From Pristiophorus japonicus (taxonomy: Eukaryota): 64,000 nucleotides of DNA. A program made the translations under genes and the position numbers. The DNA is taken from assembly GCF_044704955.1 (NCBI RefSeq), contig NC_091980.1:259966001-260030000 (forward strand), in the 5' to 3' direction. Below the pieces are notes generated by a model that made no database searches, was not told where the DNA came from, and saw nothing but the letters and a program-made list of their open reading frames with translations. Of the stretch, positions 1-64,000 are shown piece by piece. Positions within the stretch are counted from its first letter, which is position 1, and every line of letters begins with the position of its first letter.

Positions 1-3000
1 TAGTCCTAAGAATTTTCCAATTATTGAACATTTACAATTTATGATTAAGATACAGCAGTATTTATGCTAATAGCTTAATGTTAAACTACTGATTTACAAT
101 TCTCTGATTCATGTCTTTTTTTTTAAAAAAGCGACATTCGGAATTGCCGCATTACTCTCCAATCTCCAGATACAATTTGCATTGGCAAGATTAACCCAAG
201 CCTCACCTTCCACTCCTGTTCTATATCAGTTGGGAGTTGGACCTGAGCACAAGAAGGGGTACTAGGGTTTGTGGTCGAAAGCAAGGTCAAAGAGATTTGG
301 AAACTGGGAACAATAAAGGGGTTAAGGGAGGATGTTCCAGATGTAGGGTGCAAACCTTCATGGCTCGTATCCCTTCCCTTATTTATTTCTATCTGTGAGA
401 TACCTTGTGATATGTTTTACATTATAGGTTCCATATAAATGTAGTGTGAATAGTTAAATATGCAGATAAACTGGCTTGTTCACATTCTTGTGATGGAGAT
501 GGTTTTCTCTTATTCTGCATTCTTTCATTTACTACTTTACTTTTCATAATTCTTAACTATAGTATTGTTACAAATTTTGGGTCTGCCTTGGGTATTCGCT
601 CAGGTTTATCTAACTGGTCATTCCGGTAAGTGGTCCGTGTGTCTTACTTTCAGAGGTATGCTCATACTACCCAATATCTAATCATAGATAGGGTTCTACA
701 ATAGAAGCCCCTTGTTATCTGAACTGGTTATCATGTCTTTCACAGGTGCCCTCGTGTGCTTCTCCAATCTTTTCGTAGGTGGACTGACCTTTAAGTTAAA
801 TCCAGCTCGCAAAAGGTAATTTTTAAAATATAAATCATACTAAGATCTTTCCTACATGTCCTGATATGCAAGTTGCCAATTTTAATTGATACCTTATTTC
901 ATTATTTAAAACAATCTTACCTGTTTTTCTGTTCTTCCACAATCCTGTCATCTATTTTTAAACTTGGAGTGACTCAAGTAAATTTCTATCCTGGTTTTCA
1001 GCCAATCAGAAAATTGAACATTATAGTCAAACCATGATATTTTTGAAGCCTGAAATGTGTTTTTGAAACCCCAAAGATGAAGTGCTTGGATTACGATCTG
1101 TGCCCCACTTGCAGCACCATCGCTCACTCCTGTCTTTGTTGCTTGCAAGTTATCAGGACAGCAAATTCTGCATCAGAGATCCTGTTTCTCCCATTGAAAA
1201 TAAATTCTGTACTTTTTGTTCTCCGAATTATACATTTGAGAATCATATTATAAGCAGTGTATATTCAGTGTAAAAATATTAATGCTCTGCACCTTCAGTA
1301 AGCCATATAGACCAGGAATGTTCCAGGTTTAACCCTTGATCTAGGGTGGCAGTATGGATGCTATTATTGGCCTTAGCACCTCTGGGTTAGCAAGAAATGC
1401 TATCCATCTGTGGATCTTGGTGAGGACAGGGTTGGGCATGGCTGCAACCCCTACACTTAAATAGCTACCAACAATTATTATTGGGACACAGACATGAAGC
1501 CCTTGTGTAACCTGCACACGTGGAACCATATCCCAGCAAGAAATCAATATTTCCCCAAGTGAAAAAGGTGAGGGGAAATTAAAAAAAAAATTAAAACACT
1601 AAATGAGAAACTGAAACTACAATGGCATCCTATTAAATTCATGTCATTTTTTTCTTCTTCTCAAGGTGCTAACTCTAGCTAATTCTGGCAGCCCTATGGT
1701 ATTTCGTCCAAGTAGCCATTCTTTACGTGTGAGCCAAGACAGTGAGTGTTGGCAATTTATTCAATCACCAACGGCATCTTAGACCCTTTGTAAGTGCTGT
1801 CCACACAAGCACCTCATTTGGAATGGGAATCTAGTTCATTTTTCCACACTAGGTCAGCAAGGACTGAGCATAGCTGAGCAGGCTAGAAGCGGCTATATTT
1901 TGGACAAGTTGGAGCTTATGGAGAATGGAAGGCCAGCAAGACCTTGAAACAACTTCAGCCTGAATGAGTGGTCATGGAGATTTGGAGTGGCAATGGATTG
2001 AAGATTGTGGCAGAGACCTAAAGATGATGACTTTGGTCAGTTAGAGCAAGTTTGGAAAATAGCAGATTCAAGGACCTTGGAAAGGAAAGGGAGGTTGGTG
2101 ATGGGGTAATCATTTCTCGAGGATAGAGGAGGTTTTTTTTTTTTAAAATGGCTTTATAACAGTAGTTTTGAAAGGAGAGACAATGCCTGAGGAAGGTGGT
2201 AGCTGAAGAGGACAGATGAACCAGTGATGAGTTTTTTTTGAGGAATGAGGTGACTTGTGGTTTTGAAAAGGTGACAGACAATAATTGAGGAAAGGAAGCC
2301 ATTAACAATGTTAGCTTCTGTGGAAGCCAGGAATTGAATGATAAGTGGATCAAGGCAGGTGAATCTTGTGGTCGACATGAACATGGAGAGGGCCTTGGGA
2401 GACGGGGGCGGGGGAGATAGTGTGAGCTGGAGAGTAGAAACGAGCATAGAGAGCTAAATGGATGGCTTTTATCTTAAAGACAAAGAAGTCCATGAGCTAT
2501 TTGTACCTGGCTTTTGAGGGGAGGGTTGAGTTTTGCTGGGCCATTCCAGTGATATTACTGATGGAAAATATCTTTGTGCTGCTCTATAGGAAACAACTGA
2601 CAAAATCATAGGTGGTAGACTGGTATATTGATTTTCCAAAGGTCTCATTTTGATCTGAAGTTGTTGTCCCTACTGTTTCTTGTGAGGCCACACTGGAACA
2701 AAGAGGTGTTCCCTGTAGGCGTTATCACTAGAATGGCATGACAGCAAGGTTGATCTCACTCAACAGTCTCCATGGGGCAACAAAGTAGGTGTTTTCATGA
2801 AACCATTAAATATTGTCAGTCTATTATTTTTCTACATAGTATGAGTGAATATTTTAAACAAAAAATGTACTTCCCCATAACACTTTCTCTCCACCCCTTA
2901 AAATGAATGAATGAATGCACAATTTTTTTAAGTTGTACTGATGTGATTGGTAAATAGGGAAGAAAAGTGACAAGTGTTTAAAAAACAAAATGTAGTGTAG

Positions 3001-4089
3001 TTGCAGTTGAATTTTAAAAAGTCTTAAGTACATTTTAAACCATGTTGAGAATACAGTATCTCTTGTATGTCATAAAAGTTGCTTTCTTGTTCCTTTTATT
3101 GGAGGTGGCTGTACACTGAAATACAAAAAAAAATTACAACCAAGGCATTTGCTTTTAAACAGAGGACACTTTCAGGGAAGTAACAGTATCTCAAACTGCC
3201 ATGAGGCAATATCTGTTAAGTTGCCTGAACACTATTATCTCCAATTACTGGGAAAAATAGACATGTTGGTTTTCTGGATGCTATCATCAACATTTGACTG
3301 AAAACATTGCATTGTTGTCTCACTTAGTTACAGATTTGTGCTTTAAGGAAAGAACTGAACAATATTGTCACTAAGATTTCAGTACGGTGTATTGGTGAGT
3401 GGGTGAGATTTTCACACAGCGTTTTTCCTTTGCTACAAATTCAGCAAACATAACGGTGGGCTAATGACATTTTCATATTAATTCCACTTGAACTTTGAAA
3501 AATACCCAGCACTGTAACTAGATTTTTCTCTTTCATATCTGGGTATTTTATGGGGAGCATTTTGAGCTATATAACACTAAGTATTTATAGTTGCAGGTTT
3601 GTCATTGGTGGCGGAAGCAACTTGGTGATAAATTTAAGAGAATCACACTAGTATACCACATATTAAGGCGTAGTACCATGTGGGATTTTCAGCACAGTAC
3701 CGATACACTGAAAGAGCAGAGTGACAACACTGAGCTAAACAAGGCTCATCTGTAAAGTAAACTGAACAATGAAAACAGAACTTTAAAAACCACAACATAA
3801 AATGAGCACCTTTGGCGTCTTTGTCTGCTTACATTTTCTTCTCTTCACTCATCAGATCATACACAATAAAGTCAATGATAAGAATGGTAACTCTTGCTAC
3901 AAGGGCTTATTTTCTTTAAAAAGCAAAAAAAATTGCATTCTCTTTCCTGCCACTCTTCTTGTAAAGGCATCAAGTCAAGGTGGGGTTCAGGTCCATCGGC
4001 ACCAGCAGCCCTCCAGCACCTTATTCTTCAAGTTCAGGCCTAGGCGGGGATTGCTGACAGGCTATATTCAATTGTGGGCAGCATATAGC

Positions 4090-4335
4090 CAAGCTGACCC
4101 TCTCCTCACCAAACATTGTCAAAATTAATTTTCCAGCATGGTCACTGGGTAGTGATCGGGAATGGGAACCATGGCTGATTATTCCTCTCCCAAAACCCAG
4201 AAGATACTGAAACCAATTGCAGCACCCCTACTGCAACCCTGGCTGAGATCAGCTAGCTTAACACAGACCAGGTCAAACCTGGGACCTCCCTAGTCTGTAA
4301 AGCTCAATATTTATCAACTGAGCCATCAGGGCAGC
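4090..4335 (-). mobile_element. Old tRNA-derived SINE-like repeat just 3' of the MGAT2 stop (related copies near 1300-1580, 19660-19900, 47480-47680)
   Basis: Shared motif CCCAGGTT...GCTGATCTCAGC(C/T)AGGGT...AATTGG..TCAG in several dispersed copies. Family name not assigned. Confidence 0.55.
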
Positions 4336-4453
4336 CATTTATTTTTTTAATCTTGAAAGTCAAGGGTTATATCCCATTGTTATGCGTTATTATAACGGGA
4401 GAAAACTAAACAACTATTAAAAACATGATCTGGCACAGAAATTTATCACATAA

Positions 4454-5758
4454 TTACTGGAGTCGGCGGTAACTTGTACAAAGTTCATGGTCCCTAATAT
4501 CTCCCCAACCTCCATTCTTCACGTGTGGAGTGATTGGAGCCAATGGATACATTTTACTTATTGCCATGGTTTCTGGGAACAAGTGCTGTACATTGCTACT
4601 TATAATTCTGTCAATTTTAGAAATTTCAACAGATGGCATGCAAGCTTTCTTGTGATGCATACCACAATCGCCAGCATGGAAAATACGAGGAACTTCACAG
4701 ACCATAACTTTCCAATACCGAGGCAGACAGGATACTGTTAAATACTGTAATGTCCAGTCCCAGTTGTAGTCATCATATTCACAGAAAGTATTTGTGCACT
4801 CTATCATTTTCTGATAGGTGTCTCTAGTCATAGCCATGCCCATGTTGTGTTCTGTTGATCGCCAGGTTTTCACTTCCACCTTATTTGTTTTATCTGTGAA
4901 ATCACTGACACGTGCATACGAACCAATGGACAATAAGTCACAGTCAGGACAACTTTCAGCCTTCAGGCTCCACATATTTTTCAAGACATGATAGAAATCA
5001 GGTGACAAGTAGTGGTCCTCTTCAATGAAGAGCATTAAACCCTTATGATCTTCCAAAACTTTTACCCTTTCCCAAACAAAATGCAACTTCCACCACCAGT
5101 GATGTTTGGTCTGACAGAATTTGGCCTCCCTATAGTGGCCGAATGAATCTGGATATTCAGCATTGATACAGCCCAATTTGAAAGCATTTGCTTTGCTTAT
5201 GTCACGTGGACAGTCTTTAGGATCGTGTCCTGGGAATTCATTGGGATACAACTGGATACTGAATGGAAAAAATATCTGCAACACTTGACAAAAATCGATG
5301 CTAGCTACGATGTGATTGATCTGCGGAGACCAGAAGTCGTGGCTGAATATCAACAAGACGTTTTCTATTCCTTTGGCTTTTCTGAGCGAATCCACGAGCA
5401 TCTGCAGGTATTCTGGCCTGTTGTGCACTTGAATCACCACCACCACATCATTGGGAGGACGTGTCTTTACGGTCTCCTGGTTCCTGACAGTCTGGTCAAA
5501 GTTCAGCTGGTAAACGACTCCGCGGTAAACCAGGGTCAGGTTGTCGACCTCTGGCTTGTCAAACCTGCTCAGCTGAGACTCGTTGGAAACTTTCCGGATC
5601 GCGTTGCCATTGCCAGCTCGCACCGACCTCGAAGTTTCGTCGCCCCTCGGAAAGGCTTCGTTTTTTCTGAACTTTCCGCCCGTCCAGAAGGCAAAGGCGG
5701 CGACCAACATGATGAGCGCCAGGAGAAAGACTTTCCTCTTGTAGATGCGAAACCTCAT
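4454..5758 (-). CDS. MGAT2: Alpha-1,6-mannosyl-glycoprotein 2-beta-N-acetylglucosaminyltransferase (GnT-II, GT16), single-exon CDS, 434 aa
   Basis: Uninterrupted ORF from ATG at 5758 (MRFRIYKRKVFLLALIMLVAAFAFW: short basic tail plus TM helix, type II Golgi enzyme). It carries conserved MGAT2 blocks VVVVIQVHNRPEYL, QTKHHWWWK, IEEDHY (DXD-like), YDDYNWDWTLQ and NGGWGDIRDHELC, ending in TAA at 4454-4456. Intronless as in other vertebrates. Confidence 0.97.
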   Translation of the reverse strand: MRFRIYKRKVFLLALIMLVAAFAFWTGGKFRKNEAFPRGDETSRSVRAGNGNAIRKVSNESQLSRFDKPEVDNLTLVYRGVVYQLNFDQTVRNQETVKTRPPNDVVVVIQVHNRPEYLQMLVDSLRKAKGIENVLLIFSHDFWSPQINHIVASIDFCQVLQIFFPFSIQLYPNEFPGHDPKDCPRDISKANAFKLGCINAEYPDSFGHYREAKFCQTKHHWWWKLHFVWERVKVLEDHKGLMLFIEEDHYLSPDFYHVLKNMWSLKAESCPDCDLLSIGSYARVSDFTDKTNKVEVKTWRSTEHNMGMAMTRDTYQKMIECTNTFCEYDDYNWDWTLQYLTVSCLPRYWKVMVCEVPRIFHAGDCGMHHKKACMPSVEISKIDRIISSNVQHLFPETMAISKMYPLAPITPHVKNGGWGDIRDHELCTSYRRLQ

Positions 5759-5759
5759 G

Positions 5760-6400
5760 TTCAGCGGCGAGGAAGCGACCCCGTCAGTGAAACTGGGCAA
5801 AAGTGGAGGTGACAATAAATCCCGATTAAAAGCGGCGGCCAGTTTCGCCGCAGATCTACCACTCGAATGACAGACACGCCGCGATCGCACACTCGACCGT
5901 TGCCAGCCGGCACCGCGGCTCCCCCCGCAATAACTGACGCCAGGCCCAGGTGTCCGGACAGCCGTCGTGCAGCAATTGCCCGCCCGCCACAAGCCCGGCA
6001 GTCGCTGCCTCTCTGTGCCACCACCTCCCAACAATAGATGCCGGAAGGAAATCTGAAGGCAGCGCGGCGGGTGAGTGGGGGATATCCGTTCACGGAGCGG
6101 CTCCTCCCTGCCTGCAGCGCTTCGCTTCGCTCCGCCTCACATTTAAACCGAGGCCGACGCTACCTCGGCTAACGGCTCCCCAGCACCCCGCCGCCCGGCA
6201 ACCTACCGCGATGCCGCCCGCCGATTGGTGCGTTGCCCGCTTATTCGAACGCGTGCTTGACGCCAGGTTAATTGTGTATGGTCAGCCTAACTGTCCATCA
6301 CCGCCCGCCCCGCCGCTCATTGGTGCTTCTGTGCACCAATGGCGTTGCACCTCAAATTACTGAGACGCTGACCGACAACGTCAGTGCTGCGCAGATCAGA
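5760..6400 (-). promoter_or_regulatory. CpG-island promoter and 5' leader of MGAT2
   Basis: CpG-rich stretch immediately 5' of the ATG, with TATA-like TTTAAAT near 6141-6147, CCAAT boxes near 6224, 6319 and 6336, and GC boxes CCGCCCGCCCCGCC at 6301-6314. Confidence 0.75.
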
Positions 6401-6514
6401 GGAAGAAGAAGGAATATAGTGCTTGCTCCCTGTTCATTGTGCTTATCCGGACTGGCTATTTGACGATTTGGGAGGGAGGTCGTCTGGTTGTACTGACTTA
6501 TTGACTGTAACAAA

Positions 6515-6680
6515 ACCAAAATGCTGCAGGAGCTGGAAATCTCAAATAGAGACAGAAAGTGCTGGAAATACTCAGCATTGTGGAAAGAGAATGACCATCG
6601 ACCTGAAACGTTAACCTTGTTTCTCTCTCCGCAGATGCTGCCTGGCCGGCTGACTGTTTCCAGCATTTTCCGTTTTTATG
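6515..6680. repeat. Penelope-derived (pLTR-like) interspersed repeat with partly inverted arms
   Basis: Contains GACCTGAAACGTTAAC...TTTCTCTCTCCGCAGATGCTGCC...TTTCCAGCATTTTC, which recurs at 40530-40650, 51440-51565 and 52522-52740. The Penelope assignment is inferred from the hammerhead-like core. Confidence 0.6.
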
Positions 6681-7913
6681 TTATAACTTATTTACTGTTT
6701 GGTGATTCGGTATCATGGTCTTCTCTGAAATCTCATCTTCTTGGCTGGGTGAGAGGGTGACCAACCTGTTTCCTCCTCCACCAGTGTCACTCAAAATGGC
6801 GAATGTGCAAGAAAGATAAGTGAATTTTTCCTCTGGAGGAAGGCTGTTGGGCTCAGAAGAAAGCACCACAACAGAAATAACAATACTGAAAACACGCAGT
6901 AGATTTGTCAATCCCATAAATAGAAAAAAAATGTCTCTGCCAAAATGGTATCCTGATGAAGGGTCTACACCCGATTCGTTATCCTGGGGAGGGTAGCCTA
7001 TTTTTCTTTACTGGTTTAATTTTTCCTGCATATATAAGTTTTTTTTCTCCTTTTCTAATCTAATCTCCCTGCCTTTTTTCTTGTCTGGATCTTTCCCAAA
7101 CCTTTTCACTGTCTTTGATATTTACACATTCTTTTTTGTCTTCTTTACCTCCCAGATCATCTAATAGTTACCTGTTTTTTTATTAAGAAATTTGCAGGTT
7201 ATTTAATCGTTCCTATGATTGGAGTATCTCTTCATTCTTTTCACCCAAATCCTCTTTTTCCAACACTTAAAATGAAAAAGGGTTACACCTGAAATGTTCG
7301 ATTCTTTACAGATGCTGGCAGATTTGTAGTGCATTTTCTGTTTTTGCTATTGCTTAGCCAGATTTTAAAGTGTATAGTAGGAACAAACATTTGTTGTAGC
7401 CATACTTTAGTATCCTATACTGAAAACTTCAACAAGCACCAGTATCAACTGTTATACTCATAATAAATGGTGAGACTGAGACTGTAATTTTTTTTAAATT
7501 TCAAAATATACTTTATTCATATAAAAATTTGTACAGTACATTCAAAAGCAGTTCAGTACATTTAGCTGCGGTCAGCAATCCCATACACTACATTTGGGTG
7601 CTGACGGCAGTTCCGTTCGATACATTTCCTTGCTTTTCAGTTCAAGTACAATTCGGTACAATACAGGATACATTGTAGTACATTCAACAAATTACATTAC
7701 TTGTGTCACTATACAGTACACGGAATGGGTGACGGTACATTTACACTTTTCCTTTCCAATGTGCATTACGAAACAGACCTTGCATTGTACATGGCACTAC
7801 ATAGGTGTTTACAGATCATGGTGCTCCATGTACACAAAAAAGAAGTTACAAGTATGGCCCGAGGGGAGTTTTGTACTGATTCTTGCCCCTGGGTTTACCG
7901 TGGCAGAAGGGCT

Positions 7914-10900
7914 TTAAACTGTGGCCCTTCCCCACCATGCCTTTGCGGCGACTGCACCAATTTTAAGTGCGTCCCTCAGCACGTAATCCTGGATCTTAGA
8001 AACATAGAAACATAGAAAATAGGTGCAGGAGTAGGCCATTCGGCCCTTCGAGCCTGCACCGCCATTCAATGAGTTCATGGAAGATTGCGCCAGTCTGCAA
8101 CACGCAGACGTGGACATCTCCTTGCTCTGGAAGACCAGCAAGTTTCGGCAAGACCAAAGAGCGTCTTTGACCGAGTTGATGGCCCTCCAGCAGCAGGTGA
8201 TGTCTGTCTCGGTGTGTGTCCCTGGGAACAGCCCGTAGAGCACAGTCCTGTGTTACGGAGCAGCGCGGGATGAACCTTGACAGCAACCACTGCATCTCTT
8301 TCCAAACCTGCCTTGCGAAGGCGCAATCCTGAAGGAGATGGGTGACAGTCTTGGTGCTTTTGTGACAGCTCTGGCGATGAGACATTCTGCCAAACGAGTT
8401 CGACAGTCTGCTTGGGGAACCACCCGACAGGGTCCACCCTCCTTTCGTAGAGTGTCCAGGACGTTACGTGCTGACCACTTTTATGGTCTTGTGGTCAAAG
8501 GGGTTTTTTGTGAAAAACTTTTCCACGAAGGACAGGTGGGCAGGCATGGTCCAGCTGGTGGGGGCGTTTCGCGGCAGCGTGGCCAGGCCCATCCTTCACA
8601 ACAAAGGGGACAGGTAGATACTCAGCACGTAGTGACACTTGGTGTTTGCGTACCGGGGGTCTGTGCACAGCTTGATGCAGCCGCACACAAAGGTGGCCAT
8701 CAGGATGAGGGCCACGTTCGGAACATCCTTTCCTCCACTGTCCAGAGATTTGTACATTGTGTCTCTGCGGACACGTTCCATTTTGGAGCTCCAGACAAAG
8801 TGGAAGACGGCCCAGGTAACTGCCGCGAGAGATGGGCCAGACCTGTGCCACGTGTAGCAACCCTGAGAGCACCTCACTCCTGATGACCAGGTTCTTTCCT
8901 GCCATGGAGAGGAAGCGCAACTTCCACCATCCCAGTTTTTGCTTCACTTTGGCGATACGCTCTTCCCAGTTTTTGGCCCACGCCCTGTCCACTCCGAACC
9001 ATATTCCCAACACCTTCAGGTAATCTGGTTTAATGGTGAAGGGAATAAAGGATCGGTCGGTCCAGTTGCCAAAGAGCACGGCCTCGCTTTTGCTGCGATT
9101 GACCTTTGCTCCCGAGGCCAGTTCAATCGAGCAATCTGCGGACCAACTGCGGATCCGAGCAAAAGACGGCGACGTCATCCATGTACAGGGAGGTCATGAC
9201 CTGAGCACCTCCGCTGCCTGGGATCGTCACCCCTCTAATGCTCGCATCCCTCCTGATGGACTCGGCAAAGGGCTCGATACAACACACAAACAAGATAGAG
9301 GAGAGAGGACAGCCTTGCCTGACTCCAGATCTGATTGGAAAGCTTTCAGTTTCCCACCCGTTGATTTGAACTGCACTACTGATGTCTGTATAGAGCAGTT
9401 GGACCCAATTGCGGATACCCTCCCCAAACCCCATTTTGGAGAGCACGTCCATCAGGTACATGTGCGATATCCTATCAAAGGCTTTCTTCTGGTCTAAGCT
9501 GATTAAGCAGGTGTCCACCCTCCTGACCCGCACGTAGGCGATCGTATCCCTGAGTAGCGCAAGGCTATCAGAGATCTTCCTGCCTGGGACAGCGCAGGTC
9601 TGGTCCGGGTGAATCACCAGCTCAAGAGCAGACTTGACCCTTTGACAGGATCTTGTAGTCCACATTGAGCAGCGAAATGGGCCACCAGTTTTTGATTTCC
9701 TCCCTCTCCCCCTTCTGCTTGTAGATGAGGGTGATGATGCCTTTCCTCATCGATTCTGACATGCTGCCAGCCAGAAGCATACCCCCGTACACTTCTAGCA
9801 GGTCTGGGCCCATCCAGTCCCACAGAGCCGAATACAACTTGCCGTTGCTTCCGGGAGTTTTATTCATCTCGAAGGACCGTACGGCCTTTGTCAGCTCGTC
9901 CAGAGTTAGCGGGTGATCCAGACTCTCCTGCTCGCTGTCGTCTTAAGACCTCCGAAATAGACGACAGGAAAGACTGGGAGGCCGCGCGGTCTGTGGGCTT
10001 GAAGTCGTACAGCCCGGCATAGAAGGATTTGCTGATCCTCTGCATGTCAGGCTGCAAAGACGTCACAGAACCGTCTTCTTCCTTTAGGCTGGTGATCATA
10101 GAGCTCCCCGTGTACTTTTTGGAAGAAGAAGCGCGAACACGTCTCATCCTGCTCGACGGAGCGGACTCTGGAGCGGAAGATGATCTTGGAGGACTCTGAG
10201 GCAAAGAGCGAGGCTTGCTGGCCCTTCACCTCTTCGAGTTCCTCCGCGACATCGAACCCCAGAGACTGCAGCAGGAGCAGGTTTTGCATACTCTTCTGGA
10301 GTTGGGACAATTCCCTCTGTCTCCCTCTCGCCTCCTGAACACCTTTGAGGATGAAGAACCTCTTGATGTTCGTCTTGATTGTTTCCCACCAGTGCATCGG
10401 GGAATCGCAGAGGGGTTTTACGGTTCTCCAACCTTTGTAATCCCTCTTGAGTTCCTCAACGTTTTCCGGAGTCAACAGTTTCACGTTCAGCTTCCATATC
10501 CCTCTGCCAACTTTCTGGTTTTCCTGTGGGCGACAGTTGGCCAGGAGGAGGCAGTGGTCAGAGAAGAATACCGGCGTGACGTCGGTGGATCTGACCTTGA
10601 GCGTGTGGGACACAAATAGGAAGTCTATTCTGGAACGGACGGACCCGTCTGGTCTTGACCAGGTGTATCTGAGCGGTGCTCCATCTGCAGGGTTGCTGAA
10701 GATGTTGCACAGCTTGGCATCTCTTACCGCATCCATCAGGAGTCTGGACGTGGCGTCCAGTTTGCTGTCGGCTCTGCTGGATCGTCCAGCCGCATCGATG
10801 ATGCAGTTGAAGTCACCGCCCAGAATGACCGGACTGGACGTCGCCAGCAGCAGTGGGAGCTGCTGGGAGGGCCAGCCGCTCGCTTCTGAGAGGCGAGGCA

Positions 10901-11217
10901 TACACGTTAATTAGCCTTAGAGGGGAATTTTTGTACATTACATCTGCTACGAGGAGGCAGCTGCCCACCACCTCCTTAACTTCGGTGATGGTGAAGCGGC
11001 CTCCCCGCAGCAGAATGCCTAGGCCGGAAGACCGGCAATCGTTGCCTCCTGACCATATGGATGGTCCACGGGCCCACCTTTGTGACCACTGTGGCAGACC
11101 GCACTCCTGCAAGAACAGCAGGTCCGCTTTGACCTTGGCGAGGTACCCCAAGGTGGAAACACATTGCGTAGTGGATTTTACGCTACGCACGTTAATAGTA
11201 GCTATTTTAAAATCCAT
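7914..11217 (-). pseudogene. Tx1-like ORF2 (APE endonuclease + reverse transcriptase), frameshifted
   Basis: Starts MDFKIATINVRSVKS at 11217. The fragments 10813-11247, 10047-10901, 9622-9867, 9123-9665 (YMDD), 8596-8877 and 7914-8243 tile a single ORF2. Confidence 0.88.
7997..8080 (-). mobile_element. Short 5'-truncated CR1 3' end nested in the Tx1 ORF2
   Basis: TAGAAACATAGAAACATAGAAAATAGGTGCAGGAGTAGGCC... is the reverse complement of the CR1 tails at 29050-29127 and 46985-47064. Confidence 0.85.
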
Positions 11218-11246
11218 TTTAAAGTTACTGTTTACAGGTACAAACA

Positions 11247-12860
11247 TTACTCTTCAAATAAATCGTCCTTTAAGTCCGAGGTCTGCCCAGTGGCCAGTTC
11301 CGTCATGCATAGGTTTAAACTATACAAGTCTACTGCACCTGGGCTGGCGTGGTCGTCATCCTCTGCCGTGGGAGTGTTTCGACCAGGGGACTGCTGCAGT
11401 GCTGTTATAAGGTCCGTTATGTCCTCTGCACTGTCCTCGCCTGGTGTTGGTGGTTCCCTCTTTTCATCAGTCGTGTCGGTCTCGGGCTGGTGTGCTTCGA
11501 TCGCTGCGTCACTCCCGGTATTCCGGAGGTGGGGTGTGCTGGGCACTTCGCTGCTCCCGTTCTCCCGGAGCTGGTCTGCGTTGGTTGCTTCTTCGCTCCC
11601 AGTGTTCCGGAGCTCATGTGCGCTGGGCACTTCGCTGCTCGCGGGTTCCTGGAGCGGGGCTGCGCCGGTCACTTCACTGCTCCCGGCTGCCTGTGGCTGT
11701 GGGTTAGCGTATTGCCTTTTGTTTTGGTTGCGGTAGTAAGAAGCTTTTTCTCGTCTTTCCTCATCAGACGAGCTGCCGTCGCTGCTGTCTGACGTGGTTG
11801 TTAGCCGCCTCTTCCCTGTTGTTTCCGCAGGGACCCTTGCTCGCCTGTTCTTATGCTTGCGGGCCTTTTTCTTGACGGTCTCCCATCCCGCTTCATCATC
11901 TGCTGTCTCCTCGTTCCTGGACTCGGTGCACTGGGGGAGAGCTTCACTGCTGGCTGCTGGTGTCTCGCAGCTCGCCGTAGCAGGCTTGTCTTCCTCGCCG
12001 ACTTGTTCCGAGTCCACGGGGGCGGTTGCTTCTTTGCCCCGGGCGTTGATCAGGGGGAGGATGTGGGTCTCCTCTGGAGCGTTGTGTTCCTCAGCTTCCT
12101 CCTCCTCTCGTGCAATGTTCTTTGCTGCCTGCGCATAGCTGAAGTTGCGTTTGGGGCAGTTTTTGTAAAGGTGCCCAGCCAGACTACAGAGGTTGCAGCA
12201 CTTGGTCTCCTTACAGTCCTTTGTCTGGTGGCCTTCGTTCTTGCAGTTTCGGCAGATGACAGTTTTGCAGCTTGCCGCCACCTGGCCTGCCTTCCCGCAG
12301 GTGCCGCACACGTTGGGTTGGCCAGCGTACACCAAGTAGCCCCGACTTCCTCCGATGGCGAAGCTGGAGGGGGGGGGGGGGTGCAGAATGGTTCCGCTGG
12401 CGTCCACCTTCATGGTGACCTGGATCTGGCGCTTGCTGGTCCAAATCCCGTGCAAGTCTTTCAAGTCGCTGCTGTTTCCTGCCCCATCGACATACCTGGC
12501 GAGGAAAGTCAGCACATCAATGTGGGGGTTGTACATCTGCACTGTGATAGTGCATCTTCTCTGTGACGGGAGGGTGAACAGTGGCTCCCAAGTCAGCACT
12601 GAGCGCAGCGGTTCACTTGCCTCCTACAGTCCCTTCAGGAACTTCAGGCAGAGGGTGACGGTTCTGAAGATCACATCGAAGTAACCTCTCTTCGGGAGGT
12701 CCTGCAAGGTGAAGACGTTGGCGACTTTCATGCCACATGTTCCCAGCAGGATTTTCTTCACGATAAGGTCCCAGTTGATCGTTGTCTGTCCATCCACTTC
12801 CTTTACCGTCACTCGGATGGTGTTTCGGACGCCCTGGTTCGCTGCTCGGTTGGCCGCCAT
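11247..12860 (-). pseudogene. Tx1-like ORF1 (zinc-knuckle RNA-binding protein), disrupted near 12600-12625
   Basis: MAANRAANQGVRNTIRV... start at 12860. Knuckles CGTCGKAGQVAASC, CRNCKNEGHQTKDC and CNLCSLAGHLYKNC are followed by a long acidic low-complexity tail in ORF 11247-12599. Confidence 0.85.
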
Positions 12861-13095
12861 CTGGGTTGCAGATTCCTCCTTTCGATGTGTATTTTGGCCG
12901 ATGCCTTCAATCTGTTGTGGTGCCAGTCCGGCACCTAGGTGGGCCTCTGGACCCGCCCAATGGTCGGTCGACATGCAGATTTTCCTCTTCTCTCCAATTG
13001 CCGCTTGGCCCAAGCCAAAAGGCCAGAGCCAGCAAAAGTGGAAAAACGAGTTTCTGCAATCAGTCAATTTGCATATGAATGCCCAATCAACCGAG

Positions 13096-13128
13096 ACTAC
13101 ACTCGATCTTAGCCAAAAGGCCGAGAGC
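13096..13128 (-). ncRNA. U2 snRNA 5' fragment (about nt 4-37) forming the head of the retrotransposon; not a functional U2 gene
   Basis: Minus strand GCTCTCGGCCTTTTGGCTAAGATCGAGTGTAGT versus vertebrate U2 ATCGCTTCTCGGCCTTTTGGCTAAGATCAAGTGTAGT: one deletion and one substitution. The rest of U2 is absent. Confidence 0.88.
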
Positions 13129-13188
13129 CAACAAGCATAACCTCCCTGCTCTTGTATTCTATGCCTCGGCTAACAAACCAAGTGTGAA

Positions 13189-13395
13189 TGTTACTGAGAA
13201 CACTTCACAAAGTAGTGTGTGTAATGAGCAAGTGTGGCCTTAGCTCCTTTATTAAGGTTCCAGAGTGCAGGTACCTCATGGGTGGCCTGTTTATATACTG
13301 TGCTCCCAAGGGATGCTGGGATCTCTTGGGACTCAACAGGTAGGCCCTCTGGTGGTCAGGTGTAATGCAAGTTACAAAGGGTTAAATACATAACA
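13189..13395 (-). mobile_element. Solo LTR-like element (Gypsy-like, inferred)
   Basis: Bounded by TGTTA...TAACA, with minus-strand TATA and AATAAA inside. No clean target-site duplication seen. Confidence 0.6.
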
Positions 13396-13614
13396 TCAAC
13401 ATATTACATGTAATTTCTGCCGAGGAATTCTCTCCCAAAATAGTGTCATCTGGGAATTTGCCCCTTGTGACATTATTTAAATACAGATATAAAATATTGA
13501 AGTGCTGCTGCAGCAATTATTGTATTCCTTTCAATAATTTTGAAATATGGTTTAAGCACTAGTACCTTATATTGAAACACAGTTGAAGCATGTTTAAGTT
13601 TGACTGTTGGCACC

Positions 13615-13932
13615 TCAATGGGCCCAGAAGAGGCGAGGGCCAGCCACACTGCGATTATGTGTGCACGCTAGGTCCGTGCAGCAGAGCTGGTCTCCAGTCG
13701 TCTTGGGTAATCCTTGTCACTGGACCAAGAGCAAGCTCTGTCAAGCCCGTGTGATGGCTGATGTGCAACGGCCACCACACGTTTAAAAAAAATCCACGCA
13801 CAGGCATCTTCCACCCTTCAAGATGTAGTTCGGGCTCTGGAGTATTCGGTCCTTCATTGAAACACCTGTGAACAGATCCCTTTTTGGCATGGAAGCAAGT
13901 CATCCTCGCTTCGAGGGACTGCCTATGATGAT
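13615..13932 (+). mobile_element. Non-autonomous RTE-related element (SINE-like) with RTE 3' tail
   Basis: Ends GGAAGCAAGTCATCCTCGCTTCGAGGGACTGCCTATGATGAT, nearly identical to the tail of the RTE at 33217-33259, with no RT sequence upstream. Confidence 0.65.
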
Positions 13933-15020
13933 AGTTCTCATTATGCTCTCAGCAAACAGTTAATTTAATGAGACACTTGTGTTGACTTTAACTGATGTGC
14001 TGCCTAATATGTGAAGAAAATTACAGTTGGGATGATTATTAGCCATTCCCTTTGGCGGTTCTAGCCACGGTAGATGAATTTTGGTGGCCTGGATGAGCAA
14101 TAAATTGTCATTTTGTCCAGTTTATTTTTTATTCTCAGATGGCAAGGCAAACTTACACCCATCCCAAGATGCACTGAGAAGGTGATGGTGGGCCTTCTTG
14201 GACTGCTGCAGTTCGTGTGGTGATGACGCTCTCAAAATGCTGAGAGGTAAGGAATTCCACAATTATGACCCAGCGACAATGAGGCTCAGTGATATATGTC
14301 CAAGTATGATATGTGATTTGAAGGGGAACGCATGTTTCCATGCACCCGCTGCCCTTTGTTCATCTTAATAGTGGAGATCAGGGTTTTGGGAGGTGTTGCC
14401 AAAGAAGTCATGGTAAGTAGCTGTAGTGGAGCCGGTAGATAGTAAACACTGCTACCAATGGTTTCCTGGTGGTAAAGGAGGAATTTTAGATGCTGATCAA
14501 GTGGACTGCTTTATCTAGGATGGCGTCGAGCTTCTTAAGTGGTGTTGCAGTTGCACCCATCTAGGCAAGTGGAGATTATTTAATTGTCCACCTGTGCCTT
14601 TTAGGGAAATCGAGGTGAGCCATGTGTCACAGAAGACCCACATGACTAGTACAATTGAATTTCTGATCACTGGTGACCCCCAAGATGTTGATGGTGAGGA
14701 ACTTGTCAACATTACTGCCATTGAATATCATGGGGAGTTTGATAGGCTTTCTGGGGTTAATCATTGCTTGACACTTGTATGGTACAAATGTTATTTGCCA
14801 CATATCAACCCAAGTCTGGATGTTGTCCAGGTCTTGGTGTATTCAGGACAGATTGCTTCATTATCTGAGAAATTTTCTTGATGTTTGCAATACCAGTAAT
14901 TTCTGAAGATGTTCATTTTCAGGGTATACTCTTCCTAAATACTTCAATTTCTCCCCCGCCCATCTGAATGAGAAGGAATCTCTTATACCAGATGGAAGTT
15001 CTTCCACTTACATCTGGCTT

Positions 15021-16082
15021 GGATAAATGGGTCCTTTTCGGGTTGGAAATCGGTGGTTAGTGGTGTGCCACAGGGATCGGTGCTGGGACCACAAATGTTT
15101 ACAATATACATGGATGACCTGGAAGAGGGGACAGAGTGTAGTGTAACAAAATTTGCAGATGACACAAAGATTAGTGGGAAGCGGGTTGTGTAGAGGACAC
15201 AGAGAGGCTGCAAAGAGATTTAGATAGGTTAAGCGAATGGGCTAAGGTTTGGCAGATAGAATACAATGTTGGAAAATGTGAGGTCATCCACCTTGGGGAA
15301 AAAAAAAACAGTAAAAGGGAATATTATTTGAATGGGGAGAAATTACAACATGTTGCAGTGCAGAGGGACCTGGGGGTCCTTGTGCATGAATCCCAAAAAG
15401 TTAGTTTGCAGGTGCAGCAGGTAATCGGAAAGGCAAATTAAATGTTGGCCTTCAGTGCGAGAGGGATGGAGTACAAAAGCAGGGAGGTCCTGCTGCAACT
15501 GTATAGGCTATTGGTGAGGCCGCACCTGGAGTACTGCGTGCAGTTTTGGTCAACTTACTTAAGGAAGGATATACTGGCTTTGGAGGGGGTACAGAGACGA
15601 TTCACTAGGCTGATTCCGGAGATGAGGGGGTTACCTTATGATGATAGATTGAGTAGACTGGGTCTTTACTCGTTGGGAGTTCAGAAGGATGAGGGGTGAT
15701 CTTATAGAAACATTTAAAATAATGAAAGGGATAGACTAGAGGCGGAGAGGTTGTTTCCACTGGTCAGGGAGACGAGAACTAGGGGGCACAGCCTCAAAAT
15801 ACAGGGGAGCCAATTTAAAACCGAGTTGAGAAGGAATTTCTTCTCCCAGAGGGTTGTGAATCTGTGGAATTCTCTGCCGAAGGAAGCAGTTGAGGCTAGC
15901 TCATTGAATGTATTCAAATCGCAGATAGATAGATTTTTAACCAATAAGGGAATTAAGGGTTACGGGGAGCGGGCGGGTAAGTGGAGCTGAGTCCACGGCC
16001 AGATCAGCCATGATCTTTTTGAATGGCGGAGCAGGCTCGAGGGGCTAGATGGCCTACTCCTGTTCCTAATTCTTATGTTCTT
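15021..16082 (+). mobile_element. CR1 LINE 3' fragment
   Basis: RT C-terminal motifs (GVPQGSVLGP, KFADDTK, RPHLEYCVQFW) and tail ...TTCTTATGTTCTT. Confidence 0.9.
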
Positions 16083-16860
16083 CTGACTCAGCATGTAGTA
16101 ATTGTATGTGTGGAGACTTGTGGCTGTATAGCTCCATTTTGGTAATGACATCAGGGTGAGCTGTGAGTACATCAGTTTTGTATAATAATTCTGATTGTGA
16201 TGAGCTAGTTTCAGAACTCAGTAAGGTGTAGCACTAGTATTTTAATTAGGATTTTAACATCACAGTTCATTATCTAGCTTGGCCAGTATGATCTGCATTG
16301 GAAGGATTTTTGCTCTTTGGTGGATTAGAGTGTTTGCGGTCTTCTGCCAAATGCGTGAAATCGAATTTATATTGATCATGGAAGACAGTATTTTTGGGGG
16401 TAGGAGCATATCAGCTCAGGATAAAGTAATGCAGTGGTTATGTTACTGGACTAGTAATCCATGGCTGTTTGAGAATTTAAATTCTGTTTCAAAAGTCTCA
16501 ATCCAGTTCCTTGTGGGCATAGGCTCACAATGCAAACTTGCTTCTAATTCAGCACTAATTGGCAATCTCAGTCTGGAAGACCAGTGTAGGGAATGTCACA
16601 GTGCAGCAGAGGCGACTGTTCACCAGAAGTTGTTTTCAACTTTAAAAGCTTAACTTTCTGCAGGGCTATGAAGCAGCTGCTTTTATACATTAGCTAATTA
16701 TTATCCTTACCAGTTTAAGATCACTCTTCAAAATGAGTTCTGACTGATAGGGCAATAAAATTTTTTCCTATAGTTACCAGGAGATGTGATTCAATTACAA
16801 GTATTAAAGTTGGTGTCGGTCATGTCTTCTACTAAAAGGCCCTATGTGCACCTCCTCCTT

Positions 16861-17479
16861 GGGAGTCCTTGTGCATGAAACACAAAAAGTTAAGTATGCA
16901 GGTACAGGAAGTAATCAGGAAGGCAAATGGAATGTTGGCCTTTATTGCAAGGAGGATAGAGTATAAAAGCAGAGAAGTCCTGCTACAACTGTACAGGGTA
17001 TTAGTGAGGTCACACCTAGAGTACTGCATACAATTTTGGTCCCCGTGTTTAAGGAAGGATATACTTGCATTGGAGGCTGTTCAGAGAAGGTTCACTAGGT
17101 TGAGTAGGTTGGGCCTATACACATTGGAGTTCAGAAGAATGAGAGGTGATCTGATCGAAATATATAAGATAATGAGGGGGCGAGACAAGGTGGATGCAGA
17201 GAGGATATCTCCACTCATAGGGGCAACTAAAACTAGTCTCAATAAGGGACTGCCCATTTAAAATTGAGATAAGGAGGTTGTAAATCTATGGAATTCTCTG
17301 CCCCAGAGAGCTGTGTCATTGAATATATTTAAGGCGGAGATAGATAGATTTTTGAGCGATAAGGGAATAAAGGGTTAAGGGGAGCGGGCAGGGAAGTGGA
17401 GCTGAGTCCACGATCAGATCAGCCATGATATTAAATGAAGGAGCCAGATGGCCTACTCGTGCTCCTATTTCTTATGTTC
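16861..17479 (+). mobile_element. CR1 LINE 3' fragment
   Basis: ORF 16869-17261 (KANGMLAFIARRIEYKSREV) plus CR1 tail. Confidence 0.88.
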
Positions 17480-17482
17480 GTA

Positions 17483-17740
17483 AGCACATTGCTGAGAGTC
17501 TGGAGTCACATAGGCCAGACCAGGAAAGGAAGGCAGATTTCCTTCCTTAAAAGGAACCAGATGGGTTTTTACGATAATCCGATAGTTACATAGTCACTAT
17601 TACTGATACTAGCCTTTTATTGCAGACTTAATTAATTAACTGAATTTAAATTCCCCAGCTACCGTGGTGGGATTTGAACCCAGGGTTATTAGTCCAGGCC
17701 TCTGGATTACTAGTCCAATAACATTACCACTATGCTACCG
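17483..17740 (-). mobile_element. tRNA-derived SINE fragment (same family as 56313-56690)
   Basis: Reverse complement matches 56313-56560, including the B-box-like GGTTCAAATCCC. Confidence 0.75.
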
Positions 17741-18861
17741 TTCTCTTAGACTGCCAGCGAATCCAAGGAATCTTAAGAGAAAATGGGCCGAAAATCAAAC
17801 ATGATTTTGATTTTTTTGACAGGAAGTGGTGCCGATATAACTTGTGGTTGAAAAGCTCACATTTAAGAACTGTGCAGAGTTGACAGCGTTGATGGTGAAA
17901 CAAGTCCTTCTATTAGTCAAGTGCAGAGAAGCACTGATTCACGCAAGATCACATGATACAATCATAGTATAACCACAGGTGCTGCTTGAACTAGAAAGTA
18001 CAGAATGTTTGAGGTCTTGAAACTAGGGTCTACTAACTCCATTGAGTAAATTCTCAACCCATCTAAATGACAAGAAGCAACACATTTTACTTTTATAGAA
18101 AATCATTTTTGGTGCTGAAACAAAATTGCAAAAATAATTAAAATGTAAACATTTCCAAGAATTATATCTTGTATTAATATTGGTCTGTCTGGTGTAATTT
18201 TAATGGACACAACACCAAATTATTAAGTTAATTTTTATTAAATATAAATGAAAATGCCACATTCAAGGGAACAAATTTCTTATACATTACAGTCTTGTCA
18301 ATAAAAAAAACAACTGTATACTTCAGGTTTAAACGCTGCTGTAGGAAAGTGAGACACCCAGTGATCTATATACATTGACTGTTGTTGTGCTGCCTTGTAT
18401 AAACTTTAGTTATGCGTGACTTAATCTATATACAGTCTCAAGATCCACTTAAATTTTATTCTTAAAAAAGTATTGCAAGCATTTTTAAACACTAATTTTC
18501 CTGTCAAACAGGCTTAATAAAAGTGTCCCAAGATTACAAAATATAGTACCCGAACTGCTGAACATCATTTCAACTCAAAACTTAAAACGTAAACAGTTTC
18601 AAGTTTCAAGTTTCCTCCCAGCAAGACTGCAATACCCACTTGCTGATTTGGAGTTCATAGTTTGTAGTAGTGTTCTTAAAATGTACATTTTGTTAAATTT
18701 CATCCACCACAGGAGTACACACCGATGCTGGATATGTTGGATAACAGCCGTCGTGTACATTGAGGTCTCTGCTTATCTCTTAAATCAATACAAATTCCTA
18801 ACATTAATACATTTGGGAAATATTCTGCAACCTACCATTTAGTTACAGTATTTCACACTGA

Positions 18862-19114
18862 TCATCTGTTGCGTTGTTGATACTTGTCAAGGAACTCTGA
18901 GTAACAAGTTAACGAACAGAAATAACAGAGAATTGGGGCCTCAGTGCCACCCATGTTGTCCACAAGGACCACAGTATGGGAGACCTGATGCAAATTCAGA
19001 TTTACAACCACTTGAATGAAAGAGTTCAGGCAAGGTCTTCTGCAAAGGCATGTTTTAGTCAAATCCAGATCTTGACATAGATGAGCTGGAAGGATATTTG
19101 GCCCATAAGCAATC
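18862..19114 (-). CDS. LRR1: LRR1 last coding exon
   Basis: Acceptor TAAAG|G, IAYGPNILPAHLCQDL...CYFCSLTCYSEFLDKYQQRNR then TGA. Minus-strand AATAAA signals near 18455 and 18235. Confidence 0.92.
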
Positions 19115-22100
19115 CTTTACAAGAAAAAAAATGCAATTAGTTAAAAAGGTAAGACATTAAAAGATCTAAAGCACATACAAGATGTAAAATAACCAAGTCT
19201 CAGCCATAACTGGACTCCATTCCAGGCCATTTAATTGATGGGTATAATTGACAGTGCATTGAATAAGTCACAAAGTTGAATACAACACTTATTCTAAGCT
19301 TCCACACATTGTTACATGTTTACATAATAGGGTGCAAAGTGCTGCTGAGATAGCAAATTATTGCAGCAACAGATTGTCATTTTTGCTTTCTGTATTTTTT
19401 TAATATATGCAAAAAATGTTACTTTGAAGCAACTCAATATCTGTACCATTTGAATGTCCGATTCCCATCCAAATCATGGGTTTGAATCCAAGCTTTCTCC
19501 AGTATTCAAACTCCCCCGCATTGGTTTGTTGGCACACAGCATTTACCTTGGGCAAGGGAGAAACCAACAATTCTCAATGTAAAAATGCACTTCAAGTTTG
19601 GCAAAGCCTACTAAACTCCTGACTCTGGGAGCTCCAACAGCTTTGTCAGTCAGTGGCATCACAAGGAAGATCCCAGGTCTAGGTTGTGTTAGCTGATCTC
19701 AGCTAGGGTGACATTGCAGACAATTTGTCTCGAGACCCTCAACTTTAACTGATGGAAAGGATGGGTTGGAGGGAGATATGGAAATCAACCAGACTTCTCA
19801 AATCCTAATTGCTGCCCAGTGACTTCTGCTGGAAAATATACATGTGTAAACATCAGCGAGGACAGAAATATGGTCAGCTCTGGTTCCTCCCATAGTTGAA
19901 AGTCAAATTGCTGTCAATCCAATTGGATAGGTATTAGAAAGTTGCTGACATCTATGAAACTATACCTAAAATATATGTCAGCACCTACTGGATGGAATGT
20001 ATTGTGGGAGATATTTGGGAGCAAAATATTAGTGCAGATTCTTCTTCCAAGCTGGAAGGGTTTAAAAAAAACCGTAATAGTAAAATAATCAATTTTGCGC
20101 TGGATTTTAAGTAAAATTCTTTGTTAATTTTTATTCCTGAAGCACCATCCACAGACAAGGCTATTTTGGTGCTTATTTTAAAATTGCCAGTTAAAATAAC
20201 TTCTCTCAAAGTAAATATGCATTTAAAATCAACATTATAGATTGCAGAGAAGTAACAGAATTCTGTGAATCATTCGGCTGCGATTCAACAGGAGAGAGCA
20301 GCTCAAAAGCAATCAGTTATATCTGTAGTTTGATGTGCTCCCTGTGTTGCAATACTGATCATCCTGTACTTGGCCAAGTACAAGGGGAACACATTTATAT
20401 TGTGGTCAGCTTTTACTAAATCTGCAGACTTGAAACCCAGTAATGCTGCTGCTGCTAGGCTAATGGGCAGACCCATTATTAAATGCTGCATCTATTTTAT
20501 TTGTGTGCGTTAAAATCCCTTACCTGTAATTTACCATTGCTCTTGCTGCAATCTCCAACAGGGTCATTGGAATCTGCAGCTGAATTGTCGGAGCCAGAAG
20601 ATTAGGCTGTTCAAAAAGGTTTCCAAATAGATCCACATTCTCAAGGCACAACCTCTGGAAATCACACGGAAGATAAGGCAATTTGTTGCGCGCTGCTGAG
20701 AGGAAGCGCAGTTTAGTTAGCTGTCCAATCTTGTAAGGAAGCTGGAGTAACTCATTGTCATCAAGTTTTAGATTAATGAGTTCATGCAGTTCACAGAACT
20801 GAACAGGCAGTGCACGTAATCTGTTGTGGCTCAAGTCCAAAAACTGCAGTGATTTCTGCAATGTGGAGCTACACAATGCAACACTGAATGTCTCCAAGTG
20901 GTTATTGTGCAAAACAAGTTCAGACAGGCAGGCAAGATCCCCGATGGTAGCTGGAAGTTTGCGTATGTGGTTATTGCTAAGATCCAGCTTCCGCAGTCTT
21001 CTAAGGCAAAGCATACGCATATCCACACGTGCTAGTTTGCAGTAGGACACCTGCAGAAATTCTAGAGAGTAAGGGAAGTTTGTGGTGAGAGGATAATCCT
21101 TTCTGGATGTGATTACCATTTTGGCTTTTGGCTTTTCAACCTCAGAGGTCTTAGCTGGAGCCAGGTTGGACAATGGTATAGTGTCTATTTCACTATCTCG
21201 GTGAGCCAGCCTTAAAGCAGAAAGGAAGTTCTTCAAATTATTGACATCTGCCTGTTAACAACAGAAAACATATTTCAGCACATTATGAAATACCTGTTAA
21301 TGGTTTACATTGCATTGTTATACATAGAAAGTAACCTTTTTTGTTAGGCATTTCCATTTTACCATACGGAGCTGTGCTGTACCAGATAATTATTCTCCCA
21401 GAAAATACAACAGACTCTCACTCTAACATTGCTGACAAGAGTATATCATTTGGGTCTCCCTTATTAGAAAACACAAAGCTACAGCCAACCTTTAAATCAT
21501 CCCTTGCTAGAATGTACTTTCTGTAAAAATGTGCTTCTGTAAAGAGTCAGCTAGAGTAGAATAATTCAACAGTTTCTCATTAGAAGCATGTAACATCAAA
21601 CATATCCAAGTCACAAAAAATGTCAACCACAGCTATTAACATGGGACCAAATGTTCTATACATTTACATGAAGACAATTAAAGTGTAACTGACCTTTACA
21701 CATTCACACTATTTAAGAATAGAATTACTGGTGATCGGTTTAGTATTCATCCTGCTTTAAATAGGTACCAATGAAGCGGGAAGAGGTCCTACAAGCTGAA
21801 TTTAGGAAGCTAGGAGTTAAATTAAAAAGTAGGACCTCAAAGGTAGTAATCTTTGGATTGCTACCAGTGTCACGTGCTAATCAGAGTAGAGGGATCAGGA
21901 TAGTTAGAATAAATATGTGGCTTGAGCAGTGGTGCAAGAGGGAGGGATTCAAATTCCTGGGACATTAGAATAATTTCTAGGGGAAGTGGGACCTGTACAA
22001 AAGGGACAGTCTGCACTTGGGCAGGACCAGAACTGATGTCCTAGGGGTAACAATTGCTAATGCAGTTCGGGAGTGTTTAAACTAATATGGCAGGGGGATG

Positions 22101-25100
22101 GGAACCTATGCAGCGAGACAGGGCGAAGTAATATGGAGTCAGAAACAGATGGTAGAAAGGTAAAAAGCAATAGTGGAAGGCCGAGTAAACAAAGGCAAGA
22201 AACAAAAAGGGCCACACTACATCATAATTCTAAAAAGACAAAAGGTGTTAAAAAAAAACAAGTCTGAAGGCTTTGTGTCTTAATGTAAGGAGTATCCGTA
22301 ATAAGGTGGATGAATTATCTGTGCAAATAGATATTAACAGATATGATGTGATTGGGATTACAGAGAGGTGGCTTCAGGATGATCAGGGCTGGGAACTCAA
22401 CATCCAAGGGTATTCAACATTCAGGAAGGATAGAATAAAAGGAAAAGGAGGTGGGGTAGCATTGCTGGTTGAAGAGGAGATTAATGCAATAGTTAGGAAG
22501 GACATTAGCTTGGATGATGTGGAATCTATATGGGTAGAGCTGCAGAACACCAAAGGGCAAAAAACGTTAGTGGGAGTTGTGTACAGACCTCCATACAGTA
22601 GTAGTGATGTTGGGGAGGGCATCAAACAGGAAATTAGGGGTGCATGCAATAAAGGTGCAGCAGTTATCATGGGTGACTTTAATATGCATAGCATTGGGCT
22701 AACCAAACTAGAAGCAATACGGCAGAGGAGGATTTCCTGGAGTGCATAAGGGATGGTTTTCTAGACCAATATGTCGAGGAACCAACTAGGGGTGGGGGGG
22801 GGGGGGGGGGGGGGAGGCCATCTTAGACTGAGTGTTGTGTAATGAGAGAGGATTAATTAGCAATCTCGTTGTGCGAGGCCCCTTGGGGAAGAGTGACCAT
22901 AATATGGTGGAATTCTACTTTAGGATGGAGAATGAAACAGTTAATTCAGAGACCATAGTCCAGAACTTAAAGAAGGGTAACTTTGAAGGTATGAGACGTG
23001 AATTGGCTAGGATAGATTAGCGAATGATGCTTAAGGGGTTTGACAGTGGATGGGCAATGGCAGACATTTAGAGACCGCATGGATGAACTGCAACAATTGT
23101 ACATCCCTGTGTGGCGTAAAAATAAAAAAGGGAAGGTGGCTCAACCGTGGTTATCAAAGGAAATCAGGGATAGTATTAAAGCCAAGGAAGTGGCATACAA
23201 ATTGGCTAGAAATTGCAGTGAACCCAGGGACTGGGAGAAATGTAAAACTCAGCAGAGGAGGACAAAGGGTTTGATTAGGGCAGGGAAAATAGAGTACGAG
23301 AGGAAGCTTGCAGGGAACATTAAAACGGACAGCAAAAGCTTCTGTAGCTATGTAAAGAGAAAAAGATTAGTAAAGGCAAACGTAGGTCCCCTGCAGTCAG
23401 AATCAGGGGAAGTCATCACAGGGAACAAAAAAATGGCAGACCAATTGAACAAGTACTTTGGTTCGGTATTCACTAAGGAGGACACAAACAACATTCCGGG
23501 TATAAAAGGGGTCAGAGGGTCTAGTAAGGAGGAGGAACTGAGGGAAATCCTTATTAGTCGGGAAATTGTGTTGGGGAAGTTGATGGGATTGAAGGCCGAT
23601 AAATCCCCAGGGCCTGATGGTCTGCATCCTAGAGTACTTAAGGAGGTGGCCTTGGAAATAGCGGATGCATTGACAGTCATTTTCCAACATTCCATAGACT
23701 CTGGATCAGTTCCTATGGAGTGGAGGGTAGCCAATGTAATCCCACTTTTTAAAAAAAAGGAGGGAGAGAGAAAACAGGGAATTATAGACCGGTCAGCCTG
23801 ACATCGGTAGTGGGTAAAATGATGGAATTAATTATTAAGGATGAAATAGCAGCGCATTTGGAAGGAGGGGACACGATAGGTCCAAGTCAGCATGGATTTG
23901 TGAAAGGGAAATCATGCTTGACAAATCTTCTGGAATTTTTTGAGGATGTTTCCAGTAGAGTGGACAAGGGAGAACCAGTTGATGTGGTGTATTTGGACTT
24001 TCAGAAGGCTTTTGACAAGGTCCCACACAAGAGATTAATATTGAAAGTTAAAGCACATGGGATTGGGGGTAGTGTGCTGACGTGGATTGATAACTGGTTG
24101 GCAGACAGGAAGCAAAGAGTAGGCAGTGCAGTGGCAGGCAGTGACTAGTGGGGTACCGCAAGGTTCTGTGCTGGGGCTCCAGCCGTTTACATTGTACATT
24201 CATGATTTAGACGAGAGGATTAAATGTAGTATCTCCAAATTTACGTATGACACTAAGTTGGGTGGCAGTGTGAGCTGCGAGGAGGATGCTATGAGGCTGC
24301 AGAGTGACTTGGATAGGTTAGGTGAGTAGGCAAATGCATGGCAGATGAAGTATAATGTGGATAAATGTGAGGTTATTCACTTTGGTGGTAAAAACAGAGA
24401 GACAGACTATTATCTGAAAGGTGACAGATTAGGAAAAGGGGAGGTGCAACGAGACCTGGGTGTCATGGTACATCAGTCATTGAAGGTTGGCATGCAGGTA
24501 CAGCAGGCGGTTAAGAAAGCAAATGGCATGTTGGCCTTCATAGCGAGGGGATTTGAGTACAGGGGCAGGGAGGTGTTACTACAGTTGTACAGGGCCTTGG
24601 TGAGGGCACACCTGGAGTATTGTGTACAGTTTTGGTCTCCTAACTTGAGGAAGGACATTCTTGCTATTGAGGGAGTGCAGCGAAGGTTCACCAGACTGAT
24701 AGGACTGACAAAACAAGAAAGACTGGATCAACTGGGCTTGTATTCACTGGAGTTCAGAAGAATGAGAGGGGATCTCATAGAAACATTTAAAATTCTGACT
24801 GGTTTAGACAGGTTAGATGCAGGAAGAATGTTCCCAATGTTGGGGAAGTCCAGAACCAGGGATCACAGTCTAAGGATAAGGAGTAAGCCATTTAGGACCG
24901 AGATGAGGAGAAACTTCACCCAGAGAGTGGTGAACCTGTGGGATTTTCTACCACAGAAAGTTGTTGAGGCCAATTCACTAAATATATTCAAAAAGGAGTT
25001 AGATGTAAGTCTACTTGAAGCACTACTGTAATGTGGTAGGTATTTATTCAGTGGAACATGTGTTGAAACAAAAGCTGAATTTAGCCAATGGCACAATACT

Positions 25101-28100
25101 ATTTGAACAGTAATAAGATTATAAGTAAGCAGTTTATTTGTGACCACTGTGTTTTGAAATGTTAATTCAGTTATTCCTCAAGACAAATAGTGCACTACAG
25201 TAATGGAAATTACACCATAGAAACACTTGACGTGTATTTTCTGAGTTGCATCTCAGTGCAATTTGGTGCAACAATAAAAAATATTTTAAAACTTTACAAC
25301 CCAAGTATTATTCCTCCTGGATTTTCTCTATTATTCTCTTGAAGGTGGTCATTCATGCTTTAAAATCATAAATTTTACAAATGCCCCCTATAAAAGGGGA
25401 GAGGGACACTAAACCTGGCAATTAAAACAAATTAAACTTTAAAACATATAAAATCAAATTAAAATTTGGTTGCCGGGGGTGATAGTGCACTCCAGTCCCT
25501 CCGGCGCCCACCTCTCGCCGAAGGCCGCGAGCTCTCCAAGGACACGCTGAAGAGAGGCAGGCAGTCGGGTTGAACGACCCCCTCGACCGCCCGCTGCCTG
25601 GACAGGTTGATGACCACGTTGGACATGCCAAGGAGCAGTCCTACGAGGAGGCGAGATAGTTATACATATAGAGTGAACCCTGTTGTCAGCTGGCAGCGCT
25701 CTTCCCTGTGAATCAGGAAGCTCTGGGTTCAAACCCTACTCCAGGCATTAAGCAGATAATCTATGTTGATATTTCAGTGAGATACTGAGGGAGTGCTATA
25801 TTGTTGGAGAGCTACCCTTTGAGGAAATATTAAATCAAAATCCCATCTGCTTGTTATGGAAGTTCAAGTGGATAGTAAAAAACACAAGGCATTAACTGGG
25901 GGCTCCCCTGGTTTCGTAGCCAATGTTCTCCCTCAATCACCATTGACCAGAAACTTAACTGGACCTGCCACATAAATACTGTGGCTACAAGAGCAGGTCA
26001 GAACCTGGGTATTCTACAGCAAGTGAATCATCTCCTGACTCCTCAAAGCCTTTCCACCACCTACAAGGCACAAGTCAGGAGAGTGATGGAATACTCTCTA
26101 CTTTCTTGGATGAGTGCGGCTCCAACAACACTCAAGAAGCTCGACACCATCCAAGACAAAGCAGTTCGCTTGATCAGCACTCCATCCACCACCTTAAACA
26201 TTCACTCCCTCCAGCACTGATGCAATGGTGCTGCAGTGTGTACTTGCTAGGGCTTCTTCAATAGCATCTCCCAAACCCACGACCTCTACCACAAAGGCAG
26301 CAAGCGCATGGGAACACCATCAGCTCCAGGTCACACACCATCCTGACTAGGAAATATATCGTCGTTCCTTCATCATCGCTGCGTCAACATCCTGGAACTC
26401 CCTATCTAATAGCACTGTGGGACCTGATTAATTTATAATTATCGAGTAGCTGTGTGCTGTCTACGTGCTCACTAACAATGGAAAAGGTTGCAGCATGGTT
26501 GGGGGCCAAAGCACAGTCACCGGGTTAAGCGCTGTTCCGACCAGATAACAGGAACATGCTGCGAAACAGTGAACAGCAGGTGGAAGGGGCATGATGTGGT
26601 AATCACATCATGACCAAGGCGATTGCTATCTGCAATGGACAGCTGGATCATAACCAGCGGCCGTCCGGGGTCGACAAACTGACCCCAGTAACAGCAGGGA
26701 GACAATCAGATAATGGGAAGACCCCACGCTCACGACTATAACTGAAGCTGTAACACGCGGTAGAGTGCACTTTATTCTTAGTAACCGCAAGATGTAACTG
26801 AACGAAACTGGGCCAATAAAGTTTGCCTGGATACTACCACCGGACTAGAGTCTCGTCAACTGCTAAGAATATAAGAGACCCTACAGCAGTATGGAGGTAC
26901 CTTCAACACAGTTGCAGCAGTTCAAGAAGGCAGCTCACCACCACCTTCTCAAGGGCAATTTGGGATGGGTAATAAATGCTGGCATTGCCAGCAACACCCA
27001 CATCCCAGGGAAGAGCACTGCTAGCTGACTCGAGTTTACTCAGTTTATAATGATCTTTAAAAAAAAAATTGCTGACTGGTTAATTATTTCGCTGCTGCTT
27101 GTGATTTCCTGCTACGTGTAAAATAGCTGCCATTTTTGCCTACATAAACAAACAGTTACTACACTTCAAAATAATTGATTGTGTGAAGAACTGAGATCGG
27201 ATAAGGTTCTAAATAAATGTAACATTCTCTAGAGCATGAAGTCATCAATAAGTCTGAAATTCTCATGAGGTCACAACATTTGTAGCCTCATTTGGCAGCT
27301 TTATAAGTCCATGAAGCATAGGCATGAAACAGAATTTATTTCATCTACATATTAGTGTTATGTAGCTCACTTTAGTCACACTACATTTTTGGTAGTATTT
27401 CTCTAGCACTGACTAGGATACAAAACAAGCCTTTAAACGACAGAAATCGTTGCACAAACTGTATGGAGTTATCCTATTGAAGTTTTTATTGGTCAAATAA
27501 AAATAAGTCAAACATTATTGAACTTCAATTATGGAAGAAGTGCATTTTCAATCGATTGCAGACTTGGATACAGTTGGACAGAGGTATTTCTGTAAAGACA
27601 CGTCTCGGGACAAATCTGATTCCTCCCGCTTTCAAATTATTTTCATAGATTGAAAGGATACACAAAGGCACAATAGATCTATTTTGCATTTGGACAATGG
27701 GAAATGTGGATCGTTAAAAATAGCACAATTTACATTTCATGCTATAGATTGCATTACGTGTGATAGAGGATTGGCTAACAGAAAACAGAGTCGGGATAAA
27801 TGGGTTATTTTGCGGTTGGCAAACGGTAACTAGTGGGGTGCCGCAGGATCGGTGCTGGGGCCTCAACTATTTACAATCTATATTAATGACTTGGATGAAG
27901 GGACCGAGTGTAAAGTAGCCAAGTTTGCTGATACAAAGATGGTGGGAAAGCAAATTGTGAAGAGGATGCAAAGAATCTGCAAAAGGGATATTGAAAGGCT
28001 AAGTGAGTGGGCAAACAATTTGCAGATGGAGTATAATGTGGGAAAGTGTGAGGTTATCCACTTTGACAGGAAAAATAAAAAAGCAAATTATTTAAAAGGA

Positions 28101-31100
28101 GAGAGATTACAAAATGCTGCAGTGCCGAGGGACCTGGGGGTCCTTGTGCATGAAACACAAAAAGTTAGTATGCAGGTACAGCAGGTAATCAGGAAGGCAA
28201 ATGGAATGTTGGCCTTTACTGCAAGGGGGAGGGAGTATAAGAGCAGGGAAGTCCTGTTACAACTGTACAGGGTATTGGTGAGACCACACCTAGAGTACTG
28301 CGCACAGTTTTGGTCTCCTTATTTAAGGAGGGATATACTTGCATTGGAGGCAGTTCAGAGAAGGTTCACTAGGTTGATTCCTGAGATGAAGGGGTTGACT
28401 TATGAAGAAAGGTTGGCAGGTTGGAGTTTAGAAGAATGAGAGGTGATCTTATTGAAACATAAAAGATACTGAGGGGGCTTGACAAGGTAGATGCAGAGAG
28501 GATGTTTCCACTCGTGAGGGAATCTAGAACTAGGGGGCAGAGTTTAAGAATAAGGGGTCGCCCATTTAGAACTGAGATGAGGAGCAATTTCTTCTCTGAG
28601 GGCCATAAATCTGTGGAATTCTCTGCCCCAGAGATCTGTGAAGGTTCACCAGACTGATTCCCGGGAAAGGCGGGACTGACCTATCAAGAAAGACTGGATC
28701 AACTGGGCTTGTATTCACTGGAGTTCAGAAGAATGAGAGGGGATCTCATAGAAACGTTTAAAATTCTGATGGTTTAGACAGGTTAGATGCAGGAAGAATG
28801 TTCCCAATGTTGGGGAAGTCCAGAACCAGGGGTCACAGTCTAAGGATAAGGGGTAAGCCATTTAGGACCGAGATGAGGAGAAACTTCTTCACCCAGAGAG
28901 TGGTGAACCTGTGGAATTCTTTACCACAGAAAGTTGTTGAGGCCAATTCACTAAATATATTCAAAAAGGAGTTAGATGTAGTCCTTACTACTAGGGGGAT
29001 CAAGGGGTATGGCGAGAAAGCAGGAATGGGGTACTGAAGTTGCATGTTCAGCCATGAACTCATTGAATGGCAGTGCAGGCTCGAAGGGCCGAATGGCCTA
29101 CTCCTGCACCTATTTTCTATGTTTCTATCTTAATGAATGGCAGAGCAAGCTTGAGGGACCGTAAAGCCTACTCCTGCTCCTATTTCTTATGTTCTTATTC
29201 CAAGATTGGTTACTTAAACTACTTGTCCAGGACAATCCAGCGGAGATAAATTATCGTACCGAAATGTAAAATGATTTTACACAAAGCTTTGAATGCAAAC
29301 TACAGGTTTGCATTAACAAGGTCCATAGGGAGGAGGATCGGTAACAAAAATATTTCAGGCAGTAAATTATTTTCTCAACTGAAAGATTTACCCATAAATA
29401 ATTGATTTGATTATCTAATTCATAGGAAGTTAACTAAATTCACCACAGAAGAAAAATCAGATAAAGATATCCAATGAAGTCTCAATAGAATTTAGGTTGA
29501 CATTAAAATGCTAAATTAACACGTACAGACAATGCATCACTTAAATTTTGGCAAATGTCAAAGGTATTGAGGCATGTTGCATCCACTGCCAGTTACCAAG
29601 ATGTCTAGGCTTTATGCCAACATCAAGTAGGTCTCAACAGAGAAGCGAAGCAAACCACACGATGACCAGAGGAAGTAAATTTCCAAAGATAAACACTTGG
29701 GGCCCAAGTTTCCAAATGATTTGCGCCTGATTTTTAGGAGCAACTGGTGGAGAACGGACTATCTTAGAAATCGCAATTCTCCACATTTTTTTTTCTGCAG
29801 TTCTAGTCAGGTAGAACAGTTCTACTTTGGAACAGAATTTTTTTTTCAAAAGGGGGCGTGTCCGGCCACTGGCGCCTGATTTGAAAGTTTCCACAGTGAA
29901 AACGTACTCCAAACTAACTTAGAATGGAGCAAGTGAAGATTTTGTAGAACTGAAAAAAACTGTTCTACACATTAAAAAATCAGGCGCAGGTTACAAATTA
30001 GGCGTCCAGAACGAGGTGGGGGAAGGGAAGTCATTAAATTCTACAATAAATCCTTATTTATACTTCTACAAATAAATCCAACCTGAATAAACATTTATAA
30101 GCAAAGAAAAGATTAAATAAACCATCTTCCTACCTGTGTGAAAGTGCTTCAGGCACGGAGAATGCTGCAGTCAGCCTGAGGCGCCCGTTCTTCCCGCGGG
30201 GAGGGGGGGGAAAAGAGAGAGGGAGGCGCCCGTTCTTCCTGCGGCGCGGGGGGAGGAGGAGGTGCCCGTTCTTCCCGCGGCGGGGGGGGGGGGGGGAGGG
30301 GGAGAAGGCGTCCGCTCTTCCCGCAGGGGGGGGGGGGGGGGGGGTGGGGGAAGGAGGAGGCGCCTGTTCTTCCCACGGGGGAGGGGGGAAGGAGACAGTG
30401 AGAAGGCTGCAAGTGCTGATGGCAATGTGCTTTTATTAAAAAATGTTCAAAAATTAAACAGCTACAAAGAACTACAAAAATGGCCAAGTGCCAATGTTTC
30501 CTTCACACTGCGCGTGCGCGAACGCTCCAACACGCACGGTTGCCGGCAGGAAAAAACTAATTTAAATAGTACCCGCCCCCTCCCACTTACAAAATCGCCG
30601 CGAGTGTAGGCTCCGCCCCACTGGGCGAGGAGCTGCAGAACGCTCCAGAATCGCGAGTTTTTTTTTTAAGACGCCGTTTTAGGCGTGAAAAACGGGCGCC
30701 CAGCTCCGAGGGGCAACCGTTTTTTATCGTGTGGAAACTTGGGCCCTATATGTGGTGTGAATTAACCATTAATACATTTGTCTCATAAAATTCCCATTTA
30801 CTTTTGTGAGCACAGGTAGAACGTCCAAAATCTAGAGTTCTAAAAACCGGAACTGTCCGAAAACTGGACATTGTGCAGATTGCAAGAGTTGAAGTCCGGA
30901 AATATTTCCCGAAAACTGGACTTTTAAGCTGTACATACCTTTCTCCAAGCAGGAATCCAGAAAAATACGCAGCCCGGCACGGCCTCGAGGTTGCCGTCGG
31001 ATGTAATGCTCCAAAATTCGGAAATTCATGAAAGTCGGCCCAAGGGTTTCCGGATTCGGGACGTCAGATTTTCTCCGAAATCCGGAAATACCCGAAAACC

Positions 31101-34100
31101 GGAATGGCCTCGGTCCCGAGGTTTCTGGATGTTGTATCTGTATACCAATTTCACTCCCTGTGATAGGGTGGAAGGCAGGAGAGATTGAATAACAACCGTT
31201 GTCATTCAATCTCTCTTGCCTTCTACCCTATCACAGACCTTCCCTTTTAGTTCTTTCCTCCCAATTGAGAAGATCGACGCGTGGTTTAATGCAGTCAGCT
31301 GACCTCTCTAGATGCTTCCAATCTCTGCTTTGGTAGTGATAAGACTTTTATGTAAGGGGAAAATGGAGTGATTTAAGTTATTTTACAAACACTCAAGAAT
31401 CTACTGGCAGTTTTATGCTATTCGCGTCATGGACCATTTGAACGTGGGGCCATTGTCGATTATTTACATTTGTGCTTTCAGCTTTGTTGCTATGTGGACA
31501 TCTACAGCCTACATTTTTCTACCGGTTGTGCACAAATTACAATTATATTAATGGCTTGTGAGTGAAATAATTAGGGTTTTATTGCTATTTCTTATAATAC
31601 ATGCCAGTTTTTAGTGCCTGCCGGGAAGTGGGAGTGTGCAGCAATCTGTCACTTAGTGTTATGGAGAGTGCCACTTAAGTTATTGGCCCGAAGTCTGCAT
31701 CAGCAGCAAGCAAATGGCCATTCTACCCAAACTACCCATTCATTACACTTACACGCGCCCACAGACTTTGTGGCCTTTTCCACTGGAACTTGCGGTTAGT
31801 AGAGAACCAAAATTGAGCGGCATCCTCCACAGGGGATTGGGACCTGTGTGAACAGGGCAAACAATGGTGTGTCTCCATAACCAATAAGATTGAAGAATCC
31901 TTACTGAGACCACAGCGTCTAAGCCAGGAAGTGCAAATTAGAATAGTTAATTCAATGCAAAATCATGTAGAGAGCGAAATAAGAGAGGGAAAGAAAGATG
32001 GGATTAAGAAAAAGCGATGAGACACACAAAGTAAATTTATTTATTAATCTCCAATAATAATGAGGAAATGAGGCTCCACACTTGTAAAAATTAATTTTCA
32101 GTGCCAGAGAGATTGTTTGGCTATAAGACTTATCACTCTGTTAAAAAAATTCACTTGCACTTGAATGGACAAGCCTCAACTTTTGCCAGCATGTTTAATG
32201 GTTATCTATCATCCTCTGCCGCCTCCAGGCCAGATCCAAGGTCATCCCATCCTCTGTCATTGAACTCCAGTACGCAGACAACACTTGCGACTGCGCATAC
32301 TCGGAGGCCGAACTCCAAGCCATCATCAACACCTTTACCGAGGCGTACGAGAGCATGGGCTTCACGCTAAACATCCATAAGACAAAGGTCCTCTACCAAC
32401 CTGATCCCGCCACACAGCACTACCCCTCGTTTATCAAAATCCACGACGAGGCCTTGGTCAATGTGGATCATTTTCCATACCTTGGGAGCCTGTCAGCAAG
32501 AGCAGACATTGACGATGAAGTCCAACACTGTCTTCAGTGTGCCAGCGCAGCCTTTGGTCACCCAAGGAAGACTGTGTTTGAAGACCAGGACCTCATATCC
32601 GGCACCAAGCTCATGGTCTAAAGGGCAGTAGTGATACCTGCCCTCCTATATGGCTCAGAGACGTGGACTATATACAGCAGACTCTTCAAAACACTGGAGA
32701 AGTACCACCAGCGCTGCCTCTGCAAGATCCTGCAAATCCATTGGCAGGACAGACGCACCAATGTCAGTGTTCTCGCTCAGGCCAACATCCCCAGCACTGA
32801 AGCATTGACTACGCTCGATCAGCTCTGTTGGGCAGGCCACATTGTCCGCATGCCCGACATGAGACTTCCAAAGCAAGCGCGCTACGTGGAGCTTCAACAC
32901 GGCAAGCGAGCTCCAGATGGGCAGAGGAAATGCTTCAAGGACACCCTCAAAGCCTCCTTGATTAAGTGCAACATCCCCACCGACTCCTGGGAATGCCTGG
33001 TCCACATCCGCCCAAAGTGGAGCATCCAGGATGGCGCTGAGCACCTCGAGTCCCATCACCGAGAACTAGCAGAAACCAAGCGTAGACAGCGGAATGAGCC
33101 TGCGTCAATCCAGACTCCCCGACCACCCTTTCCTTCAACCACTGTCTGCCTCATCTGTGACAGACTGTAGGTCCTGCACTGGACTCCTCAGTCACCTGAG
33201 AACTTACTTTTAGAGTGGAAACAAGTCATCCTCGACTCCGAGGGACTGCCTATGATCATATAAGTATCGCAACTTCTGGCTGTACCATGTATTTTAATAC
33301 CGAGTCTCTATGAGCTACCAGCGTAGCACAGCTTCTGGAGCAGCAGGGCAACTGGGACAGCAATTTCCTAATTTCTGCATTTAACTGCACATGTGCAGAT
33401 GCCGGAAGTTTCTGTCCGATTTACTTCTTAATAACGGTGAGGCCACTCACTGTTAATTCTACCCCAAAATCCGAAACAATATGTCACATGATGTGACCCT
33501 CACAATGCCACCTTAAGGCGCAGCGTCTTTGGAATGTTGTGGCTACTCACTATTTTTAACATATAAATAGATAATACATTTATTATTTTGTTCCCTTGTG
33601 GCAACATATTTATGTTGAGGTTGGAGGATTTTAAAAAAAAGTGGCATTATAATAAAATGGCAGCATCCATTCTATATATCTTTGACATTCCAGATAGTAT
33701 ACGGTACGACTTTATTTGAAGAAATGTATCATGGCTACTGTTTATTTTTGACTGACTTCTCATATGTAAAGGATGTCCAGTTTCTACCCCTCCCCCAATT
33801 TTCAACCTCTATCTTTCAAGTTCGCCCTGCCCTTCAGGACATTCTTGTCTGAAGGCAATCTTTTCCCAGGCATCTACTAATATCACATTTAAACTATTAA
33901 GAACTGCTTCAACATTTTGTCTTGACAATTTTCCTTTTCTTTAGGAAAACACCTAGCCTCCAGTTATTTTCCCCCACTACCAGCCAAGGAAGGTATTGAT
34001 CATGTGGCATCACGTAACTTCACATTCTGGAACACTAACATGTACCGATGTATCAAAGTCGTAAGTTGAAATGTTTTCTCAACTAGTAACTGCATATAAC

Positions 34101-34862
34101 AAAGCAATTCCCAGGGAACAGATGTTATTCAAATAGCTATAAGAATACAAACAAAAATAGTTCCGACAGGGGATGGGGCACGATATCTGTGGGTTCAGTC
34201 TGACAAAACAGCTTAAGGGTGCCAAGCTTCTGCTGGAAGGCAAACAGGATGACTTCAGTCTTCCCGATTTGAGCTGGAAAAGCGGATACCATGTTTACTA
34301 CTTTAATCACAGCACCAAACTTGTAAACATGTATATAATTGCTTAATGAACCTTCAAAACTTACTATTCCTCCTAACTGGGCATTAATGGATCATCTCCA
34401 TTTTTAAACAGACACATTATGCCAACATAGCAACAGTTTGAATTCAAACTTTATATAAAAAAAAAATCAATAAATCCAGCTTGTACCTTACTTAGACAAA
34501 CATCCACTGCTGGTTCTTTCAGTCTGATGGTAGCTTTTCCTTCTTCCACGAATTTGGTGAAAAACTGCTCTATATTTTCTTTCAGCTGCAAAGAGTTTTT
34601 TGTGAAAATATATTGTTAGCCAGATGCTTTCAAAAGTCCACTTGATTGACTAATTCTATACTGCATAACTCACCTTGTATTTACAGCCTGCTTTGTCTTT
34701 TAAGGTACAGATCAAGAGATGAATGGTTGCAGAGTTGTTTTTGATGTTTCGATCGTGGTGTTTCCCTATTGACAGAACAGCTCGGTTCCCTTTCCCTCTA
34801 TTCCTCATACCGAAGGTCGGGAGCATCCGATTGATCACTTCCACCTCGCACTGGAGTTTCAT
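18862..34862 (-). CDS. LRR1: Leucine-rich repeat protein 1 (CRL2 substrate receptor), 422 aa; coding exons 34862-34674, 34585-34487, 21251-20524, 19114-18862
   Basis: Four GT-AG bounded exons of 189+99+728+253 = 1269 nt join in frame: N-terminal MKLQCEVEV..., LKENIEQFFTKFVEEGKATIRLKEP, an LRR array, BC-box-like MTLLEIAARAM, and Cys-rich C-terminus YFCSLTC. Lies between MGAT2 and RPS29 as in human. Confidence 0.95.
20524..21251 (-). CDS. LRR1: LRR1 coding exon 3 (LRR domain)
   Basis: AACAG|GCAGAT... with repeated LxxLDLSxNxI/L motifs; donor AG|GTAAGG. Confidence 0.95.
21763..25005 (+). mobile_element. CR1 LINE, long copy (ORF1 SGNH-esterase fragment + ORF2 APE/RT), 3' tail missing
   Basis: ORF1 remnant (KLKSRTSKVV...WCKREGFKFLGH), ORF2 NVRSIRNK, GVVYRPP, IMGDFN, KSPGPDGLHP, YLDFQKAFDKV; frameshifted. 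Lies in an LRR1 intron. Confidence 0.93.
25372..25655 (-). mobile_element. Tx1-like L1 3' end fragment (second family)
   Basis: Minus-strand peptides LLVGLLLGMS... and AFGERWAPEGLECTITPGNQILI-stop resemble a Tx1-type ORF2 C-terminus, followed by an A/T-rich 3' UTR. Confidence 0.7.
25945..27010 (+). mobile_element. CR1/L2-clade LINE 3' fragment interrupted by a solo LTR
   Basis: YKAQVRRVMEYS...KKLDTIQDKA peptide and tail ...AATAAATGCTGGCATTGCCAGCAACACCCACATCCC, shared with 55760-56310. Confidence 0.8.
26416..26885 (+). mobile_element. Solo LTR (470 bp)
   Basis: TGTGGG...CCCTACA termini, internal AATAAA near 26815, 4-bp TSD-like GCAC/GCAG, and the host LINE resumes after it. Confidence 0.75.
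27762..29197 (+). mobile_element. Composite CR1 3' fragments (one subfamily nested in another at about 28641-29127)
   Basis: RT C-terminal ORF 27852-28439 and two successive CR1 tails (TTTCTATG type, then TTCTTATG type). Confidence 0.85.
29699..30747. mobile_element. Non-autonomous DNA transposon (MITE) with internal G-rich tandem repeat
   Basis: Terminal inverted repeats GGGCCCAAGTTTCCA (29700-29714) and TGGAAACTTGGGCCC (30732-30746). Internal AGGCGCCCGTTCTTCCCGCGG-Gn repeats at 30175-30390. Confidence 0.8.
30813..31140. mobile_element. Tc1/mariner (Tigger-like) MITE
   Basis: Imperfect TIRs CAGGTAGAACGTCCA and TGGATGTTGTATCTG followed by TA; internal TCCGGA/CCGAAAA motifs. Confidence 0.65.
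32205..33259 (+). mobile_element. RTE-clade (BovB-like) LINE 3' fragment
   Basis: LQYADN-like RT motif, LNIHKTKVL, LLYGSETWT, WAGHIVRMPD and tail GAGGGACTGCCTATGATCAT. Confidence 0.88.
34487..34585 (-). CDS. LRR1: LRR1 coding exon 2 (33 codons)
   Basis: TGCAG|CTGAAAGAAAAT... LKENIEQFFTKFVEEGKATIRLKEPAVDVCLSK, donor AAG|GTACAA. Confidence 0.92.
34674..34862 (-). CDS. LRR1: LRR1 coding exon 1 (63 codons)
   Basis: ATG at 34862, acceptor AG at 34868-34869, donor AAG|GTGAGT at 34673. Confidence 0.92.
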
Positions 34863-34958
34863 AGTATCTGTAATGAAATGATCACCCACTGAAGACATAA
34901 CTCTGGACAATCGGAGCACATAGCATTCCCATGGATGTCAACCAGATAAACAAGTTAC

Positions 34959-35135
34959 CAGTATGGTCGCACAGAGTGTTTTCGTTCCTCATTGGCTGCC
35001 TCCACGGCAAATACAGCCACTGATAGGGGCCGCAGATCGCGTCACACAATGGATACAACGCCCCCTCCCCTTCCCTCTCACCAGCCAAATACATCGCGGG
35101 GTCATCGAGAAGTAAACGAGTACAGCTGCAGGGGC
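34959..35135 (-). promoter_or_regulatory. Candidate proximal LRR1 promoter with short non-coding exon
   Basis: CpG-containing stretch, minus-strand CCAAT at 34991-34995, and donor CTG|GTAACT at 34958, about 90 bp upstream of the acceptor at 34868. Confidence 0.45.
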
Positions 35136-35605
35136 AAGAGTCGGGGGGGGGGGCAGCAAGAGCCCGGGGGGGGGGGGCAGCAAGAGCCCGGGGGGGGGGG
35201 GGGGAAGCAAGAGCCGGGGGAGGGGGGGGGGGGGGAAGCAAGAGCCCGGGGGGGGGGGGGGGGGAGCAAGAGCCCGGGGGGGGGGGGGGGGAGCAAGAGC
35301 CCGGGGGGGGGGGGGGGGGAGCAAGAGCCCGGGGGGGGGGGGGGAGCAAGAGCCCGGGGGGGGGGGGGGGAGCAAGAGCCCGGGGGGGTGGGGGGGAGCA
35401 AGAGCCCGGGGGGGGGGGGGGGGAGCAAGAGCCCGGGGGGGGGGGGGGGAGCAAGAGCCCGGGGGGGGGGGGGGGGAGCAAGAGCCCGGGGGGGGGGGGG
35501 GGAGCAAGAGCCCGGGGGGGGGGGGAGCAAGAGCCCGGGGGGGGGGGGGGGGGAAGCAAGAGCCCGGGGGTGGGGGAAGCAAGAGCCGGGGGGGGGGGGG
35601 GGGGT
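35131..35605 (+). repeat. G-rich minisatellite (AGCAAGAGCCC-Gn), roughly 20 units
   Basis: Directly visible tandem units with long G runs. Confidence 0.95.
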
Positions 35606-38030
35606 GAGAAAGTTGGATCTCAAACCAGCGTACTAAGCTTAAATGAAGGAGTCTATGAAGGCATGAGGGCAGAGTTGGGTAAAGTGGACTGGGAAAATAG
35701 ATTAAAGGGTATGACGGTTGATGAACAGTGGTGTACATTTAAGGAGATATTTCACAACTCTCAAGAAAAATATATTCCAGTTAAGAGGAAAGTGTGTAAG
35801 AGAAAAGGTAGCCATCCATGGCTAACTAAGGAAATTAAGGATGGTATCCAATTAAAAACAAGGGCATACAAAGTGGCCAAAACTAGTGGGCAAAACAGAA
35901 GACTGGGAAGCTTTTAAAAGCCAGTAAAGAACAACTAAAAAATGATTAAGAAAGGGAAGATAGACTATGAAAGTAAACTTATAAAAACAGCTAGCAGGAG
36001 TTTCTATAGGTATATAAAAAGGAAAAGGAAGGCTAAAGTAACTGTTAGTCCCTTAGAGGACGAGGCCAGGGAATTAGTAATGGGGAACATGGAGATGGCA
36101 GAAACTCTGAACAAATATTTTGTATCAGTCTTTACGGTAGAGGACACTAACATTATTCCGACAGGGCTATGGGGAGAAAAACTTAACACAATCACAATCA
36201 CTAAGGAGGCGGTACTCAGTAAGATTATGGGACTAAAAGGCGGATAAATCCCCTGGACCTGATGGCTTGCATCCTCGGGTCTTAAAAGAAAAGTAGCGGT
36301 AGGGATTGTGGATTCATTGGTTGTAATTTACCAAAATTCCCTGGATTCTGGGGAGGTACCAGCAGATTGGAAAATTGCAAATGTAACGCCCCTCTTTAAA
36401 AAAGGAGGCAGACAAAATGCAGGAAACTATAAACCAGTTAGTCTAACATCTGTGTTTGGAAAAATGTTGGAGTCCATTATCAAAAAAGCAAATTCAGTCA
36501 GGCAGAGTCAGCATGGATTTATGAAGGGGAAGTCATGTTTGACAAATCTGCTGGAGTTCTTTGAAGATGTAACGAACAGGGTGGATAAAGGGGAATCAGT
36601 GGATGTGGTGTATTTAGACTTCCAGAAGGCATTTGACAAGGTGCCACATAAGAACATAAGAATTAGGAACAGGAGTAGGCCATCTAGCCCCTCGAGCCTG
36701 CTCCGCCATTCAACAAGATCATGGCTGATCTGGCTGTGGACTCAGCTCCACTTACCCGCCCGCTCCCAGTAACCCTTAATTCCCTTATTGGTTAAAAATC
36801 TATCTATCTGTGACTTGAATACATTCAATGAGCTAGCCTCAACTGCTTCCTTGGGCAGAGAATTCCATAGATAAAAGGTTACTGCACAAGATAAAAGTTC
36901 ACGGGGTTGGGGCTAATATATTAGCATGGATAGAGGATTGGCTAGCTAACAGAAAACAGAAGAGTTGGGATAAATGGTTCATTCTCTGGTTGGCAACCAG
37001 TAACTAGTGGGGTGCCGCAGGGATCAGTGCTGGGACCAGTACTATTTACAATCTATATAAACAACTTGGAAGAAGGGATTGAGTGTAACATAGCCAAGTT
37101 TGCTGATGATACAAAGATGGGAGGAAAAGCAATGTGTGAGGAGGACACAAAAAATCTGCAAAATGACAGACAGGCTAAGTGAGTGGGCAAAAATTTGGCA
37201 GACGGAGTATAATGTTGGAAAGTGTGAGATAATGCACTTCGGCAGAAAAAAAATCAAAGAGCAAGTTATTATTTAAATGGAGAAAGATTGCAAAATGCCA
37301 CAGCACAGCGGGACCTGGAGGTACTTGTGCGTGAATCACAAAAGGATAGTATGCAGGTACAGCAAGTGATAAGGAAGGCCAATGGAATCTTGGCCTTTAT
37401 TGCAAAGGGGATGGAGTATAAAAGCAAGGAAGCTTTGCTACAGCTATATAAAGGTATTGGTGAGGCCACACCTAGAATACTGCGTGCAGTTTTGGTTTCC
37501 ATATTTGTGAAAGGATATACTTGCTTTGGAGGCAGTTCAGAGAAGGTTCACTAGGTTGATTCCGGGGATGAGGGGAGTTGACTTATGAGGAAAGGTTGAA
37601 TAGGTTGGGCCTCTGCTCAGTGGAATTCAGAAGAATGAGGGGTGATCTTATCGAAACGTGTAAGATTATGAGGGGGCTTGACAAGGTGGATGCAGAGAGG
37701 ATGTTCCACTGATGGGGGAGACTAGAACTAGAGGGCATGATTTAAAATAAGGCGCCGCCCATTTAAGACAGAGATGAGGAAAAATTTCTTCTCTCAGAGG
37801 GTTGTTAATCTCTGGAATTTGCTGCCTCAGAGCTGTGGATGCTGGGACATTGAATAAATTTAAGACAGAAATAGACAGTTTCTTAAACGATAAGGGGATA
37901 AGGGTTATGGGGAACTGGCGGGGAAGTGGAGCAGAGTCCATGATCAGATCAGCCATGATGTTATTAAATGGCAGAGCAGGCTGAAGGGGCCGTATGGCTT
38001 ACTGCTGCTCCTATTTCTTATGTTCTTATG
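35606..38030 (+). mobile_element. CR1 LINE ORF2 fragment with an inverted CR1 3' end nested at about 36650-36870
   Basis: RT motifs and TTCTTATG tail. The internal block AGAACATAAGAATTAGG... is a reverse-complement CR1 tail, and the host resumes at ATAAAAGGTTACTGCAC. Confidence 0.88.
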
Positions 38031-38031
38031 A

Positions 38032-39105
38032 AAGACCCGGGACTAGGGGGGGGGGGGGGGCGGTTGCGAAAGACCCAGGAGAGTGGTGGTGAGGAGGGCC
38101 AAGACCCGGGGGAGGGGGGGGGGGGAAGGGGGTGGCCGAGACCCGGGAGAGGGAGGGGGGGCCGAGACCCGGGAGAGGGGGGGCCCCGAGACCTGGGAGA
38201 GGGGGGGGGTCGAGACACGGGAGAGGGGGGGGGGGATCGAGACCCGGGAGGGGGGGGGGCGAGACCTGGGAGAGGGGGGGGGGCCGAGACCTGGGAGAGG
38301 GGGGGGGGGGAGACGAGACCCGGGAGAGGGAGGGCCGAGACCTGGGAGAGGGGGTGGGGGGCCGAGACCCGGGAGAGGGGGGGCCGAGACCTGGGAGAGG
38401 GGGGGGCCGAGACCCGGAAGCGAGACCCAGGAGGGGGGGGGGGGCGCGAGACCCGGGAGGGGGGGGGGGGGGGGAGGGCCGAGACCCGGGAGAGGGGGGC
38501 CCCGAGACCCTGGAGAGGGGGGGGGCCCCCGAGACCCGGGAGAGGGGGGGGCCGAGACCCGGGAGAGCCGAGACCCGGGAGAGGGGGGGGGGCCGAGACC
38601 CGGGAGAGGGAGGGCCGAGACCTGGGAGAGGGGGTGGGGGGCCGAGACCCGGGAGAGGGAGGGCCGAGACCCGGGAGAGGGGGGGGCCGAGACCCGGGAG
38701 GGGGGGGGGGAGGGCCGAGACCCGGGAGAGGGAGGGCCGAGACCTGGGAGAGGGGGTGGGGGGCCGAGACCCGGGAGAGGGAGGGCCGAGACCCGGGAGA
38801 GGGGGGGGGCCGAGACCCGGGAGAGGGGGGGGGGGCCGAGACCCGGGAGAGGGGGGGGGCCGAGACCCGGGAGAGGGGGGGGGGGGACGGGCCAGACCCG
38901 GGAGAGGGGGGGGGGGGACGGGCCAGACCCGGGAGAGGGGGGGGGGGGACGGGCCAGACCCGGGAGAGGGGGGGGGGGGGGACGGGCCGAGACCCGGGAG
39001 AGGGGGGGGGGGGACGGGCCGAGACCCGGGAGAGGGAGGGAGGGGGACGGGCCGAGACCCGGGAGAGGGAGCCGACACCCGGGAGAGGGAGAGGGGGAGG
39101 GGCAG
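38032..39105 (+). repeat. G-rich minisatellite (GCCGAGACCCGGGAGA-Gn), roughly 45 units
   Basis: Directly visible tandem units with variant sub-blocks. Confidence 0.95.
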
Positions 39106-40061
39106 GGATTAGAGTTTATGTCATTAATACTAACACCGAAAACCGATGTTGCTTTAAAAACTTGTAAAACAGGGTCTGACGTAAATCAGTTTTGGGGAAG
39201 TGCCAATTCGGGGAAAGTTCAGTTGCTGCACTGTAAAACGTGCTACTTCCCGAACGTGCTGTTCCTGTGTTCCAGTATAAAGTACTCCGTGTGATGCGGC
39301 TCTTTTGCCGACACGAGCAACAGATTTTCATTAGTTTCAATTCGTCACGTTCTCACAGACAGATTATTCGCGGTTACATTTTTTTTACACTCGAGTCCTG
39401 TATTGGTTTGAATTGGAAAATGTTTAAAACGGTTTACAGTGAGCCAGTTAAAAGCGCTTGAGCAGTAGATATGACCTCCCATGTCCAGTGTAATACCTTC
39501 CAGATACCATTTACATTCTGGAACCGCCATGAGATTTAGTCGTCAGTGCACGTACTGTACATTCACAAGGGCGGCAGTAAAACCTCAAAAGCCAAGAGCC
39601 CAGCTTTGTACCACAAAACATTATAGTGAATTAACAAATAACCACGTCACCATGTTCTCCACTAGTTCACGATCACGTACATTTGTAGTCAGCATAAGTG
39701 GAAAACAAAAGCCAAGAGGGAAGGGCTGTTTACAACAAAAACACACAAGTCTGACGAAAGGACTTTACCAATTCTGATATATACTTCTGGAAACAAAATA
39801 TTGTATGCATCTCCAACTCATATCTTAATTCTCATTTTTCATTGCAAAAAATGAACAATTTCAGTTACAAAGGTGGAAAAATTAAACGCAAAGATTCAGT
39901 ACTCTTGGTCCATAAACCTTTTCTATCAGCAAAAAGAGTTTCTTTGAAAATTAAGATTTCAGTGGGTATAGATGTTGCAAAGATAAGCTACTAAGAACAA
40001 AAGCAGATAGGTTGCAAGGAGCTAGCAGTACATCCAGTCTTGAGCAAAGATCTTTAAATAA

Positions 40062-40336
40062 ACAGAGTGGAGTTGAGAAAGAATTACTTCTCCCAGAGGG
40101 TTGTGAATCTGTGGAATTCTCTGCCCAGGGAAGCAGTTGAGGTTAGCTCATTGAATGTATTCAAATCACAGATAGATAGATTTTTAACCAATAAGGGAAT
40201 TAAAGGTTATGGGGAGCGGGCGGGTAAGTGGAGCTGAGTCCACGGCCAGATCAGCCATGATCTTGTTGAATGGCAGAGCAGGCTCGAGGGGCTAGATGGC
40301 CTACTCCTGTTCCTAATTCTTATGTTCTTATGTTCT
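40062..40336 (+). mobile_element. CR1 3' end fragment
   Basis: Near identical to 15820-16082, tail TTCTTATGTTCTTATGTTCT. Confidence 0.88.
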
Positions 40337-40526
40337 AACAAGGAAAAATAGGTGTTCTTTTCTCCCGCTATATAAAAAGCCCTGGCAGTTTCATATTGAT
40401 CTGGTCACCAACTGTGGAAGACCCAGGCTGTGGAAGTGGCCAAAGACCAATATAAAAGTAGCGTTGAAAGAATTTAACACATTTTGATTCAGAGGCCAAG
40501 GAAAAAGACACAGCAACTGTAGAATG

Positions 40527-40650
40527 GTTCTGACGAAAAGTCAGCGACCTGAAACGTTAACTCTGTTTCTCTCTCCACAGATGCTGGCTGATCTGCTGAG
40601 TATTTCCAGCATTGAGATATCCAGTATCCCCAGTATTTTGCTTTTGTTAC
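40527..40650 (+). other. Penelope-derived repeat containing a minimal type I hammerhead-ribozyme-like motif
   Basis: GTT-CTGACGA-A-AAGTC-AGC-GACCT-GAAA-CG-TT-AAC at 40527-40561: CUGANGA and GAAA boxes, stem II, palindromic ACGT, and GTT/AAC stem I. Confidence 0.65.
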
Positions 40651-40894
40651 TATAGAATGGTACTTTTTTTCTCATTTTAACTGCAGTCAAGCTCAATAAT
40701 ACCGAGTGACTTTAAACAGACTTCCTGAATCCAGTATTGTTACCCCATTTTCAAGGATCGGACTTAATGACAGACAAAAAAAAAAATTTTCAATGGCATC
40801 AATAGCTGAATCAGTCCAGTCAACCATCTAAACATGCCCTCCAAAATACTTTATACTTAATTTTATCAATTGTTGGAAGATATACGAAAGATGT

Positions 40895-41419
40895 TACGAA
40901 AGGATATACTTGGTTTGGAGGCAGTTCAGAGAAGGTTCACAAGGTTGATTCCAGAGATGAGGGGGTTGACTTATGAGGAAAGGTTGAGTAGGTTGGACCT
41001 CTACTCATTGGAATTCAGAAGAATAAGAGGTGATCTTATCGAAACGGATAAGATTATGAGGGGGCTTGACAAGGTGGATGCAGAGAGGATGTTTCCACTG
41101 ATGGGGGAGACTAGAATTAGAGGGCATGATCTTAGAATAAGGGGCCGCCCATTTAAAACAGAGATGAGGAGAAATTTCTTCTCTGAGGGTTGTAAATCTG
41201 TGGAATTTGCTGCCTCAGAGAGCTGTGGAAGCTGGGACATTGAATAAATTTAAGACAGAAACAGACAGCTTCTTAAACAATAAGGGAATAAGGGGTTATG
41301 GAGAGTGGGCAGGGAAGTGGCGCTGAATCCATGATCGGATCAGCCATGACCATATTAAATGGCGGAGCAGGCTCAAGGGGCCGCATGGCCTTGTCCTGCT
41401 CTTATTTCTTATATTCTTT
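40895..41419 (+). mobile_element. CR1 3' fragment
   Basis: LRKDILGLEAVQRRFTRLIPEMRGL peptide and CR1 tail. Confidence 0.88.
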
Positions 41420-41424
41420 GAATA

Positions 41425-41900
41425 GGCCGGCCTCCCATCTTCCACCCTCTAAACTTCAGCTCATCCAAAACTCTGCTGCCCGTATCCTAACTCGCACCAA
41501 GTCCTGCTCACCCGTGCTTGCTGACCAACATTGGCTCCCAGTTAAGCAATGCCTCGATTTCAAAATTCTCCTGCGTATTTTCAAATCCCTCCATGGCCTC
41601 GCCTCTCCCTATCTCGAATCTCCTCGAGCCCACAACTCCCACCCGGAGATATCTGCGCTCCTCCAATTCTGGCCTTCAGCTGCCCCAAGCTCTGAAATTT
41701 CCTCACTAAACCCTCTCCATCTCTCTTTCCTCCTTTAAGATGCTCCTTAAAACCTACCCCTTTGACTAAGCTTTTGGTCATCTGCCCTAATATCTCCTTA
41801 TGCAGCTCGGTGTCAAATTCCGTTTGATAACGGTCATGTAAAGCACCTTGGGGTGTTTTACTACATTAATGGCGCTATATAAATACAATTTGTTGTTGTA
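41425..41900 (+). mobile_element. L2 LINE 3' fragment
   Basis: KLQLIQNSAARILTRT...HWLPV peptide and tail ...GGCGCTATATAAATACAATTTGTTGTTG. Confidence 0.8.
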
Positions 41901-43629
41901 TTTCATAGACTTTGTTTTTTTAGCCTAAAGGCAGTGATCTTAAGAATAGTAGGCAGTGTTGTCTCACTATGATTTTAGTAACTGCAATGAATGGTGAGCA
42001 TCTAATTCTTAATACTATTTCCACTGTGATAAACACCAATTATAGATTCCGTCTTTCCACACTTGGGTTATGTCAACAGACTGCATAGTGGACTGTGCCT
42101 CAATCCTGCTCCACCACCCCCACCCCAGTTAATGTTTTAAAAAAATATATAAATACATCTGTACCATTGATAGTACCTGTAGTGGTTAAATTAGAATCAG
42201 ATTATTGACAAAATTAAAGTTCAAAAACAAAGCTTGTAGCTTTTAAACTCCAAATTGCTAGTTGCTGGTCAACATTGGTAAAAGTGTTTGGCAACTGCAG
42301 TTTTGATACACCAGGATAGTTTATATTTAAACATTTAACATGTTTGAATGAGACACTAAATCTGTACTTTCCTTCAACATTTAGTAAACTGGAACGTTTT
42401 GTTCATTATTCGAGTTGTGTTGTTTGCTGCACTTGGAATGCGGTGTCCACATGGTGGGTGATAGAGGCTCTGGAAAAGGTGCAGAAGAGGGCCACTAGAC
42501 TAATTCCAAGTCTAAAGCATCTTAGTTATCAAGATAGGCTAAATGAGTTGGGAATCTTTACCTTAGAGCAGCACAGACTTAGGGGGGGGGGGGATCTGAT
42601 TGAAGTTGATAAGATAATGAAGGGAATAGACAGTGTTCCAGCCAACAAATTAATTAAATTAAATAAGTTAGGCAGGACCAGGGGTCATAAATTTAAGTTG
42701 TATAGGGCTAGGTCTAGGAGGTGGTTCTTTTCCCAGAGAATAGTAGACCTCTGGAACAAGCTTGTGTGGTAGATGCAAACTTGCTTGGTTCCTTCAAGCG
42801 AGGACTGGATTTATTTCTGGTTGGGATGGAGATCACTTCTTACAGAAGGTAGGTACTGCAGGGAATTCAAGACCAGAGTGATCTCCTGGACTAGTTTTAA
42901 TCACCTAGATGGGTCAGAGGGGAATTTTTCTCCCCCAAAATTGGCCTGGGATTTTTTATGCTCTCCCAGGAGATCACATGGTTTCAGGTGGGGTGGAATG
43001 TATATGTTGTGTGGGACAGGTCGATGGACCAGATGATCTTTACCTGTCCATCATTGTTCGTATGCCAATATTCCAGGATGCTGAGTCAGTAACCAGTATT
43101 CATGTCGTCCTCCCTGCCAGCAGTGTTCAAATAGGCTTGAGCAGCACAAAACATTAACTGCTGATTCACCTATTTTTCCCTACAAAATAATGAAACACAT
43201 CTCTCGACTCTGCTTCTTTATAGGCCCTATTGATGCACAATAAGAGCCTCAAAGATCTAGGTATTACAAGACTCGTAAGACAGACTTATAAAGACATCCA
43301 CACCCATGGAAAACACTAGGGAATGATTTGGGATGTCCAAAATTTTTTTACACAAAATATCAATACCCATAAACTTTACCTGCAGAGATCCTACAACCAC
43401 CAGAAAATAGCAGTTAACTTTTAGTTTTAACAAAACTAAGATTAATATATTGCTCCTAACATTAAAAAAATGTTAATTTCTCAAACCATAGTTTTGACCA
43501 TTTGCCTCTGTTTTGGCACCATCCACAGATGATGACCAGCTAGTTGTCCTTTGCCAATGCCATGAGAAGGTAAGAAAACTGCCAGGATGATTTGTCTGTG
43601 CATTTTGCCTCCCTGGAGGGGGTTTCTTA

Positions 43630-44080
43630 ACAACCTGCATTTATAGAGAATCTTTAACATAGTAAAATATTCCAAGGTCCTTCATAGGACACCGAGACAC
43701 ACAAGGAGATATTAGGACAAGTGACCAAAAGCTTGGCTAAAGAGGTAGGTTTTAAGGAAGATCTTAAAGGAGGAGAGAGAGGTAGAGAGGCGGAGGGGCT
43801 TCGGGAGGCAATTGCAGAACCTAGGGGCCAGGCAGCTGAAGTCACGGCTGTCAATGGTGGAGCGATTAAAATCGGGGAAGCGCAAGAGGCCAGAATTGGA
43901 GGAATGCAGAGGGTTGTAGGGATGGAGGTGGTTACAGAGCTAGGACGGGGCAAGGCCATGGAAGGATATGAAGAAGAAAACAAGTATGAGAAATTTAAAA
44001 TCGAAGCATTGCCGGATCGAATGCCAATGTAGGTCAGTGACCATTACAGGTGATGGGTGAACAGGGCTTGGTATGAGTTA
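43630..44080 (-). mobile_element. L2 LINE 3' fragment
   Basis: Reverse complement similar to 41480-41900 (CCTTAAAACCTACC...TTTGACCAAGCTTTTGGTCA). Confidence 0.75.
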
Positions 44081-44301
44081 GAATCCACTTTATGCCTCAT
44101 ACAGACAGCCAGACCAAAAGAATGGTGAATCATGGCCTTAAACCCACATCTCACACAGTACATTACATTATGACAATATATTGTGTCACCCAGGTCAGTT
44201 TAATTTCAGTGACTTTATATTATTTAACAATAAAGCGAACACTGGCAACACCAAACAAATCAATAAAGTAGAATAAAGCAGAGTGCTTCATTCTCTTGAT
44301 G

Positions 44302-47064
44302 GAGACGTGGCTCCAGGATGATCAGGGCTGGGAACTCAACATCCAAGGGTATTCAACATTCAGGAAGGATAGAATAAAAGGAAAAGGAGGTGGGGTAGCA
44401 TTGCTGGTTAAGGAGGAGATTAAGGCAATAGTTAGGAAGGACATTAGCTTGGATGATGTGGAATCTATATAGGTAGAGCTGCAGAACACCAAAGGGCAAA
44501 AAACGTTAGTGGGAGCTGTGTACAGACCTCCAAACAGTAGTAGTGATGTTGGGGAGGGCATCAAACAGGAAATTAGGGGTGCATGCAATAAAGGTGCAGC
44601 AGTTATAATGGGTGACTTTAATATGCACATAGATTGGGCCAACCAAACTGGAAGCAATACAGTGGAGGAGGATTTCCTGGAGTGCATAAGGGATGGTTTT
44701 TTAGAGGAACCAACTAGGGGGGAGGCCATCTTAGACTGGGTGTTGTGTAATGAGAGGGGATTAATTAGCAATCTCGTTGTGCGAGGCCCCTTGGGGAAGA
44801 GTGACCATAATATGGTGGAATTCTGCATTAGGATGGAGAATGAAACAGTTAATTCAGAGACCATGGTCCAGAACTTAAAGAAGGGTAACTTTGAAGGTAT
44901 GAGGCGTGAATTGGCTAGGATAGATTGGCGAATGATACTGAAAGGGTTGACTGTGGATGGGCAATGGCAGACATTTAGAGACCGCATGGATGAACTACAA
45001 CAATTGTACATTCCTGTCTGGCATAAAAATAAAAAAGGGAAGGTGGCTCAACCATGGCTATCAAGGGAAATCAGGGATAGTATTAAAGCCAAGGAAGTGG
45101 CATACAAATTGGCCAGAAATAGCAGCGAACCCGGGGACTGGGAGAAGTTTAGAACTCAGCAGAGGAGGACAAAGGGTTTGATTATTGCAGGGAAAATGGA
45201 GTACGAGAAGAAGCTTGCAGGGAACATTAAAACGGATTGCAAAAGTTTCTATAGATATGTAAAGAGAAAAAGGTTAGTAAAGACAAACGTAGGTCCCCTG
45301 CAGTCAGAATCAGGGAAAGTCATAATGGGGAACAAAGAAATGGCGGACCAATTGAACAAGTACTTTGGTTCGGTATTCACTAAGGAGGACACAAACAACC
45401 TTCCGGATATAAAAGGGGTCGGAGGGTCTAGTAAGGAGGAGGAACTGAGGGAAATCCTTATTAGTCGGGAAATTGTGTTGGAGAAATTGATGGGATTGAA
45501 GGCCGATAAATCCCCAGGGCCTGATGGACTGCATCCCAGAGTACTTAAGGAGATGGCCTTGGAAATAGTGGATGCATTGACAGTCATTTTCCAACATTCC
45601 ATTGACTCTGGATCAGTTCCTATGGAGTGAAGGGTAGCCAATGTAACCCCACTTTTTAAAAAAGGAGGGTGAGAGCTAACAGGGAATTATAGATCGGTCA
45701 GCCTGACATCGGTAGTGGGTAAAATGATTAAATCAATTATTAAGGATGTCATAGCAGTGCATTTGGAAAGAGGTGACATGATAGGTCCAAGTCAGCATGG
45801 ATTTGTGAAAGGGAAATCATGCTTGACAAATCTTGTGGAATTTTTTGAGGATGTTTCCAGTAGAGTGGACAAGGGAGAACCAGTTGATGTGGTATATTTG
45901 GACTTTCAGAAGGCTTTCGACAAGGTCCCACACAAGAGATTAATGTGCAAAGTTAAAGCACATGGGATTGGGGGTAGTGTGCTGACAGGAAGCAAAGAGT
46001 AGGAGTAAATGGGGACTTTTCAGAATGGCAGGCAGTGACTAGTGGGGTACCGCAAGGTTCTGTGCTGGGGCCCCAGCTGTTTACACTGTACATTAATGAT
46101 TTAGATGAGGGGATTAAATGTAGTATCTCCAAATTTGCGGATGACACTAAGTTGGGTGGCTGTGTGAGCTGCGAGGAGGATGCTATGAGGCTGCAGAGCG
46201 ACTTGGATAGGTTAGGTGAGTGGGCAAATGCATGGCAGATGAAGTATAATGTGGATAAATGTGAGGTTATCCACTTCGGTGGTAAAAACAGAGAGACAGA
46301 CTATTATCTGAATGGTGACAGATTAGGAAAAGGGGAGGTGCAACGAGACCTGGGTGTCATGGTACATCAGTCATTGAAGGTTGGCATGCAGGTACAGCAG
46401 GCGGTTAAGAAAGCAAATGGCATGTTGGCCTTCATAGCGAGGGGATTTGAGTACAGGGGCAGGGAGGTGTTGCTACAGTTGTACAGGGCCTTGGTGAGGC
46501 CACACCTGGAGTATTGTGTACAGTTTTGGTCTCCTAACCTGAGAAAGGACATTCTTGCTATTGAGGGAGTGTAGCGAAGGTTCACCAGACTGATTCCCGG
46601 GATGGCGGGACTGACCTATCAAGAAAGACTGGATCAACTGGGCTTGTATTCACTGGAGTTCAGAAGAATGACAGGGGACCTCATAGAAACATTTAAAATT
46701 CTGACGGGGTTAGACAGGTTAGATGCAGGAAGAATGTTCCCAATGTTGGGGAAGTCCTGAACCAGGGGAAAGTCTAAGGATAAGGATAAGCCATTTAGGA
46801 CCGAGATGAGGAGGAACTTCTTCACCTAGAGAGTGGTGAACCTGTGGAATTCTCTACCACAGAAAGTTGTTGAGGCCAATTCACTAAATATATTCAAAAA
46901 GGAGTTAGATGAAGTCCTTACTACTAGGGGGATCAAGGGGTATGGCGAGAAAGCAGGAATGGGGTACTGAAGTTGCATGTTCAGTCATGAGCTCATTGAA
47001 TGGCGGTGCAGGCTAGAAGGGCCGAATGGCCTACTCCTGCACCTATTTTTTGTGTTTCTATGTT
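44302..47064 (+). mobile_element. CR1 LINE ORF2 (APE/RT) copy with 3' tail, close paralog of 22370-25005
   Basis: Long ORF 44509-45630, KFADDTK RT motif, near identity with the 22-25 kb copy, tail TTTCTATGTT. Confidence 0.93.
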
Positions 47065-48759
47065 GAGAAAACAATTTCTGCAAAATAACGATTTCAGCCA
47101 AGGATATACTGTCATGAGCACTGAATTGGACGTTTTTGAATTCCAAGACTTTCAATTTCACAGCTAGAATTCATGAGAAGTTTTAAACTTGAATTACAAA
47201 TTATGTAATGTGTGTTTTGCTGGGTACTGAAAGAAAATTTATATCTTTCAATGGATTGTACCCATTTAATGAGCCAATTCACCTTCATATTCAGAATATT
47301 CAAAACAGACACTTTTTAACCAAATGAAACTATACTCCAAAAGAGAACTCAAAAAGGCAGTTTCTTCATGCTTCTGTTCCACAGGTGTCAGGCAATGTCC
47401 AGATACCCTACTACCCGTTATTTAAGTGTGAGCTTAGGCAGTGAGTATTTACAAACTATTTCAGAGAGAAGGGCATCATAGCCAAGCCAAAGGCAGTCAG
47501 CACCAAATATCCACACAAGAAACTTGCAGCAGAGGTTGCAGGATAGCAATCAGAAATGGGAACTCTAGCTAATACTCCCCTCCCCAACCCAGGGATACTG
47601 AGGTAATTTACAGTGCTTTCATCAATGCCCTGCTAACGTCACCTAGCTCAAAGACTGAGGACGTTTTTGAGCTACTGATAAATTCAGTGAAGCACAAACC
47701 ATTGAAGTAATCCTTTTTTTTTTAAAAAAAAAGTTACTAATACTGGAGTGCCTCTTATCTGAAAGGACACAGTTGGAATAACATTTTATTTTCAAACATA
47801 AACATTAGCACATCTCCTTCAGTTGCCCCCGCTGGGCAGGGGGTGGGGGCAGAGGAGGGGTGGTGGTGTTCCAGCACACCCTCCAAAATTGCTACAATTC
47901 AGCTAATAAAAACTGATTAGTTGGAGGTTGTGTCTAAATGTTCACCACGATATTACAGTGAAAAGCAGCAACATTATTAATAGCACTTGGACTTCATGCT
48001 TTAAAGATTTTGTCTGACCAGACTTTTAAAAATTTGCTATATTTGAATTGTTAGATTAATGGAAGTAATAATCTTTCTATTTGAACTTTATTAAAGTTCC
48101 TATATGTAAAATACAGTTTAACTAGATTTATCTGGTTTGGCAAGCTCACATCCAAACACCACCCCCACACAACAAAAATCCTGCCTGCAAGTCGATAAAG
48201 GCAGTGAGAGACAAAAGTCTACCTCATCATACATTCCTACAACAGGAGGTATTTCCACTGAGCAAAATAAATGCACAATTTCCTTGACAGAGGGAAGCAG
48301 AAGTGTGGGATGGATTTGTTTTACTCATGGAAAATCCTCTGAATTAAGAGCGGAAAATACCAATGGAAGACTTGTCAGTTTTCACCAAAGTACCAAAAAA
48401 TTGCTTTGACTCTACTTCCTGACATCTTTTTCCCATTCTGATACAACTATCAACAAAATAATCATGTCATCCACAGACATAAAAATGGGTAGGGAGAGAT
48501 CAACTCAAACTTAGTTTCCTGCAGCAAACATATTTCCTGCAAGGGAAAACAATCTGGAATTTAAAGTGTATGAGGATTTTTTAATTGCCAATTTAAAGTG
48601 TCACAATCACTTAACCAAAAATTAAAGTGAAGCCTGTGCCACAATCACTTAATCAAAAATTAAAAGGAAACTTAACAAATTAAATGAAAACACTATTCCC
48701 CGGAGTGCTGATCCACCGGTCACGGAAAAGCAAATATCTCTCCCAGGCAGCAGCAGCAG

Positions 48760-49075
48760 CAGCAGGCCCTGTAAATGGCGGTTAGAGAGCGGCTGCGGCC
48801 ATAACCTCCGCGCTGCGACTGCCCGGGAGACCCGGGATCTGCGACTCTCCCTCCGGCTACAGTATTTACACTAACTCCGCGTCCCACCCGCGCTTACCAT
48901 GTAAGAGAGTCCGGGGGTGGGGGGAGGTGCCGATCGCGGGGAACTCAGCTCAGCTTCCTCCGCGCACCACCGGAGACTTTCAGGCAGCCCGCGCCTCACG
49001 GTGAGAAACAACAAGGCGGCTTCCCATTGGCGCAAATTCCCACCAATAGCAACCGCCAGAGACAGGTCCATATCC
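48760..49075 (-). promoter_or_regulatory. CpG-island promoter and first exon on the minus strand (candidate distal LRR1 promoter)
   Basis: CpG-rich, inverted CCAAT pair at 49026-49047 enclosing an E2F-like TTTGCGCC, and a strong donor ATG|GTAAGC at 48898/48897. Confidence 0.6.
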
Positions 49076-49148
49076 ACCTGGAACCACAAGCGGCACTGTG
49101 GAGTAAGAGAAAGGTGAAATACTCGGAGCCCCAGGGCGCTGTGGAGTC

Positions 49149-51076
49149 ATAAGAACATCGCTCAAAAATCTGTCTATCTCCGCCTTAAATATATTCAATG
49201 ACTCAACCTTCACAGCTCTCTGGGGCAGAGAATTCCATAGATTTATGTCCCTCAGAGAAGAAATTGCTCCTCATCTCAGTTTTAAATGGGTGGTCCCTAA
49301 TTCTAAGACTATGTCCCCTAGTTTTAGTTTCCCCTATGAGTGGAAATATCCTCTTTGTATCCACCTTGTTGAGCCCCCTCATTATCTTCTATGTTTCAAT
49401 AAGATCACTTCTCATTCTTCTGAACTCCAATGTGTATAAAAATATAAGAACATAAGAAATAGGAACAGGAGTAGCCATACGGCCCCTCGAGCCTGCTCCA
49501 CCATTCAATAAGGATCATGGCTGATCTGATCATGGACTCAGCTCCACTTCCCTGCCCGCTCCCCATAACCCCGTATCCCCTTATCGTTTAAGAAACTGTT
49601 TATTCAATGTCCCAGCTTCCACAGCTCTCTGAGGCAGAGAATTCCACAGATTCCTCATCCCTGAAAACAACCTAGTGAACCTTCTCTGTGAATAGCCTTC
49701 AATGTAAGAATGTCCTTCCTTAAATACGGAGACCAAAACTGTACGCAGTACTCCAGGTGTGGCCTTACCAATACCCTGTACATTTGTAGCAGGACTTCTC
49801 TGCTTTTATACTCTATCCCTCTTGCAATAAAGGCCAACATTCCATTTGCCTTCCTGATTACTTGCTGTACCTGCATATTAACTTTTTGTGTTTCATGCAC
49901 AAGGACACCCAGGTCCCTCTGTACTGGAGCACTTTGCAATTTTTCTCCATTTAAATTATAATTTGCTTTTCTATTTTTTCTGCCAAAGTGGATAACCTCA
50001 CATTTTCCCACATTATACTCCATCTGCTAATTTTTTGCCCACTCACATAGCCTGACAATATCCCTTTGCAGATCATAATTTGCTTTCCCATCCATCTTTG
50101 TATCATCAACAAACTTGGCTACATTACATTCGGTCCCTTCATCCAAGTCATTAATATAGATTGTAAATAGTTGAGGCCCCAGCACTAATCACTGTTTGCC
50201 AACCTGAAAATGACTCATTTATCCTGACTCTCTGTTTTCTGCTAGTTAGCCAATCCTCTATGCATGCTAATATATTACCCCCAACCCCTTGAACTTTTAT
50301 CTTGTGCAGTAACCTCTTATGTGGCACCTTATCGAATGCCTTCTGAAAATCCGAATACACCACATCCACTGGTTACCTCTTATCCACCCTGCCCATTACA
50401 TCCTCAAAGAACTCCAGCAAATTTGTCAAACATGATTTCCCTTTCATAAAACCATGCTGACTCTGCTTGATTGAATCATGCTTTTCCAAATGTCCCGCTA
50501 CTGCTTCCTTAATAATGGACTCCAGCATTTTCCCAACGACAAATGTTAGGCTAACTGGTCTAGTTTCCTATTTTTTGTCTGCCTCCTTTTTTTAAATAGG
50601 GTCATTACATTTGCGGTTTTCCAATCCGCTGGGACCACCCCAGAATCCAGGGAATTTTGGTAGATTACAACCAATGCATCCACTATCTCTGCAGCCACTT
50701 CTTTTAAGATCCTAGGATGTAAGCCATCAGGTTCAGGGGACTTGTCCACCTTTAGTCCCATTATTTTACTCAGTACTACTTTATTAGTGATAGTGATTGT
50801 ATTAAGTTCCTCCTTCCCTTTAGCCCCTTGATTAGCCACTATTGGGATATTTTTAGTGTCTTCTACTGTGAAGACCGAAACAAAATATTTGTTCAACGCC
50901 TCTGCCATTTCCCTGTTCTCCATTTATTAATTTCCCAGATTCATCCTCTAGGGGACCAACATTTACTTTAGCCACTCTTTTTCCTTTCTATGTACCTGTA
51001 GAAACTCTACTATCTGTTTTTATATTTCGTGCCAATTTACTTTCATAATCTATCTTCCCTCTCTTTATTATTGTTT
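49149..51076 (-). mobile_element. CR1 LINE fragment with a second nested CR1 tail (about 49445-49652)
   Basis: Minus-strand ORFs with RT motifs (49655-50023, 50151-50369, 50546-50923). Flanked on both sides by AGTCA within a minisatellite. Confidence 0.88.
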
Positions 51077-51262
51077 TAGTCACAGAAAGGTAAAATAACT
51101 GGAGCCACAGGGGGCATTGTGGAATCACAAAGAGTAAAATACTTGGATCCACAAGGGGCGCTGTGGCGTCACAAAGAGTAAAATACATGGAGCCACAAGG
51201 GGCGCTGTGGAGTCACAAAGAGTAAAATATCTGGAGCCACAAGGAGCGCTGTGGAATCACAG
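51077..51262. repeat. About 43-bp minisatellite (GAGTAAAATACATGGAGCCACAAGGGGCGCTGTGGAGTCACAAA); two more units at 49078-49150
   Basis: Four visible tandem units here. The array is split by the 49149-51076 CR1. Confidence 0.85.
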
Positions 51263-51619
51263 AATGTAAAATACTGCGGATGCTGGAAAACTGAAATAAC
51301 AAAAACTGCTGAAAACACTGGGTTGTCCAAGTGTTGTCAAATGGAAAAGTGCCTCCTTTTTAGAGGGGCACAACTAATAGAGATCTAAATCATAAAATAA
51401 AAAGGAAACTTAGAACTTAAATAATATTATCATCGTATAAAATACTGCGGATGCTGGAAATCTGAAATAAAAAACAGATCATCGACCTGAAACGTTAACT
51501 ATGTTTCTCGCTCCACAGATGCTGCCTGACCTGCTGAGTATTTCCAGCATTTTCTGTTTATATTGTCAACTGTGTCCAATATGCCCTCCAGTCACTTCTC
51601 CACAGATGCCTCTTTTAAT

Positions 51620-51895
51620 TAAAACCCCAAATCTAATAAAAGTGCTCCCTTTTTAGTGAGGCACAACTAATAGAAACCCAAATCATTAAAAAAAAGGAAA
51701 TTTAACAAATTAAATAATAATGGTGCCACTTGTGTCACTGCGGTGCCCACTGGTTGCGGAAAGCCTCAATTGGCAACACGTGCTCCTTCTCCAGGGCCAC
51801 CCGGGTGTGGTCAAAACCGCAGAAGAGATTCATGCAGTCAGAGTGACCATCCCTGCGTGCAACCTGGACCTGTGGATGGCTACCTTGGCCGGACT
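51620..51895 (-). mobile_element. Degraded Tx1-like 3' end fragment
   Basis: Minus-strand peptides AKVAIHRSR, DCMNLFCGFDHTRVALEKEH and EAFRNQWAPQ parallel the 25372-25655 fragment. Confidence 0.65.
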
Positions 51896-52521
51896 TCTCC
51901 ACAGATGCTTGACCTGTTGAGTGTTTCCAGAATTTTCTGTTTTTAATTCCACCCCTTACACAGGAGTTGCTATGGAGTCAATACCACCCTCTACACAGGG
52001 CTCTTTTAATCCATAAGGCAATTAAATCATCAAATGGGAATTCTTAAACCATAATTGCTCACTCTTTAGAAGGGCACAAATAATAAGTTCTAAATGATGA
52101 CATCACTAACTTAAATGAAAAGTTATCAAATTATAATTTTATTCCCTTTGTCCACAATGCTCTCCAGCCCCATTGGTCGCAGAAAGCCTAAAGCGTACTG
52201 GTGGACATCGCGTGTTCCCTCTCCAGGAATATCTGGGACCCCGTACACAGGAGGTGCTGTGAAAGTAATACTCATTCACTCCATATACTGATGGCGCTGT
52301 GATGTCTATACCTACTCTTTACAAAGGTGGTGATGTGAAACTATTTTCAAGGGGAGACTTACATCCTTCAACTAAGCTCAGCTGAAGTGTCAGGCTGAGT
52401 ATTTCCTAATTGAGAGCTGGGTTATAGCTCGACAGATGATGCATATGAAACTCATGAATTCATGATTTAATTTATTTTAAAGTGATAATCTGATATAACG
52501 CTACTAAAGTGATTTTGTTCC

Positions 52522-52740
52522 AAAAACAGAAAACGTTGGAAATCTCACCGGGTCAGGCAGCATCTGTGGAGAGAAAAACAGAGTTAACGTTTCAGGTTGA
52601 CGACAGTTTGTCAGACCCTTTGTCGACCCGAAACGTTAACTCTGTTTTTCTCTCCACAGATGCTGCCTGACCCGCTGAGATTTCCAGCATTTTCTGTTTT
52701 TATTTCAGATTCTAGCATCTGCAGTATTTTGCTTTTGTTT
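52522..52740. repeat. Penelope-derived long inverted repeat (80-bp arms, 20-bp loop)
   Basis: Arms 52522-52601 and 52622-52701 are reverse complements with 5 mismatches by manual comparison. ATTTTGTTC flanks both sides. Confidence 0.8.
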
Positions 52741-53410
52741 GAGCTATTTTGTTCTAATCTTCAAAGTATGCCTAGAAAGTAGGACCAGAGATCATAAATT
52801 AAAATAGTGAAAAGTAAATTTACCTCAGGTATATTTTAGAAAATAACTTTGTTAAGCAAAGAATGATAAATGTTTGGATAATCTACCACACAAGGTAATA
52901 GAAGCAAAAGCAGATGCCATGATAGGGAAGTGAATGGATAATTCTTTGCTCTTGCACTCCCAGTGGGGAGTCTACACGCAGAGTATGGAGTTGCATCATC
53001 AGCCTTTTAATGAATGTCTTGAACTTTGACGACTCAAGTTGGCCGTTTGCCATTCCTGTTCCTTATTTTCTTAATTTCCCTCAACTTATAGTGACTGAAG
53101 AATAAAGTTAGTTCAGCACTCACCACTAAAGAAATAATTTTCCAGAATTTGCAGTACTGGGTTGAGAAAAAGAGCTTTATTATCTAAATAAAAGCCACAT
53201 GAACATAAATAAATTAATTAAGATATTAGGAAAATGCAGCTGTCATATTATTATCTATAGAATATCTACTACTAAACTGGATGAGTCTCACTATTCCTTC
53301 ATATATTAGATAAAGAATTTTGTGTGACTGGAGGAGACTGTTGATGCTGTAAATTAGTCCAGTGATTCAGATGATATATGCCTTGAGAACCAAACTGGAG
53401 TAGATTTATG

Positions 53411-53781
53411 TGTTAGCTGTCGCTCAGTTGGCAGCACTCTCGCCTCTGAGTTTGTAGGTTATGGATTGAATGCTGCACTTTTGGATGAGATGTTAAACCA
53501 AAGCCCGTCTGCTCTCAGGTGGATGTAAAAGATCCCATGGCACTATTTGAAGAGCAGGGGAATTATCCCTGGTGCTCTGGCTAATATTTATCCCTGAATT
53601 AACATCAGATTATCTGATCATTATCACATTGCTGTTTGTGGGAGCTTGCTGTGCGCAAAGTTGGCTGTCATGTTTCTGACATTACAACAGTGACTACACT
53701 TCAAAAAGTATTTAATTTTCTGTAAATAGCTTTGGGATGTCTTGAGATTGTGAAAGGCACTATATAAACACAAGTCTTTCC
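53411..53781 (+). mobile_element. Deu-domain tRNA-derived SINE (SacSINE1/AmnSINE1-like)
   Basis: tRNA-like head GCTCAGTTGGCAGCAC, central GATGAGATGTTAAACC...GGATGTAAAAGATCCCATGGCACTA, L2-type tail ACTATATAAACACAAGTCTTTC. Related pieces at 25690-25930, 60020-60130 and 62845-63127. Confidence 0.75.
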
Positions 53782-54147
53782 TTCTAGATGAATCCATGAA
53801 ATCCTCCCTTCTTCCACACTATATTCTCAGCACCTCTTGCCCTCACTACTTAAATTCACCACCTCCCTGTTCACCCTAGGCCTCTCCTTCCATATAAACT
53901 CCCCTACCTATACAGCATTCACACATTCAACCTCACCATCTCCCGTAGCCTCTCAAATGGTCTCGATCGCCCAATCTTTTCCCCTTATTCTTATTCAAAC
54001 CCACTTCCTTCTGCATCCACATTTGAAAAATCACTCTCCCAAGTTGCTTACACCTGCATTCCAAACTGCCACAATACCTCTGCAACTGTTGGTTTGTTCA
54101 ACCACTCCCTCACCTCTACCTGCTGAGATCATACCTAGCACAAAGGA

Positions 54148-54565
54148 AGATGGTTGTGGTGGTTGGAGGTCAATCATCACAGCCCCAGGACATTGCTGCA
54201 GGAGTTCCTCAGGGCAGTGTCCTTGGCCCAACCATCTTTAACTGTTTCATCAATGACTTTCTGACCATCATGTCAGAAGTGGGGATGTTTGCTGATGACT
54301 GCACATTGTTCAGTACCATTTGCAACTCCTCAGATAATGAAGCAGTCCATGCCCACATGCAGCAAGACCTGGACGACATTCAGGCTTGGACTGATAAATG
54401 GCAAGTAACATTCGTGCCACACAAGTGCCAGGTAATGACTATCTCCAACAAGCGAAGAGTCTAACCACCACCCCTTGACATTCAACAGCATTACCATCGC
54501 CAAATCCTCCATCATCAACATCCTGGGGGTCACCATTGACCAGAAACTCAACTTGAACAGCTACA
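54148..54565 (+). mobile_element. CR1/L2-clade LINE RT fragment (continues at 55760-56310)
   Basis: GVPQGSVLGPTIFNCFIND and MFADDC motifs. Confidence 0.8.
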
Positions 54566-55296
54566 TAAGAACATAAGAAAAAGGAAAACAGGAGTAGGCC
54601 ATACGGCCGCTCAAGCCTGCTCCGTCATTCAATAAAATCATGGCTGATCTGATCATGGACTCAGCTCCGCTTCCCTGCCCGCTCCCCATAACCCCTTATC
54701 GTTTAAGAAACTGTCTATTTCTGTCTTAAATTTATTCAATGTCCCAACTTATCTGAGGCAGCGAATTCCACAGATTTACAACCCTCTCCCGAGGGAAGAA
54801 ATTTTTCCTCATCTGTCTTAAATGGGCAGCCCCTTATTCTAAGATCATGCCCTCTAGTTCTAGTCTCCCCCATCAGTGGAAACATCCTCTCTGCATCCCC
54901 TTGTCAAGCCCCTCATAATCTTATACATTTCGATAATATCACCTCTCATTCTTCTGAATTCCAATGAGGCCCAACCTACTCAACCTTTCCTCATAAGTCA
55001 ACCCCCTCATCTCCAGAATCAACCTATTGAAACTTCTCTGAACTGCCTCCAAAGCAAGTATATCCTTTCGTAAATATGGAAACCAAAACTGCACGCAGTA
55101 TTCCAGGTGTGGCCTCACCAATACCCTGTATAACTGTAGCAAGACTTCCCTGCTTTTCTACTCCATCCCCTTTGCAATAAAGGCCAAGATACCATTGGCC
55201 TTCCTGATCACTTGCTGTACCTGCATACTATCCTTTTATGTTTCATGCACAAGGTCCCACTGTACTGCAGCACTTTGCAATCTTTCTCCATTTAAA
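54566..55296 (-). mobile_element. CR1 3' fragment nested in an older LINE
   Basis: Reverse-complement CR1 tail AAGAACATAAGAA and RPHLEYCVQFW peptide. Confidence 0.87.
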
Positions 55297-55759
55297 TAGA
55301 GGGAGCCTCTTCTCTTGCCACCTGCTCTTGCGGGAAGCAAGCAGGGACTGGGGGTGGGTGGGGAGAGAAAGAATGTAGGTGGTAAGTTAAGGGTGAGTGG
55401 GTGGAAGGTTATGGAGAGATGAAAGAGTGGAGCAAAGGGATGAGGAAGATAAAGGGATTGAGTGTATGCTTCAGAGGGGAAAACAATAAGGATAATGATG
55501 GCAGTGAGTGGGTAATAGAAAGGGCAAACAGTATTTTAAAGGTAAAGGAGCAAGAGTCACAATGGGAATGAGGGAGTGAAGCACGAGAGATTGAATGGGA
55601 GGATGAAAAGAGCCGCTGAAGATCATATTTTTCCTGCAACTCCACCTGACATGCAGACCATTGCCATTAGTGTCTCCTTTCCTGACACAACCACCTCCCA
55701 CCCAAAAGGAAAGTATAAGACAATGAGAACAAAAAGTTCACAACAAAAGCAGGTCAGAG

Positions 55760-56312
55760 GCTGTGTCTCACCTCCTGACTCCGCAAAAATGTCAACCATC
55801 TACAAGGCACAAGACAGAAGTGTGATGGAACATGCTCCACTTGCCAGGATGAATGCAGCTCCAGCAACACTCAAGAAGCTCGATACCATCCAGAACAAAG
55901 CAGCCAGCTTGATTGGCACCCCATCCACCACCTTAAACATTCACCCCTTCCACCACTGGCAAACTGTAGCTGCAGTGTGTATCATTTACAAGATGCACTG
56001 CAGCAACTTGCCAAGGCTTCTTCACAGCACCTTCCAAACCCCCAACCTCTACCACCTAAAAGGATAAGGGCAGGTGTGTGGGAACACCATCACCTTCAAG
56101 TTACACACCATCCTGACTTAGAAGTACATCGCCATCCCTTCATCATCGCTGGGTCAAAATCCTGGAACTCCCTCCCTAACAGCACTGTGGGAGTACCTTC
56201 ACCACACAGACTGCAGCAGCGGATCAAGAAGGCAGTTCACCACTATCTTCTCAAGGGCAATTAATGCTGGCTTTGCCAGCGACGCCCACATCCCATGAAC
56301 TAATAAAAAAAA
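55760..56312 (+). mobile_element. CR1/L2-clade LINE 3' fragment
   Basis: YKAQDRSVMEHAPL...LKKLDTIQNKAA peptide and tail GCCAGCGACGCCCACATCCCATGAAC. Confidence 0.8.
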
Positions 56313-56690
56313 ATCCAGAGGCCTGGACTAATGATACGGAGATCTGAGTTAAAATCCCACCACGGCAGCTGTGGAATTTCAATTTAATTAATTAAATAAA
56401 TCTAGAATAAAAAGCTACTATCAGTAATGTTAACCATGAAACTATCAAATTGTCATTAAAAACCCATCTGGTTCACTAATGTCCTTTCGAGAAGGAAATC
56501 TTCCATCCCTACCTGGTCTGGCCTATATGTGATTCTAGACCCACAGCAATGTGGTTGACTCATAATTGCCCTCTGAAATGGTCTAGCAAGCCACTCAGTT
56601 GTATAATGCAGCTCACCACCATCTTCTCAAGGCCAATTAGGGACGGCAATAAATGCTGGCCTTGCTGGCGATGCCCACATCTGAGGAATT
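56313..56690 (+). mobile_element. tRNA-derived SINE sharing the 3' tail of the adjacent LINE
   Basis: B-box-like GAGTTAAAATCCC and tail CTTCTCAAGGCCAATTAGGGACGGCAATAAATGCTGGCCTTGCTGGCGATGCCCACATC. Confidence 0.75.
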
Positions 56691-56929
56691 AAAAAAAAAT
56701 AGAATGTCATTTAGCCCCGTCTGCCGCTTCCCTTCCAGCAGCCCACCAAGCAAACCTCTCTCTATCTGACCCCCACTCTAGCTCTGAACCCCCTCTCCAA
56801 TTTCTCATCTCTCTCTACTTTTCCCATTTCTATCCCTGCTCTCTACAAATTCATTTTGTCCCCTCAACCCCATTAAACTCCTTAACACCCTCTCTGCTGA
56901 GTTTTGTAAACATGTGTCAGTGTGATTGG

Positions 56930-59103
<2,174 letters not shown>

Positions 59104-59226
59104 ATTACAAAAGGAGCAGGAGTGCAATCTAATTCAGTGTGAAAAGGAAGTACTCGGCACATTGCAACAACCATCAGCTGTGATCTCCTGGGAGAAGCAA
59201 ACTTTCTGTAATGCTCCATTTTTGTA

Positions 59227-59232
59227 AATAAA
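59227..59232 (+). terminator. RPS29 polyadenylation signal
   Basis: AATAAA about 125 nt after the stop codon, followed by a T/GT-rich stretch. Confidence 0.75.
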
Positions 59233-60811
59233 ATTAACTTGCCATTAGTGCTCAGTCCTGTTTTTATTGGTACTTCACTGAATAGTTTGTATGTGAATAA
59301 CATTTCCATTAAAAAGCAACATTTTCCCCAACTTTTCTTCATGGTAGTGTGGATTCTCATGAAACACGGAAACATAGTAAACAAGGAGGATGGTAACAGA
59401 CTTCAGGAGGATGTCGGCAGACTGGTAAAATTCAATGCAGAGAAGTCTGAAGTGATACATTTTGGTAGTAAGAATGAGGAAAGGTAATAAACTAAATGGT
59501 ACAATTTTAAAGGAGGGGACAGGAACAAAGATCGAGGGGTGAATGTGGTAGGATTCATGGTGATAGGCAAAAGAACCAAAGGTGACATTTTTTTTAAGCG
59601 GTGAGTTGTGATTTCACTCTGGAAGCAAATTCAATAGTAACTTTCAAAAAAGAATTTGACAAATAGAAGATAGAACCATTACAGGGCTATTGTGGAGGGG
59701 AGTGGGGCTAATTGGACAGCTCTTTCAAAGAGCAGGTGTGGTGAGCCGAATAGTGGCCTGTGCTATATCATTCTGTGACGTGCTGCCTGGGATTCTGTTG
59801 TGATGTACAAAATGGTTGATCTGAGCCATGTTGGGTGGAGACCACAACATCACTAGGGAAGCTATGAGGGGATGTCCTGTTCGGTTGTACTGTATTGACT
59901 GATAAGTGGAAGTCCAGATATCTTGGGTGGAAAGGAGGCTGAATTGCAAATGAAGCAATGGCTTGTGGTTCTTTGAAACTGAATTATTACATTTTGCTTC
60001 CTAATAATCTTGTATCAACAGTTTCCCACATTACAACAGTGATGGCATTCCAAAAGCACTTCATTGGCTGTGAAGTGCTTTGAGACGTCCGGTGGTTGTG
60101 AAATATGCTATATAAATCCAAGTCTTTCTATAATGTGTCCCTATTCTAAACATTTAAGACATTTTCTTGCTGGTATAAATAAAATTGGAACAAGAAAACA
60201 ATGTTAGCCAGTCAGCAGCTGATAAGTAAAAAGACAGGTTAATGTTTTCGGTGTAATCTTTTGCCAGAACTTTCTGACCCAAGAATTATGTCTAAAATAC
60301 AAACCTGTCCTTTCCCTTTATTGATGTGGAATAATCAGTTATGTAGTTTGTGTGTTTTATTTATATCCTTAGTGTACCCTAACCATGCAGTTGAAGCAAC
60401 AGGTAGAAGCAAAGACTCTGAACTGTTCCACCTCGTGATCCAAAATGTAAACATCAGGAAATTCTTAAAGTCTATTACAGAGGTGCATTTGGCTTTCTTG
60501 AGTACCTCACTTTATTCCATGCATCTCCTTTAAAATCTTAATCTCTCAAGCTTCACCATAAGATTTCCTCCCTCAGCCTCTGCACTGAGCTATTCATCCT
60601 CTGTAATTTCAATCTCTCTCTCAATTCATCATCCTCTTCTGATTTCTCCCTGTCTTCACACAAACTCCTACCCATATTCAAGGCCTTGTTATCTTGCGTG
60701 GGCTTTCTATTACCATCATCTCGATCACAGTCGAGCCTCCTCAGTGCTTGTATTCCTCGTCGCCCATGTTTTCCCTACCCAACTTCATCCCCACTTCTGT
60801 CAGTCTAGAAT

Positions 60812-61160
60812 AATCATCATAGGCAGTTCCTCGGAATCGAGGAAACTTACTTCCACTCTTAAAATGAGTTCTTGGGTGGCTGAACAATCCAATACGAGAA
60901 TCACAGTCTTCGTCACAGGTGGGACAAATAGTTGTTGAGGGAAGGGGTGGGTGGGACTAGTTTGCCGCACACTCCGCTGCCTGCACTTGATTTCTGCATG
61001 CTCGACGATGAGACTGGAGGTGCTCAGCCTCCACTTAAGGCGGTCTTTGGCCAGGGTCTCCCAGGTGTCAGTGGGGAGACCTTGTAATGTTTCCTCTGCC
61101 CACCTTTGGCTCGTTTGCCGTGAAGGCGTTCCAAGTAGTGTTTGCTTTGGGAGTCTAGAA
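60812..61160 (-). mobile_element. RTE-clade 3' fragment
   Basis: Reverse complement of the RTE tail (ATCATAGGCAGTTCCTCGGAATCGAGG) and SRLPKQTL/PTDTWETLA peptides. Confidence 0.78.
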
Positions 61161-62608
61161 TAAACTAGTGTCACAAATGCCCCAACAAGTATTTATGTAG
61201 CATTTGGCCCTGCATTTGCCATGCTGTTTCTGCAGCTGTTGATCGGCCCAAAATTCCTCCTTCACCATTCATGTCTTTTGTCTCCCTTGGTATCTGCTCC
61301 AAGTCCAAGAGTTGCAGACCTGAGTGTATCTGGTGTACAGACATGGTGAACTACACCATCTTCCCCGGTGCTGCTCTTCTATTGTCTAGCTGAGTGTGAC
61401 TGCTCTTGTTTGGTTCCACTTAACTATTCAATCATAGTGCATCTTCAGCAATGGCTTCTCTTTCAGCCTCTGCATTGTTACCTTTAGGGGTGTCTTCCAA
61501 GGTTCTATCATTTCTCATCTGTGCTTTGCCATGGTAACATTTGGAGACATGGGGTCAAGTTTCACTTGTACTTTGAGACAGCTCTACCTCTTGACCCCTC
61601 CACTGCCTCTTGTTAGCCTGCTTGTCCAGCATCCAATCCTTTACTCCAGCTAAACACTTGAAAGACTGAAGCTATTATGTTCAGCCTCCACCACACACTA
61701 ACCTTGCCACTGATACTGTCCCTCTCCCTGCCCACTGTCTAAGGTTGAACCACACTGCAACAGTCTCCAATCCCATTTTCATTCCATCACAAAAGCTGCC
61801 AATGTACACCTCTAACGTCAGCCATCTCCATCCCTGCTTCAGCCGAACTTCTGAAACCATTAGATTCCACCCTCCATAAACTTGTTCTTCCAAAACTGCC
61901 TGCATCCTATAACGCACTAAGTCCCACTCACCCATCGCCTTTGCAGTTGCTGACTTGGTTTTTGGTCTCCCAATGCCTCAAATTTCCAATTCTCATCCTT
62001 GTGTTCAAATCCTTTCATGACCTCCAGCTCTGCAAGCCTCTGAGAATTGTGTTCTCCAATTCTGGCCTTGTGCTTCCTCTTGCCTCACCATTGCCTTTGG
62101 CTGTTTAGGCTCTAGGCTTTGGAATTTCCTCCCTAAACTTTTCCATTTGAATGCAGTCTAAATGAGTGGCTTTGATTTCTTAGAGGCTCAGGATGATGGT
62201 AGGCCATGTGTAGCAGATTAGAACTGGCTATGTGGGATTTTGTATTTTTGAGGATTTTGAGGTCTAGTAGTAGTTAAAAGGCATTGCTTTTCCTTAATGC
62301 CATTGTGTGGTTCTGTAAATTAACAATGTTTTAAAATGCCTTTTGGATTTATGAATGCAAGGTGAGATGTTGCAAGTAACACTGGGTGGATAAGAGTTCC
62401 ATAGGCAGGAGAAGCAGTGTGTAAGCTTTGTCACTGGAGCCACCAGTCTATTTGTCACCTAAAGGTAACTTCTTGCCTGCTAAGTGTTACATAGAATTAC
62501 ACAAAAAAGCAGAGAAACAGGCCATTTGGCCCAACTGATCTATACCAGTGTTTATGCTCCACAAAAACCTCCCGCCTTGCATCTAATTCTTAACTTGTAA
62601 TTATATAG

Positions 62609-62688
62609 CGCCTTTAATGTAGTGCTTCACAGGAATATTATGCGATATCGCCTTTAATGTAGTGCTTCACAGGAATATTATGCGATAT
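62609..62688. repeat. Perfect 40-bp tandem duplication within an L2-like tail
   Basis: CGCCTTTAATGTAGTGCTTCACAGGAATATTATGCGATAT occurs twice consecutively. Confidence 0.9.
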
Positions 62689-64000
62689 AAATTTGATACC
62701 GAGCCACATAAGTAGAAATTAGCGTAGGTGACCAAAAGCTGGGTCAAAGAGGTATGTTTTAAGGAGTGTCTTTTTCTTCCTCATACTTATCGAGTCTCCC
62801 CTTAAATGCATCTATGCTATTCACCTGAACTACTGTGAGGTAGTGTCAGCCGTGGGTCAGTGGGTAGCACTCTTGTCAGGTTATGGGTTCAGGTCCCAAG
62901 CCAGAAACTTGAGTGCAAAAATCTAGACTGACTCACCAGTGCAGTGCTGAGGGAGTGCTGCCCTATTGGAGGTGCTGTCTTTTGGGACCTCCACGCTGCT
63001 CCCGAGGCCGCTCGCTGCACCTTTTATGGCCCTGACCTGCCGCTGATGTTCTCGCGCAGGTTGGGGCCTCCACGCTGCTCCTGAGGCATTCGGGGGTCAT
63101 GAAAGACACTATAAATGCAAGTCTTTCTCAGCAAGTTCCACTTTTAACCACTCTGGGTAATGAAGTTTCACCTGAATTATTAGTGACAATATATTTTTAA
63201 TCCCTAATTTTGGATTCCCCCACAAGCAGAACATTTTCTCTACATCTACCCTATCAAACCCTTATTTAAAGGCCTCTATTAGGTTCCCTCCTCAGTCTGT
63301 TAAGTCTTTGAGAACCCCTCAGTTCTGGTATTATCCTTGTAAATCTTTTGCACCTTATCCAGTGCCTCTATATACAATTTATAATGTGGAGACCAGAACT
63401 GTGCACAGTACTTTTATGTGTGGTCTAACCAAGGTTCTATACAATTTTAGCACAACTTTTCTGCCTTTCAATTTTATTCCACCAGCAATGAACCTTAGTA
63501 TTGTGTTTGCATTTCTATGGCTTTGTTGACCTGTGTTGTCACTTTTAATTAGTGAATCTGTATCCTTTAGAACTTTTTGCTCCTCTACCCCTTTCAGCCT
63601 CTTTCCAAGAAGTATGTGGTCTCATTATTTCTTCTTCCAAAATGCACCATCTCACACTTATCTATATTGAAACTGACGCTCACATTCTGCAAGTTTATTA
63701 ACATCTTGTATTTTGTCACAGTCTTCCTTGGTATTATGTTATGTGCCTTTTGGAAGATTGTGCATATAAACACTTGGTGCTTTCCTCATCATTGAAACAA
63801 TTCTAAGATAATTATATACTCAGACTTTCTAATTTCCACACTATCAGTGGCTTGTCAGTTTTAGCACATCACTCTTATGCTGTAACTGTTGTCACTGACC
63901 GCTGTCATCTAGCACCTATGTTCAGCTCACCATTCCATCCCACCCTACCAGCAGCTGTCTGTTACTGGTGCTCAACTCATTCTGCAACAGTGAAACTCTT

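Follow-up and report, generated by a model that had tools for sequence, protein, structure and literature searches.

A decayed Tx1-type LINE with a U2 snRNA-derived 5′ head lies outside U2 genes in Pristiophorus japonicus

A 64-kb stretch of the Pristiophorus japonicus genome (contig NC_091980.1), hereafter the window, contains on its minus strand a full-length but dead Tx1-type LINE of 5.6 kb with two ORFs (13128–7488; Table 1). Sharks and rays were the source of its nearest proteins in protein comparisons. The layout is that of the Tx1 type, with RNA-binding domains and zinc knuckles in ORF1, an N-terminal AP endonuclease and a reverse transcriptase (RT) in ORF2, and an A tail. The neighbourhood is that of the single-copy gene MGAT2, unlike the snRNA arrays seen at the loci L088 or L092; the LINE lies about 1.7 kb upstream of the start codon of MGAT2 (5758).

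Table 1. Features of the LINE and its flanks (positions within the window).
Feature	Position	Strand	Basis
U2 snRNA-derived head	13096–13128	−	Rfam alignment and sequence
5′ UTR	12861–13095	−	Stretch from head to ORF1 start codon
Second, internal U2 stem-loop I motif	13013–13030	−	Repeat and U2 alignment
ORF1, 537 codons, in-frame stop 12626–12624	11247–12860	−	Pfam, ORF list
ORF2: AP endonuclease, reverse transcriptase, C-terminal zinc-binding region	7914–11217	−	Pfam, P0139 alignment
CR1-type 3′ end, later insertion within ORF2	8001–8080	−	Similarity to other window copies
3′ UTR, AATAAA 7517–7512, A tail 7495–7488 (eight A)	7488–7913	−	Sequence
3′ flank 9-mer, candidate imperfect duplication or U2-like target	7475–7483	−	Sequence
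Short CR1 coding scrap directly upstream of head	13134–13167	−	Similarity to 15461–15494

Pfam searches detected two ZCCHC3-type RNA-binding domains in ORF1 (PF23057, E = 7.8e-11; PF23058, E = 7.1e-16) and zinc knuckles under the cut-off of their family (PF00098, E = 0.0019). In ORF2, the AP endonuclease (PF03372, E = 4e-11) and the RT (PF00078, E = 1.7e-23) were found together with a weak C-terminal match to PF13966 (E = 0.019), and the protein is 72% identical to P0139 over 1079 residues. ORF2 is split into about ten frame segments (about nine frame changes) and picks up again on either side of the CR1 insert, which is 97.5% identical to 29052–29131 over 80 bases and also resembles eight further sites in the window. 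With the stop in ORF1, the frame changes in ORF2 and the CR1 insert, this copy is dead and, lacking an upstream U2 promoter, would have no transcription starting at its head.

The 33-base head was aligned by Rfam to U2 model positions 4–37 (33.4 bits; E = 0.00095 for 11 kb searched with 4227 families), which rules out a chance similarity. Since U2 is represented by its first fifth alone, this score stays under the gathering threshold of 46. U2 nt 7 is deleted and nt 29 substituted, nt 1–3 have no match, all other bases agree, and nt 37 is the last base matched. A first-pass annotation of this DNA had described an element starting with U2 nt 4–37, carrying the same deletion and substitution, and switching to element sequence directly afterward; the Rfam alignment bears this out in each respect, ending at nt 37. 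As quoted in PMC6136364, nt 37 of U2 is also the insertion position of Keno, and this coincidence counts for a Keno-descended head borne by the element.

Keno-like ancestry, likewise proposed in the first-pass annotation, is supported by the RT phylogeny, where a 25-row vertebrate group (100/99) contains both the window branch and L001, an element inserted in U2. The window RT joins shark and ray rows (100/100) and, with them, amphibian rows (100/99); it is placed at sister level within the 25-row group, outside the teleost rows, the window–teleost node alone reaching 89/86. A tree of 80 rows has the same shape. The rows had been chosen by similarity to the query and include no named Tx1L, Kibi, Koshi, Dewa, Mutsu or Tx1-Mar rows; the window RT groups with Danio P0071, which is named “transposon TX1 uncharacterized 149 kDa protein,” in a tree holding no named reference families. 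Identity to the RT of L001 and BAD04856 is 44–45% over about 380 columns. BAD04856 and BAC82621 we take to be KenoFr1 and KenoDr1.

L001 was verified as a comparator by its flanks, with U2 1–26 before the element and U2 from nt 38 onward after it. At the U2-inserted loci L001, L004, L082, L095, and L120, U2 resumes at nt 35–39 after the tail. The 5′ part kept at U2-inserted loci is nt 1–21 to 1–27, not 1–37, and an end at nt 37 is, therefore, no general rule for 5′ junctions. Since further U2-inserted elements fall outside the 25-row group, the targeting of U2 may go far back in this lineage. Judged by its RT, the window LINE is Keno-related, but lacks the 3′ junction that defines Keno.

Among related proteins, a gene model of the basking shark Cetorhinus (P0004, XP_078387188), whose ORF1 is 58% identical to that of the window, contains the U2 5′ end as a peptide (10/11 residues) before ORF1, and P0219 contains it with 11/11 residues. 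These were the two cases in 295 proteins, and two of the 29 ORF1-type proteins with a long N-terminal extension; their scores for the U2 peptide were 48 and 54, the next best being 34. Both may be ordinary Keno copies within U2 genes. ORF1 models 90–96% identical to P0002 are located on five Heterodontus sequences of 56–288 Mb, and four Cetorhinus models sit on four different sequences, so that these sister families look dispersed. The 20-base pattern spanning the head/UTR junction gave no match in metagenome contigs, and three protein-based scans found no relatives in viral contigs. The best hit of the RT query among 158 loci (80 on metagenome and 78 on genome contigs, no shark or ray DNA among them) reached 51%, and when the 5′ UTR was translated and used together with the first domain as a protein query, none of 125 candidates passed E 0.001.

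Both flanks of the LINE support its position outside a U2 gene, as had been claimed. When U2 nt 35–192 (taken from locus L088) was compared with the whole 64-kb window, the best match had an E-value of 1.8; the reported absence of a U2 remainder from the 3′ flank is thus confirmed. The 5′ flank does consist of a CR1 fragment: the 34-base scrap is 82% identical to the CR1 coding stretch 15461–15494 (E = 5e-5) and shares its reading frame motif. No continuation of the scrap was found in the 3′ flank, and one weak match only (E = 0.095) was found within 2 kb. Insertion of the LINE into a CR1 whose halves now flank it is hence rejected, and the two flanks, if joined, form no single recognizable sequence.

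Concerning target site duplications, of which the first-pass annotation saw none, no exact duplication of at least 8 bases exists between the first 46 bases at the tail end and the 469 bases upstream of the head, but an imperfect one is suggested by bases 13098–13090, which straddle the end of the head and match the 3′ flank 9-mer at 8/9 bases, the lone difference being a CpG-type change. Random trials reached such a match in 0.6% of 200,000 cases over 7 × 7 registers, for a pattern spotted post hoc, and four extra bases separate the A tail from the 9-mer. The 9-mer also matches U2 nt 35–43 at 7/9 positions; this is equaled by 4.8% of 6000 random 24-mers (17.8% when gaps are allowed), so the 3′ flank is faintly U2-like at background level and not significantly so.

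A second motif resembling U2 stem I lies 99 bases behind the head, inside the 5′ UTR (repeat family D1). Head and internal motif share an exact repeat of 12 bases found nowhere else, and they have 5′ letters in common at places where both depart from U2, which fits a head borne by the element. Compared with U2 nt 8–23 without gaps, the internal motif matches at 12/16 positions, as did six of 1500 background stretches. It is no general feature of relatives: one of ten stretches tested (L097) reached 12/16 as the window did. Neither this motif nor the 9-base match between head junction and 3′ flank appears in the first-pass annotation.

Taking these results together, we consider it fairly probable that the LINE is a dead, full-length cartilaginous-fish element of the Tx1 type, related to Keno, whose U2 head was already present on the RNA that was copied. 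Its lineage would derive from elements inserting about 37 bases into U2 genes. A source copy within a U2 gene may have been read from the U2 promoter, giving an RNA that starts with U2 nt 1–37; alternatively, the source copy may have inherited its U2 head from an earlier round, and the internal motif could be what is left of a previous head. The RNA was then inserted outside U2, at a site which is at most faintly U2-like, as seen in this copy and presumed for the family. Target-primed reverse transcription, an established mechanism, would have reached the 5′ end and copied the head, and the CR1 scrap may be an additional 5′ addition or flank remaining after a deletion. Afterwards the copy decayed and gained the CR1 3′ end. 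Read-through from a U2 gene and fixed capture of the U2 end are the leading pair of mechanisms for the head. The interpretation given in the first-pass annotation holds for the Keno-like ancestry (RT tree) and the off-target position (flanks), but it overlooked two rivals, a template switch and a pre-existing U2 copy.

A more far-reaching reading, which we hold to be rather unlikely, is that Keno-derived LINEs of sharks and rays reside outside U2 genes with a U2 5′ end that is fixed, inherited and re-acquired more than once, its stem-loop serving the element. The two stem-I motifs would then be present in the 5′ UTR because the U2 end was re-acquired more than once, and the stem-loop might act, e.g., in protein binding, in capping, or in pairing with a U2-like target during second-strand synthesis.

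Also unlikely is a one-off template switch, which would make the head a property of this copy only: on reaching the 5′ end of the element RNA, the RT would have changed over to U2 snRNA and possibly from there to CR1 RNA. Serial switching predicts an unrelated scrap that abuts the head and whose continuation is missing from the 3′ flank, as is observed for the CR1 scrap, and repeated snRNA additions at 5′ ends by switching are documented for SINEU-2 copies and L1 (PMC4494074). However, the agreement between the end of the head and the Keno site argues against a single accidental jump, albeit mildly, as the added pieces of SINEU-2 have ends up to 22 bases apart (PMC4494074); the internal motif and the U2 peptide of P0004 further suggest that U2 pieces recur in the lineage.

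We regard it as equally doubtful that the head is flanking DNA, i.e., that a 3′-truncated U2 retrocopy pre-existed and that a Keno-type element, still preferring U2, went into the end of it and created a duplication of about nine bases. The 8/9 match at the junction fits such a target duplication as well as it fits an element-borne head, joining the flanks would give a sequence that reads as U2 through nt 37, followed by a few faintly U2-like bases, and mammals commonly have 3′-truncated retrocopies of U2 (PMC5322556). On the other hand, the supposed duplication is set off from the A tail by four bases, the test for it was devised post hoc, the U2 likeness of the 3′ flank is not significant, and the letters common to head and internal motif are left unexplained. 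A standard Keno insertion into a U2 gene that later lost both its promoter side and its 3′ side to deletion or rearrangement is very improbable: although the flanks do not rejoin and the copy is old enough for about ten lesions, two deletions are needed, each within a few bases of an element end, in a window without any other piece of U2 and next to MGAT2 rather than in an snRNA array.

Known systems were compared with the LINE in order to place it. Keno itself, the U2 gene-specific LINE of the Tx1 clade (Kojima and Fujiwara, 2004, as described in PMC4494074, PMC4640811, and PMC6136364), agrees with it in having two ORFs, an AP endonuclease, an RT akin to those of U2-inserted elements and U2 ending at the same position, but differs by the U2 remainder from about nt 38 after the tail, and by a U2 gene start with its upstream region at the 5′ flank, where the window has the CR1 scrap and nt 1–3 are unmatched. 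SINEU-1 subfamilies show serial 5′ addition or duplication of U2 pieces (PMC4494074), as the internal motif suggests here; SINEU elements, however, are short and non-coding, and membership is ruled out by the 5.6 kb length with ORF1 and ORF2. The weakly specific Utopia elements of reptiles likewise have a U2-targeting ancestry and insert outside U2 where short U2-like sequences occur (PMC4640811), whereas their restriction-like endonuclease and single ORF differ from the AP endonuclease and two ORFs, which rule out membership in Utopia. The crocodilian Tx1-Mar families group with Keno and insert outside U2 (Kojima, 2015; PMC4494074), and heads of U2 (Tx1-11_Crp) or U1 (Tx1-2_Crp, Tx1-2B_Crp, and Tx1-4_AMi) are recorded in that paper. 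Some of these families and the window copy are alike in being Tx1-type, Keno-related and snRNA-headed outside U2 genes; the differences lie in the crocodilian hosts and the preference for Mariner-N4_AMi, the window LINE being known from one insertion site.

The arrangement of a U2-headed, Keno-related LINE outside U2 genes is already in print for crocodilians (PMC4494074). With the present copy, which is dead and suggests no host function, cartilaginous fishes would join the lineages in which Keno-related LINEs bear an snRNA head outside snRNA genes, a result of modest importance. Should the head turn out to be fixed in other copies too, these families would offer a tractable setting for a question that SINEU and Tx1-Mar have left unanswered, namely how an element is transcribed when its head lacks an internal promoter, and whether the target of a site-specific LINE is lost before or after the LINE captures the 5′ end of that target.

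The element is a 5.6 kb non-LTR retrotransposon (see table) whose 3′ UTR contains an AATAAA and closes with eight A. This copy is dead: a single in-frame stop interrupts ORF1, and ORF2 aligns to P0139, its closest full-length relative (72% identity, 1079 residues), in about ten separate frame segments. ORF2 is additionally broken by an 80-base CR1 3′ end that shares 97.5% identity with another repeat of the window. An imperfect 84-base tandem duplication is found in the low-complexity half of ORF1. The gene MGAT2 lies on the same strand, and the end of the element is located approximately 1.7 kb upstream of it. The two long CR1-type copies are 92% identical over 2.67 kb and are accompanied by many shorter CR1 pieces.

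Positions of the element, neighboring features and snRNA-associated relatives (L-handles, fetched loci with related LINEs)
Feature	Sequence	Position	Strand	Basis or remark
Non-LTR retrotransposon	window	13128-7488	minus	sequence and ORF list
ORF1: two ZCCHC3-type RNA-binding domains, zinc knuckles	window	12860-11247	minus	Pfam
ORF2: AP endonuclease, reverse transcriptase, C-terminal zinc-binding region (weak match)	window	11217-7914	minus	Pfam
Tandem duplication in ORF1	window	11486-11684		
MGAT2, single exon	window	5758-4454	minus	Pfam E 5.8e-162
188-base stretch, TG...CA ends	window	13376-13189	minus	single copy in window
TATA-like word in 188-base stretch	window	13297-13291		
AATAAA in 188-base stretch	window	13253-13248		
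Long CR1-type copy	window	22363-25011		
Long CR1-type copy	window	44302-46916		
Internal U2 stem-I motif	L097	4684-4712		
U1 nt 1-27 before Tx1-type element	L083	70-96		
U1 3′ part after tail	L083	6021-6097		
3′ junction with U1, Tx1-type relative	L081	10008-10137		
3′ junction with U1, Tx1-type relative	L086	7283-7405		
3′ junction with U1, Tx1-type relative	L022	3829-3932		
Second relative group, then U1 from about nt 3	L006	6094-6146		
Second relative group, then U1 from about nt 3	L088	4749-4912		
Second relative group, then U1 from about nt 3	L092	7722-7885		

The first 33 bases of the element, its head, correspond to U2 snRNA nt 4–37 (Rfam E 0.00095), from which they differ by one deletion and one substitution; this confirms the U2 start proposed in the first-pass annotation. 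The short CR1 fragment described as the 5′ flank is indeed present as a 34-base CR1 coding scrap directly upstream of the head; its continuation was not found in the 3′ flank of the element. Just upstream of this scrap, the 188-base stretch points towards the element; we take it to resemble a solo LTR. Overlooked before was a second U2 stem-I-like motif, 99 bases downstream of that in the head. One 12-base word occurs exactly twice in the 64 kb, in the head and in this internal motif, and both have 5′ letters in common where they differ from U2. Provided that the head came on the element's own RNA, these common letters lean towards fixed inheritance over ongoing read-through from a U2-resident source. 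The identity of the head to U2 (31/34 positions, nt 4–37) would be slow to decay anyway and points to neither. Among ten stretches tested, one had such an internal motif: in L097, a U2-inserted element of invertebrate type, it follows the U2 flank at a distance of about 90 bases, as in the window's element.

The best protein matches were found in sharks and rays: ORF1 matches reach 90% in Pristiophorus (best stretch), 68% in Heterodontus and 58% in Cetorhinus, and the best RT match is from Mobula (81%), which points to a cartilaginous fish as the host. Six loci with frames below 330 residues and one protein with a short overlap were removed from 87 candidates, and the remaining 80 rows were used in FastTree; IQ-TREE was applied to 47 of these, picked so that every branch was kept. 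Both programs agreed on the placement of the window's RT, which clusters with proteins of sharks and rays (100/100); this branch joins amphibian and further proteins (100/99). A 25-row group (100/99) includes the window's RT, the amphibian rows and a teleost branch holding L001, a comparator whose insertion in U2 was checked by its flanks, and the node uniting only the window's branch with the teleost branch is weaker (89/86). U2- and U1-inserted invertebrate elements fall outside the 25-row group, with their placement unresolved. The RT phylogeny suggested in the first-pass annotation thus supports the element as Keno-related at sister level; the rows of both trees were picked by similarity to the query, have a known target in a minority of cases and include no named non-Keno Tx1 family. 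We take BAD04856 to be KenoFr1 and BAC82621 to be KenoDr1.

An alignment-based scan of metagenome and genome contigs yielded 158 loci of animal-type LINE DNA, 22 of which contain snRNA or 5S sequence. In L001 and L004, U2 nt 1–26 or 1–27 precedes the element, and behind its tail U2 resumes at nt 38 or 35; a 3′ U2 junction was seen in L082, L095 and L120, and a 5′ U2 junction in L097. All these loci are Keno-type by their flanks, and the window's element is close to none of them (L001: 44% over 380 RT-region columns). Although related, it lacks the Keno 3′ junction and is not a Keno by that criterion. In IQ-TREE, U1-inserted L083 is sister to U2-inserted L082 (100/100), and U1-inserted L081 to U2-inserted L004 (99/96), which suggests more than one target switch between U2 and U1; our literature search brought up no report of this. 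The second U1-followed group shares a U1-5S-U2 array with L095, L120 and L097. Distant relatives occur among arrayed 436-base units that include a U5-like piece (L106, L110–L112, L123, L124), and one lies in a tRNA array (L087). The records of L081–L124 are titled bacterial metagenome-assembled genomes; the LINEs in them, together with arrays of spliceosomal snRNAs, make the presence of DNA from an animal host likely.

The most economical reading, which we hold to be probable with some reservation, is that the head came on the element's own RNA. The target of an ancestral lineage would have been the U2 gene, at a position about 37 bases inside it, as quoted for Keno in PMC6136364; a U2-resident copy read from the U2 promoter would yield RNA headed by U2 nt 1–37, and this piece would be preserved when a full-length copy integrates at another place. 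The anatomy of the copy, its off-target position and its relationship to Keno are shown directly, and from them U2 targeting by the ancestor, read-through and a head common to the family are inferred. However, the checked U2-inserted relatives retain 5′ nt 1–21 to 1–27, not 1–37. The element would work like Tx1-11_Crp, a crocodilian Tx1-Mar family with a U2 head. As described in Kojima (2015; PMC4494074), such families cluster with Keno and prefer a Mariner element, U1 or U2 heads occur in four Tx1-Mar cases, and SINEU acquired snRNA pieces serially. Keno is recorded from frogs, fish, lancelet and hydra; in reptiles, copies of Utopia have been found at U2-like sites outside U2 (Kojima and Jurka, 2015; PMC4640811). 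Searches of an open-licence library, which does not cover Repbase entries, listed no shark case.

Alternatively, a template switch limited to this copy could have produced the head, which we regard as quite unlikely. It is similarly improbable that a truncated U2 copy, of the 3′-truncated kind known as retrocopies in mammals (PMC5322556), was already present and that the element inserted at it, duplicating nine bases imperfectly. The stretch 13098–13090, which spans the boundary of head and UTR and was likewise overlooked before, is identical at 8/9 positions to 7483–7475, which starts four bases behind the A tail; random pairs reach this in 0.6% of trials in a post hoc test. The 3′ flank resembles the U2 target no more than background sequence does (4.8% without gaps, 17.8% with gaps). 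The claim that no TSD is evident holds for exact duplications of at least 8 bases outside the head. A true U2-gene insertion with later loss of both flanks is highly improbable; the U2 remainder reported missing (nt 35–192) was not found in the whole 64-kb window (best E 1.8).

If the head was RNA-borne, it might belong to the family rather than to this copy. No match to the head/UTR junction was found in metagenome contigs. Indirectly, the U2 5′ end, read as a peptide, precedes a related ORF1 in 2 of 295 collected proteins, namely the Cetorhinus gene model P0004 (XP_078387188; 10/11 residues) and P0219 (11/11); all others score clearly lower. Only 29 of 169 ORF1-type proteins extend far enough for this peptide to be visible. 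The copies behind P0004 and P0219 may lie inside or outside a U2 gene. Near-identical ORF1 models of sister families are found on five sequences in Heterodontus and four in Cetorhinus, which fits dispersal, with several U2 loci as another possibility. In the boldest reading, which we consider unlikely, the U2 terminus would be fixed and functional in sharks and rays, which would have regained it repeatedly.
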